A stretch of 59,647 nt of DNA from Candidatus Flemingiibacterium sp. (GCA_045589075.1 JAZNFI010000036.1:1-59647), one strand, 5' to 3'; positions 1 to 59,647 are shown, counted from the stretch's first letter. The notes: generated by a model not told the origin, from the letters alone. Made by a program: numbers and translations.

Positions 1-566
1 GCGACACGGAAACGACTCTCACGAAGTCCAGAAACGACACCGCTGTCATCTATGTGACGGAGCTTTTCAAGTCCACTGCCGCAAAGAGGGATGGGCGCTC
101 CACTATCGTCTGTGAAGCGATACCCGAGAGCGGTCAGCATACCGACGCCGCCGTCATTTGTGGCACTTCCGCCAATTCCGATGACGAAGTCACGGCATCC
201 GAGGGATAAAGCGTCACAAATAAGCTCTCCAACACCGTAGGTGGTAGTATACATGGGATTACGCTCATCATCACAAAGCTGAGGCAGACCTGCCGCAACC
301 GCCATTTCGATTATAGCGGTTTTGCCGGCAACAGCATATGTGCACTCCGTTTCGCGCATAAGCGCATCGTGGGCATGTACTCTTCGCAGCTCACCGCTGA
401 GTCCCAGCGCAAGGGCCTCTGTAGTACCCTCACCGCCGTCGGCAATGGGGCGGACGTTAATTACGGCGTCGTTATATACACGCTTAAAGCCAATCGCGGC
501 GGCATTTCCCGCCTCTATTGATGAAAGACTTCCCTTGAATGAATCAATCGCAACAGTAATTTTCAT
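1..566 (-). CDS. glycerate kinase, N-terminal part (gene runs off the left edge of the window)
   Basis: Open minus-strand frame from the ATG at 566..564 to position 1. It is absent from the ORF track because no stop lies in the window. Translation MKITVAIDSFKGSLSSIEAGNAAAIGFKRVY...PIADGGEGT...GIGGSATNDGG matches the glycerate kinase family N-terminus. Confidence 0.85.
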   Translation of the reverse strand, partial: MKITVAIDSFKGSLSSIEAGNAAAIGFKRVYNDAVINVRPIADGGEGTTEALALGLSGELRRVHAHDALMRETECTYAVAGKTAIIEMAVAAGLPQLCDDERNPMYTTTYGVGELICDALSLGCRDFVIGIGGSATNDGGVGMLTALGYRFTDDSGAPIPLCGSGLEKLRHIDDSGVVSGLRESRFRV

Positions 567-664
567 GGAACTTTTCCTTTTTGTGTTAGTTGATATATAT
601 TTTCATTGTAACACAAATTCCACAAAAAAGCAAGAGAAAATTAGGTTTCAGTTTTAAGCTTTTC

Positions 665-2194
665 CTAGATAGCAGAAACTTGCTTCTTCATTATTTTCAA
701 TTCGCGACATCCCAGAAGATACAGAATGATAACATAGAGTACTATAAACAATGCCGAAAGTCCAATAAAGCATATCCAGCCAAAGGAAGTATCGACTATC
801 CCCGTGACAGAAAAGACAAGCATACAAATTCCTCCGCTCAATAGCGGCTTAAAAAGCATTTCGGAAATATCTGACCTGAATTCTGTCACCTTTACAAGCC
901 TTGCAATGCTAAGTGAGGCATTCATTATTTCTGCCAGATATATAGTTACAATATATCCGTATATTCCGATTCGCGGACACAGTATCCATACAAGCAGGGT
1001 ACATACCGCCGCATCAAGAATATTGATTTTCATACAGTAAAGCTGTTCGCCAAGCCCCTTCAGCATGGCATCTACTGCATGATCAAGGTACATGACCGGA
1101 ACAAGAGGAGACATAATTCTTATAAACATACCTGCATCTGCACTTTGGTACACCAGCATACCAAGTTCATCGGCAAAAATATACATAAGAGCCGACGTCC
1201 CTACAGAAAACACCATTGTGAGTACCACTGTTCGATACGTCATCCTGCTTATCAATACACGGTTGTTCTCTGCCGCCGCACCGGCAAATTCGGGAACAAG
1301 AAGTGCAGTGAATGAGTAAAGTAATGCTGTGGGAAACATAAGTATCGGCATAACCATTCCGCATACAATACCATATGTTGCAAGAGCCGCATCAGCGGTC
1401 GCAGGATTTTTCCGAAGTCCGCGAGGAATCAGCATATGCTCAAGAGTTGACAGACCTGAGCGAATATACGCCGCAGTTGCAACAGGTACGGTTATTCCAA
1501 ACAGAGTTTTTGTAAGCCTTTTGCCGTCAGCTTTTTTGCAGACACCGTCGCGAACTTTTCTCCTGTCAAACAAATAAAGAATGAGTGCTAAAACGAACGA
1601 ACAGCTTTCAGCAACGGCTCCGCCTCCCACAATCGCCATGCAAGCGTACTCTATCCCCTCCGGCACAAAATACAGCAGTGCCCATACGGTTATGAAGACC
1701 TTACACAGTTGCTCAAATATCTGACAGATTGCATTTTTTACGACTCGCCTGACGGCGGTAAAATAACCTCCGAGCACGTTAGACACGGCAATAAACGGAA
1801 GACTCAATGCAAGCAGCCGCAATGAACGGATACATCTTACGTCACACAGCCAATATTCTGCAATCCCCTCTGCACCTGCAATCAAAAGCACACAAGCAAC
1901 GCAACCACAGGTCGATGCATATGTAAGACATCTGCGCAAAGCTGCTCTCACCTCGCAGCCATCACCTCTGCCGAGAGCCTCAGCGCACATTCGGGTAGCT
2001 GCGAGATTCACTCCGGACGCCGCAACCGTTACCGCCAGACCGTAAACACTCATTATTAGTGTAAACAGACCCATTCCATCAGCTCCCAGCTGCCTTGAGA
2101 GAAACGCGTTGAACGCTACAGATACCGCCCTGAGCACAAGAGATGTGACACTCATTATAAATCCATTTATAAAAAATCTGCGTAGGATATTCAC
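665..2194 (-). CDS. MOP-superfamily flippase, SpoVB/MurJ-like polytopic membrane protein
   Basis: The 534-aa ORF 665..2269 is multi-TM with the N-terminal FINGFIMSVTSLVLRAVSVAFNAFLSRQLGADGMG pattern typical of SpoVB/MurJ. I place the start at the GTG at 2194 because GGAGG lies 5 nt upstream. The ATG at 2269 has no RBS. Confidence 0.8.
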   Translation of the reverse strand: MNILRRFFINGFIMSVTSLVLRAVSVAFNAFLSRQLGADGMGLFTLIMSVYGLAVTVAASGVNLAATRMCAEALGRGDGCEVRAALRRCLTYASTCGCVACVLLIAGAEGIAEYWLCDVRCIRSLRLLALSLPFIAVSNVLGGYFTAVRRVVKNAICQIFEQLCKVFITVWALLYFVPEGIEYACMAIVGGGAVAESCSFVLALILYLFDRRKVRDGVCKKADGKRLTKTLFGITVPVATAAYIRSGLSTLEHMLIPRGLRKNPATADAALATYGIVCGMVMPILMFPTALLYSFTALLVPEFAGAAAENNRVLISRMTYRTVVLTMVFSVGTSALMYIFADELGMLVYQSADAGMFIRIMSPLVPVMYLDHAVDAMLKGLGEQLYCMKINILDAAVCTLLVWILCPRIGIYGYIVTIYLAEIMNASLSIARLVKVTEFRSDISEMLFKPLLSGGICMLVFSVTGIVDTSFGWICFIGLSALFIVLYVIILYLLGCRELKIMKKQVSAI

Positions 2195-2345
2195 GAAAAC
2201 CTCCGAAAAGATCTGTTTTGCTGAAAGTGTTAGTAATATATATTTATATTTCGGCGTAAACATAACCATACATTGTGGAAATTCTATAAAATATCAAACT
2301 TTGAAGAAATTAACAATATTTTTTTGAAATTTTTGTCTAAACATA

Positions 2346-2374
2346 TTGCAAAACAGCTCAATTTGTAGTATAAT
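2346..2374 (+). promoter_or_regulatory. sigma-70-type promoter upstream of gdhA
   Basis: TTGCAA (2346..2351), a 17-nt spacer, then TATAAT (2369..2374), about 60 nt upstream of the gdhA ATG. Confidence 0.6.
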
Positions 2375-2436
2375 GAAAAGGTACAATTTATCATGCTTAA
2401 TATGTGTGAAATCATAAACAAAAAGAGGTATTTATC

Positions 2437-3792
2437 ATGGCTATCAAGAATTCTTATCTTGCAGGTGTTTACGAGAATGTTTGCAAAAGGAATCCCGGCG
2501 AGACCGAATTTCACCAGACCGTAGAAGAGGTTTTGGAGTCGCTCGAGCCCGTTGCAGAAAAGCGTCCTGACCTTATTGAAGCGGGAGTATTCGAGCGTAT
2601 GGTTGAACCCGAGCGTCAGATTCAGTTCAGAGTAAGCTGGGTAGACGACAACGGCAAGGTTCAGGTGAACCGCGGCTACCGCGTACAGTTCAACTCCGCC
2701 ATCGGTCCTTACAAGGGCGGTCTCCGTTTCCATCCTACAGTTAATGCTTCAATCATGAAGTTCCTCGGCTTCGAGCAGACCTTCAAGAACTCCCTCACCG
2801 GTCTTCCCATGGGCGGCGGTAAGGGCGGTTCCGACTTTGATCCCACCGGCAAGTCCGACGGAGAGGTTATGCGTTTCTGCCAGAGCTTCATGACCGAGCT
2901 TGCAAAGCACATTGGTGCTGATACCGACGTTCCCGCAGGTGACATCGGTGTCGGTGCACGCGAGGTAGGCTACCTCTTCGGTCAATACAAGAGACTTCGC
3001 AATGAATTCACCGGAGTTCTTACCGGCAAGGGCTTCTCCTACGGCGGTTCTCTTATCCGTCCCGAGGCTACAGGTTTCGGTGCTGTTTACTATGTACAAA
3101 ATTTGCTGGCTTCCTTTGGCGAAGAGGTTAAGGGCAAGACCTTTGCGGTATCAGGCTTCGGAAACGTTGCTTGGGGTACCGTTCAAAAGGTTACCGAGCT
3201 TGGCGGTAAGGTGGTTACTATCTCCGGTCCCGACGGCTACATATACGACAAGGACGGCATCAACACTCCTGAAAAGATCGCGTTCATGACCGAAATGCGT
3301 GCATCCTGCCGCAACAAGGTTCAGGACTACGCTGACAAGTTTGGAGTTCCTTTCTTCGCAGGCAAGAAGCCTTGGGGCGAAAAGGTTGACGTTATCATGC
3401 CTTGCGCAACCCAGAACGAAGTCAACATTGACGATGCGAAGGCTATGGTTGCCAACGGTCTCAAGTACTATGTTGAGGTTTCCAACATGCCCACCACCAA
3501 CGAGGCTGTTGCATATCTCAAGGCAAACGGCGTAGTAGTTGCTCCTTCCAAGGCAGTTAACGCCGGCGGCGTTGCAGTTTCCGGTCTCGAAATGAGCCAG
3601 AACTCCATGCGTTACAGCTGGACTGCCGAAGAGGTTGACGCAAAGCTTAAGCAGATTATGAAGAACATTTACGACAGCTCTGTTAAGGCGGCGAAGGACT
3701 ACGGCATGGAGGGCGACCTTGTTGCAGGTGCTAATATCGCCGGCTTCCTTAAGGTTGCGGACGCAATGAAGGCACAGGGTATCGCATACTAA
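2437..3792 (+). CDS. gdhA: NADP-specific glutamate dehydrogenase
   Basis: 451 aa with the GLPMGGGKGGSDFDP active-site motif and a GFGNVAWG Rossmann motif. Full-length similarity to bacterial GdhA. RBS is aagagg. Confidence 0.97.
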   Translation: MAIKNSYLAGVYENVCKRNPGETEFHQTVEEVLESLEPVAEKRPDLIEAGVFERMVEPERQIQFRVSWVDDNGKVQVNRGYRVQFNSAIGPYKGGLRFHPTVNASIMKFLGFEQTFKNSLTGLPMGGGKGGSDFDPTGKSDGEVMRFCQSFMTELAKHIGADTDVPAGDIGVGAREVGYLFGQYKRLRNEFTGVLTGKGFSYGGSLIRPEATGFGAVYYVQNLLASFGEEVKGKTFAVSGFGNVAWGTVQKVTELGGKVVTISGPDGYIYDKDGINTPEKIAFMTEMRASCRNKVQDYADKFGVPFFAGKKPWGEKVDVIMPCATQNEVNIDDAKAMVANGLKYYVEVSNMPTTNEAVAYLKANGVVVAPSKAVNAGGVAVSGLEMSQNSMRYSWTAEEVDAKLKQIMKNIYDSSVKAAKDYGMEGDLVAGANIAGFLKVADAMKAQGIAY

Positions 3793-3895
3793 TATAAACT
3801 CCGGCGCAACGCAGGTAGTTTTATGCTGACCGCAAGAGGTGTCATCGCCATTCGTTCAGCAGGCAAAATTCACGTTTCATAAGAATACAAAAGCA

Positions 3896-3935
3896 AAACC
3901 GTTCGGTTTGATTTGCCGAACGGTTTTTGTTTTTC
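3896..3935. terminator. bidirectional intrinsic terminator between gdhA and the convergent phosphatase gene
   Basis: Hairpin aaaccgttcgg-N9-ccgaacggttt, flanked by an A-run on the left and ttgttttt on the right. Confidence 0.75.
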
Positions 3936-4052
3936 AAATATTAGATTAAGAATGATCATACTTTTTTGAGATTCAGCGGCAAATACTCTATAAGCAATAT
4001 TTCCACTAGCAAGTGTATATTGTACAAACCCAATATTCCTTATGAAAAGCAA

Positions 4053-4697
4053 TTAGACACTTTCCGGAAGCTCGGTTTTAAGCTCTCCCATAAATGAAGC
4101 CTCACCTATAATTTCCGGTTTTACAGTATGGGTTGCCGTGTCGTATTCAACTATTGATACCGAAGCGTTTGGCACCCATTTGAGCGTACTCATTTTTTCA
4201 AGTCCAAGCCCTCTCCATTCACATTCAAGGGCACGAATGGGGGTTGCATGGATTGCAATAAGTACGGTTTTTCCGGCGTTTTCTTCAGCTATTTTCCATA
4301 CCCCATCTGTGATACGCTTCGCCATATCCACGACGCTCTCACCACCATCGGGTTGAGAATTCGCTATGTCGTACATGAACGCAGCAAAGCTTTCGGGGTA
4401 CAGTGATATAATTTCGTCAAAGGCTTTATTTTCCCATTCACCTGCATAAATCTCGCGAAGCGACGGATCGGGAACAGCAGTAAGTCCGTGAGGCTTTGTG
4501 ATTATCTCGACGGTTTCGTATGCTCTTATAAGATCACTCGAGTAGGCAACATCAATATGAACATTCTTCAGAAAATCGGCTGCCATCGCCGCCTGCAATC
4601 TTCCCTTATCGGTCAAAGCACCGTCTGTTTGCCCGTAGAAGCGGCCCAACAGATTTCCTGTACTTTCTCCGTGACGTACAAAAATCAACCGTGTCAT
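4053..4697 (-). CDS. histidine phosphatase family protein (phosphoglycerate mutase-like)
   Basis: 214 aa with the N-terminal RHGESTGN catalytic motif and a second His in IAIHATP. Confidence 0.9.
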   Translation of the reverse strand: MTRLIFVRHGESTGNLLGRFYGQTDGALTDKGRLQAAMAADFLKNVHIDVAYSSDLIRAYETVEIITKPHGLTAVPDPSLREIYAGEWENKAFDEIISLYPESFAAFMYDIANSQPDGGESVVDMAKRITDGVWKIAEENAGKTVLIAIHATPIRALECEWRGLGLEKMSTLKWVPNASVSIVEYDTATHTVKPEIIGEASFMGELKTELPESV

Positions 4698-4898
4698 ACC
4701 TTCACCTCATGAATTTGATGCAGAATTGCTTAACCTTAATTTTACCACTTATACGAAAGTGTGGAAATATGTTCAAAACTATCGTGCCTATGCAATCATC
4801 ATTTTATACATTAAACATCCACACTGAAAAGTTGCCGATGGGGGTATGGGTTCCCAGATGCTTGCAACTCTCGACTACCTTAAATTCATCCTTGAACA

Positions 4899-6296
4899 TC
4901 ATATGTTCAAAATTTCATCGTATTTTTCAAAATTCGCTATAACCTCAGAATAATCAGTGCCTCCGGGGGTATATTCCTTATCTGTGCCGATTGCTGCACA
5001 AGCTTTTTCAACCGATTCAAATATTCCCGCGCCCACGCCTGCCAGTATAGCAGAGCCAAGGCAGGCAGTCTCTTTATATTTGAGTGTCACAAGCCGTTTA
5101 CCTGTCATGTCAGACTTCATCTCGCACCACAGCGGACTTTTTGCTCCGCCACCCATGACTCGGATTTCACTTACGGGGACACCTAAGCTGTCAAGATTCT
5201 GCTTCAGCATACAAGCTACCGACTCCATGATACTGCGTACAAAATGGGCACTTGTATGCTCGGTGGTAATACCCGTGAAGCTGCCTCTGGCATCCGGATT
5301 GTATTTCGGCATTGTTGAACCGCAAAGGTAAGGCAGGAATGTAACTCCACAGCTTCCCGCAGGCACGGATGCCGCCATACAGTCAAGCTCCTTGAAACTC
5401 TTTTCCGGAAGGAAGGAATCTCTGAACCATTTGAGAGCCATTCCCGCCGTTGGACTCCAGGAGAGCAACGCATAACCTCCGTCAAAGCTGTAATGACAAG
5501 GAACAAAGCTGTCTTCTCTGAATTGGGGTACAGAGTCTGTGGGTACATAGATTGCCATGGTTGTGCCTGTCATCTCGCTGACAATTCCTTTTTTTATTAC
5601 ACCGGCGCCAACAGCTCCCGCGACCTGATCCATAGCAGATGTAATAACCTTGATGCCCTTGTAATCGCCAACATAGCTGGCACTGTCGCAAAGTTCAGGA
5701 AGCATTTCCCTTCTCACACCGATGAAATCAAGCATTTCGTCCCACCAATCGGCACTGACTATATCAAAATAAAGACTGCTGGACTGGAGAGTCCTTTCGG
5801 TAACAAATTTTCCCGTCAAAGCATAGATAAGGTAATCCTCAAGAAGAAATACCTTTTTTGTCTTCTCCCACACTTCAGGCTCGTTGTGTTTTACCCAAAG
5901 CAGCTTGCTTGCAGGCCATGTTGCGGTGATCTCGGGCTGTCCCGTCACCTCAAACACGCGTTTTCTTCCAAAATGTGCACTGATCTCATCCGCCTCTGCC
6001 GCAGCTCTGTTGTCGAGCCATACAATCGCGTCGCGCACGGGAATACCGTTCTCGTCGGCAAGTATAAGGGTTTCGCATTGAGTATCTATGGCAAGGCACC
6101 CGACCCCACCGTTACTTTGTGCGGCATTTATTGCATTATTCAGAAGGGATAAGTATTTTTTGGGGTCAAGCTCCACTCGGTCCCCCGCAGAACTAAGAGT
6201 GTAGTCCTCGGTATTTGAATGAAGTTCCTTTAAATTTTCATCAAATAGCACACTTTTTACCGATGTCGTTCCGAAATCTATTCCGAGAATATTCAT
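4899..6296 (-). CDS. FGGY-family carbohydrate kinase (xylulokinase-like)
   Basis: The ORF runs 4899..6326. It carries GIDFGTTSVK (N-terminal ASKHA phosphate loop) and GGGAKSPLW (C-terminal FGGY motif). I prefer the start at MNILGIDFG (6296) by family N-terminus. The substrate is not assignable. Confidence 0.88.
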   Translation of the reverse strand: MNILGIDFGTTSVKSVLFDENLKELHSNTEDYTLSSAGDRVELDPKKYLSLLNNAINAAQSNGGVGCLAIDTQCETLILADENGIPVRDAIVWLDNRAAAEADEISAHFGRKRVFEVTGQPEITATWPASKLLWVKHNEPEVWEKTKKVFLLEDYLIYALTGKFVTERTLQSSSLYFDIVSADWWDEMLDFIGVRREMLPELCDSASYVGDYKGIKVITSAMDQVAGAVGAGVIKKGIVSEMTGTTMAIYVPTDSVPQFREDSFVPCHYSFDGGYALLSWSPTAGMALKWFRDSFLPEKSFKELDCMAASVPAGSCGVTFLPYLCGSTMPKYNPDARGSFTGITTEHTSAHFVRSIMESVACMLKQNLDSLGVPVSEIRVMGGGAKSPLWCEMKSDMTGKRLVTLKYKETACLGSAILAGVGAGIFESVEKACAAIGTDKEYTPGGTDYSEVIANFEKYDEILNI

Positions 6297-6455
6297 AGCT
6301 GTGTTCGCTTCCGGTTGTGAAAGCATCCTTTCATAAATTCAAATAGATTATACATTAATCTGACTATTTTGTCAATGTCTTTCCATAATGTTTTCATCGC
6401 AACAGAAACACAAGCGAACAAAAGTAAGGCATACCAAAACAGAACCACATGGATA

Positions 6456-6527
6456 CATCTCACCCAAAGCAAAAACAACGAGGGACAAGCCCTCGTTGGT
6501 TTTGCTTGGAGCAAGCGACAGGAATCG
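6456..6527. repeat. direct repeat copy A (degenerate tRNA-Gly 3' end plus terminator)
   Basis: 71 of 72 nt are identical to 6604..6675 (one mismatch, 6520 a vs 6668 g). The offset is 148 bp. Confidence 0.95.
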
Positions 6528-6603
6528 TAACCCTAACCGCAGTGCCTTTCGGCACAGCGCGACAAGAACGCCGGTGCGTTCTTGATGTGCGTTCCCTCAT
6601 CCT

Positions 6604-6675
6604 CATCTCACCCAAAGCAAAAACAACGAGGGACAAGCCCTCGTTGGTTTTGCTTGGAGCAAGCGACGGGAATCG
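6604..6675. repeat. direct repeat copy B (3' 21 nt of the functional tRNA-Gly plus its terminator)
   Basis: Same 72-nt string as 6456..6527. It overlaps the real tRNA at 6655..6675. Confidence 0.95.
6611..6654 (-). terminator. intrinsic terminator of tRNA-Gly
   Basis: Minus strand reads CAACGAGGG-cttg-CCCTCGTTG followed by TTTTTGCTTT, directly after the CCA end. Confidence 0.8.
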
Positions 6676-6728
6676 AACCCGCACAGTCAGCTTGGGAAGC
6701 TGAAGTTCTGCCACTAAACTACGCCTGC
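6655..6728 (-). tRNA. tRNA-Gly (anticodon CCC)
   Basis: Minus strand GCAGGCGTAGTTTAGTGGCAGAACTTCAGCTTCCCAAGCTGACTGTGCGGGTTCGATTCCCGTCGCTTGCTCCA is 74 nt. The 7-bp acceptor stem has one G-U pair. Anticodon arm is TCAGC/TTCCCAA/GCTGA, the T-loop is GGTTCGATTCC, and CCA is encoded. Confidence 0.93.
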
Positions 6729-6743
6729 ATTTCCGTATTTACT

Positions 6744-6772
6744 ATTATATACCCTCACAAGCAATTTGTCAA
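6744..6772 (-). promoter_or_regulatory. consensus sigma-70 promoter of tRNA-Gly
   Basis: Minus strand reads TTGACA, a 17-nt spacer, then TATAAT. The -10 element ends 15 nt before the tRNA 5' end. Confidence 0.8.
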
Positions 6773-6967
6773 GGCAAATCGTGCGACTTTTTTCTTGTGT
6801 TACTTCGCCTTACAAAAAATTAAATATTGCTTTTCACTCTATCGCACCCCTCAAAATAAAATATTACAGAGGGGTAAAGACAGAAAAATTTTTCTGCTGT
6901 GTTTAAACCTCTCACTCTTTGTAAAAACTATTGACGTAAAATCAAAAGCATGGAGAGTGAATTTTTC

Positions 6968-7327
6968 ATGACGGTTAAACGAGGAGATATTTATTACGCC
7001 GATCTTTCACCGGTAATAGGCTCTGAACAGGGCGGGCTTCGTCCCGTACTGATTGTGCAGAACGATGTGGGGAATAAGTACAGTCCTACAGTCATCGCAG
7101 CGGCCATTACCTCCCAGGTTGGAAAAAATCGGCTTCCAACTCACATCGACGTTATTGCAGACCGCTTCGGGCTTGCCAAAGATTCTGTTATTCTGCTCGA
7201 ACAGATAAGAACTATCGACAAGCAACGCTTAAAAGAAAAAATGGGACACCTTGATGACAGTATAATGAAGCGGGTCAACGATGCTATCGGGGTTAGCTTC
7301 GGTCTTGAGACCACCTCTGTAATATAA
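6968..7327 (+). CDS. mazF: type II toxin, MazF/EndoA (PemK) family endoribonuclease
   Basis: [50 protein letters not shown]...LPTHIDV...[17 protein letters not shown] is near-colinear with B. subtilis EndoA as I recall it. I choose the start at 6968 (GGAGAG 10 nt upstream) rather than the ORF-track ATG at 6950. Confidence 0.93.
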
Positions 7328-7360
7328 TAGTCCGATACATCTTGACATCATCGTACTTTC

Positions 7361-7410
7361 CCGCCGCCCTCCGTTTTCGTCTTTATGGAAACGCTGGTCG
7401 GCGGTCTTTT
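7361..7410 (+). terminator. probable intrinsic terminator after mazF
   Basis: Imperfect long hairpin ccgccg...cggcgg with an inner ccgttt/aaacg pairing, followed by tctttt. Confidence 0.5.
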
Positions 7411-7453
7411 GTGATGCCGTACTAATTGTTTTGTGAACATTTAGCGAAGTGTA

Positions 7454-7483
7454 TTGAAATTTCTGTGTAATCAATGATATAAT
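7454..7483 (+). promoter_or_regulatory. promoter of the two-component operon
   Basis: TTGAAA, an 18-nt spacer, then an extended -10 TGaTATAAT, about 35 nt upstream of the response regulator ATG. Confidence 0.55.
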
Positions 7484-7518
7484 ATCATTACAGATAAGTC
7501 ATCGGAAGGAGTCTCGTT

Positions 7519-8196
7519 ATGTACAGGGTATTAACTGTGGATGATGAAGTAATGATACGCAAGCTGATACGCAAATATGCCGAATTTGAGGGACACGAGG
7601 TCACCGAGGCGGCGGACGGCATGGAGGCAGTGTCACTTTGTCGGGAGAAGGATTTTGACATCATCATTATGGATATAATGATGCCGGAGCTTGACGGCTT
7701 CTCTGCCTGCCGTGAAATACGAAAGCTAAAGGATACCCCTATTATCATGCTGTCAGCGCGCGGTGAAGAATATGACAGAATCAACGGATTCGAGCTTGGC
7801 ATAGATGACTATGTTGTTAAGCCCTTCTCTCCTAAAGAGCTTATGCTCCGCATTGATGCCATTCTTAAAAGACGAGTTAATTCCATAGGAAATATACCAA
7901 AAAACGAGGTTGTAGAGATAGGCGGACTCAAGGCTGACATTACCGCAAGGCTTGTGTATGTTGACGGAGAACGGGTTGATATGTCGCCCAAGGAATATGA
8001 CCTGTTCTTCTATATGCTTAAAAACCGAAATATAGCCCTGTCAAGAGAAAAACTTATTACTGAGGTCTGGGGGTACGATTTTTACGGTGACGACCGTACC
8101 CTTGATACTCACATAAAGCTGTTGAGGAAAAGTCTTAAGGATTATTCACGTCTAATTGTTACGCTTCGGGGGGTAGGCTACCGCTTTGAATCATAA
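7519..8196 (+). CDS. OmpR-family response regulator
   Basis: 225 aa. The receiver domain has DDE, IIIMDIMMPELDG and KPF. The C-terminal winged helix has SPKEYDLFFYML, LRGVGYRF. Confidence 0.95.
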   Translation: MYRVLTVDDEVMIRKLIRKYAEFEGHEVTEAADGMEAVSLCREKDFDIIIMDIMMPELDGFSACREIRKLKDTPIIMLSARGEEYDRINGFELGIDDYVVKPFSPKELMLRIDAILKRRVNSIGNIPKNEVVEIGGLKADITARLVYVDGERVDMSPKEYDLFFYMLKNRNIALSREKLITEVWGYDFYGDDRTLDTHIKLLRKSLKDYSRLIVTLRGVGYRFES

Positions 8197-9691
8197 TAAA
8201 AAAAAGCCGGTTTTTAAGCCCGGAATAAGGTGGAAGCTTTTTTTGTACATGTTATTTTTTCTCATCTTGTTGTTGGGTCTGTTGTGGACGTTTCAGGTTG
8301 CCTTTTTCGGAGATATATATAAATCCGTCCGAATGAGAGAAATCAAAGGAAGCACAGAAGATATTTGCGATAACATTGATTTCACGGACACACAGTTAAA
8401 GGAGCTTGGCGCCAATATTTCAGATAAAAAACAGGTTTGTACACTGATATTCGATGAGAACGGCAACATTATTTCAAGCAGTCACGTGCAGACCGATTGC
8501 GTCATACACACCATGCCCCCGAGAAACATATATATGCTATACGATTTCGCAGTGCGCGAAGGCGGCGATAAGCTATCCAGATTCAAACTCGGCGGTTTTC
8601 AGAATATGAGTCCTGAAGACAATTTCCGTATACCGGGAATAATAAACCACGGAAATGACGATAAAGAAACCGAGGACAACTCCGCCGAAAGTATCATTTT
8701 TACAAAGGTAGCATATTCGGAGGAACGAGGCAAGGATGTTATCGTCATGCTTAATGCCACAGTTTCGCCCGTGGTCTCTACCGTCCGTACCCTCCGTACC
8801 GAGCTTATTATAATTACATCCTTAATGGTAATCATAGCAATTCTTTTGTCGTTTCTGATGGCACGACGCATATCCCGTCCCATAGTCAAAATAAATGAGA
8901 GTGCAAAAGAACTTGCGAAAGGCAATTACAACGCCGATTTTTCAGAAAACGGTTACCGTGAGATAGCCGAGTTGTCGGGCACACTTTCTTATGCCGCCAA
9001 AGAATTATCTAAAACAGAAGTTCTTCAACGTGAGCTAATTGCAAATATTTCTCATGACCTTCGCACACCGCTCACCATGATAACGGGGTATGCAGAGATG
9101 ATGCGTGATATACCGGGAGAAAACACGCCGGAAAACGTCCAGATAATTATAGATGAAGCAAGCAGGCTCACAAATCTCGTCAAGGATGTTCTTGATATAT
9201 CAAGGCTCCAATCGGGAACAGGAAAGCTTCAGCTCTCTGAATTCAATATCACCGAGACGGTCCGTGAGGTAATATCACGCTTTTCCAAGCTTACCGAGCA
9301 GGAGGGCTATACTGTTAGCTTCGAATATGACTGCAATGTTGTTGTCAATGCAGACCGCTCGCAGATACTTCAGGTCATCTATAACTATATAAACAACGCC
9401 ATTACACACTCCGGCAAGGACAAAAACATTCTGGTCACGCAAAAGGTTATTGTCACTGAAAAGGAAAAGAGAGTCCGAATTGAAGTAAAGGACAATGGCG
9501 TAGGTATTCCGCCTGAGCACGCTCAAAACATCTGGGATAGGTATTACAAGGTAGGCAAACCCCAAAATCGTGCCAACGTCAGCTCAGGACTTGGTCTTTC
9601 AATTGCTAAAGGAATATTGGAACTTCACGGCGCCAAGTACGGAGTAATAAGCGAAGTCGGAAAAGGCTCTACCTTCTATTTTGAGCTGTGA
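8186..9691 (+). CDS. sensor histidine kinase (2 TM, HAMP, HisKA, HATPase_c)
   Basis: 501 aa. H-box SHDLRTPLT, N-box NNAITHS, G-boxes DNGVGIP and GLGLSIAKG. The TTG start overlaps the regulator gene by 11 nt. Confidence 0.93.
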   Translation: MNHNKKKPVFKPGIRWKLFLYMLFFLILLLGLLWTFQVAFFGDIYKSVRMREIKGSTEDICDNIDFTDTQLKELGANISDKKQVCTLIFDENGNIISSSHVQTDCVIHTMPPRNIYMLYDFAVREGGDKLSRFKLGGFQNMSPEDNFRIPGIINHGNDDKETEDNSAESIIFTKVAYSEERGKDVIVMLNATVSPVVSTVRTLRTELIIITSLMVIIAILLSFLMARRISRPIVKINESAKELAKGNYNADFSENGYREIAELSGTLSYAAKELSKTEVLQRELIANISHDLRTPLTMITGYAEMMRDIPGENTPENVQIIIDEASRLTNLVKDVLDISRLQSGTGKLQLSEFNITETVREVISRFSKLTEQEGYTVSFEYDCNVVVNADRSQILQVIYNYINNAITHSGKDKNILVTQKVIVTEKEKRVRIEVKDNGVGIPPEHAQNIWDRYYKVGKPQNRANVSSGLGLSIAKGILELHGAKYGVISEVGKGSTFYFEL

Positions 9692-9707
9692 TAAGCTGAT
9701 ATTCCTG

Positions 9708-10664
9708 CTAAAACTCCGACTTTATGTCCCTCGTAAACAGCGCAGACAAACATTTGCTCGGATCTGCTCCGCGGTACAGTATTTCGTACACCGCACTGCA
9801 TATCGGAAGCTCAATGCTATATTTCCGGGAAAGTTCCATAAGAGCCTTTACCGTATAATACCCTTCAGCCAGTTCATTATAAGGCTCCTTACTAATTACA
9901 CATTCACCAAACCGCTTGTTGTGACTGTGCTGCGAGAAAAGAGTTGCCTCGTAATCGCCAAGATGACAAAGTCCGTAAGCTGAGAGTTCACTCCCCCCCA
10001 TAGCCTTTATCAGGCGTGCTATCTCATGGGTTCCCCGTGACATCAGTGCGCCTTTTAAACTTGAAAGGCGAAGTCCGTCCAGCATGCCGGCCGCGATTCC
10101 CATAACATTTTTTGCCGCCGCGCCAATCTCGTTACCTAAAAGATCGGCACCATAATAAAAGCGTATCAGTTCACTTGAAAATTCGTTTACGAGGAGTCGT
10201 TTTACCTCTTCATCTTCGCTGTCGATAACCATACAGTTGGGTATGCCCGCCGCAAAATCCTGAACATGACCCGGGCCTATCCATACCGCAATTTTATTAG
10301 AGCTGTCGGCAATTTCAGAGGCAATTTCCGAAAGTCTTTTTCCGGTGCCTAATTCAATGCCCTTCATACACAAAACAAGTATCTTGTTTTTTATTCCCAC
10401 ACCACAAAGCTCGTTCATAAGCTCACGAAGCCCTTGAGAATTAATAGATATTATGATCACTTCTGAAGAAGCCGCCTCTGTGAGAGAGGTGGTCATTTTT
10501 ATTTTATCGTCAAAAGTAAGCAGCTCGTTTTTTCTGGCTTTCATAAGTCGGGCCATGTGCTCCGATGACGCTCTTGCATACAGAGTCACAGTATGCCCAA
10601 TTTTATTCAGGTACCAGGCAATAAAAGAACCCCAGCGACCGCAGCCGACCACTGATATATTCAT
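9708..10664 (-). CDS. gpsA: NAD(P)H-dependent glycerol-3-phosphate dehydrogenase family protein
   Basis: MNISVVGCGRWGS Rossmann N-terminus and AAKNVMGIAAGM, both typical of GpsA. The ATG at 10664 lies 6 nt after GAGGTG. Confidence 0.88.
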   Translation of the reverse strand: MNISVVGCGRWGSFIAWYLNKIGHTVTLYARASSEHMARLMKARKNELLTFDDKIKMTTSLTEAASSEVIIISINSQGLRELMNELCGVGIKNKILVLCMKGIELGTGKRLSEIASEIADSSNKIAVWIGPGHVQDFAAGIPNCMVIDSEDEEVKRLLVNEFSSELIRFYYGADLLGNEIGAAAKNVMGIAAGMLDGLRLSSLKGALMSRGTHEIARLIKAMGGSELSAYGLCHLGDYEATLFSQHSHNKRFGECVISKEPYNELAEGYYTVKALMELSRKYSIELPICSAVYEILYRGADPSKCLSALFTRDIKSEF

Positions 10665-10907
10665 ACAGTTCACCTCGTATGTTTCATATGCTCATGTCAC
10701 ATTATAACACATTTTTGGCAATTAATCAACCCCTACTGCAAATATGTACTGACATTTACGCGAATACTCGAAATAAAGACTTAAAAAATTCTCTGCTTTT
10801 AGTGAAATTTCCCGTAAAAATCCTCATTAAAATATAGACAAAACCAAATAATTGTGATATAATATTATAATATTGAAGTGTAATCCCAAAGAGAAGGCGG
10901 CGATACG

Positions 10908-11543
10908 GTGAAAATATCAATATTACCTCTTGGAACAATGCGAACAAACTGCCTTATTATTTCCGACGAGGAAACGGGCATTGGTGCCGTAGTTGATCCC
11001 GGTGGGGAGAACTCCGTTGATGCCATTCTTAACCGACTTGAAACGGAGAGAATCAAGCTTAAATATATAATTCTCACCCACGCACATTTTGACCATATGC
11101 TGTCTCTTAAAAAATTACGACAGCTAACGGGTGCCCCCCTGGCACTTCACAAATATGATGCTGAGTCAATCTCGAATCCAAGCCTTACCTATATGGAACA
11201 GTTTGCAGGAATAAAGGAGGGTGAAGCCCCTGCCGATTTACTGCTGGATGACGGCGACACCCTTGAGCTTGGGAACACAAAACTGCAAATTATGCACCTG
11301 CCCGGCCATACACAAGGTTCAATAGCTTTGATAACTGACAGCTCCATAATCGCAGGCGACGTAGTGTTCAGGGGCAGTATCGGAAGATGCGACCTCTACG
11401 GCGGTGACGAAATGGCAATGAACAACTCTCTGAAACGGTTATGCTCTCTTGAGGGTGACTACAAAATATACCCGGGCCACGGCTCAACCACGACACTACA
11501 GCGCGAACGCACGCAAAATATATATTTACAGCGAATTCTGTAA
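10908..11543 (+). CDS. MBL-fold metallo-hydrolase (glyoxalase II-like)
   Basis: 211 aa with the THAHFDH zinc motif and a later PGHTQGS. GTG start. Confidence 0.9.
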   Translation: MKISILPLGTMRTNCLIISDEETGIGAVVDPGGENSVDAILNRLETERIKLKYIILTHAHFDHMLSLKKLRQLTGAPLALHKYDAESISNPSLTYMEQFAGIKEGEAPADLLLDDGDTLELGNTKLQIMHLPGHTQGSIALITDSSIIAGDVVFRGSIGRCDLYGGDEMAMNNSLKRLCSLEGDYKIYPGHGSTTTLQRERTQNIYLQRIL

Positions 11544-11561
11544 TGACGAAAGGATAGAAAA

Positions 11562-13247
11562 ATGGATTATAATTATCTTTCCGAACTGCTTTTCCCCAAC
11601 ATCAAGACCACTCCCGAGGATATGGAAGCACGCTTTCCAAGGCGTGAGCTTCCCGAGGGAGCAAAGGTAACACGTTTTGCCCCCAGCCCCACGGGCTTCG
11701 TCCACTTCGGGGGACTTTTCCCCTCTACGGTAAGCGAGCGGCTTGCACATCAAAGCGGCGGCGTTTTTTACTTGCGTATTGAGGATACAGACGCAAAGCG
11801 AGAAGTTGCAGGCGCGGCAGAGGGACTTATCAAGACCCTTGCCACCTACGGAATAAACTTTGATGAGGGTGCAATCCTCGATGAAAGCGGAAAGGTGTCC
11901 GACCAGGGCATCTACGGTCCTTACAAGCAGAGTAAACGCGGCGAAATTTATCAGACTTTCGCTAAAAAGCTTGTTGCCGAGGGTAAAGCTTACCCCTGCT
12001 TCACAACAGAGGAAGAGCTTGAGGAATTAGCACAGACAAACAAAAAAGAAGAATTAAAAAACACTGATTGGCAGGCAGAGGCTGCTGCAAGAAAGGCAGA
12101 AATGCTGGCTCGCAGGAACTTCACCATAGAAGAGGTTGAAGACCACTTAAAGGCAGGACATCCCTTCGTTATCCGTATTCTTGCTGACGGCAACCCTGAT
12201 AACAAGACCAAATTCACAGACCTCATAAAAGGAAATATTGAAGTTCCCGAAAATGACGAGGACTTTGTTCTTTTGAAGTCTGACGGAATCCCCACCTACC
12301 ATTTTGCACACGCTGTTGACGACCACTTAATGGGTACTACCCACGTAATTCGCGGTGAGGAATGGCTCCCCAGCCTTGCAAAGCACATTATGCTGTTCCG
12401 TTACCTCGGCTTCAGACTTCCCAAATATCTGCATATCGCTCAGATAATGAAGCTTGATGAATCAGGCAACAAAAAGAAGCTGTCGAAGCGCGATATGGGT
12501 GCGAATATGGACGATTACACCCGTATGGGATATTGCCCCGAAGCGGTGTGCGAGTACATTATGACCCTACTTAATTCCAACTACGAGGAATGGCACGCAC
12601 AGAATCCCGACAAGCCTTATACCGAGTTTCCGTTCAACATCAAGAAAATGTCCACCTCAGGCTGTCTTTTCGATTTTGACAAGCTAAATGACGTATCAAA
12701 GAACGTCATTTCCCGTATGAATGCTGCAGACGTTACGGCAAAGATAACCGAATGGGCAAAAGAGTTCGACCCCGACTTCGGCGCGGCACTTGCCTCTGAC
12801 CCCGTTTTTGCCGAGAAAATATTCGCTATCGGCAGAGGCGGCAAGAAACCTAGAAAAGACCTTGCAACATGGGCTGACGCGAAGCCTTACATGGGCTTCT
12901 TCTACGATGAATTCTACAAAATTGAGGACGCTATCCCCGAAACCTTCGCAAAGGACGACATCAAGGCGACACTTGCGAAGTTCACCGAAACCTACGACCC
13001 GTCAGACGATATGAACGTGTGGTTTGATAAGGTAAAGGCTATCGCCGATTCCCTGGGCTACGCCTCTGATATGAAAGCGTACAAGGCTGATCCTGCCTCA
13101 TTTAAGGGCAGCGTTGCTGACATCAGTATGTTCATAAGGGTTGCTGTTACGGGAAAAATGAACGCACCCGACCTTTACACGGTTATGCAGATTCTCGGCA
13201 CAGATAAGGTTACCGCAAGAATAGGCTCTTTCGCCGAAAGCCTTTAA
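11562..13247 (+). CDS. gltX: glutamate--tRNA ligase (long form)
   Basis: 561 aa with the class I motifs PSPTGFVHFGG (HIGH-type) and KLSKRD (KMSKS-type). RBS is aaagga. Confidence 0.92.
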   Translation: MDYNYLSELLFPNIKTTPEDMEARFPRRELPEGAKVTRFAPSPTGFVHFGGLFPSTVSERLAHQSGGVFYLRIEDTDAKREVAGAAEGLIKTLATYGINFDEGAILDESGKVSDQGIYGPYKQSKRGEIYQTFAKKLVAEGKAYPCFTTEEELEELAQTNKKEELKNTDWQAEAAARKAEMLARRNFTIEEVEDHLKAGHPFVIRILADGNPDNKTKFTDLIKGNIEVPENDEDFVLLKSDGIPTYHFAHAVDDHLMGTTHVIRGEEWLPSLAKHIMLFRYLGFRLPKYLHIAQIMKLDESGNKKKLSKRDMGANMDDYTRMGYCPEAVCEYIMTLLNSNYEEWHAQNPDKPYTEFPFNIKKMSTSGCLFDFDKLNDVSKNVISRMNAADVTAKITEWAKEFDPDFGAALASDPVFAEKIFAIGRGGKKPRKDLATWADAKPYMGFFYDEFYKIEDAIPETFAKDDIKATLAKFTETYDPSDDMNVWFDKVKAIADSLGYASDMKAYKADPASFKGSVADISMFIRVAVTGKMNAPDLYTVMQILGTDKVTARIGSFAESL

Positions 13248-13269
13248 TAAATACAAGGAGAACACAGAA

Positions 13270-14922
13270 ATGGCTATTGAAGCATCAAATTTTATTGAGG
13301 AATTTATAAATGAAGACCTTGCCGAAGGTAAGGTAAGCACCGTGCACACCCGTTTTCCGCCCGAGCCCAATGGATACCTTCATATCGGTCACTGCAAGGC
13401 TCTTGCAATCGACTTCGGCACGGCGAAAAAATACGGGGGTATGTGCAATCTCCGTATGGATGACACCAACCCGGCAAAAGAGGATACCGAGTACGTTGAT
13501 GCAATCAAGGAAGACATTCATTGGCTTGGATTTGATTGGGAAGACCGCTTCTTCTACGGCTCGGACTACTTCGACAAAGACTACGAATACGCAGTTGAGC
13601 TTATAAATAAAGGACTTGCCTACGTCTGTGAGCTTACTGCTGACCAAATGGACGAGTACAGAGGCGACCTGCAGAACCCTGCACGTTCCCCCTGGCGTGA
13701 CCGCCCCATAGAGGAAAGCCTTGACCTTTTTGAGCGTATGAAAAACGGCGAATTTCCCGACGGAAAATATACCCTTCGCGCGAAAATAGACCTTGCTTCC
13801 GGCAACTTCTGGATGCGTGACCCTGTAATTTACCGAATCAAGCATATGCATCATCACCGTCACGGTGACAAATGGTGCATTTACCCCACGTATGACTTCG
13901 CACATCCCATTCAGGACGCACTTGAGGGTATTACTCACTCCCTCTGCTCCCTTGAATTTGAGATTCACCGTCCCCTTTACAACTGGGTTATCGAGAACGT
14001 AAGCGTTCCTCACACTCCCCGTCAGATTGAATTTGCAAGACTCAACATCACAAACACCGTCCTCTCAAAGCGTTTCCTGCGCGGACTTGTTGAAAGCGGT
14101 CAGGTTGACGGCTGGGACGACCCCCGTATGCCCACCCTCTGCGGTATGAGAAGGCGTGGCTATACAGGCGCTTCTATTGTTGATTTCTGCGGACGTATCG
14201 GCGTTGCCAAGTCCGACAGCCTTGTTGACATTCGCCTGCTTGAAGCCTGCATACGCGACGAGCTTAACGAAACCGCCCCAAGACGCGTGGCTGTGCTCGA
14301 CCCCATAAAGGTAATCATCGACAACTACCCCGAAGATAAGTGCGAGGAGTTTGAGCTTCCAAACCACCCCCAGCAACCCGAAATGGGTACTCGCAAGGTA
14401 AAGTTTACAAAAGAGCTTTATATCGACGCCGAGGACTTCGCCGAGGTTCCGCCGCCCAAGTTCTTCCGCTTAAAGCCCGAGGGCGAGGTAAGACTCATGG
14501 GCGCGTATATTATTAAATGCGGTGAAATCGTAAATAACCCCGACGGCTCCATCAGGGAAATCCACGCAACAGCAGACCTTGAAACAGGCAACGGCAATCC
14601 CGTTGACGGACGGAAGATAAAGGGTACTATCCACTGGCTGTCCGCAAGCAACACCTACGAGGCAGACGTGGCTCTCTACGAAAATCTCCTTACCCTTGAA
14701 GACCCCTCAAAGCTTCCCGATGATAAGGAATACACCGATTATCTGAACCCCGAGTCAAAGAAGATAATAAAGGGTGCAAAGCTTGAGCCTTCCCTTAAAG
14801 ATGCAAAGCCCGGTGACAAGTTCCAGTTTGTCCGTGTTGGATACTTCTCGGTTGATACCAAAAATGAGGGCGTATTCAACAGAGTTGTAACCCTTAAAGA
14901 CGGATATAAGCCTGCAAAGTAA
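13270..14922 (+). CDS. glnS: glutamine--tRNA ligase
   Basis: 550 aa. NFIEEFINEDLAEGK..VHTRFPPEPNGYLHIGHCKA..NLRMDDTNP is almost colinear with E. coli GlnRS. The motif VLSKR is present. Confidence 0.96.
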   Translation: MAIEASNFIEEFINEDLAEGKVSTVHTRFPPEPNGYLHIGHCKALAIDFGTAKKYGGMCNLRMDDTNPAKEDTEYVDAIKEDIHWLGFDWEDRFFYGSDYFDKDYEYAVELINKGLAYVCELTADQMDEYRGDLQNPARSPWRDRPIEESLDLFERMKNGEFPDGKYTLRAKIDLASGNFWMRDPVIYRIKHMHHHRHGDKWCIYPTYDFAHPIQDALEGITHSLCSLEFEIHRPLYNWVIENVSVPHTPRQIEFARLNITNTVLSKRFLRGLVESGQVDGWDDPRMPTLCGMRRRGYTGASIVDFCGRIGVAKSDSLVDIRLLEACIRDELNETAPRRVAVLDPIKVIIDNYPEDKCEEFELPNHPQQPEMGTRKVKFTKELYIDAEDFAEVPPPKFFRLKPEGEVRLMGAYIIKCGEIVNNPDGSIREIHATADLETGNGNPVDGRKIKGTIHWLSASNTYEADVALYENLLTLEDPSKLPDDKEYTDYLNPESKKIIKGAKLEPSLKDAKPGDKFQFVRVGYFSVDTKNEGVFNRVVTLKDGYKPAK

Positions 14923-14958
14923 GATTAATTCCCAAAAATCAATATCAGGAGAAAATAA

Positions 14959-16932
14959 ATGAAAAAATCTATCAAAGGGACTGCTCTTATATTAGCTCTT
15001 ACGGTCATTTTCTCTCTTATTCCCCTCTCTGCCGCCGGATTTCCATCCGCGTTCTGGAAATTAAACGAAAAGTACGCCGCCGCACGCGAAGCAGGCGACG
15101 ATAAGAGCATCGTTACCTATGCAGAGCAAATATGCAAGCTTTTTGTTGGAAGATGGGACAAGGATGCCATCGGTGTTATGAGCTCCCGCTATTATGAAAT
15201 GGGAAACGCCTATGACCGCCTTGGTGAGTACGAAAAGGCCGCTGAAGCTTATAGGAATTGCATCCCCTACTTTGAAAAATACCCCGAAATAGGTCTTGAC
15301 GGAAGCGAAAACATTTATATTGCCGAAACTAAGGCAATGCTTTTCGAAAGCTGCCTTGACCTTTACCGCACCTCTTACGGATACAGAAAATATTACGGTG
15401 CTATAAACGAAAAACGCATGGGCGTGCTCTACGGCGTCGTTGGAGAGAGCACCACAAGAGAGTTGATGAACGGAAGCGATTCAATGATACTTGTTTATCA
15501 GCATTGGGGCGAGCCTATGTGGGGAGAAAACAAAAAAATTATAGCTACCGCCGCGAAGGAAGGCAAGGCTATTGAGTTTGCACTCAACCTGACGGGCGAG
15601 GGCGCACAAATAGGCGAGGTTAAGGATTCCTATGATTATATTCTTGAGCTTGTAGAGTATCTTGCCGACCTCAACACCCCCGTTTTTCTGCGTTTTGCCG
15701 CTGAAATGGACGTTTGGACAGTTCAGTGTAATCCTTCGGAGTATATTGAGGCCTTCAGATACGTTTCAGATATAGTACACGCAAACTCCGACAATATAGC
15801 AATGGTATGGAGTCCTACCTACGCAAGAGGCTGGATGGACGACGTCACCAAATATTACCCCGGCGACAAATACGTTGACTGGATAGGCGTTTCGCTGTAT
15901 CTTCAGGCGTATTACCGTGCACGCAACGACTGGTCAAAGCAGCAGAGAATAGCGATGCCCTGCTATTTTACAGGTGATGCCGCGCTTCCCGTTAAAATAA
16001 TGAACGAGCTTATCACAGAATACGGCGACAGAAAGCCCTTTATAATTTCAGAGTCAGGGGCTGCCCACACCTATAATATATTCAACGGTGTCAGTGCACA
16101 CGTTGACACCACGGATTTCGCAATAAGCAGACTTCGCAAACTCTATGAATATCTGCCCCTCGTTTATCCCCAGATAAAGGCTATATGTTATTTTGATACC
16201 TCCATAAAGGGTCAAACCGCAAATTTCGCCCTTGTGGATAACATAAGGCTCCAGGAAGCGTTCCTGCAGTTCACAAAGGACTCGGCGTTCATTCAAAACT
16301 CCTTTAACGACGAGGCAAATGCCACCTACGAAAAGCTCTCAAACGTGTTCACGGCAGAGCAGGGCTATACGGAATTTCGCACCTACGCCTCCTTCTACGG
16401 ACATGATGACGTTAGCGTTTATTACTATATTGACGGAGTTCAGGCAGCTTCCTCGGCTATGCTTCCCTATACGGTAAATGTTGACCTGTCAAAGTATTCA
16501 ATCGGCAATCACACGGTAACCGTAAAGGCTTATGACAAATCTGGCAAGCTTCTCGGGGAAAAGAGCTACACCATGGCTATTTCGAAAGCTGCCGACATTT
16601 ACATTAACAGCGAGAAGCTTGAGCTTTCGCAGAAGCCGGTTATCGTTGAGGGCACTACCCTTGTTCCGCTCCGTGCCGTGGTTGAAAAGCTTGGCGGCAC
16701 TGTAGAGTGGATTGCCGAAACCAAATCAATCATAATAAGAAACGGCAGCACCGAGATTAAGCTGCGAATCGGAAGCTACGATATGGTAACAAACGGCAAG
16801 ACTTCCACTCTCGCCGTACCTGCAAGACTTATAAATTCAAGCACCTACATTCCCCTGCGCGCAGTTTCCGAAGCAATGGAAGCTACGGTAGGCTGGGACG
16901 GTGCAACTAAAACCATAACCATAAAAAAATAA
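14959..16932 (+). CDS. secreted multidomain protein: GH26-like glycoside hydrolase core plus C-terminal copper-amine-oxidase-N-terminal-like repeats
   Basis: Signal peptide MKKSIKGTALILALTVIFSLIPLSAA. YPGDKYVDWIGVSLY, RFAAEMDVW and IISESGAAH resemble GH26 signature, acid and nucleophile regions. The C-terminal VPLRAVVEKLGGTVEW / IPLRAVSEAMEATVGW repeats are also present. Confidence 0.6.
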   Translation: MKKSIKGTALILALTVIFSLIPLSAAGFPSAFWKLNEKYAAAREAGDDKSIVTYAEQICKLFVGRWDKDAIGVMSSRYYEMGNAYDRLGEYEKAAEAYRNCIPYFEKYPEIGLDGSENIYIAETKAMLFESCLDLYRTSYGYRKYYGAINEKRMGVLYGVVGESTTRELMNGSDSMILVYQHWGEPMWGENKKIIATAAKEGKAIEFALNLTGEGAQIGEVKDSYDYILELVEYLADLNTPVFLRFAAEMDVWTVQCNPSEYIEAFRYVSDIVHANSDNIAMVWSPTYARGWMDDVTKYYPGDKYVDWIGVSLYLQAYYRARNDWSKQQRIAMPCYFTGDAALPVKIMNELITEYGDRKPFIISESGAAHTYNIFNGVSAHVDTTDFAISRLRKLYEYLPLVYPQIKAICYFDTSIKGQTANFALVDNIRLQEAFLQFTKDSAFIQNSFNDEANATYEKLSNVFTAEQGYTEFRTYASFYGHDDVSVYYYIDGVQAASSAMLPYTVNVDLSKYSIGNHTVTVKAYDKSGKLLGEKSYTMAISKAADIYINSEKLELSQKPVIVEGTTLVPLRAVVEKLGGTVEWIAETKSIIIRNGSTEIKLRIGSYDMVTNGKTSTLAVPARLINSSTYIPLRAVSEAMEATVGWDGATKTITIKK

Positions 16933-16948
16933 TAAAAGGAGAAAAGCA

Positions 16949-18226
16949 ATGGCTTACAAAATAAATACAAACTGCGTTCAGGCAGGATATACTCCAAAAA
17001 ACGGTGAGGCACGAGTTCTCCCCATCTATCAGTCCACCACCTACAAATATGAATCCAGTGAGCAAATGGGCAGACTTTTCGACCTTTCCGAGTCAGGCTA
17101 CTTCTATACAAGACTCCAGAACCCCACTAACGATGCCGTAGCAGCAAAGATATGTGCTCTTGAGGGCGGCGCGGCAGCTATGCTTACATCCTCCGGTCAG
17201 GCGGCGACCTTCTTCTCCCTGTTCACAATTCTCGGCGCAGGCGACCACATCGTTGCCTCCTCCGCACTTTACGGCGGAAGCTTCAACCTTATCGCTGTTA
17301 CCATGGCTCGTATGGGTATTGAAACAACTTTTGTGCACCCCGATATAACAGAGGAAGAGCTTTCGTCAAAGTTCAAGCCTAATACAAAGGCTGTGTTCGC
17401 GGAAACCCTCGCAAACCCCGCCCTTATCGTCCTCGACATTGAGAAATTCGCACGTCAGGCACACGCTCACGGCGTTCCCTTTATCGTGGACAACACCTTC
17501 CCCACGCCTATTAATTGCCGTCCCTTTGAGTTCGGTGCGGATATTGTAATCCACTCCACAACAAAATACATGGACGGTCACGCAACCGCAGTTGGCGGCT
17601 GTATCGTTGATTCCGGCAATTTCGACTGGCTTGCACACGCCGACAAGTTCCCCGGCATGACCACTCCCGACGAATCATATCACGGTGTTACCTACGCAAA
17701 GGAATTCGGCAAGGGCGGATACATTACCAAGGCTACCGCACAGCTTATGCGCGACCTTGGCTCAATCCAGTCTCCCCAAAATGCTTTTCTTCTGAATCTG
17801 GGTCTCGAAACTCTGCATCTCCGTGTAAAGCGTCACTGCGAGAACGCACAGACCGTTGCAGAGTATCTCGAAGCCTCTGACAAGGTAGCGTGGGTAAATT
17901 ATCCCGGCCTTAAATCGAATAAATACTATGACCTTGCAAATAAGTATCTGCCAAACGGCACATCGGGCGTTATTTCCTTCGGAATCAAGGGAGGACGTGC
18001 GGCGGCAACCAAGTTCATGGATAGCTTAAGGCTCGGCGCAATCGTTACCCACGTTGCAGATGCGCGCACCTGCCTCTTGCATCCCGCGAGCACCACACAC
18101 CGTCAGATGACCGACGAACAGCTCATTGCGGCAGGTGTTGGTCCTGACCTCATTCGCCTTTCAGTTGGTATCGAGGACGTTTCCGACATCATCGCAGACA
18201 TCGAGCAGGCACTTCTTAAAATGTAA
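16949..18226 (+). CDS. metY: O-acetylhomoserine aminocarboxypropyltransferase / cysteine synthase family PLP enzyme
   Basis: 425 aa with the PLP-lysine motif HSTTKYMDGH and overall Cys/Met-metabolism PLP family architecture. Confidence 0.93.
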   Translation: MAYKINTNCVQAGYTPKNGEARVLPIYQSTTYKYESSEQMGRLFDLSESGYFYTRLQNPTNDAVAAKICALEGGAAAMLTSSGQAATFFSLFTILGAGDHIVASSALYGGSFNLIAVTMARMGIETTFVHPDITEEELSSKFKPNTKAVFAETLANPALIVLDIEKFARQAHAHGVPFIVDNTFPTPINCRPFEFGADIVIHSTTKYMDGHATAVGGCIVDSGNFDWLAHADKFPGMTTPDESYHGVTYAKEFGKGGYITKATAQLMRDLGSIQSPQNAFLLNLGLETLHLRVKRHCENAQTVAEYLEASDKVAWVNYPGLKSNKYYDLANKYLPNGTSGVISFGIKGGRAAATKFMDSLRLGAIVTHVADARTCLLHPASTTHRQMTDEQLIAAGVGPDLIRLSVGIEDVSDIIADIEQALLKM

Positions 18227-18231
18227 AAGCT

Positions 18232-18267
18232 ATACGCCGCTCCCTGACGGGAACGGCGTATTTTTTG
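18232..18267 (+). terminator. intrinsic terminator after metY
   Basis: Hairpin atacgccgctccc-tgac-gggaacggcgtat followed by tttttt. Confidence 0.85.
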
Positions 18268-18426
18268 TGTAAAAAATATATAAAATATCTCTGAAAGTTT
18301 ACAATATGATATATCAATTTTAGAAAAAATGTAGTATACTATTTTTGTATATGCATTAGTTGCCTCGTTTTTTGGCAAAATGCAGTTGATTTCTGTAAAA
18401 TATCCTTAAACAACGGAGAAAACATA

Positions 18427-21210
18427 ATGAAACTTATTGACAAAATTTTCGGAACTTACAGTGATAGACAGGTTAAAAAGCTTTTGCCTATAGTTGACAG
18501 CATTGAGGCTCTTGCGCCCAAATATAAAGAAATGTCCGACGGCGAGCTTCGCTCCATGACAGACAAGCTTAAAGCCCGCCTTTCGGATGGCGAAACTCTT
18601 GACGATATTCTCCCGGATGCCTTTGCAACAGTCAGAGAGGCCGCTGACCGAGTGCTGGGAAAGCGTCCGTTCAGAGTACAGCTTCTCGGTGGTATCATAC
18701 TTCACCAAGGACGCATAGCCGAAATGAAAACCGGTGAGGGTAAGACTCTCGTTGCTACCCTGCCCGCTTATCTTAACGCACTGACCGGAAATGGCGTTCA
18801 CATTGTTACCGTAAACGAATATCTTGCAAAGTGCGGAAGCGAGGAAATGAGCAAGGTTTACGGATTTCTCGGTCTTTCCACAGGTCTTATCGTCCACGTC
18901 CAGACCAAAGAGGCAAAGCGCAACGCTTACAACGCCGATATAACCTACGGCACAAACAACGAACTTGGATTTGACTATCTGCGCGACAACATGGTCACCT
19001 ACAAGGAGCAGCTTGTTCAGCGCGGTCACACCTTTGCCATTGTGGACGAGGTTGACTCTATCCTCATCGATGAGGCAAGAACTCCCCTTATTATATCGGG
19101 TGCAGGTGCGAAATCCACCGACCTTTACGACAGAGCCGACAAGTTTGTACGCACACTCAAAAAATTTGTAATCAAGGAGCTCGACTCAAAAGAGCTGGAC
19201 GACAACATTGACGCCGACTACATCGTTGACGAAAAGGCTAAAAACGTAACTCTGACAGGAAGCGGCATTAAAAAGGCAGAGGCTTATTTTGAGCTTGAAA
19301 ACCTTTCCGACCCCGAAAACTCCACTATTGCACATCACATCAATCAGGCAATAAAGGCTCACGGCTCTATGCAGAAGGATGTCAACTATATCGTCAAGGA
19401 CGGCGAGGTGCTTATTGTTGACGAATTTACAGGTCGTGTAATGCCCGGGCGCCGTTATTCCGACGGTCTGCATCAAGCAATCGAAGCAAAGGAGCGTGTT
19501 GACATCCAGAAGGAGTCAAAGACCCTTGCAACTATAACCTTCCAGAACTTCTTCCGCCTTTACAAGAAGCTCTCCGGCATGACAGGTACGGCTCTCACCG
19601 AGGAAAATGAGTTCCGCGAGATTTACTCACTCGACGTTGTTGAAGTTCCTACCAACAAGCCTATGATCCGCAAAGACCACAGCGACTGCGTTTATAAGAC
19701 TGTGAACGGCAAGTATAACGCCATTGTTGCACAGATAAAGGAATGTCATGAAAAGGGTCAGCCGGTGCTTGTAGGTACGGTTTCCATTGAAAAATCAGAG
19801 GAGCTTTCGAGAAAACTTAAGCTTAACGGCATCCCCCACGTTGTCCTTAATGCAAAGTATCATGAGCGCGAGGCTGAAATAGTTGCCCAGGCAGGTAAGC
19901 TTGGGGCGGTTACTATTTCCACCAATATGGCAGGCCGTGGTACTGATATTATGCTTGGCGGTAACGCAGAATTTCTCGCCAAGAACGATCTTCGTAAGCT
20001 CGGATACGACGAGTCGGTGATCGTGGTTGCCACGGGTATGGCAAACACCGATGACGAAACGGTAATAAAGGCAAGAGAGGACTATCACACAGCTCTCGAA
20101 AAGCACAGAGCAGAAATCGCTCCCGAAGCCGAAAAGGTATGTGCTGCAGGGGGACTTTTTATCATCGGCACAGAACGCCACGAGAGCCGCCGTATCGACA
20201 ATCAGCTTCGCGGACGTTCAGGACGTCAGGGCGACCCCGGTGAATCCCGTTTCTTCCTTTCTCTCGAAGACGACCTTATGCGCCTTTTCGGAAGCGAGCG
20301 CGTAATCGGAATGGTTGACAGGCTTGGGCTTGAGGAAAACCAGCCTATCGACGCCGCAATTCTATCAAATGCAATTGAGAGTGCACAAAAACGTCTTGAA
20401 GATCAGAACTTCCAGCGCCGCAAGACCGTCCTCGAATACGACGACGTTATGAACCAGCAGAGAAATATCATATACGGTCAGCGTCGCTCCGTTCTCGATG
20501 GTGCTGACCTTAAGGAAACCGTCAAGGGTATGATATACGAAACAATCGAGGCAAATGTTGATGCCCACACTGTTTCCGATAATCCGGCGGAGTGGAACAT
20601 TGATGCTATACGAACTTATTTCTTCGGACTTCTTTGTCGTGAGAACGATTTCAGATACAGCGAAGAAGAGCTTGCAAAGCTTGACAAAGAAGAAATAAAG
20701 AGAACCCTTCACGAGCGCGCAGATACACTTTATGCACAAAAAGAAGCTGCATTTGGAGAACAGATGCGAGAGATTGAACGCGCGGTACTTCTCCGCACCG
20801 TTGACCAGAACTGGATGAATCATATTGACGCGATGGATGACCTGCGCGGTTCTGTTGGGCTCCAGGCATACGCCCAGAGAAGCCCTATCAATGAATACCG
20901 TTTCACGGGCGCGGATATGTTCGATGATATGGTAAAAGAAATCCGCGAACAGACTACCCGTATGGTGCTTGCAGTTGCTCCGAAGCGTGAACAGATAATA
21001 AAACGTGTTGAAGTTGCAAAACCCCTCACCGCAGGCTTTTCCGGTGCCCCGGGTGCGCGCCCCGCACAGACGGCTCGACTTATGCAGTCGGGCATCGTAA
21101 GTGCTACCGCAAACACTGCAAAAAAAGTAGGCAGAAACGACCCCTGCCCCTGCGGAAGCGGAAAGAAATATAAAAAATGCTGCGGTGCAGGCGACACCGC
21201 CGCAGAATAA
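18427..21210 (+). CDS. secA: preprotein translocase ATPase SecA
   Basis: 927 aa. Walker [13 protein letters not shown]-like VDEVDS, and the C-terminal zinc motif [14 protein letters not shown]. Confidence 0.98.
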
Positions 21211-21223
21211 ACGGTAATTTAAA

Positions 21224-21880
21224 ATGGGATTCGGATACCTTTTTATCGGATACTTTTTCCTGATTTTCTTCCCACTTAACAGCGTCGGGGTTCTCCCGAA
21301 CCTCGCCGCCGTTGGGTGCGCAATAATGTTTATGGGCGCAAGGAAGCTTTACGGCTACGCCGAGGACTGCAAAGGGTTCAAGCTTGCTTCTTATACCTTG
21401 ATTCCCTACTTTGCTTTGTCCACAGCGGCACTTATAATAAATATCGTCGAATATTTTGGCATATCGAAAGAAACAGCGTCATATTTTCTTAACCCCATAA
21501 ATCTTGTATGTGATCTTCTGTTCGGTCTCCTGGCGGTATTTCTTTTGGCGGGAGTTTATAAGCTTGCCCGTCAGGTCGAACTGCCAAAGCTTGCAGCGCG
21601 CTGTGCTGTATTCATGAGTATATCGGTGCTGTTCACTCTATGTGCTTTAATTTCAAATTCGGCAGCAATTCTTAACATGACAGCCGGCAAAACATTCACC
21701 GCTATAGTGAATTACATAGGTCTTGCGGCATTTTTTCTTGAATATCTTGCTATCTTTCTTAATCTTTTTCATATATTCTCATGCTATGCAAATATTTGTC
21801 TTGAGGGAGATGAGGATATGCCCTACCGCGAAGATATTTTCGACAAAATAACAGATTTCACAAAGAAAAACAAGAAGTAA
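21224..21880 (+). CDS. hypothetical polytopic membrane protein (one copy of a repeated module)
   Basis: 218 aa with about 6 predicted TM stretches and an acidic C-terminal tail. It lies 13 nt after the secA stop. The N-terminal GFGYLFIGYFF..FFPLNSVGVLPNLAAVGCAIMFMGARKL module is shared with the next gene. Confidence 0.75.
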   Translation: MGFGYLFIGYFFLIFFPLNSVGVLPNLAAVGCAIMFMGARKLYGYAEDCKGFKLASYTLIPYFALSTAALIINIVEYFGISKETASYFLNPINLVCDLLFGLLAVFLLAGVYKLARQVELPKLAARCAVFMSISVLFTLCALISNSAAILNMTAGKTFTAIVNYIGLAAFFLEYLAIFLNLFHIFSCYANICLEGDEDMPYREDIFDKITDFTKKNKK

Positions 21881-21894
21881 AAAGGAACATACAT

Positions 21895-23355
21895 ATGTTA
21901 AACACAAAAGAAAAAAACGATATTCAGCAGAAAAAGCGTCTCGGATTCGGCTATTTTATTGCAGCCGCCGTTTTTATCGCAAATCCATGCCTCAATATCG
22001 TTGATATTCTCCCCGACTTTTTCGGGTATGCATTTTTATTGAAAGGGCTTACTAAATGGGCTGACCTTTGTCCTAATGTGAGAGATGCGCTTCCTGGGCT
22101 TTCAAAGCTGCGGTGGGTAATGCTTCTAAAGCTGTTTGCGGCATTCCTCGTGCCTCTTGTGGACAATACTTATGTGCTGCTGTTCACCTTCAGCTTCGCG
22201 GTTTTAGAGCTGATATTCGCGCTCCCTGTCGCTTTTCGTATATTTGACGGTACCGAATACTTCGGAACGCGATTTGACGGAAAGAACGTGTTTAGAGGCT
22301 TAAAAGCCGCACGCTCACTTACCGCCGTATTTTTCATAGTAAAATCACTTTTCTGTCTTTTCCCGGAGCTTTGCGAGCTATCAAGCTTTGAATATTCCGG
22401 AGTTATTACAAGCGGTGTTCAAGTAAACCCGCTGACATACAAGAATCCGCTTATAATACTGAATGTTTTTGTATGCTCTGTCATTGGAGTTGTTTGGCTA
22501 ATTACGCTTATCCGTTACATAATAACTGTTTTCGGTGACAACGAATTTCTCTCTCGAATACTAAAGGATTATGACCTAGAAGTCGGCAACGATGTGGGCC
22601 TTGCAGTAAGGCGCGCGCTTCGTTCGGCTGTAGCCATGCTTATTGCAGGCTTCGCCTTCTTCCCAAGTTTGTGGATAGACGGCATCAATGTTATTCCTAC
22701 TTTTGTGGGCGCGGCATTTTTGACAGCTGCTGTATCAAAGCTTTCAAAAATATGTGCCGGTTCAAAATCGGCTAAAGCTTCCGCTGTGGCACTGATAATA
22801 GTAGCGTCTCTGTCTTTTGTTTCTATGCTTACTTTAGAAGCGGTCACCGAATATGAAGTAACCTCTCCCGAATTCATAACCGACGATATTATAACGGTTA
22901 TCAGTACCTCTGATGACGATACGGCGGACGATATAATCCTCACGCGAAGCGTTGTCACTAAACGGCTTGCAGACAAGTCCGGTTCGGTAGCAACCTTTGC
23001 CATATATCTTTTACTGTGCCTTGCCGAGCATATTCTTATGGCTGTGTGCACATATAAGATATTCCGCGAGATGCGTCGAATTATTGCCTGCCACCTTGCC
23101 CCGGATCCCGACATCACCGACCGCCGTCTAACAGACATCTATTCAGAAGATGCTAAGGCAGCTGATCGCTCACTTGTCATAGGTGAGATATTCTTCTACG
23201 TCGCCGCGGTAATCAGTACCTTATACGCTGTGCTACGTACGGCAATTGCCCCATCATTTTATCTTATACCGCTTATTTTTCTTGGAATTTGGATTGTATA
23301 TATGGCAAATACTCTTAATTCTATCTACAAGCAAATCGAGTATAAGTATATGTAA
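21895..23355 (+). CDS. hypothetical polytopic membrane protein (two copies of the same module)
   Basis: 486 aa. GFGYFIAAAVFIANPCLNIVDILPDFFGYAFLLKGLTKW appears at the N-terminus and AGFAFFPSLWIDGINVIPTFVGAAFLTAAVSKL near residue 260. RBS is aaagga. Confidence 0.8.
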   Translation: MLNTKEKNDIQQKKRLGFGYFIAAAVFIANPCLNIVDILPDFFGYAFLLKGLTKWADLCPNVRDALPGLSKLRWVMLLKLFAAFLVPLVDNTYVLLFTFSFAVLELIFALPVAFRIFDGTEYFGTRFDGKNVFRGLKAARSLTAVFFIVKSLFCLFPELCELSSFEYSGVITSGVQVNPLTYKNPLIILNVFVCSVIGVVWLITLIRYIITVFGDNEFLSRILKDYDLEVGNDVGLAVRRALRSAVAMLIAGFAFFPSLWIDGINVIPTFVGAAFLTAAVSKLSKICAGSKSAKASAVALIIVASLSFVSMLTLEAVTEYEVTSPEFITDDIITVISTSDDDTADDIILTRSVVTKRLADKSGSVATFAIYLLLCLAEHILMAVCTYKIFREMRRIIACHLAPDPDITDRRLTDIYSEDAKAADRSLVIGEIFFYVAAVISTLYAVLRTAIAPSFYLIPLIFLGIWIVYMANTLNSIYKQIEYKYM

Positions 23356-23433
23356 ACAGAAAGAACACCGCAACATGTTTTTTGCTGACTTGTTTTTTTA
23401 TTCATCACCTATAATTTGGGACAGCTAACGCAG

Positions 23434-23461
23434 CAGGGCGTGATTATTAAATCACGCCCTG
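23434..23461. terminator. hairpin between convergent genes (terminator-like, weak U-tract)
   Basis: cagggcgtgat-tattaa-atcacgccctg, an 11-bp perfect stem. Confidence 0.45.
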
Positions 23462-23499
23462 TTAAAATATATAGCGGCTGACGCCTTGCCACAAAAGCA

Positions 23500-23994
23500 C
23501 TATAATTCAATATTTTTGTCAAATCCGTGAATAAACCCATCATGATCAGCTGAGCATACATCCCCACCTATTACTTTTTTCTTGTATACCAGCATGGAAA
23601 CAAGTACCTCACCATCCCAATCTTCGTAATTGGTAACACGGTATGTATAACGCATGACATCCTTCTTTTGATACTTTGATAGATCAAACCCCTGTTTTTT
23701 CTGAAGCTCATTGTACGTCTCATACACCTTGTCAAACTCTGCAGGGATAGTAACCTCCACCTCCTCAACCGGTACAGAATCCACTTCAATACCAAACTGC
23801 TTTAAGAAGGCAATCCTGTCCTCGGCAGTTTTTATTTTATCAAATCTCACAGCTTCATTAACCTCTATTACTCCGTCCGACACCGCAGGCTCTGCTGATG
23901 GAATAAAAACAAGCAAAGTTACAAGTGCCGCCACCGCAAGTGTGGTCACTCCGAAAAATTTTACCGTGCTCGCCCTCAAGGAATATATAAACAT
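23500..23994 (-). CDS. DUF4830-like membrane-anchored protein
   Basis: 164 aa with an N-terminal TM segment, then ...FLKQFGIEVD...IPAEFDKVYETYNELQKKQGFDLSKY...IGGDVCS...GFIHGF, typical of DUF4830. Confidence 0.75.
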   Translation of the reverse strand: MFIYSLRASTVKFFGVTTLAVAALVTLLVFIPSAEPAVSDGVIEVNEAVRFDKIKTAEDRIAFLKQFGIEVDSVPVEEVEVTIPAEFDKVYETYNELQKKQGFDLSKYQKKDVMRYTYRVTNYEDWDGEVLVSMLVYKKKVIGGDVCSADHDGFIHGFDKNIEL

Positions 23995-24061
23995 GAATTT
24001 TTCCTCCTAATTTTTAGCTTTTGGTAAATTATACTGTGAGGAGGCTTCGAATATTACAAAA

Positions 24062-24105
24062 ATCCGCGAAAAGCTGAAAATCAAGCTTCCCGCGGATCGT
24101 TTTTT
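24062..24105. terminator. bidirectional intrinsic terminator after the DUF4430 gene
   Basis: atccgcg..aagct-N7-agctt..cgcggat with T-runs on both strands. Confidence 0.6.
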
Positions 24106-24116
24106 AATATTAAATC

Positions 24117-24551
24117 TTACTGTGCAATCTCATCAGGCACGTACGCAACATAGATGTACTCAATAACATCACCGTCAGCTACAGACGCATCAGCCGCTCT
24201 GCCTGCGCCAGGTTCAACACCGTTTACAGTGTAAATCCAGTAATAGTTTGTACCCGTTTCTGTATCGACGTAATCCGGATACTGATCAATATCAACTACA
24301 GACTTCTCATCATCAGTGAGCGTGTAATCAATTGAGTTCACCATACAGCCTTCAATGAAAGCTTCAAGAACAGTGGGATCAGTGCTCTTGAGGGGCACAT
24401 TAACTTCGAGAATGGTAGGAAAATCGGGATCCACATTGGGCGAAATTTTAAGTGTAACATTGATCGTGGGAGCTGTTGCTGTACACGATGCAAAAGTAAG
24501 CACAGTCATCAAAGCAGCAAGTGCTGCGCAAAAAACACGTCTCATTTTCAT
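24117..24551 (-). CDS. lipoprotein with DUF4430 (transcobalamin-like) domain
   Basis: 144 aa. Lipobox LTFASC. C-terminal YYWIYTVNGVEPGAGRAADASVADGDVIEYIY pattern. Confidence 0.75.
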   Translation of the reverse strand: MKMRRVFCAALAALMTVLTFASCTATAPTINVTLKISPNVDPDFPTILEVNVPLKSTDPTVLEAFIEGCMVNSIDYTLTDDEKSVVDIDQYPDYVDTETGTNYYWIYTVNGVEPGAGRAADASVADGDVIEYIYVAYVPDEIAQ

Positions 24552-24612
24552 TTTTAAAATCCTCCTAAGAATTTAATAAACAAGGCAAAAGGACTCAATT
24601 GCCTATGTGTAT

Positions 24613-24641
24613 ATTATACTACTGTGCTCTGTGTTTGTCAA
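24613..24641 (-). promoter_or_regulatory. consensus sigma-70 promoter for the DUF4430 gene
   Basis: Minus strand reads TTGACA, a 17-nt spacer, then TATAAT, about 60 nt upstream of the ATG at 24551. Confidence 0.65.
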
Positions 24642-24666
24642 TAGCAAATCCATTTTTTGTATTTAA

Positions 24667-25197
24667 TCAGTTGAGTATTACAATAGCCAGATTAAGATAT
24701 GCGGCGAAGAAAAGCCATACAAGGTACAGTATCATAGCAGCTGCCGCCAGCTTAAATATACGGGAGAAAAACAGTATTACGAAAAACGTTAGAATTATCA
24801 TCATAATGATGGCTACAAAAGCCGCGAAATAGGCACCCGCGCCAAAAAACAGCGGTGACCATACGAAATTGAACACTATCATTATTACAAAAAACAAAAG
24901 TCCCTTATATTTGTCGCAGGCAAGTGAACATTCCTTAACTCCGGCAACGGCTCCTGCCGCTCCGCCTATCAGAAGATACAGTATGGTCCAGACTATGGGG
25001 AATAGGATTGCAGGCGGTGCAAAGCTTGGTAATTCAAGTTCACGATATTCCGATGTGCTTCCGCCTGCCAGTGCCGACAAGAAGCCGCAGATAAGCACAA
25101 TCACTGCGCCGGCAATTACAAAGCGCTTATCCATTCGGCAAAGCTCCGATTTTATCTCCGAGTGCAGTTTATTTTTTGCCCTCTTAATCCTTGACAT
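24667..25197 (-). CDS. tspO: TspO/MBR family tryptophan-rich sensory protein
   Basis: 176 aa with 5 TM segments and FPIVWTILYLLIGGA / FNFVWSPLFF motifs. RBS GAGGTGA lies 5 nt upstream. Confidence 0.85.
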   Translation of the reverse strand: MSRIKRAKNKLHSEIKSELCRMDKRFVIAGAVIVLICGFLSALAGGSTSEYRELELPSFAPPAILFPIVWTILYLLIGGAAGAVAGVKECSLACDKYKGLLFFVIMIVFNFVWSPLFFGAGAYFAAFVAIIMMIILTFFVILFFSRIFKLAAAAMILYLVWLFFAAYLNLAIVILN

Positions 25198-25271
25198 AAA
25201 AAATCACCTCACACAAGTGTATGAGGTGATCTCTTATAAAATTACTGATTCTGTATTTGGGTTCTATTCGG

Positions 25272-27938
25272 TTATTCGTCTGTATCTTCCGTGGATGAAG
25301 CATCTTCTTCGTCAATTCCGCTCGTGTCAGCCGGTTCGACCTCGTTGCCGTTCTCATCGGTTTCTGACGCGGAATTGTCATCGGTTTCCTCCGGTTCAGG
25401 TTCCGGGTCAGGCATCATAGCGTGCTCAAAGCAATAGCTGTTATATAATCGACCGCTTGAGGTGGTGGAATACCCCGGCGTGGTTCCATCGGTATAAAGT
25501 CCCATGTAGAAGGGGACATCACCCGTAGTAGGCATAACTGTGTCCTCATGCACCGCGCGATAGGTGTATTCGGCATCCGTAACCGCAATTGTCATAGGGA
25601 AAGAACGCTCAACCTTTATAAGCCCCACATCCACCACATTTTCGGTAGGACACTTTTCAGACGCTATTCCCCCCGTCACCTTATCGTAAGGTACCATTAC
25701 GTGACGGTCACAGTATTCTGAGGGCACTGTGGTTGGGGTAAAATATCCCGTTTCCGCACGATTTCCTCTTGGGTCTGCATAGCAAGCGGCAGTCATAAGC
25801 TTGCCTGAATCTTTGCAGTAGGTAGCCTGAATTATTCCACTTGAGGTATCAAATGTCTTAAGCGGCGTAGTGCCGTTTATATATTTTGTATGAAGCTCAG
25901 TCATTATCATGTCCCACGCCTTTGTTGCAGGACTCCACGCAAGAGTTCCAAGCTCCTGTGGTATCTCATAACCAAACCAAACGCCGCCCACATAATAGGG
26001 CGTATATCCGATGAACCATCGGTCGATGTCGCTTGATGTTGTTCCGGTCTTTCCTGCACAATTGACAGTGTTATCAAGAGTTATGGCGGTCGCCGTTCCT
26101 CTTGAAACAACGTTCTGAAGCATCTTTGTCATAATTGATGCAGTCTGTTCGCTTATTACCACATAGCTCTCCGCCTTGTTTTCAAGGATGACCTCTCCGT
26201 CGGCGTCAAGCACCTTAAGCCATGTGCGAGGCTTATTATACACGCCTCCATTTGCAAATATCTGATAGGCGGCAGTTATTTCGAGGTTAGTAACACCGTA
26301 GTTCATACCTCCCAGAGCCAAGGCGGATAAATCCTTATCCGTAATACCTATCCCTGACGTAAGAGTGGCATATTCGATAAAGCTATTCATTTGTAGCTTG
26401 TTTTTAACAAAGTCAAAGGATCGCTCTGTTGTAAGATCCTGAAGCACACGAACTGCAACGGTATTTACCGAACGGGTTACTGCATCATTTACCGTAGTCA
26501 TACCTTTATAAACATACGGTAAGTTTTTCGGCCACGCAGATGGGTTCAGCTTCTCCTCGTCGTCATCGTCGTAATTGAACATAACAGGAACATCATCATA
26601 GGTGGAGCCATAGGTAATTATTCCATATTCAAGTGCGGGAGCGTATACTGACAATGGTTTAATGGAGGATCCCGGTGAACGCGTGGATGTGGTTGCCATA
26701 TTGAGAAGGAGGTTTCCTTCCTTTGTGCCTCTTGCGCCCACAAGTCCAAGCACATCTCCCGTGGCAGGATCTATTATGACCGCCGAGGATTGGGGTTGTA
26801 TAGCGTTATTCGTCTTGGGGAAACTTGACTCATTGGCATAGATTGCCTCAAGAGTTGATTGAACCTGTGGATCTTGGAGGGTAATTATCTGAAGTCCGCC
26901 CGTGTATATAAGGTTGTAGGCAACTTCAAGACTGTATCCCTTTTCTTCGCACAAAGCATTGGCAACCTCCACCATTACCTGATCGGTGTACCACGAATTT
27001 GAGGACAGCGCAGGATCAGATGCTCTTCCCTGGTAGTCAAGGGTAATCTCCTTCATATAGGCGCTGTTGAATTCTTCCTCGGTAATATACCCCTCCTCCA
27101 GCATTTCCTCAAGGATAACGTCGCGGCGATACGCATTGTCGTCAGGATTCTGCACGGGGTCATACTTTGTTGGGGAGTTGGTGATAGAAGCAATGGACAC
27201 ACATTCAATAAGGGAAAGCTCACTTACGTCCTTATTGAAGTAGGTATATGCCGCCGCCTGCACTCCGTAACAGTTCTGCGAAAGGTAAATATTATTAAGA
27301 TAAAGCTCCATTATCTCCGTCTTGTCAAGCTTCTTTTCAAGATTTATAGCACGGAGGATTTCCTGTATCTTACGCTGAGGGGTATAATCCTTGTCATCGG
27401 TAAGGTTTTTAATGGTCTGCTGGGTTATGGTAGAACCGCCGCCCTGCTTCTCATTAAAAGGAATGATGTAGTTAATCACAGCACCCGCGGTGCGTATCCA
27501 GTCAATACCGTTATGACTCCAGAAACCCTGATCCTCTATGGCAACGAATGCATTAACAAGATTTTCAGGTATCTGGGTATAAGGAACCCAAACGCTGTTT
27601 TCAGAGCCGAAAAGCTGCTCGTTCTTTATCTCCACCATTTCACCGATGCGGTTTTCACGGTCCGTGTAGTCCATATAGTATATCTTGGTGGTCTGACTTG
27701 AGTTAACACGGAATATGGAGGGGTCAATTTCAGGGTCAATATAGTTTTTAACGTACACAGCAAATACGGTACAAACAATAATAGCTGTAATAAAGCATAT
27801 GAGCATTACCGTCAGCAAGGCATTCAGAATGTAGGAAAATGCCTTCCCGGCAACCATCCCCGCCAGCTTACCCGATTTTGCCGCTTCTCTAGACCAGTTT
27901 ATATGTTCTTTATTCCTTTTGTTATTATTTCTGTTCAA
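25272..27938 (-). CDS. class A penicillin-binding protein (PBP1A family: GT51 transglycosylase plus transpeptidase)
   Basis: 888 aa with EDQGFWSHNGID (GT51), SPGSSIKP (SxxK), KTGTT and an acidic C-terminal tail. TTG start per the ORF track. Confidence 0.95.
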   Translation of the reverse strand: MNRNNNKRNKEHINWSREAAKSGKLAGMVAGKAFSYILNALLTVMLICFITAIIVCTVFAVYVKNYIDPEIDPSIFRVNSSQTTKIYYMDYTDRENRIGEMVEIKNEQLFGSENSVWVPYTQIPENLVNAFVAIEDQGFWSHNGIDWIRTAGAVINYIIPFNEKQGGGSTITQQTIKNLTDDKDYTPQRKIQEILRAINLEKKLDKTEIMELYLNNIYLSQNCYGVQAAAYTYFNKDVSELSLIECVSIASITNSPTKYDPVQNPDDNAYRRDVILEEMLEEGYITEEEFNSAYMKEITLDYQGRASDPALSSNSWYTDQVMVEVANALCEEKGYSLEVAYNLIYTGGLQIITLQDPQVQSTLEAIYANESSFPKTNNAIQPQSSAVIIDPATGDVLGLVGARGTKEGNLLLNMATTSTRSPGSSIKPLSVYAPALEYGIITYGSTYDDVPVMFNYDDDDEEKLNPSAWPKNLPYVYKGMTTVNDAVTRSVNTVAVRVLQDLTTERSFDFVKNKLQMNSFIEYATLTSGIGITDKDLSALALGGMNYGVTNLEITAAYQIFANGGVYNKPRTWLKVLDADGEVILENKAESYVVISEQTASIMTKMLQNVVSRGTATAITLDNTVNCAGKTGTTSSDIDRWFIGYTPYYVGGVWFGYEIPQELGTLAWSPATKAWDMIMTELHTKYINGTTPLKTFDTSSGIIQATYCKDSGKLMTAACYADPRGNRAETGYFTPTTVPSEYCDRHVMVPYDKVTGGIASEKCPTENVVDVGLIKVERSFPMTIAVTDAEYTYRAVHEDTVMPTTGDVPFYMGLYTDGTTPGYSTTSSGRLYNSYCFEHAMMPDPEPEPEETDDNSASETDENGNEVEPADTSGIDEEDASSTEDTDE

Positions 27939-28061
27939 TTTTCTATTACCCTTCCGTAATTGAATATATTACTGCCGGTAAGACTTTTTGTGTCTGTTTG
28001 TTATCTTATATTGCACAAAACCGCAAACAAATCTACATTAATTCCTAAATAATGAGACACA

Positions 28062-28194
28062 ACCGCTGAAGTACTGCGTTTTCATCTGGGGAAAATGCAA
28101 TAAATCTCTCCTACTACAAACTCCATCAGCATAAGTCTGACCCTGTTCAGCTTTATGTATTCAGGGATGGTTTGTCATAGAATATTGTCACGAA
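28062..28194 (-). pseudogene. decayed remnant of the dnaE C-terminal ~45 codons
   Basis: Minus strand reads FVTIFYDKPSLNT*..KLNRVRLMLMEFVVGEIYCIFPR*. The intact dnaE end reads VEVIFYDKSSSEYKKLNGVGLVLTDFVVAELRGILGDENVVLR*. The remnant carries three stops and at least one 1-nt indel. Confidence 0.85.
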
Positions 28195-29955
28195 TTAAAG
28201 ATCAAGGAAGTCGATTTTCAGAAGTCCAAGCCTCGATACGGCGTCTGTCTCAAACTGCGTCACAACAACGCCGTTATTTACGGCAAGCGGAACATATTCG
28301 TACACCGGACGGTCGGCAATAACAATTCCCGACGCGTGGGTAGATGTACGGCGAGGCATACCCTCAAATCGCTTAGCAATGGAAATAAGCATTTTCACCT
28401 TCGGTGAACTCTCGTACATTTCCCGAAGCTCATTACTTAATTCAAGTGCTGCATCAATGGTCACAGCATCTCCGCTAGGAATTAATTTTACAACCGAATC
28501 GATCACGTCATCGGGCAAGACAAGTGCTCGTCCCACACTTCTTATCGCCTCTATTGAATCCATTCTTTCAAAGGACATGATCCGAGCAACATGCTCATAT
28601 CCGTATCTGCGGCGAGCATACTCCATTACCTCAACACACCGATTACAATCAAATTCTATACCAAATCTCGGCATAACGTTATGCTCTAAATCTAAAAAGC
28701 CTTCAAACGCCAGTTCGGAATCTATAGGGTCAATGTCAGTTATTCCGATGAGAAAAGCCACAAGACTTCCCCCGGCCGAGTCTTTGCCACATCCCACGGA
28801 GATTCCGGTTACTTTGGCATAACTCACAAAATCCTGAACTATCAGAAAATAGTCGGAATATCCCTTATGGGTTATATCGCCAAGCTCACGCTCAAGTCTG
28901 TCAAGGTACTCCTTTTCGGGGTGCTTGTCTGTATATTGTATACGCCCCGACGCAAGGTAACGGGTAAGTCCCTCTCTCGCAAGTCTGGCAAGAAAGACTT
29001 CGGAGGCCGAGCCGTCAGAAGTAGCAAATGCAGGATGATGGAGAGTTGAAAAATCAAAATCGAAATTGCACTTTTCAGCAATCCGCGCTGTATTTTCTAT
29101 GGGGCTCCCAAGTTCCTCTGAATCGAGATAAGAAAACAGCTCATGCATCTCCTCTGTGCTCTTATTGTATGCTTCATCAATGTCTATGGAATAGTTTCCG
29201 AACAGCTCATGAATTTCATCTGTGCTCTTACTGTATAAATCATCAAGGTTCGTGGGGAATTTGACACAGACAACATTATTTGTCTGGATGGCACCTGACA
29301 CAAGCGAAGTAGCTACATCACTTCTGTGCAAACGATGTCCGTCATTTGTGGCAACAAGCGGAATTTTCAACTCCCTCGAAAGCTTGACAATCTCAATATT
29401 CAGTGCCTTTTCATCGGGGTGGTTGTGATCCATGATCTCAAGGTAATAATCGTCTCCGAAAATCTCCTTCATTCTCTTGGCGTGACTGCGTGCACGTTGG
29501 TAGTCGCCTTCATCAATGGCTTTCGAAACATATCCCGCAGGACATGCAGAAAGGGCAATAAGACCTTCATGATGGGAAGCCAGAAGATCCATATCAATCC
29601 TTGGCTTGAAGCAATAGCCCTCGGTATAAGCTGCTGACATGATTTTGATAAGATTTTTGTATCCAACCTCATTTTTACACAAAAGTATGAGATGATAGCT
29701 TCCTCTGTATTTTCCCGGATCATCACGGTCGAAGCGGGTCTGCTTTGCAAGATAAGGCTCACTTCCGATTATCGGCTTGATACCCTCTTTCTTACAAGCA
29801 TCATAGAAATCCACCGCTCCAAACATAACCCCGTGTTCGGTAAGTGCTAAGGCGCTTTGACCGCATTCCTTTGCTCGCTTCGGTATTCCTGATACTGGGC
29901 TGATAGCATCACACAAACTGTATTCGCTGTGAGTATGAAGATGTACAAAATCCAT
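28195..29955 (-). CDS. DnaE N-terminal paralogue fragment (PHP-palm-thumb), predicted polymerase-inactive
   Basis: 586-aa open frame colinear with residues 1 to about 565 of the adjacent dnaE. Strong RBS aaaggagg. PHP motifs are kept, but PDFDIDF has become PRFGIEF. Confidence 0.8.
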   Translation of the reverse strand: MDFVHLHTHSEYSLCDAISPVSGIPKRAKECGQSALALTEHGVMFGAVDFYDACKKEGIKPIIGSEPYLAKQTRFDRDDPGKYRGSYHLILLCKNEVGYKNLIKIMSAAYTEGYCFKPRIDMDLLASHHEGLIALSACPAGYVSKAIDEGDYQRARSHAKRMKEIFGDDYYLEIMDHNHPDEKALNIEIVKLSRELKIPLVATNDGHRLHRSDVATSLVSGAIQTNNVVCVKFPTNLDDLYSKSTDEIHELFGNYSIDIDEAYNKSTEEMHELFSYLDSEELGSPIENTARIAEKCNFDFDFSTLHHPAFATSDGSASEVFLARLAREGLTRYLASGRIQYTDKHPEKEYLDRLERELGDITHKGYSDYFLIVQDFVSYAKVTGISVGCGKDSAGGSLVAFLIGITDIDPIDSELAFEGFLDLEHNVMPRFGIEFDCNRCVEVMEYARRRYGYEHVARIMSFERMDSIEAIRSVGRALVLPDDVIDSVVKLIPSGDAVTIDAALELSNELREMYESSPKVKMLISIAKRFEGMPRRTSTHASGIVIADRPVYEYVPLAVNNGVVVTQFETDAVSRLGLLKIDFLDL

Positions 29956-30168
29956 TCTAGGTCCTCCTTTTTGCAGAAAAGTTCAGATAATATTTCATCT
30001 TCCCCTTATGCCATTAACTATATCCTTTGATTTGTGACTACCCCCGTTTTTCTTCGGGAGATTAATATATGAAAGCGTGCTGTAACAGCGCCGCGTCCAT
30101 ATTTCCAAGTCATATTTTAGCACAAAATTACAAACAAATCTATAATAAATCGTAAACATTGAAAACGA

Positions 30169-33100
30169 TTACCGAAGTACTACATTTTCATCTCCGAGAA
30201 TACCGCGAAGCTCTGCTACTACAAAGTCCGTCAATACAAGTCCGACTCCGTTCAGTTTTTTGTATTCCGACGAGGATTTGTCATAGAATATGACCTCCAC
30301 AGTGCCGTCGCAGAAGATATATACGAGATTTTCAGCTTTTTTGAATGCTCTGTTGCTGTCCTCCATGCTTTCCACGCGCAGATATACCTTGGAAAACGTT
30401 TTCGTCTGCATCGTCTTGGATTTTACGGTTGACGATGGCGGCATCTGACTATTTCCGATAACGGATGGCGGCGGAGTTCGTCCGCTGACGCGGTAAACCG
30501 TAGTTTTGCCGTTTACAGAATCTCCATTTTGGGGTGACTCTGACTGCTCCGTCAGGTTCTGACCGGATTTATTCAAGTTTCCGTCCACTGTGGAGGTTCC
30601 ACCAGATAATTTTTTTATATCCGGCATCTGTGAGCCCTCAGAAAAATGAGCGTTGTCATCAAGCAAGAACACATTCTGGCAGAGAATCTTGGGTTCTTCA
30701 TCATCTCTTTGAGAAATCTGCCCGGTAATGCATACCGCGGCTTCGTTTGTAAGAATATGTCCCACCGTCTCGAATGTCTTTGGAAACACCAACACTTCGA
30801 TCTCGCCGAAACGGTCCTCTACACCAATAAACGCCATCATTTCACCTTTTTTTGTATTCTTTGTCTGACGTCGATTGATGACTGCGCAAACAGTTACCGT
30901 TTGCTTGTCCAAATATATCTTATCCGTTTCCGATTCATCGGAAAATGAGGCGAGTATATCGCTGATTTTTTCATGGGGTATTCTATCTGTATGATGTGAG
31001 TAATCCTCAATCATATGTCCAGAGAAATAAATGCCCGAGCTTTCTTTTTCAAATCTCAGCTTTTCCTTAAGCGGCAGCTCGTCGATGTCGGGGTAGTTGA
31101 AGCTTTCGGCTGTTGCTCCTACATCCGTACCAAGTGAAAACATATCAAGCTGTCCGGCCACATTCACGCGAGACCGTTCCTGATAATGGTCGATTATTAA
31201 ATCATAAGCAAGCAGCAGACGGCTTCTGTAAACTCCCAGTGTATCAAATGCACCGCTCTTGATAAGCGCTTCAACCTGCCTCTTGTTCATATCAAGAGAA
31301 TACATCCGCTCAATGAAATCCTCAAAAGATGAAAACTCACGTTCGGAGCGTTCCTTCACCATTCGTTCAATAAATCCGACGCCAAGATTCTTAAGTGCAA
31401 GAAGCCCGAAGCGTATATACCGTTCCTTGCCGTGAACCACTGCTCTGAAGTCAGCGGTCGACTCATTTATGTCCGGAGGAAGCACACTTATTTTGTATCT
31501 CTGACATTCCGCCACATATTCAGCGGTCTTTGCGGCATTACCCATTACCGAGGTCAACAGAGCTGCCATATATTCGCATGGATAGTGACTCTTAAGATAA
31601 GCGGTACGGTATGACAGGATTGCATATGCCGCCGCATGGCTTTTGTTAAACGCATACGAGGCAAAGCCCGACATCTCATCGAACAGTTCGTTTGCATCGG
31701 CCTCGACCATACCATTTCCAACCGCGCCCGCAACAAACACACCACGATCCCGTTCCATGTCCTCCGCTTTCTTCTTCGCCATCATGCGCCTCACGAGATC
31801 AGCACGTCCCAGGGTATATCCCGCAACACTTACGCAAACCTGCATTACCTGCTCCTGATACACCATACAGCCGTAGGTAACATCAAGAATAGGAGCCAAA
31901 AGCGGCGTTTTGTAGTTTATCTTGTCCCTGTTCAGTCTGTTCTCTATATATTTGGGAATTGAATCCATGGGCCCGGGGCGATAGAGAGAAATAGCAGCAA
32001 TTATATCTTCAATGCAGTCGGGACGAAGCTGTGTTAACATCTGACGCATACCGCCGGATTCAAGCTGAAATATACCGTCCGTATTTCCTGAAGATATAAG
32101 GTCATATACATTTTTGTCATCGAGCGGCACGGAATCTATACAAAAATCAGGCTGGCGCTGTCTTATCTGCTTTTCCGTGTCTGAAATTATAGTTAGATAC
32201 CGAAGAGCAAGAAAGTCAAACTTCAGAAGTCCAAGTTTCGCTACTGTATCCATATCAAACTGCGTTACGGGTGCTCCTCCATTGGTAGACAGTGGAACGT
32301 ATTCGCACACCGGGCGGTCAGTAATAACCACTCCTGCTGCATGGGTAGACGAATGGCGCGGCATTCCCTCGAGTTTTCTGGCGGTGTCAATAAGCCTTTT
32401 CACCTCCGGGGAATTTTCATACAGTTCCCTAAGCTCCTTGACAGACTTCAAAGCAGTGTCAAGAGTCATATCAAGCGCACGTGGTATCAGCTTTGCAACA
32501 GTATCCGTTTCGGAATAGGACATACCTAGAGCTCTTCCAACATCCCGTACTGCTGCCCTTGCAGCCATTGTTCCAAAAGTGATAATCTGTGCAACATGAT
32601 CGTCGCCGTATCGACGGCGCACATATTCAATAACCTCATCACGACGATTGTAGCAAAAATCTATGTCAAAGTCGGGCATAGACACCCGCTCGGGATTTAA
32701 AAAGCGTTCAAAAAGCAGCTCAAAAGCAAGCGGATCAAGATCGGTAATTCCGAGAAGAAATGCCACGAGACTTCCTGCACCGGAACCTCTCCCCGGACCT
32801 ACGGGAATTCCGTGTTTTTTTGCATATCCAACGAAATCCTGAACAATGAGAAAATAATCGGCATAACCCATTCGGTTTATTACCGAAAGCTCGTATTCAA
32901 TCCTCTCAAGATACTCTTTTTCAGGATGCTTGTCCGTGTAAATGATGCGTCCCGATTTAAGTAGCCGTGAAAGTCCGTCCTCGGAAAGCTTTTTCAAATA
33001 CGCCTCGGAAGAGAGACCGTCTGGGGCAGTAAAGGCAGGAAGATAAATATTGGAAAAATCAAAATCGAAGGTACATTTTTCAGCTACTCTGACCGTGTTT

Positions 33101-33897
33101 TCAATAGGGCTACCCAGTTCTTCTTTGTCAAGATAGGAAAACAGTTCGTGCATCTGCTCTGTAGTCTTATAGTAAAACTCGTCAGTTTCAAAGCCTATCG
33201 GACGCCCGTCGGATATAACATTGTTTGTCTGTATGCAAAGAAGTATGGCTTGACTGTCAGCATCGCTTCTTGTAAGATAATGTGCATCATTTGTGGCAAC
33301 CAGAGGAATCCCCATTTCCCTTGAAAGCTTGATGATTCCGGCATTTACCGTTTTTTGCTCCTCTATGCCGTGATCCTGAAGTTCAAGATAGTAGTCATCA
33401 CCGAATATCTCTTTCATCTTTTGAGCATGGCAGCGCGCCGAATCATAATCACCCACAGCAATAGCTCTCGGGATGTATCCCGCAAGACATGCAGAAAGCG
33501 CGATGAGACCTTCATGGTGCGCGTTCAATAGCTCCATATCGATCCTTGGCTTCTGATAAAACCCCTCGGTAAATGATGCAGTCACAAGCTTAATAAGATT
33601 TTTATATCCAATTTCATTTTTACATAATAAAACAAGATGATTGCTGCCGCTGTCCTCGCTGTAGTCGCGGTCAAAGCGAGTACGCTTTGAAAGATAGACC
33701 TCGCACCCGATTATCGGCTTGACACCTTCTTTTTTACAGGCATTATAGAAAGCCACCGCGCCAAACATAACGCCGTGGTCGGTGAGTGCGACTGCGCTGT
33801 GACCACATTCCTTGGCGCGCTTCGGTATTTCTGATATGCGGCAAGCACCGTCAAGCAAGCTGTATTCGCTGTGAAGGTGAAGGTGTACAAAATCCAT
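30169..33897 (-). CDS. dnaE: DNA polymerase III subunit alpha
   Basis: PHP start MDFVHLHLHSEYS, GPGRGSGAGS, catalytic PDFDIDF, fingers, OB region and a C-terminal extension. I take the ATG at 33897 (aaagagg 6 nt upstream) rather than 33921. Confidence 0.97.
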   Translation of the reverse strand: MDFVHLHLHSEYSLLDGACRISEIPKRAKECGHSAVALTDHGVMFGAVAFYNACKKEGVKPIIGCEVYLSKRTRFDRDYSEDSGSNHLVLLCKNEIGYKNLIKLVTASFTEGFYQKPRIDMELLNAHHEGLIALSACLAGYIPRAIAVGDYDSARCHAQKMKEIFGDDYYLELQDHGIEEQKTVNAGIIKLSREMGIPLVATNDAHYLTRSDADSQAILLCIQTNNVISDGRPIGFETDEFYYKTTEQMHELFSYLDKEELGSPIENTVRVAEKCTFDFDFSNIYLPAFTAPDGLSSEAYLKKLSEDGLSRLLKSGRIIYTDKHPEKEYLERIEYELSVINRMGYADYFLIVQDFVGYAKKHGIPVGPGRGSGAGSLVAFLLGITDLDPLAFELLFERFLNPERVSMPDFDIDFCYNRRDEVIEYVRRRYGDDHVAQIITFGTMAARAAVRDVGRALGMSYSETDTVAKLIPRALDMTLDTALKSVKELRELYENSPEVKRLIDTARKLEGMPRHSSTHAAGVVITDRPVCEYVPLSTNGGAPVTQFDMDTVAKLGLLKFDFLALRYLTIISDTEKQIRQRQPDFCIDSVPLDDKNVYDLISSGNTDGIFQLESGGMRQMLTQLRPDCIEDIIAAISLYRPGPMDSIPKYIENRLNRDKINYKTPLLAPILDVTYGCMVYQEQVMQVCVSVAGYTLGRADLVRRMMAKKKAEDMERDRGVFVAGAVGNGMVEADANELFDEMSGFASYAFNKSHAAAYAILSYRTAYLKSHYPCEYMAALLTSVMGNAAKTAEYVAECQRYKISVLPPDINESTADFRAVVHGKERYIRFGLLALKNLGVGFIERMVKERSEREFSSFEDFIERMYSLDMNKRQVEALIKSGAFDTLGVYRSRLLLAYDLIIDHYQERSRVNVAGQLDMFSLGTDVGATAESFNYPDIDELPLKEKLRFEKESSGIYFSGHMIEDYSHHTDRIPHEKISDILASFSDESETDKIYLDKQTVTVCAVINRRQTKNTKKGEMMAFIGVEDRFGEIEVLVFPKTFETVGHILTNEAAVCITGQISQRDDEEPKILCQNVFLLDDNAHFSEGSQMPDIKKLSGGTSTVDGNLNKSGQNLTEQSESPQNGDSVNGKTTVYRVSGRTPPPSVIGNSQMPPSSTVKSKTMQTKTFSKVYLRVESMEDSNRAFKKAENLVYIFCDGTVEVIFYDKSSSEYKKLNGVGLVLTDFVVAELRGILGDENVVLR

Positions 33898-33930
33898 TTT
33901 TAAGTCCTCTTTATTCTGCAAAAAACACAG

Positions 33931-34860
33931 TTACTCTTTCACTCTGTCTCTTGCACTCTCAAGTATTTTCTTTAACCTGTGATTGACTCCCGATTTTGTT
34001 ATGGGGGGCTGGTGCAGGGCGGCAAGCTGCGACAGCGTTGCATCCGGATTGTCAAGACGCAGACGTGCAGTTGCCTTTAATTCCTCCGGAAGGATTTCTA
34101 TTTTCCCACTCGCCTCCAGCGACTTTATGGCGGCTATCTGATCGCCTGCCGCGGCAACGGTCTTGCCAATGTTGGCAAGCTCGCTGTTAGCAAGACGATT
34201 GGCATCGGAGCGAAGCTCCTTTTCTATTTTTGTATTCATAACGGTAAAGGCAGCGTTTGTAGCACCAACATAAGCCAAAAAATTTTCAATGCTTGCGCTG
34301 TCCTTGTAATACACAACATACTCGTTTTTGCGAGTCATATGCTTTGGCTCAAGCCCCACACCTGTAAGTATGTGCGCTGCTCCTGCGGCAAAAGCCTCGG
34401 AGGTAAAGCTTATCTCAAGGTGATAACTCTTGACAGGATCGGTAACTGTGCCGGAAGACATGAACATTCCTCGAATAAACGCCTGTGTACATTGCGGACA
34501 TTTAAAAACTTCTTCAATAACTCTCGACTCATCGTCATCGTCCGTATAGCGAAAGCCACGAAAAAGACGTTCAAGCTCGCGATAGGGTGATATAGTTATT
34601 TTACAGCTCCGTCTCTCGTCAGCGTCCCCGCTTTTCTTTTCCGTAATATACATACTTGCTTCCACCGAGTAAAGCTCACGAAGCCGTTTAACCGTCAACT
34701 CCGCAAGGGGAACGCAGGCGGTGATAAGTTTTATTCTGGTGTACGAAAAAAGTCCTGCACTGTATAATATCCCGTAAATCAGTGATCGGCGACAGCAATC
34801 GCGCTTTATTGTCTCCGACGCCGACGCAAGTCCGGATTTTGTTTCATGTGCGAATGACAT
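33931..34860 (-). CDS. whiA: DNA-binding protein WhiA
   Basis: 309 aa with a degenerate LAGLIDADG-type N-terminal domain and a C-terminal HTH (LSQLAALHQPPITKSGVNHRLKKI). Confidence 0.93.
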   Translation of the reverse strand: MSFAHETKSGLASASETIKRDCCRRSLIYGILYSAGLFSYTRIKLITACVPLAELTVKRLRELYSVEASMYITEKKSGDADERRSCKITISPYRELERLFRGFRYTDDDDESRVIEEVFKCPQCTQAFIRGMFMSSGTVTDPVKSYHLEISFTSEAFAAGAAHILTGVGLEPKHMTRKNEYVVYYKDSASIENFLAYVGATNAAFTVMNTKIEKELRSDANRLANSELANIGKTVAAAGDQIAAIKSLEASGKIEILPEELKATARLRLDNPDATLSQLAALHQPPITKSGVNHRLKKILESARDRVKE

Positions 34861-34867
34861 TATGACC

Positions 34868-35770
34868 TCACTTTATATATCTGACCTCGCACTCTATATC
34901 GAGTCCGAACTGCTTTTTTATCTCGTCTTTTACAATCTCTATAAGCGAAAGTACATCTTTTGCCGTAGCACCGCCACGATTTACAATAAATCCTGCGTGC
35001 TTCTCCGATACTTCCGCTCCGCCCACACGTCTGCCTTTCAGACCTGCCTCGTCAATCTTCTGGGCAGTAATAAATCCGTTTCCTCTTTTAAAGGTGCTTC
35101 CTGCACTCGGCAGTTCAAGAGGCTGTTTTTTGCGTCTGCGTGACATATAATCTGCCATTGCGGCTTCTATTTCGGATTTATCGCCGTATGACAGCTTCAT
35201 TTTCGCCGAAAGAATAACCTTCCTGCTGTCCATATATACGCTGTGACGGTATGCAAACTCGTGCGCTGATCCCTGAACAGCTCCATACTCGCCAGTGTCA
35301 AGGTCGTAATAACGACTTTCTACCACAACCTGCGACATTTCACCACCGTAAGCACCCGCATTCATATAAATGCCGCCACCTACACTTCCCGGGATTCCGT
35401 AAGCAAATTCAAGACCGGAAAGAGAATTTTTTGCCGCCACTGAAGCTGCGTGAGTTACAGATACGCCAGTTTCTGCGGTAATATATTCTCCTTCTACGGT
35501 ACACTTACGCATTTCCGATAATATGACCGCCGCACCGTTATATCCCTCATCGGATACAAGCACATTGGTTCCGTTTCCGAGAACTGTAACGGGGATATTT
35601 TCAGCTTTAAGAATATCAAAAGTTTCTACAGCCTCGTTAGTACGCTTTGGAAATACTACGAGCTTCGCCGGACCTCCTATGCGAAAGCTGGTGTAGGGAG
35701 CAAGCGGTATGTTTTCGCTATATTCAATTTTAGCAGCCGATAAGTGCGTCACAGCACGAGTATAGTTCAT
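34868..35770 (-). CDS. murB: UDP-N-acetylmuramate dehydrogenase
   Basis: FAD-binding RIGGPA, VLGNGTNVLV and SAGSTFK. The ATG at 35770 follows AAGGAGA. The ORF extends to 35797. Confidence 0.94.
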   Translation of the reverse strand: MNYTRAVTHLSAAKIEYSENIPLAPYTSFRIGGPAKLVVFPKRTNEAVETFDILKAENIPVTVLGNGTNVLVSDEGYNGAAVILSEMRKCTVEGEYITAETGVSVTHAASVAAKNSLSGLEFAYGIPGSVGGGIYMNAGAYGGEMSQVVVESRYYDLDTGEYGAVQGSAHEFAYRHSVYMDSRKVILSAKMKLSYGDKSEIEAAMADYMSRRRKKQPLELPSAGSTFKRGNGFITAQKIDEAGLKGRRVGGAEVSEKHAGFIVNRGGATAKDVLSLIEIVKDEIKKQFGLDIECEVRYIK

Positions 35771-35780
35771 ATGCTCTCCT

Positions 35781-36473
35781 TCAGAGTAACAGCTCAAGTA
35801 ATTCGGCGTAGTCCTTCACCGTTTTTGTTGGAATTATGCCCGTAGTGTTTTCAGTGTTTTTAGGGTTATACCATATAGTATCAATGCCATAGTTGTTTCC
35901 GCCAAGGATGTCGTGAGACAGCGAATCACCGATAATGACCGATGCCGCGCGCTTATTTTCTCCGATATGCGCGAAAACATAATCGAAATATTCAGCCTTG
36001 GGCTTCGCCGCATCGGCATCTTCCGACACAAATATATCCTTGAAATAACTGTGTATGGGCGAGAGATAAAATCGTTTCTTCTGAGTATGTGAAACGCCGT
36101 TTGTGACAATATACATATCGTAATGTTCAGAAAGCTTGCGGCAAAGTGACAGAGCACCGCGGAAAAGCTTTGACACGTTGGCAAGCTCGTCAACGTATTC
36201 GGTATTGAGCACGGAGCTTGATACGTTCACCCTGCGCCCAACAGAATCAAAAAATATTCCAAAGCGGTTGTCCTGCAAATATTTCTTGGTTATTTCGCCT
36301 TTTCCAAGCTGTTCCCACAGAGCGTTATTCACTGCCACGTAATGTTCAAAATCCGCATCGGTATATTGTATGCCGAACTTATCCATTACTATTCCGAACG
36401 CATCCCTCTCTGCGGCGTCAAAGTCAAACAGAGTTCTGTCTGCATCGAAAAGCAAGGTGGTATAGCGCTTCAT
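35781..36473 (-). CDS. HAD-family hydrolase (YjjG-like nucleotidase subfamily)
   Basis: 230 aa with motif I LLFDADRTLFDF, a TNG motif and IGDSLSHD. Confidence 0.88.
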   Translation of the reverse strand: MKRYTTLLFDADRTLFDFDAAERDAFGIVMDKFGIQYTDADFEHYVAVNNALWEQLGKGEITKKYLQDNRFGIFFDSVGRRVNVSSSVLNTEYVDELANVSKLFRGALSLCRKLSEHYDMYIVTNGVSHTQKKRFYLSPIHSYFKDIFVSEDADAAKPKAEYFDYVFAHIGENKRAASVIIGDSLSHDILGGNNYGIDTIWYNPKNTENTTGIIPTKTVKDYAELLELLL

Positions 36474-37678
36474 CGTGCAATAAATTTGTGGAATACTTTT
36501 TTACCTTTTTTAATGATAACGCCGTCCTTAAGCTTTTCCGCCGCAACAACAGCATCAAAACGCTCAACCTTAACGTCATCAACAGCAATACCGCCCTGCT
36601 GTATAAGGCGCTTTGCCTCGCCCTTTGATGGAGCGAGCTTTCCTGCCACAAGAAGGTCAACAACTGTAGCATCAACAGCTTCCACCTCTGTGGTAGGCAT
36701 ATTTTCGCTGGAACCACCGCCGGAGAATACTGCGCGTGCCGCTTCAAGTGCCTTGTCAGCCTCTTCCTTGCCGTGAACCATATTTGTGAGCTCGTACGCA
36801 AGTATCTCTTTAGCCTTGTTAAGCTGTGCACCCTCCCAGGAGTTCATCTCCCGGATCTGATCCATAGGCAGGAATGTGAGCATACGGATGCATTTAAGCA
36901 CATCAGCGTCTGCTACGTTTCTCCAATACTGGAAGAAATCGAAGGGGGAGGTCTTGTTGGGGTCAAGCCATACGGCGTTGCCTGCCGTTTTGCCCATCTT
37001 CTTGCCGTTTGAATCGGTGAGGAGAGTTATGGTCATTGCATGAGCATCCTTACCAAGCTTCTTTCTGATAAGCTCGGTACCGCCAAGCATATTGGACCAC
37101 TGATCGTCTCCGCCGAATTCCATATTACAGCCGTACTTCTTGTACATATAGTAGAAGTCGTAGGACTGCATTATCATATAGTTGAATTCAAGGAAAGAAA
37201 GTCCCTTTTCCATTCTCTGCTTGTAGCACTCGGCACGAAGCATGTTGTTAACGGAGAAGCAAGCTCCCACCTCTCTAAGAAGGTCAACGTAGTTGAGGTC
37301 AAGCAACCAATCGGCGTTGTTGACCATAATAGCCTTGTCCTCGCCAAACTCTATGAATTTCTCCATCTGACGCTTAAAGCATTCAGCGTTGTGATCTATA
37401 TCCTCTTTAGTGAGCATCTTTCTCATGTCAGTTCTTCCCGAGGGATCACCGATCATGGTAGTTCCCCCTCCGATAAGGGCGATAGGCTTGTTTCCTGCCA
37501 TCTGGAGACGCTTCATAAGAGTGAGTGCCATAAAATGCCCGGCGGTAAGCGAATCCGCGGTACAGTCAAAGCCTATATAGAATGTGGCTTTTCCGTTGTT
37601 TATCATGTCACGGATGTGCTCCTCGTTTGTCACCTGTGCTATAAGTCCGCGCTCAACAAGTTCTTCGTAAATCTGCAT
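36470..37678 (-). CDS. tyrS: tyrosine--tRNA ligase
   Basis: 402 aa with GFDCTADSLTAGHFMAL (HIGH region), KMGKT (KMSKS) and a C-terminal S4-like domain. RBS is AAGGAGA. Confidence 0.96.
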   Translation of the reverse strand: MQIYEELVERGLIAQVTNEEHIRDMINNGKATFYIGFDCTADSLTAGHFMALTLMKRLQMAGNKPIALIGGGTTMIGDPSGRTDMRKMLTKEDIDHNAECFKRQMEKFIEFGEDKAIMVNNADWLLDLNYVDLLREVGACFSVNNMLRAECYKQRMEKGLSFLEFNYMIMQSYDFYYMYKKYGCNMEFGGDDQWSNMLGGTELIRKKLGKDAHAMTITLLTDSNGKKMGKTAGNAVWLDPNKTSPFDFFQYWRNVADADVLKCIRMLTFLPMDQIREMNSWEGAQLNKAKEILAYELTNMVHGKEEADKALEAARAVFSGGGSSENMPTTEVEAVDATVVDLLVAGKLAPSKGEAKRLIQQGGIAVDDVKVERFDAVVAAEKLKDGVIIKKGKKVFHKFIAR

Positions 37679-37714
37679 TTTCTGTTTCTCCTTACGGTTA
37701 AGTAATTGTTTTTA

Positions 37715-39412
37715 TTAATATGTTCTCGACATTATCATTTCTCTTGCTGTTTCCACAAGCTTGTCGGTAATATTGATGCCGCCCATAATTCGCGCCACCT
37801 CATTTACCCTGCCTTCAAAATCAAGGGGCGTTACAGAGGTTGATACCCTGCCTCCCGACTCGGATTTTGCAATAAGATAGTGATTGTCCGCCCGTGATGC
37901 TATCTGCGCCGAATGTGTAACACACAGCACCTGACCTCCACCGGATGCAGCAAGATCACGGAGCTTTATTCCTATCTTTTCGGCAGTTTTTCCCGATACG
38001 CCCGTATCTACCTCGTCAAAAATAAGCGATGCAGGTGCACCTGTCTCGGAAAGCACGCTTTTTATTGCAAGCATTATTCTTGAAAGCTCACCGCCTGATG
38101 CTATTTTTGCGAGAGGCTTCTCAGGCTCTCCCTTGTTTGTTGAAATAAGTAATTCCACATTATCAACGCCGCGCCTTGCGTATTCCGCAACACCTGATTC
38201 ACCAAATCCAACCTTGAAGCTGACGCCTGCCATATCAAGATACGACAGCTCGGAAACGATGCGTTCTTCAAGCCGTTTTGCTGCCTCTCGACGTTTTTTC
38301 GTAAGCGTTTCAGCACTTTTTTCAAGCCTCGGCATAAGCTCGTCAAGCTGTGCTTTTAGCTCGTACAGTCTGTCTTCCGACGTGACAGCAGCCTCAAGCT
38401 CATCCTGCGCCTTCTCAAGAAAAGCAAGAACCTCGGGAACCGTATCCCCGTATTTGCGTTGTATTTTCGATATTGAATCCAGTCTTGTTTCAACTCTGTC
38501 AAGCTCTGCGGTAGGGTCATCTGTGTCGGAATCCCGGAGTGCGTCAACAGTAAGCGCCACATCTTCAAGCTCCGATAAAACGCTGTCAAGCCGCGATATA
38601 AGGGAATCCACATCAGGCATGACAGGCGCAAGTGCCTCAAGTGCTCTTGATGCCTTATTTATCTTGTCCGTGGCTGACGTTCCCTTTTCATTTCTGTAAA
38701 TAAGGGAATATATCCCCTCGGAAAGCTGCATTATTTTTTCAGCATTCTGAAGTTTTCTGCGCCGGGCAAGAAGCTTTTCTTCTTCATCGGGTTTCAGCTT
38801 TAGTGCCGATATTTCGTTTATCTGATATTTGAGAAATTCTATCCTCTGCGCCTTTTCACGTTCGTTTTTGGTTAGTTCCGATATGGAACGGTTAAGCTCG
38901 CGGTACTTTTCGTATAATTGCCTGTAGGAAGCAAGCTCGTCCGACAGCCCGGCAAATTCATCAAGGTACAGTATGTGATTATCCGGGTCAAGCAAAGCCA
39001 TATTATCATGCTGACCGTGTATTCCGATAAGATTCTTCATCACATCTCTCGCGAGCGTCAACGGAACAGCCCTGCCGTTTATCCTCACAGTCGATTTCCC
39101 GCCTGACGTAAGGCTTCGTGACACCATAAAAAGTCCGTCTTCACAAACGTCAAAGCCGAGCGCCGAAAGAGCCGACACCGTATATTCGGGAAGTTCTCCG
39201 AATACAGCGGAAACCTCTGCAGACTCCTCGCCGCTTCTTATAAGCTCTTTCGACTGCTTTGCACCGCATATAAGGTTGATGCTGTCAATTATCATTGACT
39301 TACCTGCACCCGTCTCGCCTGTCAGCACACAAAAACCACTCTCAAAATCTATATCTGCTGACTTTATTACGGCAATATTTTCAATATGGAGTGATATGAG
39401 CAGCGCGCCCAC
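37715..39412 (-). CDS. recN: DNA repair protein RecN
   Basis: 565 aa with Walker A GETGAGKS, long coiled coils, signature SGGELSR and Walker B LIFDEVD. The start codon is uncertain because the GTG abuts the RBS. Confidence 0.95.
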   Translation of the reverse strand: MGALLISLHIENIAVIKSADIDFESGFCVLTGETGAGKSMIIDSINLICGAKQSKELIRSGEESAEVSAVFGELPEYTVSALSALGFDVCEDGLFMVSRSLTSGGKSTVRINGRAVPLTLARDVMKNLIGIHGQHDNMALLDPDNHILYLDEFAGLSDELASYRQLYEKYRELNRSISELTKNEREKAQRIEFLKYQINEISALKLKPDEEEKLLARRRKLQNAEKIMQLSEGIYSLIYRNEKGTSATDKINKASRALEALAPVMPDVDSLISRLDSVLSELEDVALTVDALRDSDTDDPTAELDRVETRLDSISKIQRKYGDTVPEVLAFLEKAQDELEAAVTSEDRLYELKAQLDELMPRLEKSAETLTKKRREAAKRLEERIVSELSYLDMAGVSFKVGFGESGVAEYARRGVDNVELLISTNKGEPEKPLAKIASGGELSRIMLAIKSVLSETGAPASLIFDEVDTGVSGKTAEKIGIKLRDLAASGGGQVLCVTHSAQIASRADNHYLIAKSESGGRVSTSVTPLDFEGRVNEVARIMGGINITDKLVETAREMIMSRTY

Positions 39413-39436
39413 CTCCTTTAATTGCTTATTCCTTGT

Positions 39437-39892
39437 TTATTTCTTTCCCACTATTTTTTTAAGTTCTTCGCAAAGGGACTGTGCAGCTTCGTTGGAGCGC
39501 ATAACGATAATAACGGTATCATCACCCGCAACGCTTCCCACGATGTCCCGACGTCCCATTGAATCGATGGAGGCAGCCGCGCCCTGTGCCATGCCGGCAA
39601 TTGTTTTTACCACCGCTATATTGTTTGCTCGGTCGATAACCTCAACAGCTCCAATAAGAAGATTCTTAAATTTGTCCGATATTACGCCCTCCTCGGATTT
39701 AGGGAGAGAATAATAATATTTGCCGCCTGCTCCTGCAATTTTTATAAGCTTGAGCTCTCTTATATCACGGGAAATGGTAGCCTGTGTTACCATGAATCCA
39801 CGCTCACGCAGGCACTCTGAAAGCTCCTCCTGGGTCTCTATAAGATTCTCGCCTATAAGTGAAACTATCTCTTCATGTCGACTGTATTTCAT
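39437..39892 (-). CDS. argR: arginine repressor
   Basis: 151 aa with an N-terminal winged helix (VTQATISRDIRELKL) and the C-terminal oligomerisation motif GSVAGDDTVIIV. Confidence 0.94.
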   Translation of the reverse strand: MKYSRHEEIVSLIGENLIETQEELSECLRERGFMVTQATISRDIRELKLIKIAGAGGKYYYSLPKSEEGVISDKFKNLLIGAVEVIDRANNIAVVKTIAGMAQGAAASIDSMGRRDIVGSVAGDDTVIIVMRSNEAAQSLCEELKKIVGKK

Positions 39893-39933
39893 GTGTACCT
39901 CATTTCGTTATTATGTGTATGGCATCCATAATA

Positions 39934-40791
39934 TTATTTGTCCGCCATTTTTTTGTTAAGTACTTCGTAAAATCCGCCATCCTTCAGCCTTATAAACTTG
40001 ATTGTTTCATCGGAACGTTCAATAATTACCTCTCTGCCATATGGAAGCCGTCGCATCTCACCACCGTCCACACTTAAGTAAAGCTCATCCTCTCTTAATG
40101 TCACATTTTTGATACAAAGACGTGAACCAGCCGAAAATATAAGCGGTGTGGCGTTCAATGAATGAGAGCAGATAGGTGTCACGATGACTGCTTCCATTCT
40201 GGGGTCTACAACAGCCCCACCCGCCGACATTGAATAAGCAGTTGAACCGGTGGGTGTGGAAGCTATAAGTCCGTCTGCCCGATATTTGTTCACAAGATTT
40301 CCGTCACAGTAGAGCTCCAACTCCACCATACGAAAAATTGATGCACCGCCTATAACCGCCTCATTGAGTGCGAATAATCGCTCGTCATCCACAACAACCT
40401 CAATAAGCATACGGTTCTCCACGGAATAATCCTCTGTAAACAGCTTTTCAAGTCCGGCAAGCTCGTTAAGCTCCAGCTCTGTCATGTATCCGATATGTCC
40501 GAGATTTATTCCGAGAATACAAATATCGTTAGATTTGCATCTGCGAGCCGCTCTTAATATGGTTCCATCGCCGCCAAGAACTATAAGTATCTCGGGCTGT
40601 GAAAACAGTTCGTTCTCCGATACTGCCCTGACACCAACTGCTGCAGTATTCCCAAGAGAAGGCATAAGCTTCTCGTACAGGCTGTCACAAACAAGCAACT
40701 CCGCCCTTCCCGAAAGGATATTAATGACCCTCATAGTGCCAAGCAGATCCCTATCATTCTCGATATTCGGGAAAATTCCGATGGTTTTCAT
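39934..40791 (-). CDS. nadK: NAD(+) kinase
   Basis: 285 aa with the VLGGDGTILRAAR motif and TPTGSTAYSMSAGG. Confidence 0.95.
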   Translation of the reverse strand: MKTIGIFPNIENDRDLLGTMRVINILSGRAELLVCDSLYEKLMPSLGNTAAVGVRAVSENELFSQPEILIVLGGDGTILRAARRCKSNDICILGINLGHIGYMTELELNELAGLEKLFTEDYSVENRMLIEVVVDDERLFALNEAVIGGASIFRMVELELYCDGNLVNKYRADGLIASTPTGSTAYSMSAGGAVVDPRMEAVIVTPICSHSLNATPLIFSAGSRLCIKNVTLREDELYLSVDGGEMRRLPYGREVIIERSDETIKFIRLKDGGFYEVLNKKMADK

Positions 40792-40814
40792 AAAACAATT
40801 ACCTCTTTGTTCGA

Positions 40815-41594
40815 TTAACTGTCAAATACTATTCTTTTGATTTCTGCGTCGGTGGGGACGTCAACCTTGTCCTTCGACTCAAAAAGAGCAAGGTATTCAC
40901 GATTCCCGTCACCGCCAGGTATGGGTGAAGCACAAAGAGCCGCGGGGTAAAATCCAACATCCTCTGCCGCCGTGAAAATCTTTTTTATAACATTCGTATG
41001 AACATTTCTGTCCCTGACAATGCCGCCTTTCCCAATATTCCCCCGTCCCGCCTCAAATTGAGGCTTTATAAGACAAACAAAGCGACCTCCGTCTTCAACA
41101 AGCCCTCTTACAGCACCGAGAATGAGAGTAAGAGAAATAAACGAAACATCACACACCGCAAGTTCGCATTTTCCGCCTATATCCTGCGGAAGAACGTATC
41201 TTGCATTGATACCCTCAAAGGACTTAACCCTTGGGTCAGCTTCAAGAGACTTATCAAGCTGAGCTCTGCCCACATCAAGCGCCCGTACTGAAGCGGCTCC
41301 GTTTTTCAGAAGACAATCGGTAAACCCACCCGTAGACGCGCCGATGTCAACGCAGTCAAGCCCCGAAACGTCAAGGTTAAAAGCATCAAGTGCCCTCTCA
41401 AGCTTAAGTCCGCCGCGGCTCACAAAGGGGAGTACTTCCCCCACTATCTGCAAACAAGCATCCTCCGAAATTTCAAGCGATGGCTTGGTGACAGCTTTAC
41501 CGTCAGCCAAAACAGCTCCTCCACGAATCATCTGCTGCGCCGCCTCACGGCTTCTGGCAAGCCCCCTTAAATGTAAAAGTTTATCTGCACGCAT
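40815..41594 (-). CDS. tlyA: TlyA-family rRNA (cytidine-2'-O)-methyltransferase
   Basis: S4 domain MRADKLL..GLARSREAAQQMI, FVSRGGLKLE and the SAM motif DIGASTGGFTD. I take the start at 41594 (family N-terminus). The ORF extends to 41642. Confidence 0.9.
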   Translation of the reverse strand: MRADKLLHLRGLARSREAAQQMIRGGAVLADGKAVTKPSLEISEDACLQIVGEVLPFVSRGGLKLERALDAFNLDVSGLDCVDIGASTGGFTDCLLKNGAASVRALDVGRAQLDKSLEADPRVKSFEGINARYVLPQDIGGKCELAVCDVSFISLTLILGAVRGLVEDGGRFVCLIKPQFEAGRGNIGKGGIVRDRNVHTNVIKKIFTAAEDVGFYPAALCASPIPGGDGNREYLALFESKDKVDVPTDAEIKRIVFDS

Positions 41595-41595
41595 A

Positions 41596-42060
41596 TCAGA
41601 ACACAGGAATGATAATGGGTATGACGGTGCCAAAAAGCGCACCCATTAAGACCTGAAGGGGCGTATGGCCAATTAACTCCTTAAGCCGTTTATCAATATA
41701 CTTTGTATCACCATTCTGGATGTCTTCAACTATTCTGTTAAGCACCTTCGCCTGCTCACCTGCAGCACGTCTCACGCCTGCGGCATCATACATAACTATA
41801 AACGCCAGAATAAATGCAACCGCGAACATTGTCGAGCGCGTTCCCTCCAATTTAGCAGCAGCGGCAACCATCGCGCATACAGTCGCAGAATGTGAGCTTG
41901 GCATACCGCCCGATGACACAAGTACAGAAAAGCTGAACTTTCTGTTTTTAACGACATAGCGCACGCATTTTATAAACTGCGCGCCAAACCAACCTATAAA
42001 AGCACATACCAGAATGTAATTTGTGAAAAAGCCCTTCACAAGTTCAAAAAAATTATTCAT
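41596..42060 (-). CDS. divergent PAP2 (DUF212, YuiD-like) membrane protein
   Basis: 154 aa with SSGGMPSSHSATV and YDAAGVRR motifs. Confidence 0.85.
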   Translation of the reverse strand: MNNFFELVKGFFTNYILVCAFIGWFGAQFIKCVRYVVKNRKFSFSVLVSSGGMPSSHSATVCAMVAAAAKLEGTRSTMFAVAFILAFIVMYDAAGVRRAAGEQAKVLNRIVEDIQNGDTKYIDKRLKELIGHTPLQVLMGALFGTVIPIIIPVF

Positions 42061-42076
42061 TTTGTATCCTCAAAAG

Positions 42077-42985
42077 TTATTTGTTTCTGAAAAGCAGCCA
42101 ATCTGCAAGCGCAAGGAGCACCCCAGAGCCTTCATAATCGGCAATCTGTCCCTTCGCGTCTTCTGTTAAAAACTTTGCATACTCCTTCGCCTTATCTACA
42201 GTCATATGAGAAAGGAACGTAGTCTTACCGCTCTCCTTGTCACTTCCGATAGGCTTTCCGAATACGCTCACGTCACCAACAGCATCAAGTACATCGTCAA
42301 TGACCTGAAAAGCTCGTCCGATTCCCATAGCATAACGCTCGGCTGCCGCCATAAGCTCACCCGATGCACCCCCGGCGAGACAGCCAAGAAGTGCCGCACA
42401 CCTGATAAGCTCGCCCGTTTTAAGCGACTGCACGTTTTCAAGGGTGTCAAGAGAATAGCTTTCATTCTCACCTATAAGATCAAGCACCTGACCGCCTATC
42501 ATGCCGTCAGCGCCTGCACAGTCGGAAAGCAGGGTTATTGCCTGTACCGTCACATTAGGAGAGGTATTTGACATAGCGGCAACCCCAAAAGCACGGGTCA
42601 GAAGTCCGTCGCCGGCGAGAAGTGCGTTTGCCTCTCCGTAAACCTTATGACTCGTTGGCTTTCCCCGACGAAGATCGTCATTGTCCATACAGGGAAGGTC
42701 ATCATGGATAAGCGAATAGGTGTGAACCATCTCAACAGCGCAGGCAAAGGGAATCGCCTGAGTCATAGCCTCGTCGGGATCCATCCCGGATTCCTTCGCT
42801 GCAAGGCAGGCAAACTCAAATGTGAGGAACGGACGCAGTCTTTTGCCCCCCGCCATAAGACTGTACCGCATAGCATCATGTATGATGCTATGCTTTGCAT
42901 CGGACGGAGGTATAAAATGCCCCAGTGCGGCTTCTGTAAGTGTGGCACAGGATGCAAGCACCTCGTCAATATTTATTTGGCTCAT
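42077..42985 (-). CDS. ispA: polyprenyl (farnesyl/geranylgeranyl) diphosphate synthase
   Basis: 302 aa with the first Asp-rich motif LIHDDLPCMDNDDLRRGKP and the second QVIDDVLD. Confidence 0.94.
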   Translation of the reverse strand: MSQINIDEVLASCATLTEAALGHFIPPSDAKHSIIHDAMRYSLMAGGKRLRPFLTFEFACLAAKESGMDPDEAMTQAIPFACAVEMVHTYSLIHDDLPCMDNDDLRRGKPTSHKVYGEANALLAGDGLLTRAFGVAAMSNTSPNVTVQAITLLSDCAGADGMIGGQVLDLIGENESYSLDTLENVQSLKTGELIRCAALLGCLAGGASGELMAAAERYAMGIGRAFQVIDDVLDAVGDVSVFGKPIGSDKESGKTTFLSHMTVDKAKEYAKFLTEDAKGQIADYEGSGVLLALADWLLFRNK

Positions 42986-43230
42986 TTTGCTGTTTCCTCC
43001 TGCATCGGTGCAAAGTCGCGAAGCTCTGCTTCGCCGTTCTCGCCCTTTACAAGTATCTTTACCTTCTGTTCCGCAGAATCAAGCTTTTCTGAGCACAGCT
43101 TCACCAGGTGAACGCCCTCCTCGAAAAGTGCCAACGATTCGTCAAGCGGAGCCGAACCGCTGTCAAGCGCCTTGACTATCTGCTCAAGACGGGCAAGAGC
43201 CTCTTCGAATTTCATATCTTTCTGTTTCAT
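42982..43230 (-). CDS. xseB: exodeoxyribonuclease VII small subunit
   Basis: FEEALARLEQIVKALDSGSAPLDESLALFEEG. The ATG at 43230 follows GGGAGAA. The ORF extends to 43242. Confidence 0.9.
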   Translation of the reverse strand: MKQKDMKFEEALARLEQIVKALDSGSAPLDESLALFEEGVHLVKLCSEKLDSAEQKVKILVKGENGEAELRDFAPMQEETAK

Positions 43231-43262
43231 AACTTCTCCCATTGTATTACTTCGCGTTTATA

Positions 43263-44555
43263 TCAATTCAATTTGGGCGTAACCTCTTCTGCCCGTCCCT
43301 TTACTGCACCGTCTGTGGTGCGGAAGGTAAAGCTGTCGCCCGGATTTATCTGTTTTATGCTTTTTATAAGCTTCCCGTCCTCACCGAACACCGCCGAATA
43401 TCCTCTCGATATTACTGACATGGGATTAAGCACTTCGAGTGAGGCTGTAAGCTTGGTGAAGTCTCCTCTTTTTACCGTCAGTAATAATTTCATGTCCTGT
43501 GTAAGCCTTGAATCTAGAGCCAAAACCGCCATACGCCTGTCATCTATAAAATTCTTGGGTGAGACCATGGAGCGGCTTTCTTTGAGTCGGGACAACTCAC
43601 GGCGTTTTTCTGACACTGATTTTGATAGGGAAAGCTCCATGTGGGAAATCACGTTGTTAACCTTACGCTTAAGCTCAGCCGTATCGGGAACGGCTATCTC
43701 TGCCGCTGCAGACGGGGTAGGAGCCCGCATATCCGCCGCAAAGTCGCATATTGTAAAGTCAGTTTCGTGTCCGACAGCTGATATAACAGGAATCGGGCTT
43801 GTCGCAACCGTCCTTGCAAGCAGCTCGTCGTTAAATGCCCACAAATCCTCAATGGAACCGCCGCCCCGTCCGATAATTATCACATCAACGCTCTTTTCGG
43901 CGTTGAAATAATTCACGCCGGAAATAAGCTGGGGCGCGGCATCCGCACCCTGTACGAGGGACGGATATATAATGAGTTCTGCATAGGGAAAGCGGCGCCT
44001 GGTTATATTTATCATATCTCTGACCGCGGCGCCCGTGGGTGAAGTAACAATACCCACCTTTGCAGGTATCTTTGGAATGGGACGCTTTCTCGCAGGAGAG
44101 AATAAGCCTTCGGCCTCAAGCTTACGCTTGAGCTGCTCGTAGGCGATATAAAGGCTACCCACACCATCCGGCTCCATTTCCTCGGCGTATATCTGATACT
44201 GACCGCTCTTTACATACGCGGACACCCTTCCTCTTACTATGACCTTCATGCCGTTCTCCGGCATAAATTTCAACCTTGAGACGGCACCCTTAAACATTAC
44301 CGCATTTATGAGAGAATCAGGGTCCTTCAAAGAAAAGTAAAAGTGCCCCGTCTTATAGTGGTTGGTGAAGTTGGATATTTCACCCTTAATGCAGACGTTA
44401 ATAAGAAGTTTGTCTGAGTCAATAATCTGCTTAATATAGGCGTTGAGCTGTGCTACGGTCATAACGGCACGGTTTGCTCCCGATGCCTCCCTGGCAGCAT
44501 TCAAAGCAGAAAGAACTTCTTCTGTACTTTTTATTTGTTGTGCCAAAAGCCCCAT
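43263..44555 (-). CDS. xseA: exodeoxyribonuclease VII large subunit
   Basis: OB-fold N-terminus (TVAQLNAYIKQII..IKGEISNF) and the IIGRGGGSIEDLWAFN motif. The start is ambiguous among 44576, 44555 (GGAGGAAGG upstream) and 44462. Confidence 0.92.
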   Translation of the reverse strand: MGLLAQQIKSTEEVLSALNAAREASGANRAVMTVAQLNAYIKQIIDSDKLLINVCIKGEISNFTNHYKTGHFYFSLKDPDSLINAVMFKGAVSRLKFMPENGMKVIVRGRVSAYVKSGQYQIYAEEMEPDGVGSLYIAYEQLKRKLEAEGLFSPARKRPIPKIPAKVGIVTSPTGAAVRDMINITRRRFPYAELIIYPSLVQGADAAPQLISGVNYFNAEKSVDVIIIGRGGGSIEDLWAFNDELLARTVATSPIPVISAVGHETDFTICDFAADMRAPTPSAAAEIAVPDTAELKRKVNNVISHMELSLSKSVSEKRRELSRLKESRSMVSPKNFIDDRRMAVLALDSRLTQDMKLLLTVKRGDFTKLTASLEVLNPMSVISRGYSAVFGEDGKLIKSIKQINPGDSFTFRTTDGAVKGRAEEVTPKLN

Positions 44556-45496
44556 CCTTCCTCCGCAGCAGCACACAGAAGTGCCGTACCGGCGGCGTTG
44601 TCACTCGAAAACTCCGGAGAAGCAAATCTTGCATCGAAGCCGTGTTTTTTTAACTCACTCTTAATACGGGCGTTGGACATTACTCCGCCCGCGTACACAA
44701 CAGGCAAGCTTCTGTCTCCAAGGGCGTTTTTCGTAAGCTCTACAAGGGTTCGCCCTATAAAGTCAAGCACAAATGCTGCCGTATATTCGGCGCATCTGCC
44801 CTCTGCTATAAGCTTTTTCGCCATATTCTCAAGCCCTGACAAATTGCATTCACATCCCTTAACCGAAAGCTTCGGCTTTGGGAGCGGCTCGGTATTTCGG
44901 GCAGCGAGCATTTCAAGCTCCGGCCCGCAGGGAAAACTCAGTCCCATCATAACGCCTACTCTGTCCACTGCCTGTCCGGCACTGATGTCCAGAGTTCCGC
45001 CCAGTTTTTCTATACGGAAGCCCGTATTATCAGGAGTTACCATCAGCAGCTCAGTAGTACCGCCCGAAACATGGAATGCTATGTGCGGATTTATTAAAAG
45101 GTCGCGGGACCCGCTTGAATATATCGCCGCAATAATGTGTCCCGATTGATGGGAAAAACGGTGGAGAGGCTTTTTAACAGCATTTGCAAGGGTTGATGCA
45201 GCCGCCTCACCCGCAAGAAAACAGGGCATATACGACCCCTCTGCATCTCTCGGCGACACAGATACACCAATAGCCAAAAGGTTTTCAGAATCCATATCAC
45301 AAAGCGCCTCGCCTGTTACCACGGGGAGGTTTTTTACATGAGCGAATACCGCGTCGCTTTGTCTTAATCCCCGCTCGCCCGGCTTTACCTCGAGAAGGCA
45401 TTTGACGTTCGAATAAAACTTACCCTCACAGGCTTCGTAAAGGGCGCAGGAGGTGGTGTAGTTTGAGGTATCAATACCGATGTAAAATCGCTTCAT
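44531..45496 (-). CDS. Kae1/TsaD-like (peptidase M22 / glycoprotease family) ASKHA protein
   Basis: MKRFYIGIDTSNYTTS, an HQSGH (HxxxH) metal motif, and VSGGTTEL. The ATG at 45496 overlaps the nusB stop as ATGA. Confidence 0.85.
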   Translation of the reverse strand: MKRFYIGIDTSNYTTSCALYEACEGKFYSNVKCLLEVKPGERGLRQSDAVFAHVKNLPVVTGEALCDMDSENLLAIGVSVSPRDAEGSYMPCFLAGEAAASTLANAVKKPLHRFSHQSGHIIAAIYSSGSRDLLINPHIAFHVSGGTTELLMVTPDNTGFRIEKLGGTLDISAGQAVDRVGVMMGLSFPCGPELEMLAARNTEPLPKPKLSVKGCECNLSGLENMAKKLIAEGRCAEYTAAFVLDFIGRTLVELTKNALGDRSLPVVYAGGVMSNARIKSELKKHGFDARFASPEFSSDNAAGTALLCAAAEEGWGFWHNK

Positions 45497-45948
45497 TTGT
45501 CGGCGTCGCACTCACGGTCCGGCAACTGCTTGGATATGGAGTTAAGCACGCCGTTTATATACGCGGGAGCATTGTCGTCGTCATACTTTTTCGCAAGCTC
45601 TACAGCCTCGTTAAGAGACACTCTCTTCGGTACATCATGAACAGCAAGCATTTCGTACACTGAAAGGCGCATAATGGCAAGTGTTGTCTTTGCAAGACGC
45701 GAAAGATTCCAGCCGTTTGCGGCTTCGGAAATATAGCTGTCAATTTCCTGAAGCCTGTCCTCTACACCGAAAAACACGTTGTACACATATTCTATCTGAT
45801 CCCCAAATTCTATTTTTGCGTTTTCGAGCTCCCCTTTATAGAACTCATCTGCAGGCTCATCGGGCACAAAGGATTTCGCGAAAAGCAGAGCGAAAACGTA
45901 CTCACGTGCCGAGGAACGGGTTATCGGCTGTTTAATGATCTCATCCAT
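45493..45948 (-). CDS. nusB: transcription antitermination factor NusB
   Basis: 151 aa with the pattern AREYVFALLF...LSRLAKTTLAIMRLSVYEML...INGVL. Confidence 0.93.
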   Translation of the reverse strand: MDEIIKQPITRSSAREYVFALLFAKSFVPDEPADEFYKGELENAKIEFGDQIEYVYNVFFGVEDRLQEIDSYISEAANGWNLSRLAKTTLAIMRLSVYEMLAVHDVPKRVSLNEAVELAKKYDDDNAPAYINGVLNSISKQLPDRECDADK

Positions 45949-46264
45949 AAGGTGACCTCTTTTCTTGTTGCGAGTGTTTTTAAGAAATACCGATTAGGTA
46001 TAATAGTTATATATTAGGAGTATATATATTTATTATACAATTTCCAAGTGCAAAAGTCAATCATTAAACGCAAATTTCCCTTCTCAAATACATAACTTTT
46101 TACTGTTTTTTATTTGATACGTCCCAAGTTTACAAAAATTACCCAAAATGTTATGAAAGCTTTACGGTTTTATAAATATTTTTATCTTGAGGTTGAAAAA
46201 AACGCAAACTCATGTTATCATGTTATTATGTATGTACCATCAAAATTAAAAAGAGGAACCGATA

Positions 46265-46723
46265 ATGAAGATCCTTAATGAAATCAAAAAAACGCTGTGC
46301 TCCGCTTGTGTATATTTTACGGCAGCAGAATTTGTAATACTCACCATAGCAGAAATATTTTCTCTTACCGCACCCACCGACGGCGGAAGCATAAAAATGT
46401 TTTTAAGTCTCGGAAGCACGGCACTCATTTTTCTCACCTGTCTCTTTATGTCCGCGCTGAATCTCGTGTGGCGTCTTCGGATGTCTCTCACGCTTCGCAC
46501 ATTGCTTCACTTTGTTGGAACGCTTCTTGCGTGGACGCTTGTATTCATAGTCATCCCTGGAGTCTACACGGATACCACCCGGATTATTGCCCGTGTTGGA
46601 ATATTTCTTGTGCTTTACGTCTTTATCGGGCTTATTGCTCTTGCGGCATACTTGATTAATGCCCGCAGAACCAATGACAAAACCGAATATTCGCCTGCCT
46701 TCAAGGGTGACAGCAGCAAATAA
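46265..46723 (+). CDS. hypothetical 4-TM membrane protein
   Basis: 152 aa with RBS aagagga. No family recognised. Confidence 0.7.
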   Translation: MKILNEIKKTLCSACVYFTAAEFVILTIAEIFSLTAPTDGGSIKMFLSLGSTALIFLTCLFMSALNLVWRLRMSLTLRTLLHFVGTLLAWTLVFIVIPGVYTDTTRIIARVGIFLVLYVFIGLIALAAYLINARRTNDKTEYSPAFKGDSSK

Positions 46724-46733
46724 GGAGTTGAAC

Positions 46734-47792
46734 ATGGATAAAAAAACAAGCTGTGAATGCTCTGTTTACAAGATAACAGCCCTGTTTATATTCGTAATTC
46801 TCGTCATTTTTATCGTACTCATTACTGTTTCAACCGTACTATCGAAAAACGATGTCGTTGATGTCGATTTTCCGCCCCAAGAAGCAGGGGAAAGCGCTCA
46901 TGAAAATGATCTTTCCGAGCCTGTCGACTCATCTTATGTTGCCGGCATACCCGAGACGTCAAACCCGGCTGCGATTATCGGCTCACCCTCAGTTACAGAT
47001 ACTTCAACGCTCATTAAAGCCCCCGACACCATAAGTGACACACAGTCCACCGAAACTTTAGAAACCGCTCCTCTCGCCCCGATTCCCGGCAAAGACTCCC
47101 AAGAGTCTGTCACCCCGCCCTCAAACAACATTCCGGAGGAGCTTTCCGCTTTTCTTAGTGAGTACCCCGACACAGTTCTTACCGTGACAAAGGATGCAGG
47201 CAAGGAATATATCGACAAGCTTACATTTCTTGGCGACTCCACAACCTACGGGCTGCGCTTTTACGAAATGCTTGAAGGGGGAAAAGAAACCCTACAGGTA
47301 TGGACACCGAAAAGCGGCACTCTGACCCTGACAAATGCATCCTTTGCAACTGTGCTTTATCCCGAGACGGGCGATCCGATTACCATTAAAGAGGCTGTCC
47401 TTCAAAAGAAACCTGAGTATCTTGTTATAACCCTCGGTGTCAACGGTATTTCATTTATGTCTGAAGATTACTTTAAGTCGGAATATAAAAAGATTATTGA
47501 AAGTGTTAAGGAAGCAAGTCCCGACACAAAGATAATATGTCAGTCAATGTTTCCCGTGGCAAGAACATACAAAAAGCTCGAATCCATCAACAATGAAAAA
47601 ATCCGCGAGGGTAACCGCTGGATAGTAGAGGTCGCAGCGGAGACGGGCGTAAAATTTATAGATACTTACTCTGCTCTCGCTGACTCCGAAGGCTGGCTCC
47701 CCGAGAACTATCACAACGGAGACGGTATGCATCTTTGCGCTGAATCCTTCACCATAGAGCTTAATAATCTGCGTACCCATGCCTATGAGTAA
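46734..47792 (+). CDS. membrane-anchored SGNH/GDSL hydrolase family protein
   Basis: Start MDKKTSCECSVYK follows AAGGAG. One TM segment, a Ser/Thr/Pro-rich linker, then FLGDSTTYG (block I), GVNG (block II) and GDGMHL (block V). Confidence 0.87.
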   Translation: MDKKTSCECSVYKITALFIFVILVIFIVLITVSTVLSKNDVVDVDFPPQEAGESAHENDLSEPVDSSYVAGIPETSNPAAIIGSPSVTDTSTLIKAPDTISDTQSTETLETAPLAPIPGKDSQESVTPPSNNIPEELSAFLSEYPDTVLTVTKDAGKEYIDKLTFLGDSTTYGLRFYEMLEGGKETLQVWTPKSGTLTLTNASFATVLYPETGDPITIKEAVLQKKPEYLVITLGVNGISFMSEDYFKSEYKKIIESVKEASPDTKIICQSMFPVARTYKKLESINNEKIREGNRWIVEVAAETGVKFIDTYSALADSEGWLPENYHNGDGMHLCAESFTIELNNLRTHAYE

Positions 47793-47836
47793 TATTCGGT
47801 ATCCTAAACAATAGCTTCTGAAAGGAATGATTAAAT

Positions 47837-48334
47837 ATGAAAAAATCGTTTACCGGCGCAATTCTTGCCATTATTATTGCCCTTTCTGCAATTCTCTCAT
47901 CCTGCGGAGTTGAAAATTCAACCTACAGCTCTGACATAGCTGTTTCCGAACTTGGCGCTGCTGTTGATGAGGCACTGGGATTCAGCGAGACGCTTACAGA
48001 AGTCCCCGACGACTATATTAAGGGCATGATGGGCATTGACACCTCCGCATTTGCCGACTATACCGTGAAAATTCGTGCAAGCGGTGCCAATATTGACGAA
48101 TATGGTATATTCAAAGCACCTGACGGCATGGCAGTCTCCGATGTTGAAAACATCATTGGTAATTATCTTGAAATGAGACTTGAAATATGGATGGATGAGT
48201 ATATGCCCGAGGAAAAACCCAAACTGGAAAACGCAGATATTGAAATTATGGGCAGTTACGTCGTTTACTGTATCCTTGACGATGCTTCCAAAGATGCGGC
48301 ATTCGGTGCTGTGAAATCTGCACTCACCAGGTAA
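47837..48334 (+). CDS. lipoprotein, DUF4358-like
   Basis: 165 aa with lipobox LSSCG and the DEYGIFKA pattern. Confidence 0.75.
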   Translation: MKKSFTGAILAIIIALSAILSSCGVENSTYSSDIAVSELGAAVDEALGFSETLTEVPDDYIKGMMGIDTSAFADYTVKIRASGANIDEYGIFKAPDGMAVSDVENIIGNYLEMRLEIWMDEYMPEEKPKLENADIEIMGSYVVYCILDDASKDAAFGAVKSALTR

Positions 48335-48356
48335 GCTTATTTTAATAAAATCTCTG

Positions 48357-48397
48357 ATCTTCCCTTGCACAGTATGGATGCATGGGAAGATTTTTTC
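48357..48397 (+). terminator. intrinsic terminator after the lipoprotein gene
   Basis: atcttccc...gggaagat followed by tttttt. Confidence 0.75.
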
Positions 48398-48497
48398 TTG
48401 ATTTGTGCGTTCTGGCACCCGAGTTGGAAAATTATTCATTTTTTATATATAAACCGTGAATTTAGCTGACATTTTTATTACATATGCACTAAAAATC

Positions 48498-48526
48498 TTG
48501 ATTTCGCCCCACCTCTGTGTTATCAT
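48498..48526 (+). promoter_or_regulatory. promoter of the SLH protein gene
   Basis: TTGATT, a 17-nt spacer, then TATCAT, about 70 nt upstream of the ATG. Confidence 0.45.
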
Positions 48527-48594
48527 ATAGTCACGCGGCGAGGACGTGGTAAGCATGTCGCTTGCTGTGAATCAACACACGGAGGAAAGAAGTA

Positions 48595-51381
48595 ATGATA
48601 AACTTCAAAAGAATCATGTCCGCTTCACTCGCGACACTCATGATAGTCGCAGCAATGATGACGGGCGTATCCGCGAAGTCATACGACGACGTTGCATCCA
48701 CCGATGCTTTCGCGGAGCAAATCGAGATCCTTTCCGACATCGGAGTTATAAAGGGCACCAGCGAAACCGAATTCTCACCTGACGAAGACGTCACCCGTGA
48801 GCAGATGGCTATGCTTCTCTTCAGACTCATGATAGGCAAGGACAATTCAGGTAAGATAAACACTACAGCGTTTACTGACCTTTACGATGAGACCTACCAC
48901 GGTGCTATCTCCTGGGCAAATGCATCGGGCTACATTCTTGGCACATCAGCGACCACATTTGAGCCTACCGAGGGCATTATGCTCCAGGACGCAATGACCA
49001 TGCTGGTACGTGCTCTTGGTCACGACACCGACACTATGAACGCAGGCTACCCCTGGACATACATCGACACTGCAATAAAGTTAGGACTTGATGCAGGGCT
49101 TGAGTCTCTTGACTACGAAAAAGAGCTGACCCGTGCAGAGGTTGCAGCAATTCTCTACAATGCAATCACAGCCGAGTACCTTATCCCAAGGACAGCACCT
49201 AACGGAATGACCTACTACGATTCCACCACTATTATAGAGCGCGTTTTCGGATATGAGATCGCTGAAAGTGTTATCGTAGCAACCAACACTCACGCACTTG
49301 AAGGTGTGGCTACCGTTACCAAGGACGGCTACGTTACCGTACACACAGAGGACGGTCTTATCACTGTAAAGTACGAGGAGCTGGGACTTGAGGGTGAGTC
49401 TGATACTCACCTTGGCAGAAGCTACAAAATAGTTTACAAGCGCGACGACAAGACGAAGCTTATTTCCGTTCTCGGTTGCACCGAGATCGGCAAGAGCGTT
49501 CCCCTTTCCAAGATTGAGGTTGAAGAGGAAGAGTACAAGTATGTACTTATTAACGGAGTTAAGTATCAGGTAGTTGAGGAACTCTCCGATGAGCTTGCAA
49601 CCAACGCAAACGAGCTTCTTGTTTACGCATTTGCAGGCAGAGATGAGCTTATACAGATCACCTCTAACCGCGAGCTTTACGAGATTCTCGGCGCATATGA
49701 TGCTCACCTCATTTACAACGATAAAAACAGCACCGTTGCAGACCGCATTATTATAAAGCCTTTTGAGTTCGACGTTCTTGAGATTGACGACGGCGAATAC
49801 AACATTGCCCCCGGCGCAGACGAAGATAACCTTACCGTTATTAACCCCCACAAGGCGCAGGACGGAGACTACGTTCTCTACCACTACAACAGCGAATCCG
49901 AGATTCTTGAAATTGCGGCAGTTCTTCCCGTTATTAAGGATCAGAAGATCACCAGACTCACAAGAAAAACCGCTACCATAGGCGGCACCAAATACACCCT
50001 CGGAAGCGAGGCTATGGGCATCAGTGCAGAATCTATCCACGAGCTTCTTACTGTTGGCGAGAAGGTTGACATCGTTACCTACGGTGAGCTCCTTCTTGCT
50101 GTAACCGACTCCGAAGTTACCGCAGCAGGTTCTTCTAAGTACCTTGTAGCACACAGCGGTACTACTCCCGTATTCACTGACGGCAACTTCGGTTACGTTA
50201 TGGAAGCGGTAATTGACGGCAAGATTGAGACCATCTTTGTTGAAAACCGCTCGGTTACAGAGGGTGACGTATACCGCTACACTGTTGACGGAGACGGAAT
50301 CTACACCCTTATTCCCCTTACAACCGACGGCGGAGTTATCGAATCCGGCGACCACAAGTTTGTACAGTCAAGCAAGTACCACGACGAGATTGCTTTCGTT
50401 GTTGAATCCGCAGATGGAACCACCGTTACAAAGGCGGCTTCTCACTACACCATTGCAGCAGGCAGCGCTGAAAGCATGACCTCCACCGGCGCAAATGAGA
50501 GTCAGATTAAGTTTGTAACCGACAAAAATACCGTTATCCTCGTTAAGAAGGATGGCGAGTGGACTGCATCCAAGGGTGTTTACACCTCCACCATCGAAAT
50601 TGCCGACGGTGCAACTGTAACCGCAATATTTGACAATGAGATCGGCACTGTTGAGACTCTCCGCACACTTATCATCGACGACGGTTCCCTCGGAAGCATC
50701 GACTCCTCCGCAACCAGCGTCAAGATTATCGCAAATGCAGGGCGTGAGCTTGTTGACGGAAAGGTTTACACCGAGTACACCGTTCTCGACCACAAGACCG
50801 GTAAGATTGAGACCATGCTCTCCACCCACACTTCCCTCACTGTAGGTACTAACTACCTTACTGACATGAAGGGCTACATCTCTGCAACCGAGGCTGACGT
50901 AACCGCAGGCGTGCTTCAGGGCTACACCTCCACTACCGTTACAGTAGGCGGCGAGATTTACACCGTAACAGCCGGCACCAAGGCAACAAAACTCAACAGC
51001 GACGAAACTGTTACCGACATCAAGCTTTCTGACGCATTTATGGGTAATGTTGAGCTTATTCTTGACGACGGCAAGGTTATCTCTGTAATTCTTCTCGGCA
51101 AGGCAAGCTTCACAGCAGAGTATGCAGACAGCAAGATTACCGTCACCGCTGATGGCGCACTTACTGCGGCTGACAGCTACGAGCTTGTATCTTTAAAGGT
51201 CTACGACACTGAGGACGAGGAATACGACTCCGTTGACATCAGTGAGTTTACCCTCTCCACCGTTGACGGCGATATATTTGCCTTTGAGGCAGACACCGTT
51301 TCCGCTCTCCTTGCTGGCGACTATCTCCTTTCCTTCAAGGTAAACGGCGTTAGATTCACAAGTGAATTTACCGTAGAATAA
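48595..51381 (+). CDS. S-layer homology (SLH) domain cell-surface protein
   Basis: 928 aa with a signal peptide and three N-terminal SLH-like repeats (FSPDEDVTREQMAMLLFRLM, FEPTEGIMLQDAMTMLVRAL, LTRAEVAAILYNAI). The rest is long, Thr/Val-rich and probably beta-rich. Confidence 0.88.
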   Translation: MINFKRIMSASLATLMIVAAMMTGVSAKSYDDVASTDAFAEQIEILSDIGVIKGTSETEFSPDEDVTREQMAMLLFRLMIGKDNSGKINTTAFTDLYDETYHGAISWANASGYILGTSATTFEPTEGIMLQDAMTMLVRALGHDTDTMNAGYPWTYIDTAIKLGLDAGLESLDYEKELTRAEVAAILYNAITAEYLIPRTAPNGMTYYDSTTIIERVFGYEIAESVIVATNTHALEGVATVTKDGYVTVHTEDGLITVKYEELGLEGESDTHLGRSYKIVYKRDDKTKLISVLGCTEIGKSVPLSKIEVEEEEYKYVLINGVKYQVVEELSDELATNANELLVYAFAGRDELIQITSNRELYEILGAYDAHLIYNDKNSTVADRIIIKPFEFDVLEIDDGEYNIAPGADEDNLTVINPHKAQDGDYVLYHYNSESEILEIAAVLPVIKDQKITRLTRKTATIGGTKYTLGSEAMGISAESIHELLTVGEKVDIVTYGELLLAVTDSEVTAAGSSKYLVAHSGTTPVFTDGNFGYVMEAVIDGKIETIFVENRSVTEGDVYRYTVDGDGIYTLIPLTTDGGVIESGDHKFVQSSKYHDEIAFVVESADGTTVTKAASHYTIAAGSAESMTSTGANESQIKFVTDKNTVILVKKDGEWTASKGVYTSTIEIADGATVTAIFDNEIGTVETLRTLIIDDGSLGSIDSSATSVKIIANAGRELVDGKVYTEYTVLDHKTGKIETMLSTHTSLTVGTNYLTDMKGYISATEADVTAGVLQGYTSTTVTVGGEIYTVTAGTKATKLNSDETVTDIKLSDAFMGNVELILDDGKVISVILLGKASFTAEYADSKITVTADGALTAADSYELVSLKVYDTEDEEYDSVDISEFTLSTVDGDIFAFEADTVSALLAGDYLLSFKVNGVRFTSEFTVE

Positions 51382-51410
51382 TCACAATCACAAACATCGC
51401 CATTGTAAAT

Positions 51411-51444
51411 ATCCCCACCCTCCGGTGTTACGGAGGGTGGGGAT
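51411..51444. terminator. bidirectional terminator hairpin between convergent genes
   Basis: atccccaccctccg-gtgtta-cggagggtggggat, a 14-bp perfect stem. Confidence 0.75.
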
Positions 51445-51471
51445 TAATATTTGCAATCGAACCGCGTCGCT

Positions 51472-52044
51472 TCATCCGCCAATCAGGGATACGCCTTCAA
51501 TAAGATCTTCAAAGCAGTTTCGTCCAAATCGGGTGTCTGAACGGTATCCTTCGATTCGTATATACCTCACCCTGCTGTAATTATAGCTTGACAGCGGTCT
51601 TCCGTAAGCATCATCACTCTGGGCTGCTACGAGATAAGTGCGCCGGTTGTAGCCTACAACAAGCAGGGTGTGGTAGTAGTCTCCGTCATTTCTGCCAAGC
51701 TGTATCACGTCCCCGGGAAGCAATCGCTCCGCGCCTCTGATTTCCCTGCCAAATGGTCCTAATCCTCCCCCGACACCCTCTCCCGATGCGTTGTCGGTAA
51801 TGAAGTTGTAGAAGAATTCAACCCCCGTCCAGGCGGCGGCACGGTCATTATTGGATATGTAGTACCATCCGAAATCAGGGGTGTAGTTCATCTGACAGCA
51901 TCCTGCAAGCAGACATTGTGAGATGAAGTTTGTGCAGTTACCGCCGCGTCCCGTGAAATCGAAAAAAAGCGGATTGCGGTCAAAAGCCCACCGTCTTGCG
52001 TAGGCAACCGCCCGTGCTCGGTCATATTCAAATATTTCGGGCAT
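51472..52044 (-). CDS. putative amidase-domain protein (Amidase_6-like)
   Basis: YDRARAVAYARRWAFDRNPLFFDFTGRGGNCTNFISQCLLAGC is typical of the family. I take the start at 52044 (MPEIFEY, AAGGAGG upstream). The ORF extends to 52146. Confidence 0.82.
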   Translation of the reverse strand: MPEIFEYDRARAVAYARRWAFDRNPLFFDFTGRGGNCTNFISQCLLAGCCQMNYTPDFGWYYISNNDRAAAWTGVEFFYNFITDNASGEGVGGGLGPFGREIRGAERLLPGDVIQLGRNDGDYYHTLLVVGYNRRTYLVAAQSDDAYGRPLSSYNYSRVRYIRIEGYRSDTRFGRNCFEDLIEGVSLIGG

Positions 52045-52083
52045 ATGCTGTACCTCCTTTGACAGTACAGCATATGCCCGAAA
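52035..52083. promoter_or_regulatory. 19-bp perfect inverted repeat spanning the RBS and start codon of the amidase-domain gene
   Basis: Arms are 52035..52053 (tttcgggcatatgctgtac) and 52065..52083 (gtacagcatatgcccgaaa). The 11-nt loop carries most of the Shine-Dalgarno sequence. The ATG lies inside the arm. Confidence 0.7.
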
Positions 52084-52111
52084 CAATACACTTGTTAATA
52101 CATCTCCGCTA

Positions 52112-52140
52112 TTGCAATTTCGTAAATCATATGTTATAAT
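52112..52140 (+). promoter_or_regulatory. promoter of the capA-like / radical SAM pair
   Basis: TTGCAA, a 17-nt spacer, then an extended -10 TGtTATAAT, about 30 nt upstream of the ATG at 52170. Confidence 0.6.
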
Positions 52141-52169
52141 ATGCATACTGCAAAAAGTATGAGGTAATT

Positions 52170-53270
52170 ATGAAAAAAACAATAATTATAGCATCCGCTG
52201 TCATGATGCTTATTTCCCTTGCAGCGGCTTGTGCAACGTTTTACATACTCCGGGCACCGCTTGAAATATCTCACACATTAACAGTTGATCCTGTCCCCGA
52301 AAAAGCACAAAGGCATCTACCTGGCAGTCCGTCTGATGCCCAGGCAGAGCCTCCTGCCGAACCCGTAAGCGTCACACTGTCCTTTGTCGGTGACTGTATG
52401 CTTGCCACTGACCGGGGCGGAGAATATGCCGGATCATTTAACAAGCTTGCCCGTGAGGTGAATCCATCCTACTTCTTTGAAAACTTCGATGAACTGTTCG
52501 GAAATGACGACTGGACGGTGGCAAACCTTGAAAACGTGTTCACCGACGATCCGGATGCCGCAGCTCGGGCAAAAAATCACTCCCCTGCCTATTGGTATAA
52601 ATCCAGTACAAAAAACACGGATATTCTTACCGAGGGAAACATTGAGATTGTATCCCTTGCCAACAATCATTCACAGGACTACGGTGATACCGGCTACAGG
52701 GACACAAGAAATGCCCTTTCCGAGGCAGGTATTCTCTACGGCGACGACAGCGGTGTGCTGATACTTGAAAAGGATGGATTCAGGGTAGCCCTTTATTGCT
52801 GTACATATTGGTACAATGGCTATGAACGGATCATAATCGACAAAATGGCTGAAACCGAGGCTGATTACAAAATAGTATACTTTCACGGCGGTACAGAGCG
52901 GGTTCACGTGCCGGACGAGTGGAAGGCGGCAGGTGCAAGGCGCATGATAGACGGCGGAATAGACACCGTAATCGGCGGACATCCTCATGTGCTTCAGCCT
53001 ATTGAGGAATATAAGGGAAAAACCATTGTCCACTCCCTCGGGAACTTCTGCTTCGGCGGTTCAAGAAACGAAGAAAACCGGACAATTGTATACCGCCTCA
53101 CGCTTACATCAGTTGAAGGTACGGTTACAGATGTTACCAGCGAGGTCATTCCCTGCTATGTGTACACAGATCTTTATAAGCCGGGAATAATAACGGATGA
53201 AGACGAAATAGCCGCAGTAAATGCATTTCTTTACGAAGGTGCTGAATCGCCCATGGGTGACAAAAAATGA
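52170..53270 (+). CDS. CapA-family (PGA_cap metallophosphatase-like) protein, membrane anchored
   Basis: 366 aa with an N-terminal TM segment and FVGDCML, ANNHSQDYG and GGHPHVLQP motifs. Confidence 0.88.
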   Translation: MKKTIIIASAVMMLISLAAACATFYILRAPLEISHTLTVDPVPEKAQRHLPGSPSDAQAEPPAEPVSVTLSFVGDCMLATDRGGEYAGSFNKLAREVNPSYFFENFDELFGNDDWTVANLENVFTDDPDAAARAKNHSPAYWYKSSTKNTDILTEGNIEIVSLANNHSQDYGDTGYRDTRNALSEAGILYGDDSGVLILEKDGFRVALYCCTYWYNGYERIIIDKMAETEADYKIVYFHGGTERVHVPDEWKAAGARRMIDGGIDTVIGGHPHVLQPIEEYKGKTIVHSLGNFCFGGSRNEENRTIVYRLTLTSVEGTVTDVTSEVIPCYVYTDLYKPGIITDEDEIAAVNAFLYEGAESPMGDKK

Positions 53271-54160
53271 GTTTGTGCTGTCTTTGTCCCCGAAGGTGTG
53301 CAGTAGACAGGGTTAGCTCCCTTGGCTTCTGTGGGCAGTCAAATGAAATAAGAATTGCGAGAGCAGCTCCCCATATGTGGGAAGAACCCTGTATATCGGG
53401 AAAAAACGGGTCGGGAACGGTATTTTTCTGTGGATGTCCCCTTGGCTGTGTGTACTGCCAAAACTTCTCAATATCAAGGCGCGGCGGAAATACCGGAACA
53501 ACCGTAACTCCCATAAGACTGTCGGAAATATTTCTTAAACTGCAAGAAGCAGGGGTCCATAATATAAATCTTGTGACGCCGACTATGTTTGCACTTCAGA
53601 TTGCCAAGGCAGTGGACCTCGCAAAAAATAACGGGCTTACCGTCCCGGTTGTTTACAATACAAGCGGTTATGAGCTCTCCGACACTCTTGACTTGATTTA
53701 CAGACAAATAGACATTTATATGCCTGATTTCAAGTATCTTTCAGAAGACCTTTCGGCATGGTATTCAAACGCCGCAGATTATCCGATACACGCAAAATCC
53801 TCTCTGTCCAACATGGTAAACCGTATCGGCGAAGCAGTGTTTGACAGCGACAGTATGATGAAACGCGGCGTAATTGTGAGACATCTGCTCCTGCCGGGGC
53901 AGCTTGCCGAGTCAAAGCGGGTTCTTGACTATCTGTTTTCAGAATACGGCAACAGTATCTATTATAGCCTCATGAGTCAATATACCCCCACAGCTGCTCT
54001 TGATACCGGACGTTTTCCTGAGCTTTGCCGCAGAACTACCACATACGAATACCAAAAGCTCATCGACCATGCGCTTTTCCTTGGAATAAAGAATGGTTTT
54101 ATACAGGAGAGGAGTGCGGCAAAGGAAAGCTTTATCCCTGATTTTTCCGGTAATCTCTGA
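53267..54160 (+). CDS. radical SAM protein (PflX-like, activase-related)
   Basis: 297 aa with the CPLGCVYC CX3CX2C cluster motif. The ATGA overlap couples it to capA-like. Confidence 0.87.
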   Translation: MSLCCLCPRRCAVDRVSSLGFCGQSNEIRIARAAPHMWEEPCISGKNGSGTVFFCGCPLGCVYCQNFSISRRGGNTGTTVTPIRLSEIFLKLQEAGVHNINLVTPTMFALQIAKAVDLAKNNGLTVPVVYNTSGYELSDTLDLIYRQIDIYMPDFKYLSEDLSAWYSNAADYPIHAKSSLSNMVNRIGEAVFDSDSMMKRGVIVRHLLLPGQLAESKRVLDYLFSEYGNSIYYSLMSQYTPTAALDTGRFPELCRRTTTYEYQKLIDHALFLGIKNGFIQERSAAKESFIPDFSGNL

Positions 54161-54168
54161 AAAAATAT

Positions 54169-54207
54169 GCCGCAAGTCAAGATTGGCTTGCGGCTGTATT
54201 TTATTTT
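54169..54207. terminator. terminator between the convergent radical SAM and M23 genes
   Basis: gccgcaag-N10-cttgcggc followed by tgtattttatttt. Confidence 0.7.
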
Positions 54208-55811
54208 GCCATTAGGATTCCTTCTTCCCAAAGGTCGTATGGGCAGACGGGAACATCGTAAACGGAAAGTCCTACATGAAGCGTGGTAGTTGCGGTAAAG
54301 CCGGTGGAGCCCACATATCCTACAACGTCTCCCTTGTTTACCGTATCACCCACCTCAACAGCTGTTGAACCGAGGTGGCAGTACCAGCTCTTCAGTCCCA
54401 GTCCGTGGTCAACCACAACCACATATCCCGTGAGGTCAAGGTAGCCAACATAAGCCACCTTACCGTTGTTGACGGCATAAGCACTCTTTCCTGCACTTGA
54501 GAGGTAATCAACGCCCTGATGGCGATAGGTCTCACCCGTGCCCGTAATAGTACAGTAACGCCCGTATCCTATACGCAGGACGCCGCTTTCCGGGCCCTCG
54601 AGGAACAGACCGTCCCAAAGGGGAGTGGACTCTGTCTGTGCTACAATGGGTGCCATTGTAGTGTTAAAGTTTTTAAGAGTGGTCTCTGTGCGGGTCTGGC
54701 TTGTGATTGTGGCACTTATATCGAGGGTCGAGGAACCAAAAGTCTTTTCGGCAATATCAAGAGTCATTTCCTGTGTTACCTCGCCGTAAGAACAGGTGAA
54801 CTTCACCTCACTGCCCTTAAAGTCCATATTTACGGGGACAAGCGCACGGGCATAATTTCCGTCGGCAAAGAAAGTGGGGGTATAGCCTATGTCCGGCTCA
54901 CTGGCAAAAGTAATGGCAGAGGGGTCGTCCACATTCTTTGCAGATATAACAACAAACTCTCCCGGCTCGATTTCGGTCTCTCCGAGATAGAACACCGCAG
55001 GATAGAGTATCTTTGCCTTAAAGCTGTAGCTCGCCGAGCCGTAGCAGGATTCGCTGTCACTCTCGTACCATTTTGCGTCGACAAGCACGTCGATAGTCTT
55101 GCCCTCAAGAGATGCGTTGGCAATGTTCGAATAGCTGTCGCTGAACACCACTGTGCCGCCGTCAATTATCGTAACATTGCAGAAGTCGGGCTCGTGGGCA
55201 AATCCAAGCGCAAATGCACCTTTCATCATATGCACCTCGTCGGTAGCTTCACCCGTCTTTATATCGTCAAGGGCAACGTAGTCTCCGTTGTATGTCTTGT
55301 ACACCCATTCACCTGAGGTAGGTGCAAGCGTTTCGCCGGAAATGGTGAGATAAGGATACTCCGACGTATCGTAAAGACAGCGTGCGTATTTTGTGGAGAG
55401 GAATGCACCGGCGTCATCTGAATTTATAAGATACGCACGGTTGTGTGAATCCACAAAATATGCCTCGTCGGTGTTTTCGGAGAAGTAGTATTTATATATC
55501 TGCGTTCTGTCGTAGCTGTAATACTTAAATTCAAAATAGTCACTTCCCTCAAGCTGTTCGGGAAGTGAAGGCTGCTCTATTGCATGGTTGTTTATCTTTA
55601 TAAATCCGGCAATATCGGATGCACCGCCCTGGTCCTTTATAATTTTATAGACATTTCCCTTTGTGTCCGTCACATCAAGAGCGGTAACGCTTTTTGCGTC
55701 AACAGGCGCGAACTGTGCGGTTACAAAGCTTCCGAGTGCAATGTATGTGGGTATAAACAGCGCCACTATTACAGCAACTGTTACCAGTATATTTCTTGCA
55801 GGCTTGCTCAT
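54201..55811 (-). CDS. M23-family metallopeptidase with a long N-terminal extracellular region
   Basis: C-terminal HQGVDY (HxxxD) and GSTGFTATTTLHVG. The N-terminal TM follows MSKPARNIL. The ATG at 55811 follows AAGGGGA. The ORF extends to 55862. Confidence 0.88.
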   Translation of the reverse strand: MSKPARNILVTVAVIVALFIPTYIALGSFVTAQFAPVDAKSVTALDVTDTKGNVYKIIKDQGGASDIAGFIKINNHAIEQPSLPEQLEGSDYFEFKYYSYDRTQIYKYYFSENTDEAYFVDSHNRAYLINSDDAGAFLSTKYARCLYDTSEYPYLTISGETLAPTSGEWVYKTYNGDYVALDDIKTGEATDEVHMMKGAFALGFAHEPDFCNVTIIDGGTVVFSDSYSNIANASLEGKTIDVLVDAKWYESDSESCYGSASYSFKAKILYPAVFYLGETEIEPGEFVVISAKNVDDPSAITFASEPDIGYTPTFFADGNYARALVPVNMDFKGSEVKFTCSYGEVTQEMTLDIAEKTFGSSTLDISATITSQTRTETTLKNFNTTMAPIVAQTESTPLWDGLFLEGPESGVLRIGYGRYCTITGTGETYRHQGVDYLSSAGKSAYAVNNGKVAYVGYLDLTGYVVVVDHGLGLKSWYCHLGSTAVEVGDTVNKGDVVGYVGSTGFTATTTLHVGLSVYDVPVCPYDLWEEGILMAK

Positions 55812-55973
55812 ATATATTTCCCCTTTTTCCTTCAATATGATACTCATGTTTACATTATACAATATTTTCGCCCCAAGGTCAAGGGGGTTGTTAAATTTTG
55901 AAGAAAAAACAGATCCTGCAATTCACTTAAAAGTTTTTTATAGCTTTTTCGGCTTTCTTTGACAAAGTTTCAC

Positions 55974-56002
55974 TTGCAAAAAAGGAACGCCTGTGTTATA
56001 AT
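55974..56002 (+). promoter_or_regulatory. promoter of the patatin-like gene
   Basis: TTGCAA, a 17-nt spacer, then an extended -10 TGtTATAAT. Confidence 0.6.
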
Positions 56003-56030
56003 GTATTTGTCGATATGAAATGGGAGTGTG

Positions 56031-56888
56031 ATGTGGTTGAATATAGGACTCGTTCTGTCAGGCGGTATGGCAAAGGGCGCATATCAGGTGGGTGCATTGA
56101 CAGCAATTTCAGAATTTATACCAAGACACGAAATAAAATACATAAGCTGCGCCTCTGTGGGGGTTCTGAACGGATACGCATATGCTGCCGAAAAAATGGA
56201 GCGAGCCTATGAAATATGGCGAGGACTGTGCCCTGATGCAGACAAACTGATGATAAGTCAGATTCTAAAAAGCAATCTCCTTGGCGATACCATAAAATCT
56301 CTGTACGATAAGGACACTACTCCAAAAATACCGTTTTACACCGCTCTTCTCGATATAGCAGGATTCTCGGTGACATACAAGAACCTTTCTTCCGTAAAAA
56401 GCCAACTGATACCCGGATACCTAATGGCAAGTGTGGCGATGCCGGTGTACAACAGAGCCGTGCGCATTGAGGGAATACCTTACTTTGACGGTGCGATGGT
56501 CGACAACATTCCCGTACACCCTCTTATGCGTCACAACCTTGATTACCTCATATGCATATATTTCGACAACACCGCATATCGCTTTGAAAGCGCATATTTC
56601 GATAATAAGATTATAAAAATTACATTTCCCTCTGACACAATACTCCGCGAATCCGTGGTATTCACACGTGACGGTATTGAGAAAATGCTGACTGGCGGAT
56701 ATGAACGCACACGTCATATCCTGCGTTCTGTGCTTTACGATGGTTACGAGGACACAGAGGCTGTATACAGAGCCATTGAAGCTCAGAACAAAAGTACACC
56801 TCAAAGTCCTCGCATCACAGGTGACGTGATGGTTTCCAATTTGAATAAAGTAGTACAAAAATTTGCTTCGAGACGAATAATTATCTGA
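56031..56888 (+). CDS. patatin-like phospholipase
   Basis: GLVLSGGMAKGAYQVGAL (oxyanion hole), CASVG (a variant of the nucleophile elbow GxSxG) and DGAMVDN (catalytic Asp). The start is uncertain among 56028 GTG, 56031 ATG and 56037 TTG. Confidence 0.85.
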   Translation: MWLNIGLVLSGGMAKGAYQVGALTAISEFIPRHEIKYISCASVGVLNGYAYAAEKMERAYEIWRGLCPDADKLMISQILKSNLLGDTIKSLYDKDTTPKIPFYTALLDIAGFSVTYKNLSSVKSQLIPGYLMASVAMPVYNRAVRIEGIPYFDGAMVDNIPVHPLMRHNLDYLICIYFDNTAYRFESAYFDNKIIKITFPSDTILRESVVFTRDGIEKMLTGGYERTRHILRSVLYDGYEDTEAVYRAIEAQNKSTPQSPRITGDVMVSNLNKVVQKFASRRIII

Positions 56889-56912
56889 TTTTTGAAAGGA
56901 TGGGTTTTAAAA

Positions 56913-57089
56913 ATGAAAAAGGCTCTTCAGATACTGCTTCTGACTTCCGGTGTGATATGCGTGGCAAGTGCTTGTGTGCTTGGCGGAATATACATATCAA
57001 AGGCAGTGCGTCGTTTAAAATACACCTACCAGGCATTCTCAAACTGCTTTAGGCCCATTGACTACGTCGTTGAGGATTACGACATCTGA
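56913..57089 (+). CDS. small hypothetical single-TM protein
   Basis: 58 aa, MKKALQILLLTSGVICVASACVLGGIYI..., 24 nt after the patatin stop. A terminator follows it. Confidence 0.45.
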   Translation: MKKALQILLLTSGVICVASACVLGGIYISKAVRRLKYTYQAFSNCFRPIDYVVEDYDI

Positions 57090-57112
57090 TTTTTTATACA
57101 AGATTTAATTTT

Positions 57113-57138
57113 GGGGCATTTCATATGCCCCTTTGTTT
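57113..57138 (+). terminator. intrinsic terminator
   Basis: ggggcat-ttcat-atgcccc followed by tttgttt. Confidence 0.75.
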
Positions 57139-57290
57139 ATAATTACGATACCGAATCTGCTGACTTTACAGATTACATTCATATAACAATTAATTTGCAA
57201 ATACAGATTGATTTTTCTATAAATGTATGGTATCATAATAACATAGAATCAACCTCTGCCCATGCGGAGTGAATGTAACGGAGTACTATT

Positions 57291-59647
57291 ATGGGTAAAA
57301 AATACCTGATAACAAAAAAAATAATTCTTGCTGCAAGCTATGTTTCTGCACTTTTGATAGCTTGCTGTCTGCTTGGTGTTGGAGCCCTTGCAGCAAAAGA
57401 AACAACAAATGAGATAGCCTCAGCCTCTCTCAATAAGTCCCTAACCGACATTGTTTTTGAAATCAATCTTACAAAGGATTACGTCAAGGAAAATAAAAAC
57501 GAAACTCTTTATCTTTTCGAATTCCTTCCATACCAATCCACATCTGAAATTTCGTCAATGGAACCGGTTAAATCCTTTGAAGTGGGCACAAAGACCAGCT
57601 TCAAGCTCTCGTTCATTAACGGCAACTCTAACAGACTTTATTCAAAGTTCGCCATCGCCGAGATAACCGATGAGGGCGCATATAGTCTTATCACTCCGGC
57701 GGCCTATATCGACAACATCGAGTTGGCAGCAAAGAATACGGAACCCTACCCTGAAAAAAGCTCTATAAAGGGCATACAAATAGGCACATTCTCCGATGCG
57801 CAGCAGCTTGGCGTGTCCCACACAGTGATAAATATACCGGTCAACGAATATCTTCTCGGGGAAAACACAGATGCCGCCGTGTCATTCCACTATAACGGTC
57901 AAACCTACTACCTTAATAAGAGCAAAATAGCTCTGCTTGACCACAAGGTAAAAATTTACACTCATGCGGGGATCAACGTATATTTCAACATTATTCTTAC
58001 AAAGCCCACAGCCAATGCACATGAGAGTGTGCTTGAGCTATATTATGATGACATTTCACCCGACGCGGCACTCTTCGCGCTGAATACCGGAAATGAAAAC
58101 GGGATGAAAACTTTCCGTGCATTTATGGATTACATCTGCGCGCGCTATACCGATCCGGCGCACACCTACGGTTTTGTACCCGCAATGATATTGGGCTTTG
58201 AGGCAAACAATAACACAGTCTGGAATAATGTTGGCAGCACAAATCTCGCTAATTATGTACATTCCTATGTCACAGCGTTCAGGGTGGTTTATACCGCCAT
58301 GCGTTCAAATTATTCCGAGGGCAGAGTGTATCTTTCTATCGGAAACAACTTCACTCATGTTGACATTTCCGGGACAAACCTCCCCGCAAAAGACTTCCTC
58401 GATCTTTTCGCCTTTGCAATAAAAAATTCAGGTGATATTCCCTGGGGTGTCTCTATAAATCCTTACTCCTCATCAATAGATCTGGCGGAGTTCTGGAACG
58501 ATACCGCCGCAAAAGCTGATTTTGAAACTCCCTATATCACAATGAAAAATTTATCCACATTCACTGAATATATGAGCCGTGATTCATTGCTTTATGGCGG
58601 AGAGCCGCGCAGCATAATCATTGGCGAATGGGGAGTATCAGGCGACCCCAACAATGAAAGGTCCATGAATATTCAAGCTGTCTCCTATGCCCTTGCCTAC
58701 TACACCGCCGCCATGAATCCCCACATAGATGCGTTTATCTACAAAAGGCAGGTAGATTATCCGGTTGAAAACGCCTTCTATGGGCTTTACACCTGTAGGG
58801 ACGGTACAATCGGGGAGCCGGGTGCAAAAAAGCCTATATATAATATATTCGCCAACATTGATACCGAGACAGGCTCCGAATCCATCGCATTTATCAGAGA
58901 GACTGTGGGTTCAGGGGTTTACAGTATAGTCATGGGCGATGACGTGAATTACAAGCAGTTTGCCGACAGAATAACGCTTGTATCCGAGGCAGTTGATGAA
59001 AATCAGACCAAAAAGGGCACCAAAACCCGTGTTCTGTTTGATCTCAAGGGTGGTTCCCTATGCAATTTCTATCCATCGGACAGCGCTGAATTTGTTGAGC
59101 TTCGTGCACCCGCTGACAGCGACAGTACTATGCTTTATGCCCGTATCGCCGATACTCCAACCACCTACAAGGGTATCGGAAACACATTTTCCTCAGATAC
59201 AGTTTTCAAGGATGCGCGATACATCACATTAAGAGTGATGATAAGTGCTCCCGAGGAAGTTGAAAATGCCATGTTTACTCTGCGCCTGGCAAAGAGCGGC
59301 GAATTGACCGCAGTAAGCGAAGGCACAGAACTGCTGACTCCTAACGAATGGCATGATGTCAGATTCAATATTAAGGAAATCTCAAAGCTTACCGGCGGTG
59401 ACGTTGACACAATCAAGCTTTGGGTATCCGTTCCCGATTCGGGGGCTGTACAAGGCGAATACGGTCTGTGGCTCGACAGCGTGACTCTGCATGTAAGCAG
59501 AGGAATGCCCGTTATCGTCCTTATACTTCTCATCCTTTTGATGCTTGTATTCCTTGCCGTAGCAGCTTACGGTGTGCTGTTTATCCGTGCACAGTTAATC
59601 AGGAAGAAACGTCGCCAAGTAGCTATGCGTCGCCGTGCCGAGCAGGA
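57291..59647 (+). CDS. large hypothetical surface protein, glycoside-hydrolase-like TIM-barrel region (possibly DUF5722-like); the 3' end lies beyond the window
   Basis: Open frame from the ATG at 57291 to the window edge, 785 codons. It is absent from the ORF track because it has no stop. N-terminal signal anchor MGKKYLITKKIILAASYVSALLIACCLLGVGALA. GFEANNN and IIGEWG look like a TIM-barrel acid/nucleophile pair. A TM segment and RKKRRQ lie near the end. Confidence 0.75.
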   Translation, partial: MGKKYLITKKIILAASYVSALLIACCLLGVGALAAKETTNEIASASLNKSLTDIVFEINLTKDYVKENKNETLYLFEFLPYQSTSEISSMEPVKSFEVGTKTSFKLSFINGNSNRLYSKFAIAEITDEGAYSLITPAAYIDNIELAAKNTEPYPEKSSIKGIQIGTFSDAQQLGVSHTVINIPVNEYLLGENTDAAVSFHYNGQTYYLNKSKIALLDHKVKIYTHAGINVYFNIILTKPTANAHESVLELYYDDISPDAALFALNTGNENGMKTFRAFMDYICARYTDPAHTYGFVPAMILGFEANNNTVWNNVGSTNLANYVHSYVTAFRVVYTAMRSNYSEGRVYLSIGNNFTHVDISGTNLPAKDFLDLFAFAIKNSGDIPWGVSINPYSSSIDLAEFWNDTAAKADFETPYITMKNLSTFTEYMSRDSLLYGGEPRSIIIGEWGVSGDPNNERSMNIQAVSYALAYYTAAMNPHIDAFIYKRQVDYPVENAFYGLYTCRDGTIGEPGAKKPIYNIFANIDTETGSESIAFIRETVGSGVYSIVMGDDVNYKQFADRITLVSEAVDENQTKKGTKTRVLFDLKGGSLCNFYPSDSAEFVELRAPADSDSTMLYARIADTPTTYKGIGNTFSSDTVFKDARYITLRVMISAPEEVENAMFTLRLAKSGELTAVSEGTELLTPNEWHDVRFNIKEISKLTGGDVDTIKLWVSVPDSGAVQGEYGLWLDSVTLHVSRGMPVIVLILLILLMLVFLAVAAYGVLFIRAQLIRKKRRQVAMRRRAEQ

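Follow-up and report, generated by a model that had tools for sequence, protein, structure and literature searches.

Is a truncated copy of a replicative polymerase gene, lying beside its intact parent and devoid of the catalytic residues, a relic in decay or the source of a protein that selection maintains? This question is raised by a locus of an uncultured Clostridia bacterium (Candidatus Flemingiibacterium sp., JAZNFI010000036.1), in which a truncated dnaE-like ORF (the fragment) adjoins the replication polymerase gene dnaE. The whole stretch of DNA analysed here, referred to as the window, comprises 59,647 nucleotides. In families X and Y, polymerase paralogues are known that lost catalysis and persist as nucleases or scaffolds; none is known for the replicative C family, and C-family survey pipelines throw out fragments of this type: one large survey excludes any fragment whose polymerase site is not intact (PMC3919608), a second one discards truncated sequences (PMC12926913). 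A preliminary description of the locus had named no stand-alone equivalent, and in line with this we found no described polymerase-dead PHP-palm-thumb DnaE fragment in the literature.

Organisation of the locus

The ORF list returns dnaE and the fragment with the coordinates and sizes given in the preliminary description. The features used below are:

30169..33897, minus strand: full-length dnaE of the clostridial DnaE1 type, 1242 aa, the parent copy
30100..30168, minus strand: dnaE 3' flank copy 1, now upstream of the fragment, with TAGATT-17-TGcTAAAAT (putative promoter); homologous to 28004..28065
30114..30122, minus strand: putative extended -10-like site within flank copy 1
29956..30099, minus strand: decayed whiA 3' end and whiA-dnaE spacer, left edge of the duplicated unit
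29963..29969, minus strand: Shine-Dalgarno sequence of the fragment, AAGGAGG, with the ATG 7 nt further (read from the sequence)
28195..29955, minus strand: fragment ORF, 586 aa, a PHP-palm-thumb copy of DnaE residues 1-565 with intact frame and destroyed polymerase centre
29425..29943, minus strand: PHP domain core of the fragment, aa 5-177 by Pfam (PF02811)
29119..29244, minus strand: fragment-specific in-frame tandem duplication of 66 nt (22 codons) where the PHP domain ends, with two occurrences of ..Y.KST[DE]E.HELF..
28204..28992, minus strand: polymerase NTPase (palm/thumb) domain of the fragment, aa 322-584, ending at the palm/fingers boundary (PF07733)
28765..28794, minus strand: degenerate dNTP-binding loop, from an alignment of 72 sequences
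28651..28671, minus strand: dead catalytic motif, aligning with MPDIDTDF of Taq
28066..28194, minus strand: non-coding remnant (the tail) of the last ~40 dnaE codons from I1203, with two 1-nt indels, in phase with the fragment ORF
28004..28065, minus strand: dnaE 3' flank copy 2, putatively promoter-like (TAGATT..TGTGCAATATAAG), ~70-130 nt upstream of the PBP1A start

At the place equivalent to the Shine-Dalgarno sequence of the fragment, dnaE carries AAAGAGGAC. The dnaE ORF is open further to a TTG at 33921; the protein collection holds the exact 1242-aa ATG form.

Fragment and DnaE are colinear (residues 1-586 against 1-565 in BLASTP), with 354 of 586 residues identical (60%) and 73% positives. 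Nucleotide identity amounts to 68% across 565 aligned codons (75, 79 and 50% at codon positions 1, 2 and 3), and these values bear out the colinearity and the 60-75% identity first judged by eye. Compared to dnaE, the fragment ORF (the head) carries two indels of 3 nt and 66 nt, both in frame, of which the 66-nt internal tandem duplication is the cause of a 20-residue gap in DnaE. While DnaE comprises PHP, polymerase NTPase, fingers, HhH and OB domains (PF02811, PF07733, PF17657, PF14579 and PF01336), Pfam detects in the fragment only the first two, with 186 bits for the PHP domain (DnaE: 196.5) and 246.9 bits for the polymerase domain (DnaE: 354.6); fingers, HhH and OB are confined to the adjoining DnaE. 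The C-terminus of the fragment reads ..KIDFLDL*, and the Pfam finger domain begins at DnaE residue 568, so the ORF does end where the fingers start, as had been proposed.

The fragment aligns to residues 6-559 of E. coli alpha. Its AF2 model shows a mean pLDDT of 89.9, a value which is expected from homology and does not itself demonstrate folding, and the sole low-confidence stretch (residues 231-260, pLDDT ~55) is located at the 66-nt duplication. Foldseek searches with this model retrieve Taq, M. tuberculosis and E. coli Pol III alpha with TMq values of 0.83-0.88. According to the model, the PHP-palm-thumb fold is present in the fragment.

Origin by tandem duplication and internal deletion

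The earlier proposal of a whole-gene tandem duplication followed by an in-frame internal deletion is supported by a whiA remnant, the tail and an in-phase junction; by comparison of the two copies, a whiA'-dnaE-flank unit was duplicated in tandem and subsequently lost ~1.9 kb in phase. The duplicated unit begins ~100-150 nt before the end of whiA and reaches ~70 nt beyond the dnaE stop, and the deletion removed codons ~566-1202 (~636 codons encoding fingers, clamp-binding region, HhH and OB) from the downstream copy with the phase kept, the junction itself being a stop codon (TAA). The tail and flank at 28004..28185 match 30110..30291 (137 of 184 positions identical, 4 gap nt, E=1e-27), the match starting at dnaE codon 1203 and covering 40 codons plus 61 nt of flank, where ~45 broken codons and ~60 bp of flank had been described. 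The two flank copies differ at 16 of these 61 positions. In the raw frame of the tail, the junction TAA is followed by five more stops, every one downstream of a 1-nt deletion, and a second 1-nt indel is present, which comes near enough to the three stops and at least one indel reported before. An addition to that report is the whiA-end remnant at 29956..~30100, which also lies inside the duplicated unit: a blastn HSP (29316..30054 against 33261..34000) and a MAFFT alignment agree, and its local alignment score is 32 compared to 16.8 ± 2.5 for shuffled sequences.

In the phylogenetic tree, the fragment is the sister of the window's own DnaE in 200 of 200 bootstraps, on a far longer branch. The gene order murB-whiA-dnaE-PBP1A with a single dnaE copy is found in three loci (L001, L003 and L034), and none of 111 related loci holds a second dnaE-like place. 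By these comparisons, the fragment arose within this lineage as a tandem copy of a dnaE of the clostridial type (DnaE1). A mobile-element origin was rejected, as the Pfam-scanned neighbours (recN-like, tyrS, murB, whiA, PBP1A and secA) are ordinary chromosomal genes and the tree pairs the fragment with the host dnaE.

The preliminary description had further assumed comparable divergence of head and tail, which did not hold: third positions differ at 23% in the tail versus 50% in the head (p=0.001), the tail being 2-3 times less diverged than the synonymous sites of the head. Because of this discrepancy a simple history of one duplication and one deletion is incomplete, with the tail either younger or more constrained than the head. 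As to a known RNA element or a stable RNA structure that could account for the conserved tail, there was no Rfam match and the fold z-score was -0.61; an alignment of two sequences is too small to reveal covariation. The NG86 dS of 1.83 was dropped, since four-fold sites yield K~0.82 in total and ML yields ~1.6; owing to this disagreement, the age of the duplication is uncertain by a factor of two.

Loss of the polymerase centre and retention of the PHP ligands

All motif changes pointed out earlier, i.e. PDFDIDF to PRFGIEF, GPGRGSGAGS to GCGKDSAGGS and QFD to QFE, are confirmed by the alignment. The replacements D430R, D432G, D434E, P389C, R391K, G392D and A395G occur in the fragment alone among the 72 aligned sequences. 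Both metal-binding Asp are gone from the catalytic motif (D>R and D>G), making the fragment the sole sequence of the 72 without D there; the third palm carboxylate is E569 in the fragment, and in the dNTP loop it departs at four positions from residues shared by all 71 others. In E. coli, the three palm carboxylates are D401, D403 and D555. With the catalytic aspartate pair and the dNTP-binding loop gone, the fragment is, judged from the alignment, unable to polymerise.

In contrast, the nine PHP ligands are all present in the fragment (H7, H9, D16, H41, E66, H88, C138, D205 and H207), with the ligand columns invariant across the 72 sequences, fragment included. The nine-residue 'active' motif HHDHEH[C/H]DH, which clostridial DnaE1 carries (PMC12926913), is likewise intact. 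The earlier statement that the PHP motifs are all retained thus stands for the ligands but not for their surroundings, where 6 of 10 DnaE-invariant residues beside the ligands are replaced (post hoc test). In view of these replacements an unchanged proofreading exonuclease is not the safest guess, and the altered neighbours could equally be compatible with a loss of PHP catalysis.

Probable selection on the reading frame and on the protein

The 586 codons of the head contain no stop and no frameshift, and all indels are in frame. In a neutral simulation, the probability of observing no stop in the head is 1% at K=0.1 and below 1/2000 at K>=0.2. If indels had accumulated as densely as in the tail, the head would be expected to carry ~30 frameshifts (P(0)~1e-13). 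The head was hence protected while the flanking remnants decayed, as suggested earlier.

Assuming an equal-age clock, omega is about 0.27 for the fragment and 0.05 for DnaE, and omega=1 is rejected with four different outgroups (2dlnL=97-112). Across regions, omega of the fragment is fairly uniform (~0.24-0.32) and everywhere 5-6 times that of DnaE. In a three-taxon codon model without a clock, constraining the fragment to omega=1 lowers the fit by only 2dlnL=3.2, the outgroups being saturated (dS>10), which is why synonymous change is not divisible between the two copies. The dN/dS check put forward in the preliminary description therefore returns a value well below 1 if both copies are of equal age, but tolerates omega=1 without a clock.

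The pattern of replaced sites is clock-free. Replacements affect 9 of 62 DnaE-invariant sites in the PHP domain and 4 of 28 in residues 441-565 (thumb and second palm segment), so that the invariants of these parts are kept, versus 17 of 41 in residues 351-440 (centre versus rest: p=0.0018), where the invariant residues of the polymerase centre are replaced at about the neutral rate. The replacement rate climbs with site variability in the PHP domain (15, 31, 32 and 46%) and in residues 441-565 (14, 34, 38 and 67%), not in the centre. Single-nucleotide replacements are, moreover, more conservative than predicted by mutation (BLOSUM62 +0.26 versus -0.46, p=0.003). Selection on the fragment protein is supported by these analyses, whose clock-free part consists of the site-pattern tests and the intact frame.

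How does a plain pseudogene in slow decay, whose open frame and conservation would be leftovers from its days as a working dnaE, compare with these data? The loss of catalytic residues, the altered second shell of the PHP site, the singleton status of the gene and its ~6 times faster change relative to DnaE (135 versus 23 replacements) are in favour of it. So is the alternative solution of the model without a clock, in which omega=1 goes along with dS=0.23 on the fragment branch, a value that equals the neutral divergence of the tail and fits the replacement of 41% of the centre invariants. However, a neutral time that produces this loss in the centre plus two frameshifts in the 119-nt tail predicts, in addition to the frameshifts mentioned above, ~8-10 stops in the 1758-nt head, where none is found. 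Over the same period, replacements hit invariants of the centre three times as often as those of PHP and 441-565, and the bias toward conservative replacements also speaks against decay; disruption of the frame is seen in the tail and the whiA remnant, not in the head. We consider a pseudogene unlikely.

Alternatively, the frame could be kept for expression of PBP1A (avoidance of polarity) or because truncated PHP-palm products are toxic. The fragment is located directly upstream of PBP1A, an important cell-wall gene, no terminator-like site was found on the minus strand between dnaE, the fragment and the PBP1A gene, and the fairly uniform omega would be in line with this explanation. Yet PBP1A has its own promoter-like flank copy immediately upstream, which would make read-through dispensable, and both the avoidance of DnaE-invariant PHP and thumb sites and the conservative replacements are left unexplained, rendering this explanation quite improbable. 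A promoter-like sequence is found in the dnaE-PBP1A interval of relatives as well; the promoter/terminator consensus scan gave nothing decisive and did not flag the dnaE 3' flank copies, and the promoter assignments in both copies are consensus-level guesses.

That a metagenomic contig from a lineage sampled once mis-joins the dnaE genes of two related organisms is hardly credible, as a chimera of two working genes would keep the catalytic aspartates, copies at 68% nucleotide identity are too unlike for an assembler to collapse or mis-join, and it would be expected to show neither an internal 66-nt duplication nor a frameshifted dnaE 3' remnant and a decayed whiA terminus, correctly ordered and phased.

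Occurrence

Among ~15 billion proteins, the fragment is a singleton at both 90% and 50% clustering, and so are the DnaE, WhiA, PBP1A and HAD proteins of the contig, i.e. the whole lineage has been sampled once. A word-indexed search of 5.8 billion clusters, an exhaustive HMMER search over 1.84 billion representatives and an exact cluster look-up revealed nothing closer than 51% as an orthologue of the fragment; GTDB species genomes yielded none either, nor did metagenome contigs searched with fragment-specific peptides (e.g. FGIEFDCN). This absence is uninformative because the four other proteins are singletons too. Short DnaE 'proteins' of 553-700 aa were rejected as parallels, since in every case examined PDFDxDF is retained and the sequence runs into a contig end or into out-of-frame text.

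Proposed function

The fragment is probably a working protein, known from one genome only. As an explanation of the whole locus we favour, as reasonably probable, a selected dnaE duplicate that is translated into a PHP metal-centre protein on a dead polymerase scaffold. Its mRNA would stem from dnaE read-through and/or from the duplicated copy of a promoter that once served the PBP1A gene, with translation starting from the strong Shine-Dalgarno sequence. The product would adopt a PHP barrel braced by the catalytically dead palm-thumb scaffold and could cleave phosphoesters or nucleic acid 3' ends at its PHP metal centre. Its substrate preference has probably moved away from DnaE proofreading, given the preferential replacement of ligand-flanking residues. 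Our best guess is a PHP enzyme, either phosphoesterase or nuclease, carried by an inactive polymerase scaffold, the fallback being a metal-stabilised, non-catalytic partner-binding module. More specifically, the fragment might be to the C family what the polymerase-dead PolX exonucleases are to family X, and the first such case, i.e. a stand-alone, dnaE-derived PHP nuclease or phosphoesterase with an intact trinuclear metal site, a remodelled substrate shell and the dead palm-thumb as nucleic-acid-binding scaffold, acting in trans on DNA 3' ends or another phosphoester in a host whose DnaE1 already supplies proofreading; in this detailed form we regard the idea as rather doubtful.

If the protein is made and active, the PHP domain of DnaE could be detached from polymerase function and put to new use on a dead palm-thumb scaffold, and the fragment would offer a naturally occurring minimal construct in which PHP chemistry is separated from polymerisation. 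It would also be a clean example of neofunctionalisation versus decay, datable because the same duplication left neutral remnants (tail and whiA end) beside the selected part. Any generalisation is limited by the fact that the fragment represents one gene from one lineage, sampled once.

Comparison with known systems

With clostridial DnaE1 (Pol III alpha), its sister in the tree, the fragment shares the PHP-palm-thumb fold, the nine PHP ligands and 60% amino acid identity, whereas it lacks the catalytic aspartates, fingers, clamp-binding region, HhH and OB and has a degenerate dNTP loop. In cyanobacteria, dnaE is split into DnaE-N and DnaE-C, which are joined by a split intein (PMC3919608), so that an N-terminal DnaE piece likewise forms its own ORF. 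The break point of the fragment differs, however, and its active site is dead; an assignment as split-intein DnaE-N was rejected, as there is no intein domain (Pfam) and no ORF for a C-terminal half in the window. The PHP domain of E. coli alpha is a structural and epsilon-binding module (PMC3666897), and alpha-epsilon chimeras (4GX8/4GX9) illustrate that the N-terminal DnaE part is usable as a separate structural or partner-binding unit. Unlike the fragment, which keeps the ligands and stands alone, E. coli alpha has lost metal ligands and its PHP domain stays in the full-length enzyme. ImuB and inactivated Y-family proteins are likewise polymerase paralogues kept after the loss of catalysis, in their case as scaffolds (PMC12926913, PMC6511836), but they are conserved across phyla, have ImuA and DnaE2 as partners and keep clamp-binding motifs, while the fragment has no clamp-binding region.

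Noncanonical family X polymerases without polymerase activity act as PHP exonucleases (PMC9226535), the PHP exonuclease activity of Thermus PolX needs the polymerase core (PMC2665239), and 'PolX-like' proteins without a polymerase domain occur in Actinobacteria (PMC12926913). Like the dead PolX proteins, the fragment has lost the polymerase site and kept the PHP metal site, with a beta-type nucleotidyltransferase palm beside the PHP domain. These PolX types are widespread and their activity has been tested, whereas the fragment is known from one gene on one contig; it is C-family by sequence and fold, and its PHP domain is N-terminal, that of PolX C-terminal, behind a family X core of 8-kDa, fingers, palm and thumb domains. 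By analogy, the fragment may work like the polymerase-dead family X exonucleases without being a member of that family.

Locus anatomy and duplication history

The fragment, i.e. the ORF copying residues 1-565 of DnaE, starts 213 nt downstream of dnaE on the same strand. BLASTP aligns it end to end with DnaE 1-565, with 354/586 residues identical (60%), 73% positives and two gaps, one of 1 residue and one of 20 residues. Nucleotide identity amounts to 68% over 565 aligned codons (75, 79 and 50% at codon positions 1, 2 and 3). The features are:

30169..33897, minus strand: dnaE (from the ORF list)
28195..29955, minus strand, as dnaE: fragment ORF or "head", 586 codons (from the ORF list)
28004..28185, minus strand: "tail", matching the 40 terminal dnaE codons (I1203 onward) and 61 nt of the 3' flank (137 of 184 positions identical, E=1e-27)

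The tail directly follows the fragment stop, is in phase with the fragment ORF and carries a junction TAA, two 1-nt indels and five more stops in the raw frame. The ORF list, BLASTP and the tail match thus confirm the preliminary description of a tandem dnaE copy with a truncated head and a broken tail. The proposed history, duplication followed by internal deletion, also proved right and can be extended to include the whiA 3' end: decayed homology to this end reaches upstream of the fragment start codon (blastn HSP 29316..30054 versus 33261..34000), with a local alignment score of 32 compared to 16.8 ± 2.5 for shuffles. Taken with the tail, this defines a duplicated unit of ~3.9 kb that began within whiA and ended ~70 nt beyond dnaE, and whose downstream dnaE copy later lost ~636 codons. 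A 66-nt in-frame tandem duplication inside the fragment (29119..29244, minus strand) repeats the helix ..KST[DE]E.HELF.., with which the PHP domain ends. Since the core of its two repeats is ~83% identical, it must have arisen after the duplication of dnaE.

Polymerase centre and PHP site

The fragment contains two Pfam domains, PHP (186 bits; 196.5 in DnaE) and polymerase NTPase (246.9 bits; 354.6 in DnaE), and no others. In DnaE these are followed by the finger domain, which begins at residue 568, and by HhH and OB. On E. coli alpha the fragment aligns to residues 6-559, ending at the palm/fingers boundary of the 2HNH structure. Of the 72 sequences aligned, only the fragment departs at P389, R391, G392 and A395 (dNTP loop) and at D430, D432 and D434 (PDFDIDF>PRFGIEF); the third carboxylate is changed from D to E. 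Polymerase activity of the fragment is thereby ruled out.

All nine PHP ligands are present (H7, H9, D16, H41, E66, H88, C138, D205, H207) and fit the 'active' motif HHDHEH[C/H]DH (PMC12926913). Directly next to a ligand (±1), however, 6/10 DnaE-invariant residues are replaced (L15C, G17A, D40E, C65S, L139P, Y208R), compared to 3/43 at the other invariant PHP sites (p=6e-4; post hoc). The metal site has thus been preserved in altered surroundings.

An AlphaFold2 model built from the 72-sequence alignment (pLDDT 89.9, pTM 0.89) is of low confidence only at residues 231-260, which correspond to the internal 66-nt duplication, and retrieves Taq, M. tuberculosis and E. coli Pol III alpha with Foldseek (TMq 0.83-0.88). 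Judged by this model, which is not independent evidence of folding, nothing in the fragment sequence contradicts a Pol III alpha fold.

With 1242 aa, DnaE itself is longer than most relatives compared (about 1140-1180), those of the related loci L035 (1246) and L034 (1230) being similar. The length is due to a ~90-residue S/T/P/Q/N-rich low-complexity stretch (~1085-1180; approximately 30350..30650, minus strand) between OB and the last ~60 residues.

Selection on the head

The 119-nt coding remnant of the tail holds two frameshifts. At this density ~30 would be expected in the 1758-nt head (P(0)~1e-13), whose only indels are one of 3 nt and the in-frame 66-nt duplication. In neutral simulations starting from the DnaE sequence, a frame without stops survives with a probability of 1% when K=0.1 and of <1/2000 once K reaches 0.2 or more.

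Pairwise comparison of fragment and dnaE gives a dN of 0.25-0.26, a dS of 1.2-1.8 depending on the method and K~0.82 at four-fold sites. With an outgroup added and both copies given equal synonymous age, a reasonable assumption for adjacent genes of the same genome, the fragment has an ω of 0.27 and DnaE one of 0.05 (dS ~0.8 per branch), and forcing ω=1 on the fragment costs 2ΔlnL=102 (97-112 with three other outgroups). Without the clock, the same constraint costs only 2ΔlnL=3.2, because the saturated outgroups allow synonymous change to shift onto the DnaE branch. Hence, the codon-model evidence for selection is conditional on the equal-age clock. The earlier claim that the head is maintained by selection is consequently supported by the frame and by the site-pattern tests described below, whereas its dN/dS support holds only with that clock. 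A plain pseudogene, for which the clock-free codon model leaves room and the open frame does not, is in our view unlikely.

Independently of any clock, 135 polarised replacements fall on the fragment branch and 23 on the DnaE branch, with 50 ambiguous. Among sites invariant in 17 DnaEs, the fragment has replaced 9/62 in PHP, 4/28 in residues 441-565 (thumb and second palm segment) and 17/41 in the centre, i.e. residues 351-440 with dNTP loop and DxD motif (centre versus rest, p=0.0018). Invariant and variable sites differ in PHP (p~1e-4) and in 441-565 (p=4e-5), but not significantly in the centre. Likewise, the more variable a site, the more often it is replaced in PHP (15/31/32/46%) and 441-565 (14/34/38/67%), with no such climb in the centre (41/33/14/47%). 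Where a single nucleotide change accounts for a replacement on the fragment branch, the exchange is also more conservative than mutation alone would produce (mean BLOSUM62 +0.26 versus -0.46; Monte Carlo p=0.003). Taken together, the results show that protein-level constraint on PHP and the thumb region outlasted that on the polymerase centre. A frame kept open for reasons unrelated to the protein would account for the missing stops, and we consider it very unlikely given this replacement pattern.

Conflicting ages of tail and head

Differences between tail and dnaE are spread evenly over codon positions (11/40, 7/40, 9/39) and the flank (16/61), ~24% overall. In the head, third positions and four-fold sites both differ by 50%; tail third positions are thus less diverged (p=0.001). 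The whiA remnant, ~58-60% identical to the whiA 3' end over the whole alignment, is about as old as the head. Tail and flank were therefore either later homogenised with dnaE, or constrained, or have a mosaic history. Three figures agree, namely the tail K of ~0.25, the dS of 0.23 without clock at ω=1 and the 41% of invariant centre residues replaced, for which ~0.4 is the neutral expectation at K~0.25. One coherent reading is that centre and tail turned neutral together at the deletion, with PHP, thumb and frame still selected.

Two copies exist of the ~60-nt dnaE 3' flank (at 28004..28065 and at 30100..30168, both minus strand), their divergence being far below that of the adjacent head's synonymous sites. 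As regards constraint, the flank resembles a promoter region for the PBP1A gene, with candidate promoters at 28005..28035 and 30114..30142. Relatives also have promoter-like sequence between dnaE and this gene, and the two copies would give the fragment and the PBP1A gene the same upstream element. The copy upstream of the fragment holds a promoter-like TAGATT-17-TGcTAAAAT, and a putative translation signal, AAGGAGG, lies 7 nt before the fragment ATG. No terminator-like site was found on the minus strand between dnaE, fragment and PBP1A gene, and no RNA family or stable fold in tail and flank.

Origin and distribution

A tree built from 545 ungapped N-terminal columns groups the fragment with the window's DnaE as its sister in 200/200 bootstraps, the fragment branch being several times longer; identities are 62% (fragment-DnaE), 67% (DnaE-L001, a related locus) and 51% (fragment-L001). 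DnaE from the closest GTDB genomes (Oscillospiraceae MAGs, 'Ca. Avispirillum') is only 56-58% identical. The order murB-whiA-dnaE-PBP1A is kept in L001, L003 and L034, with the PBP1A gene directly after dnaE, and a second dnaE-like place occurs in 0/111 fetched related loci. Sister position and single-copy synteny place the duplication in this lineage; that it is an assembly artefact seems extremely improbable. Neighbouring genes scanned with Pfam are ordinary chromosomal core genes without mobile-element domains. Elsewhere in the window, a 78-nt direct repeat (6456..6533 and 6604..6680, 97% identity) comprises the 3' ~26 nt of tRNA-Gly(CCC) (6655..6728, minus strand) and a downstream hairpin, with a degenerate 3' half of a tRNA-like sequence in front of the lower copy. 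A tRNA pseudogene, an att-like scar or a partial duplication of the tRNA could explain the repeat.

Clustering at 90% identity leaves the fragment a singleton; at 50% it stands alone in its cluster among 1.84 billion representatives (next best match 51%), and fragment-specific peptides had no match in metagenome contigs. The contig's DnaE, WhiA, PBP1A and HAD protein are likewise singletons. With the organism sampled once, the fragment's status does not bear on its presence or absence in relatives. The word-indexed protein search, which listed no match above 1019 aa, missed the window's 1242-aa DnaE despite 60% identity to the query. This search seems unable to retrieve full-length DnaE, with a match list skewed to partial proteins. 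Short DnaE entries from it were rejected as parallels, as all inspected keep PDFDxDF and are contig-end or frameshifted calls. Several database DnaE calls of 686-700 aa from one clade (P0036, P0042, P0060, P0071; contigs of 45-167 kb) share the end ...DLAGYSLR with the catalytic motif intact, and two run on as out-of-frame text. They reflect a shared dnaE frameshift, real or a recurrent assembly error, unrelated to the fragment.

Comparison with known systems

In conclusion, the fragment is probably a retained, translated, polymerase-dead PHP-palm-thumb protein, putatively acting via the metal centre of its PHP domain or serving as a binding module. Clostridia typically possess PolC and a DnaE1 with active-type PHP (PMC12926913, PMC3919608). 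Both polymerase surveys dropped fragments without intact polymerase site, or truncated sequences (PMC12926913, PMC3919608), and objects like the fragment would therefore have gone uncatalogued. The closest functional analogy is offered by noncanonical family X polymerases, which no longer polymerise and work as PHP exonucleases instead (PMC9226535). Thermus PolX depends on its polymerase core for PHP exonuclease activity (PMC2665239), and a similar requirement would rationalise why a dead palm-thumb is kept. Dead Y-family paralogues (ImuB) provide a scaffold analogy. The fragment belongs to none of these families (DnaE1, family X, ImuB), being a C-family derivative that does not qualify as a polymerase. 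Polymerase paralogues that lost catalysis but were kept for a different role are an already known class, of which the fragment, with its single occurrence, would represent a C-family case.
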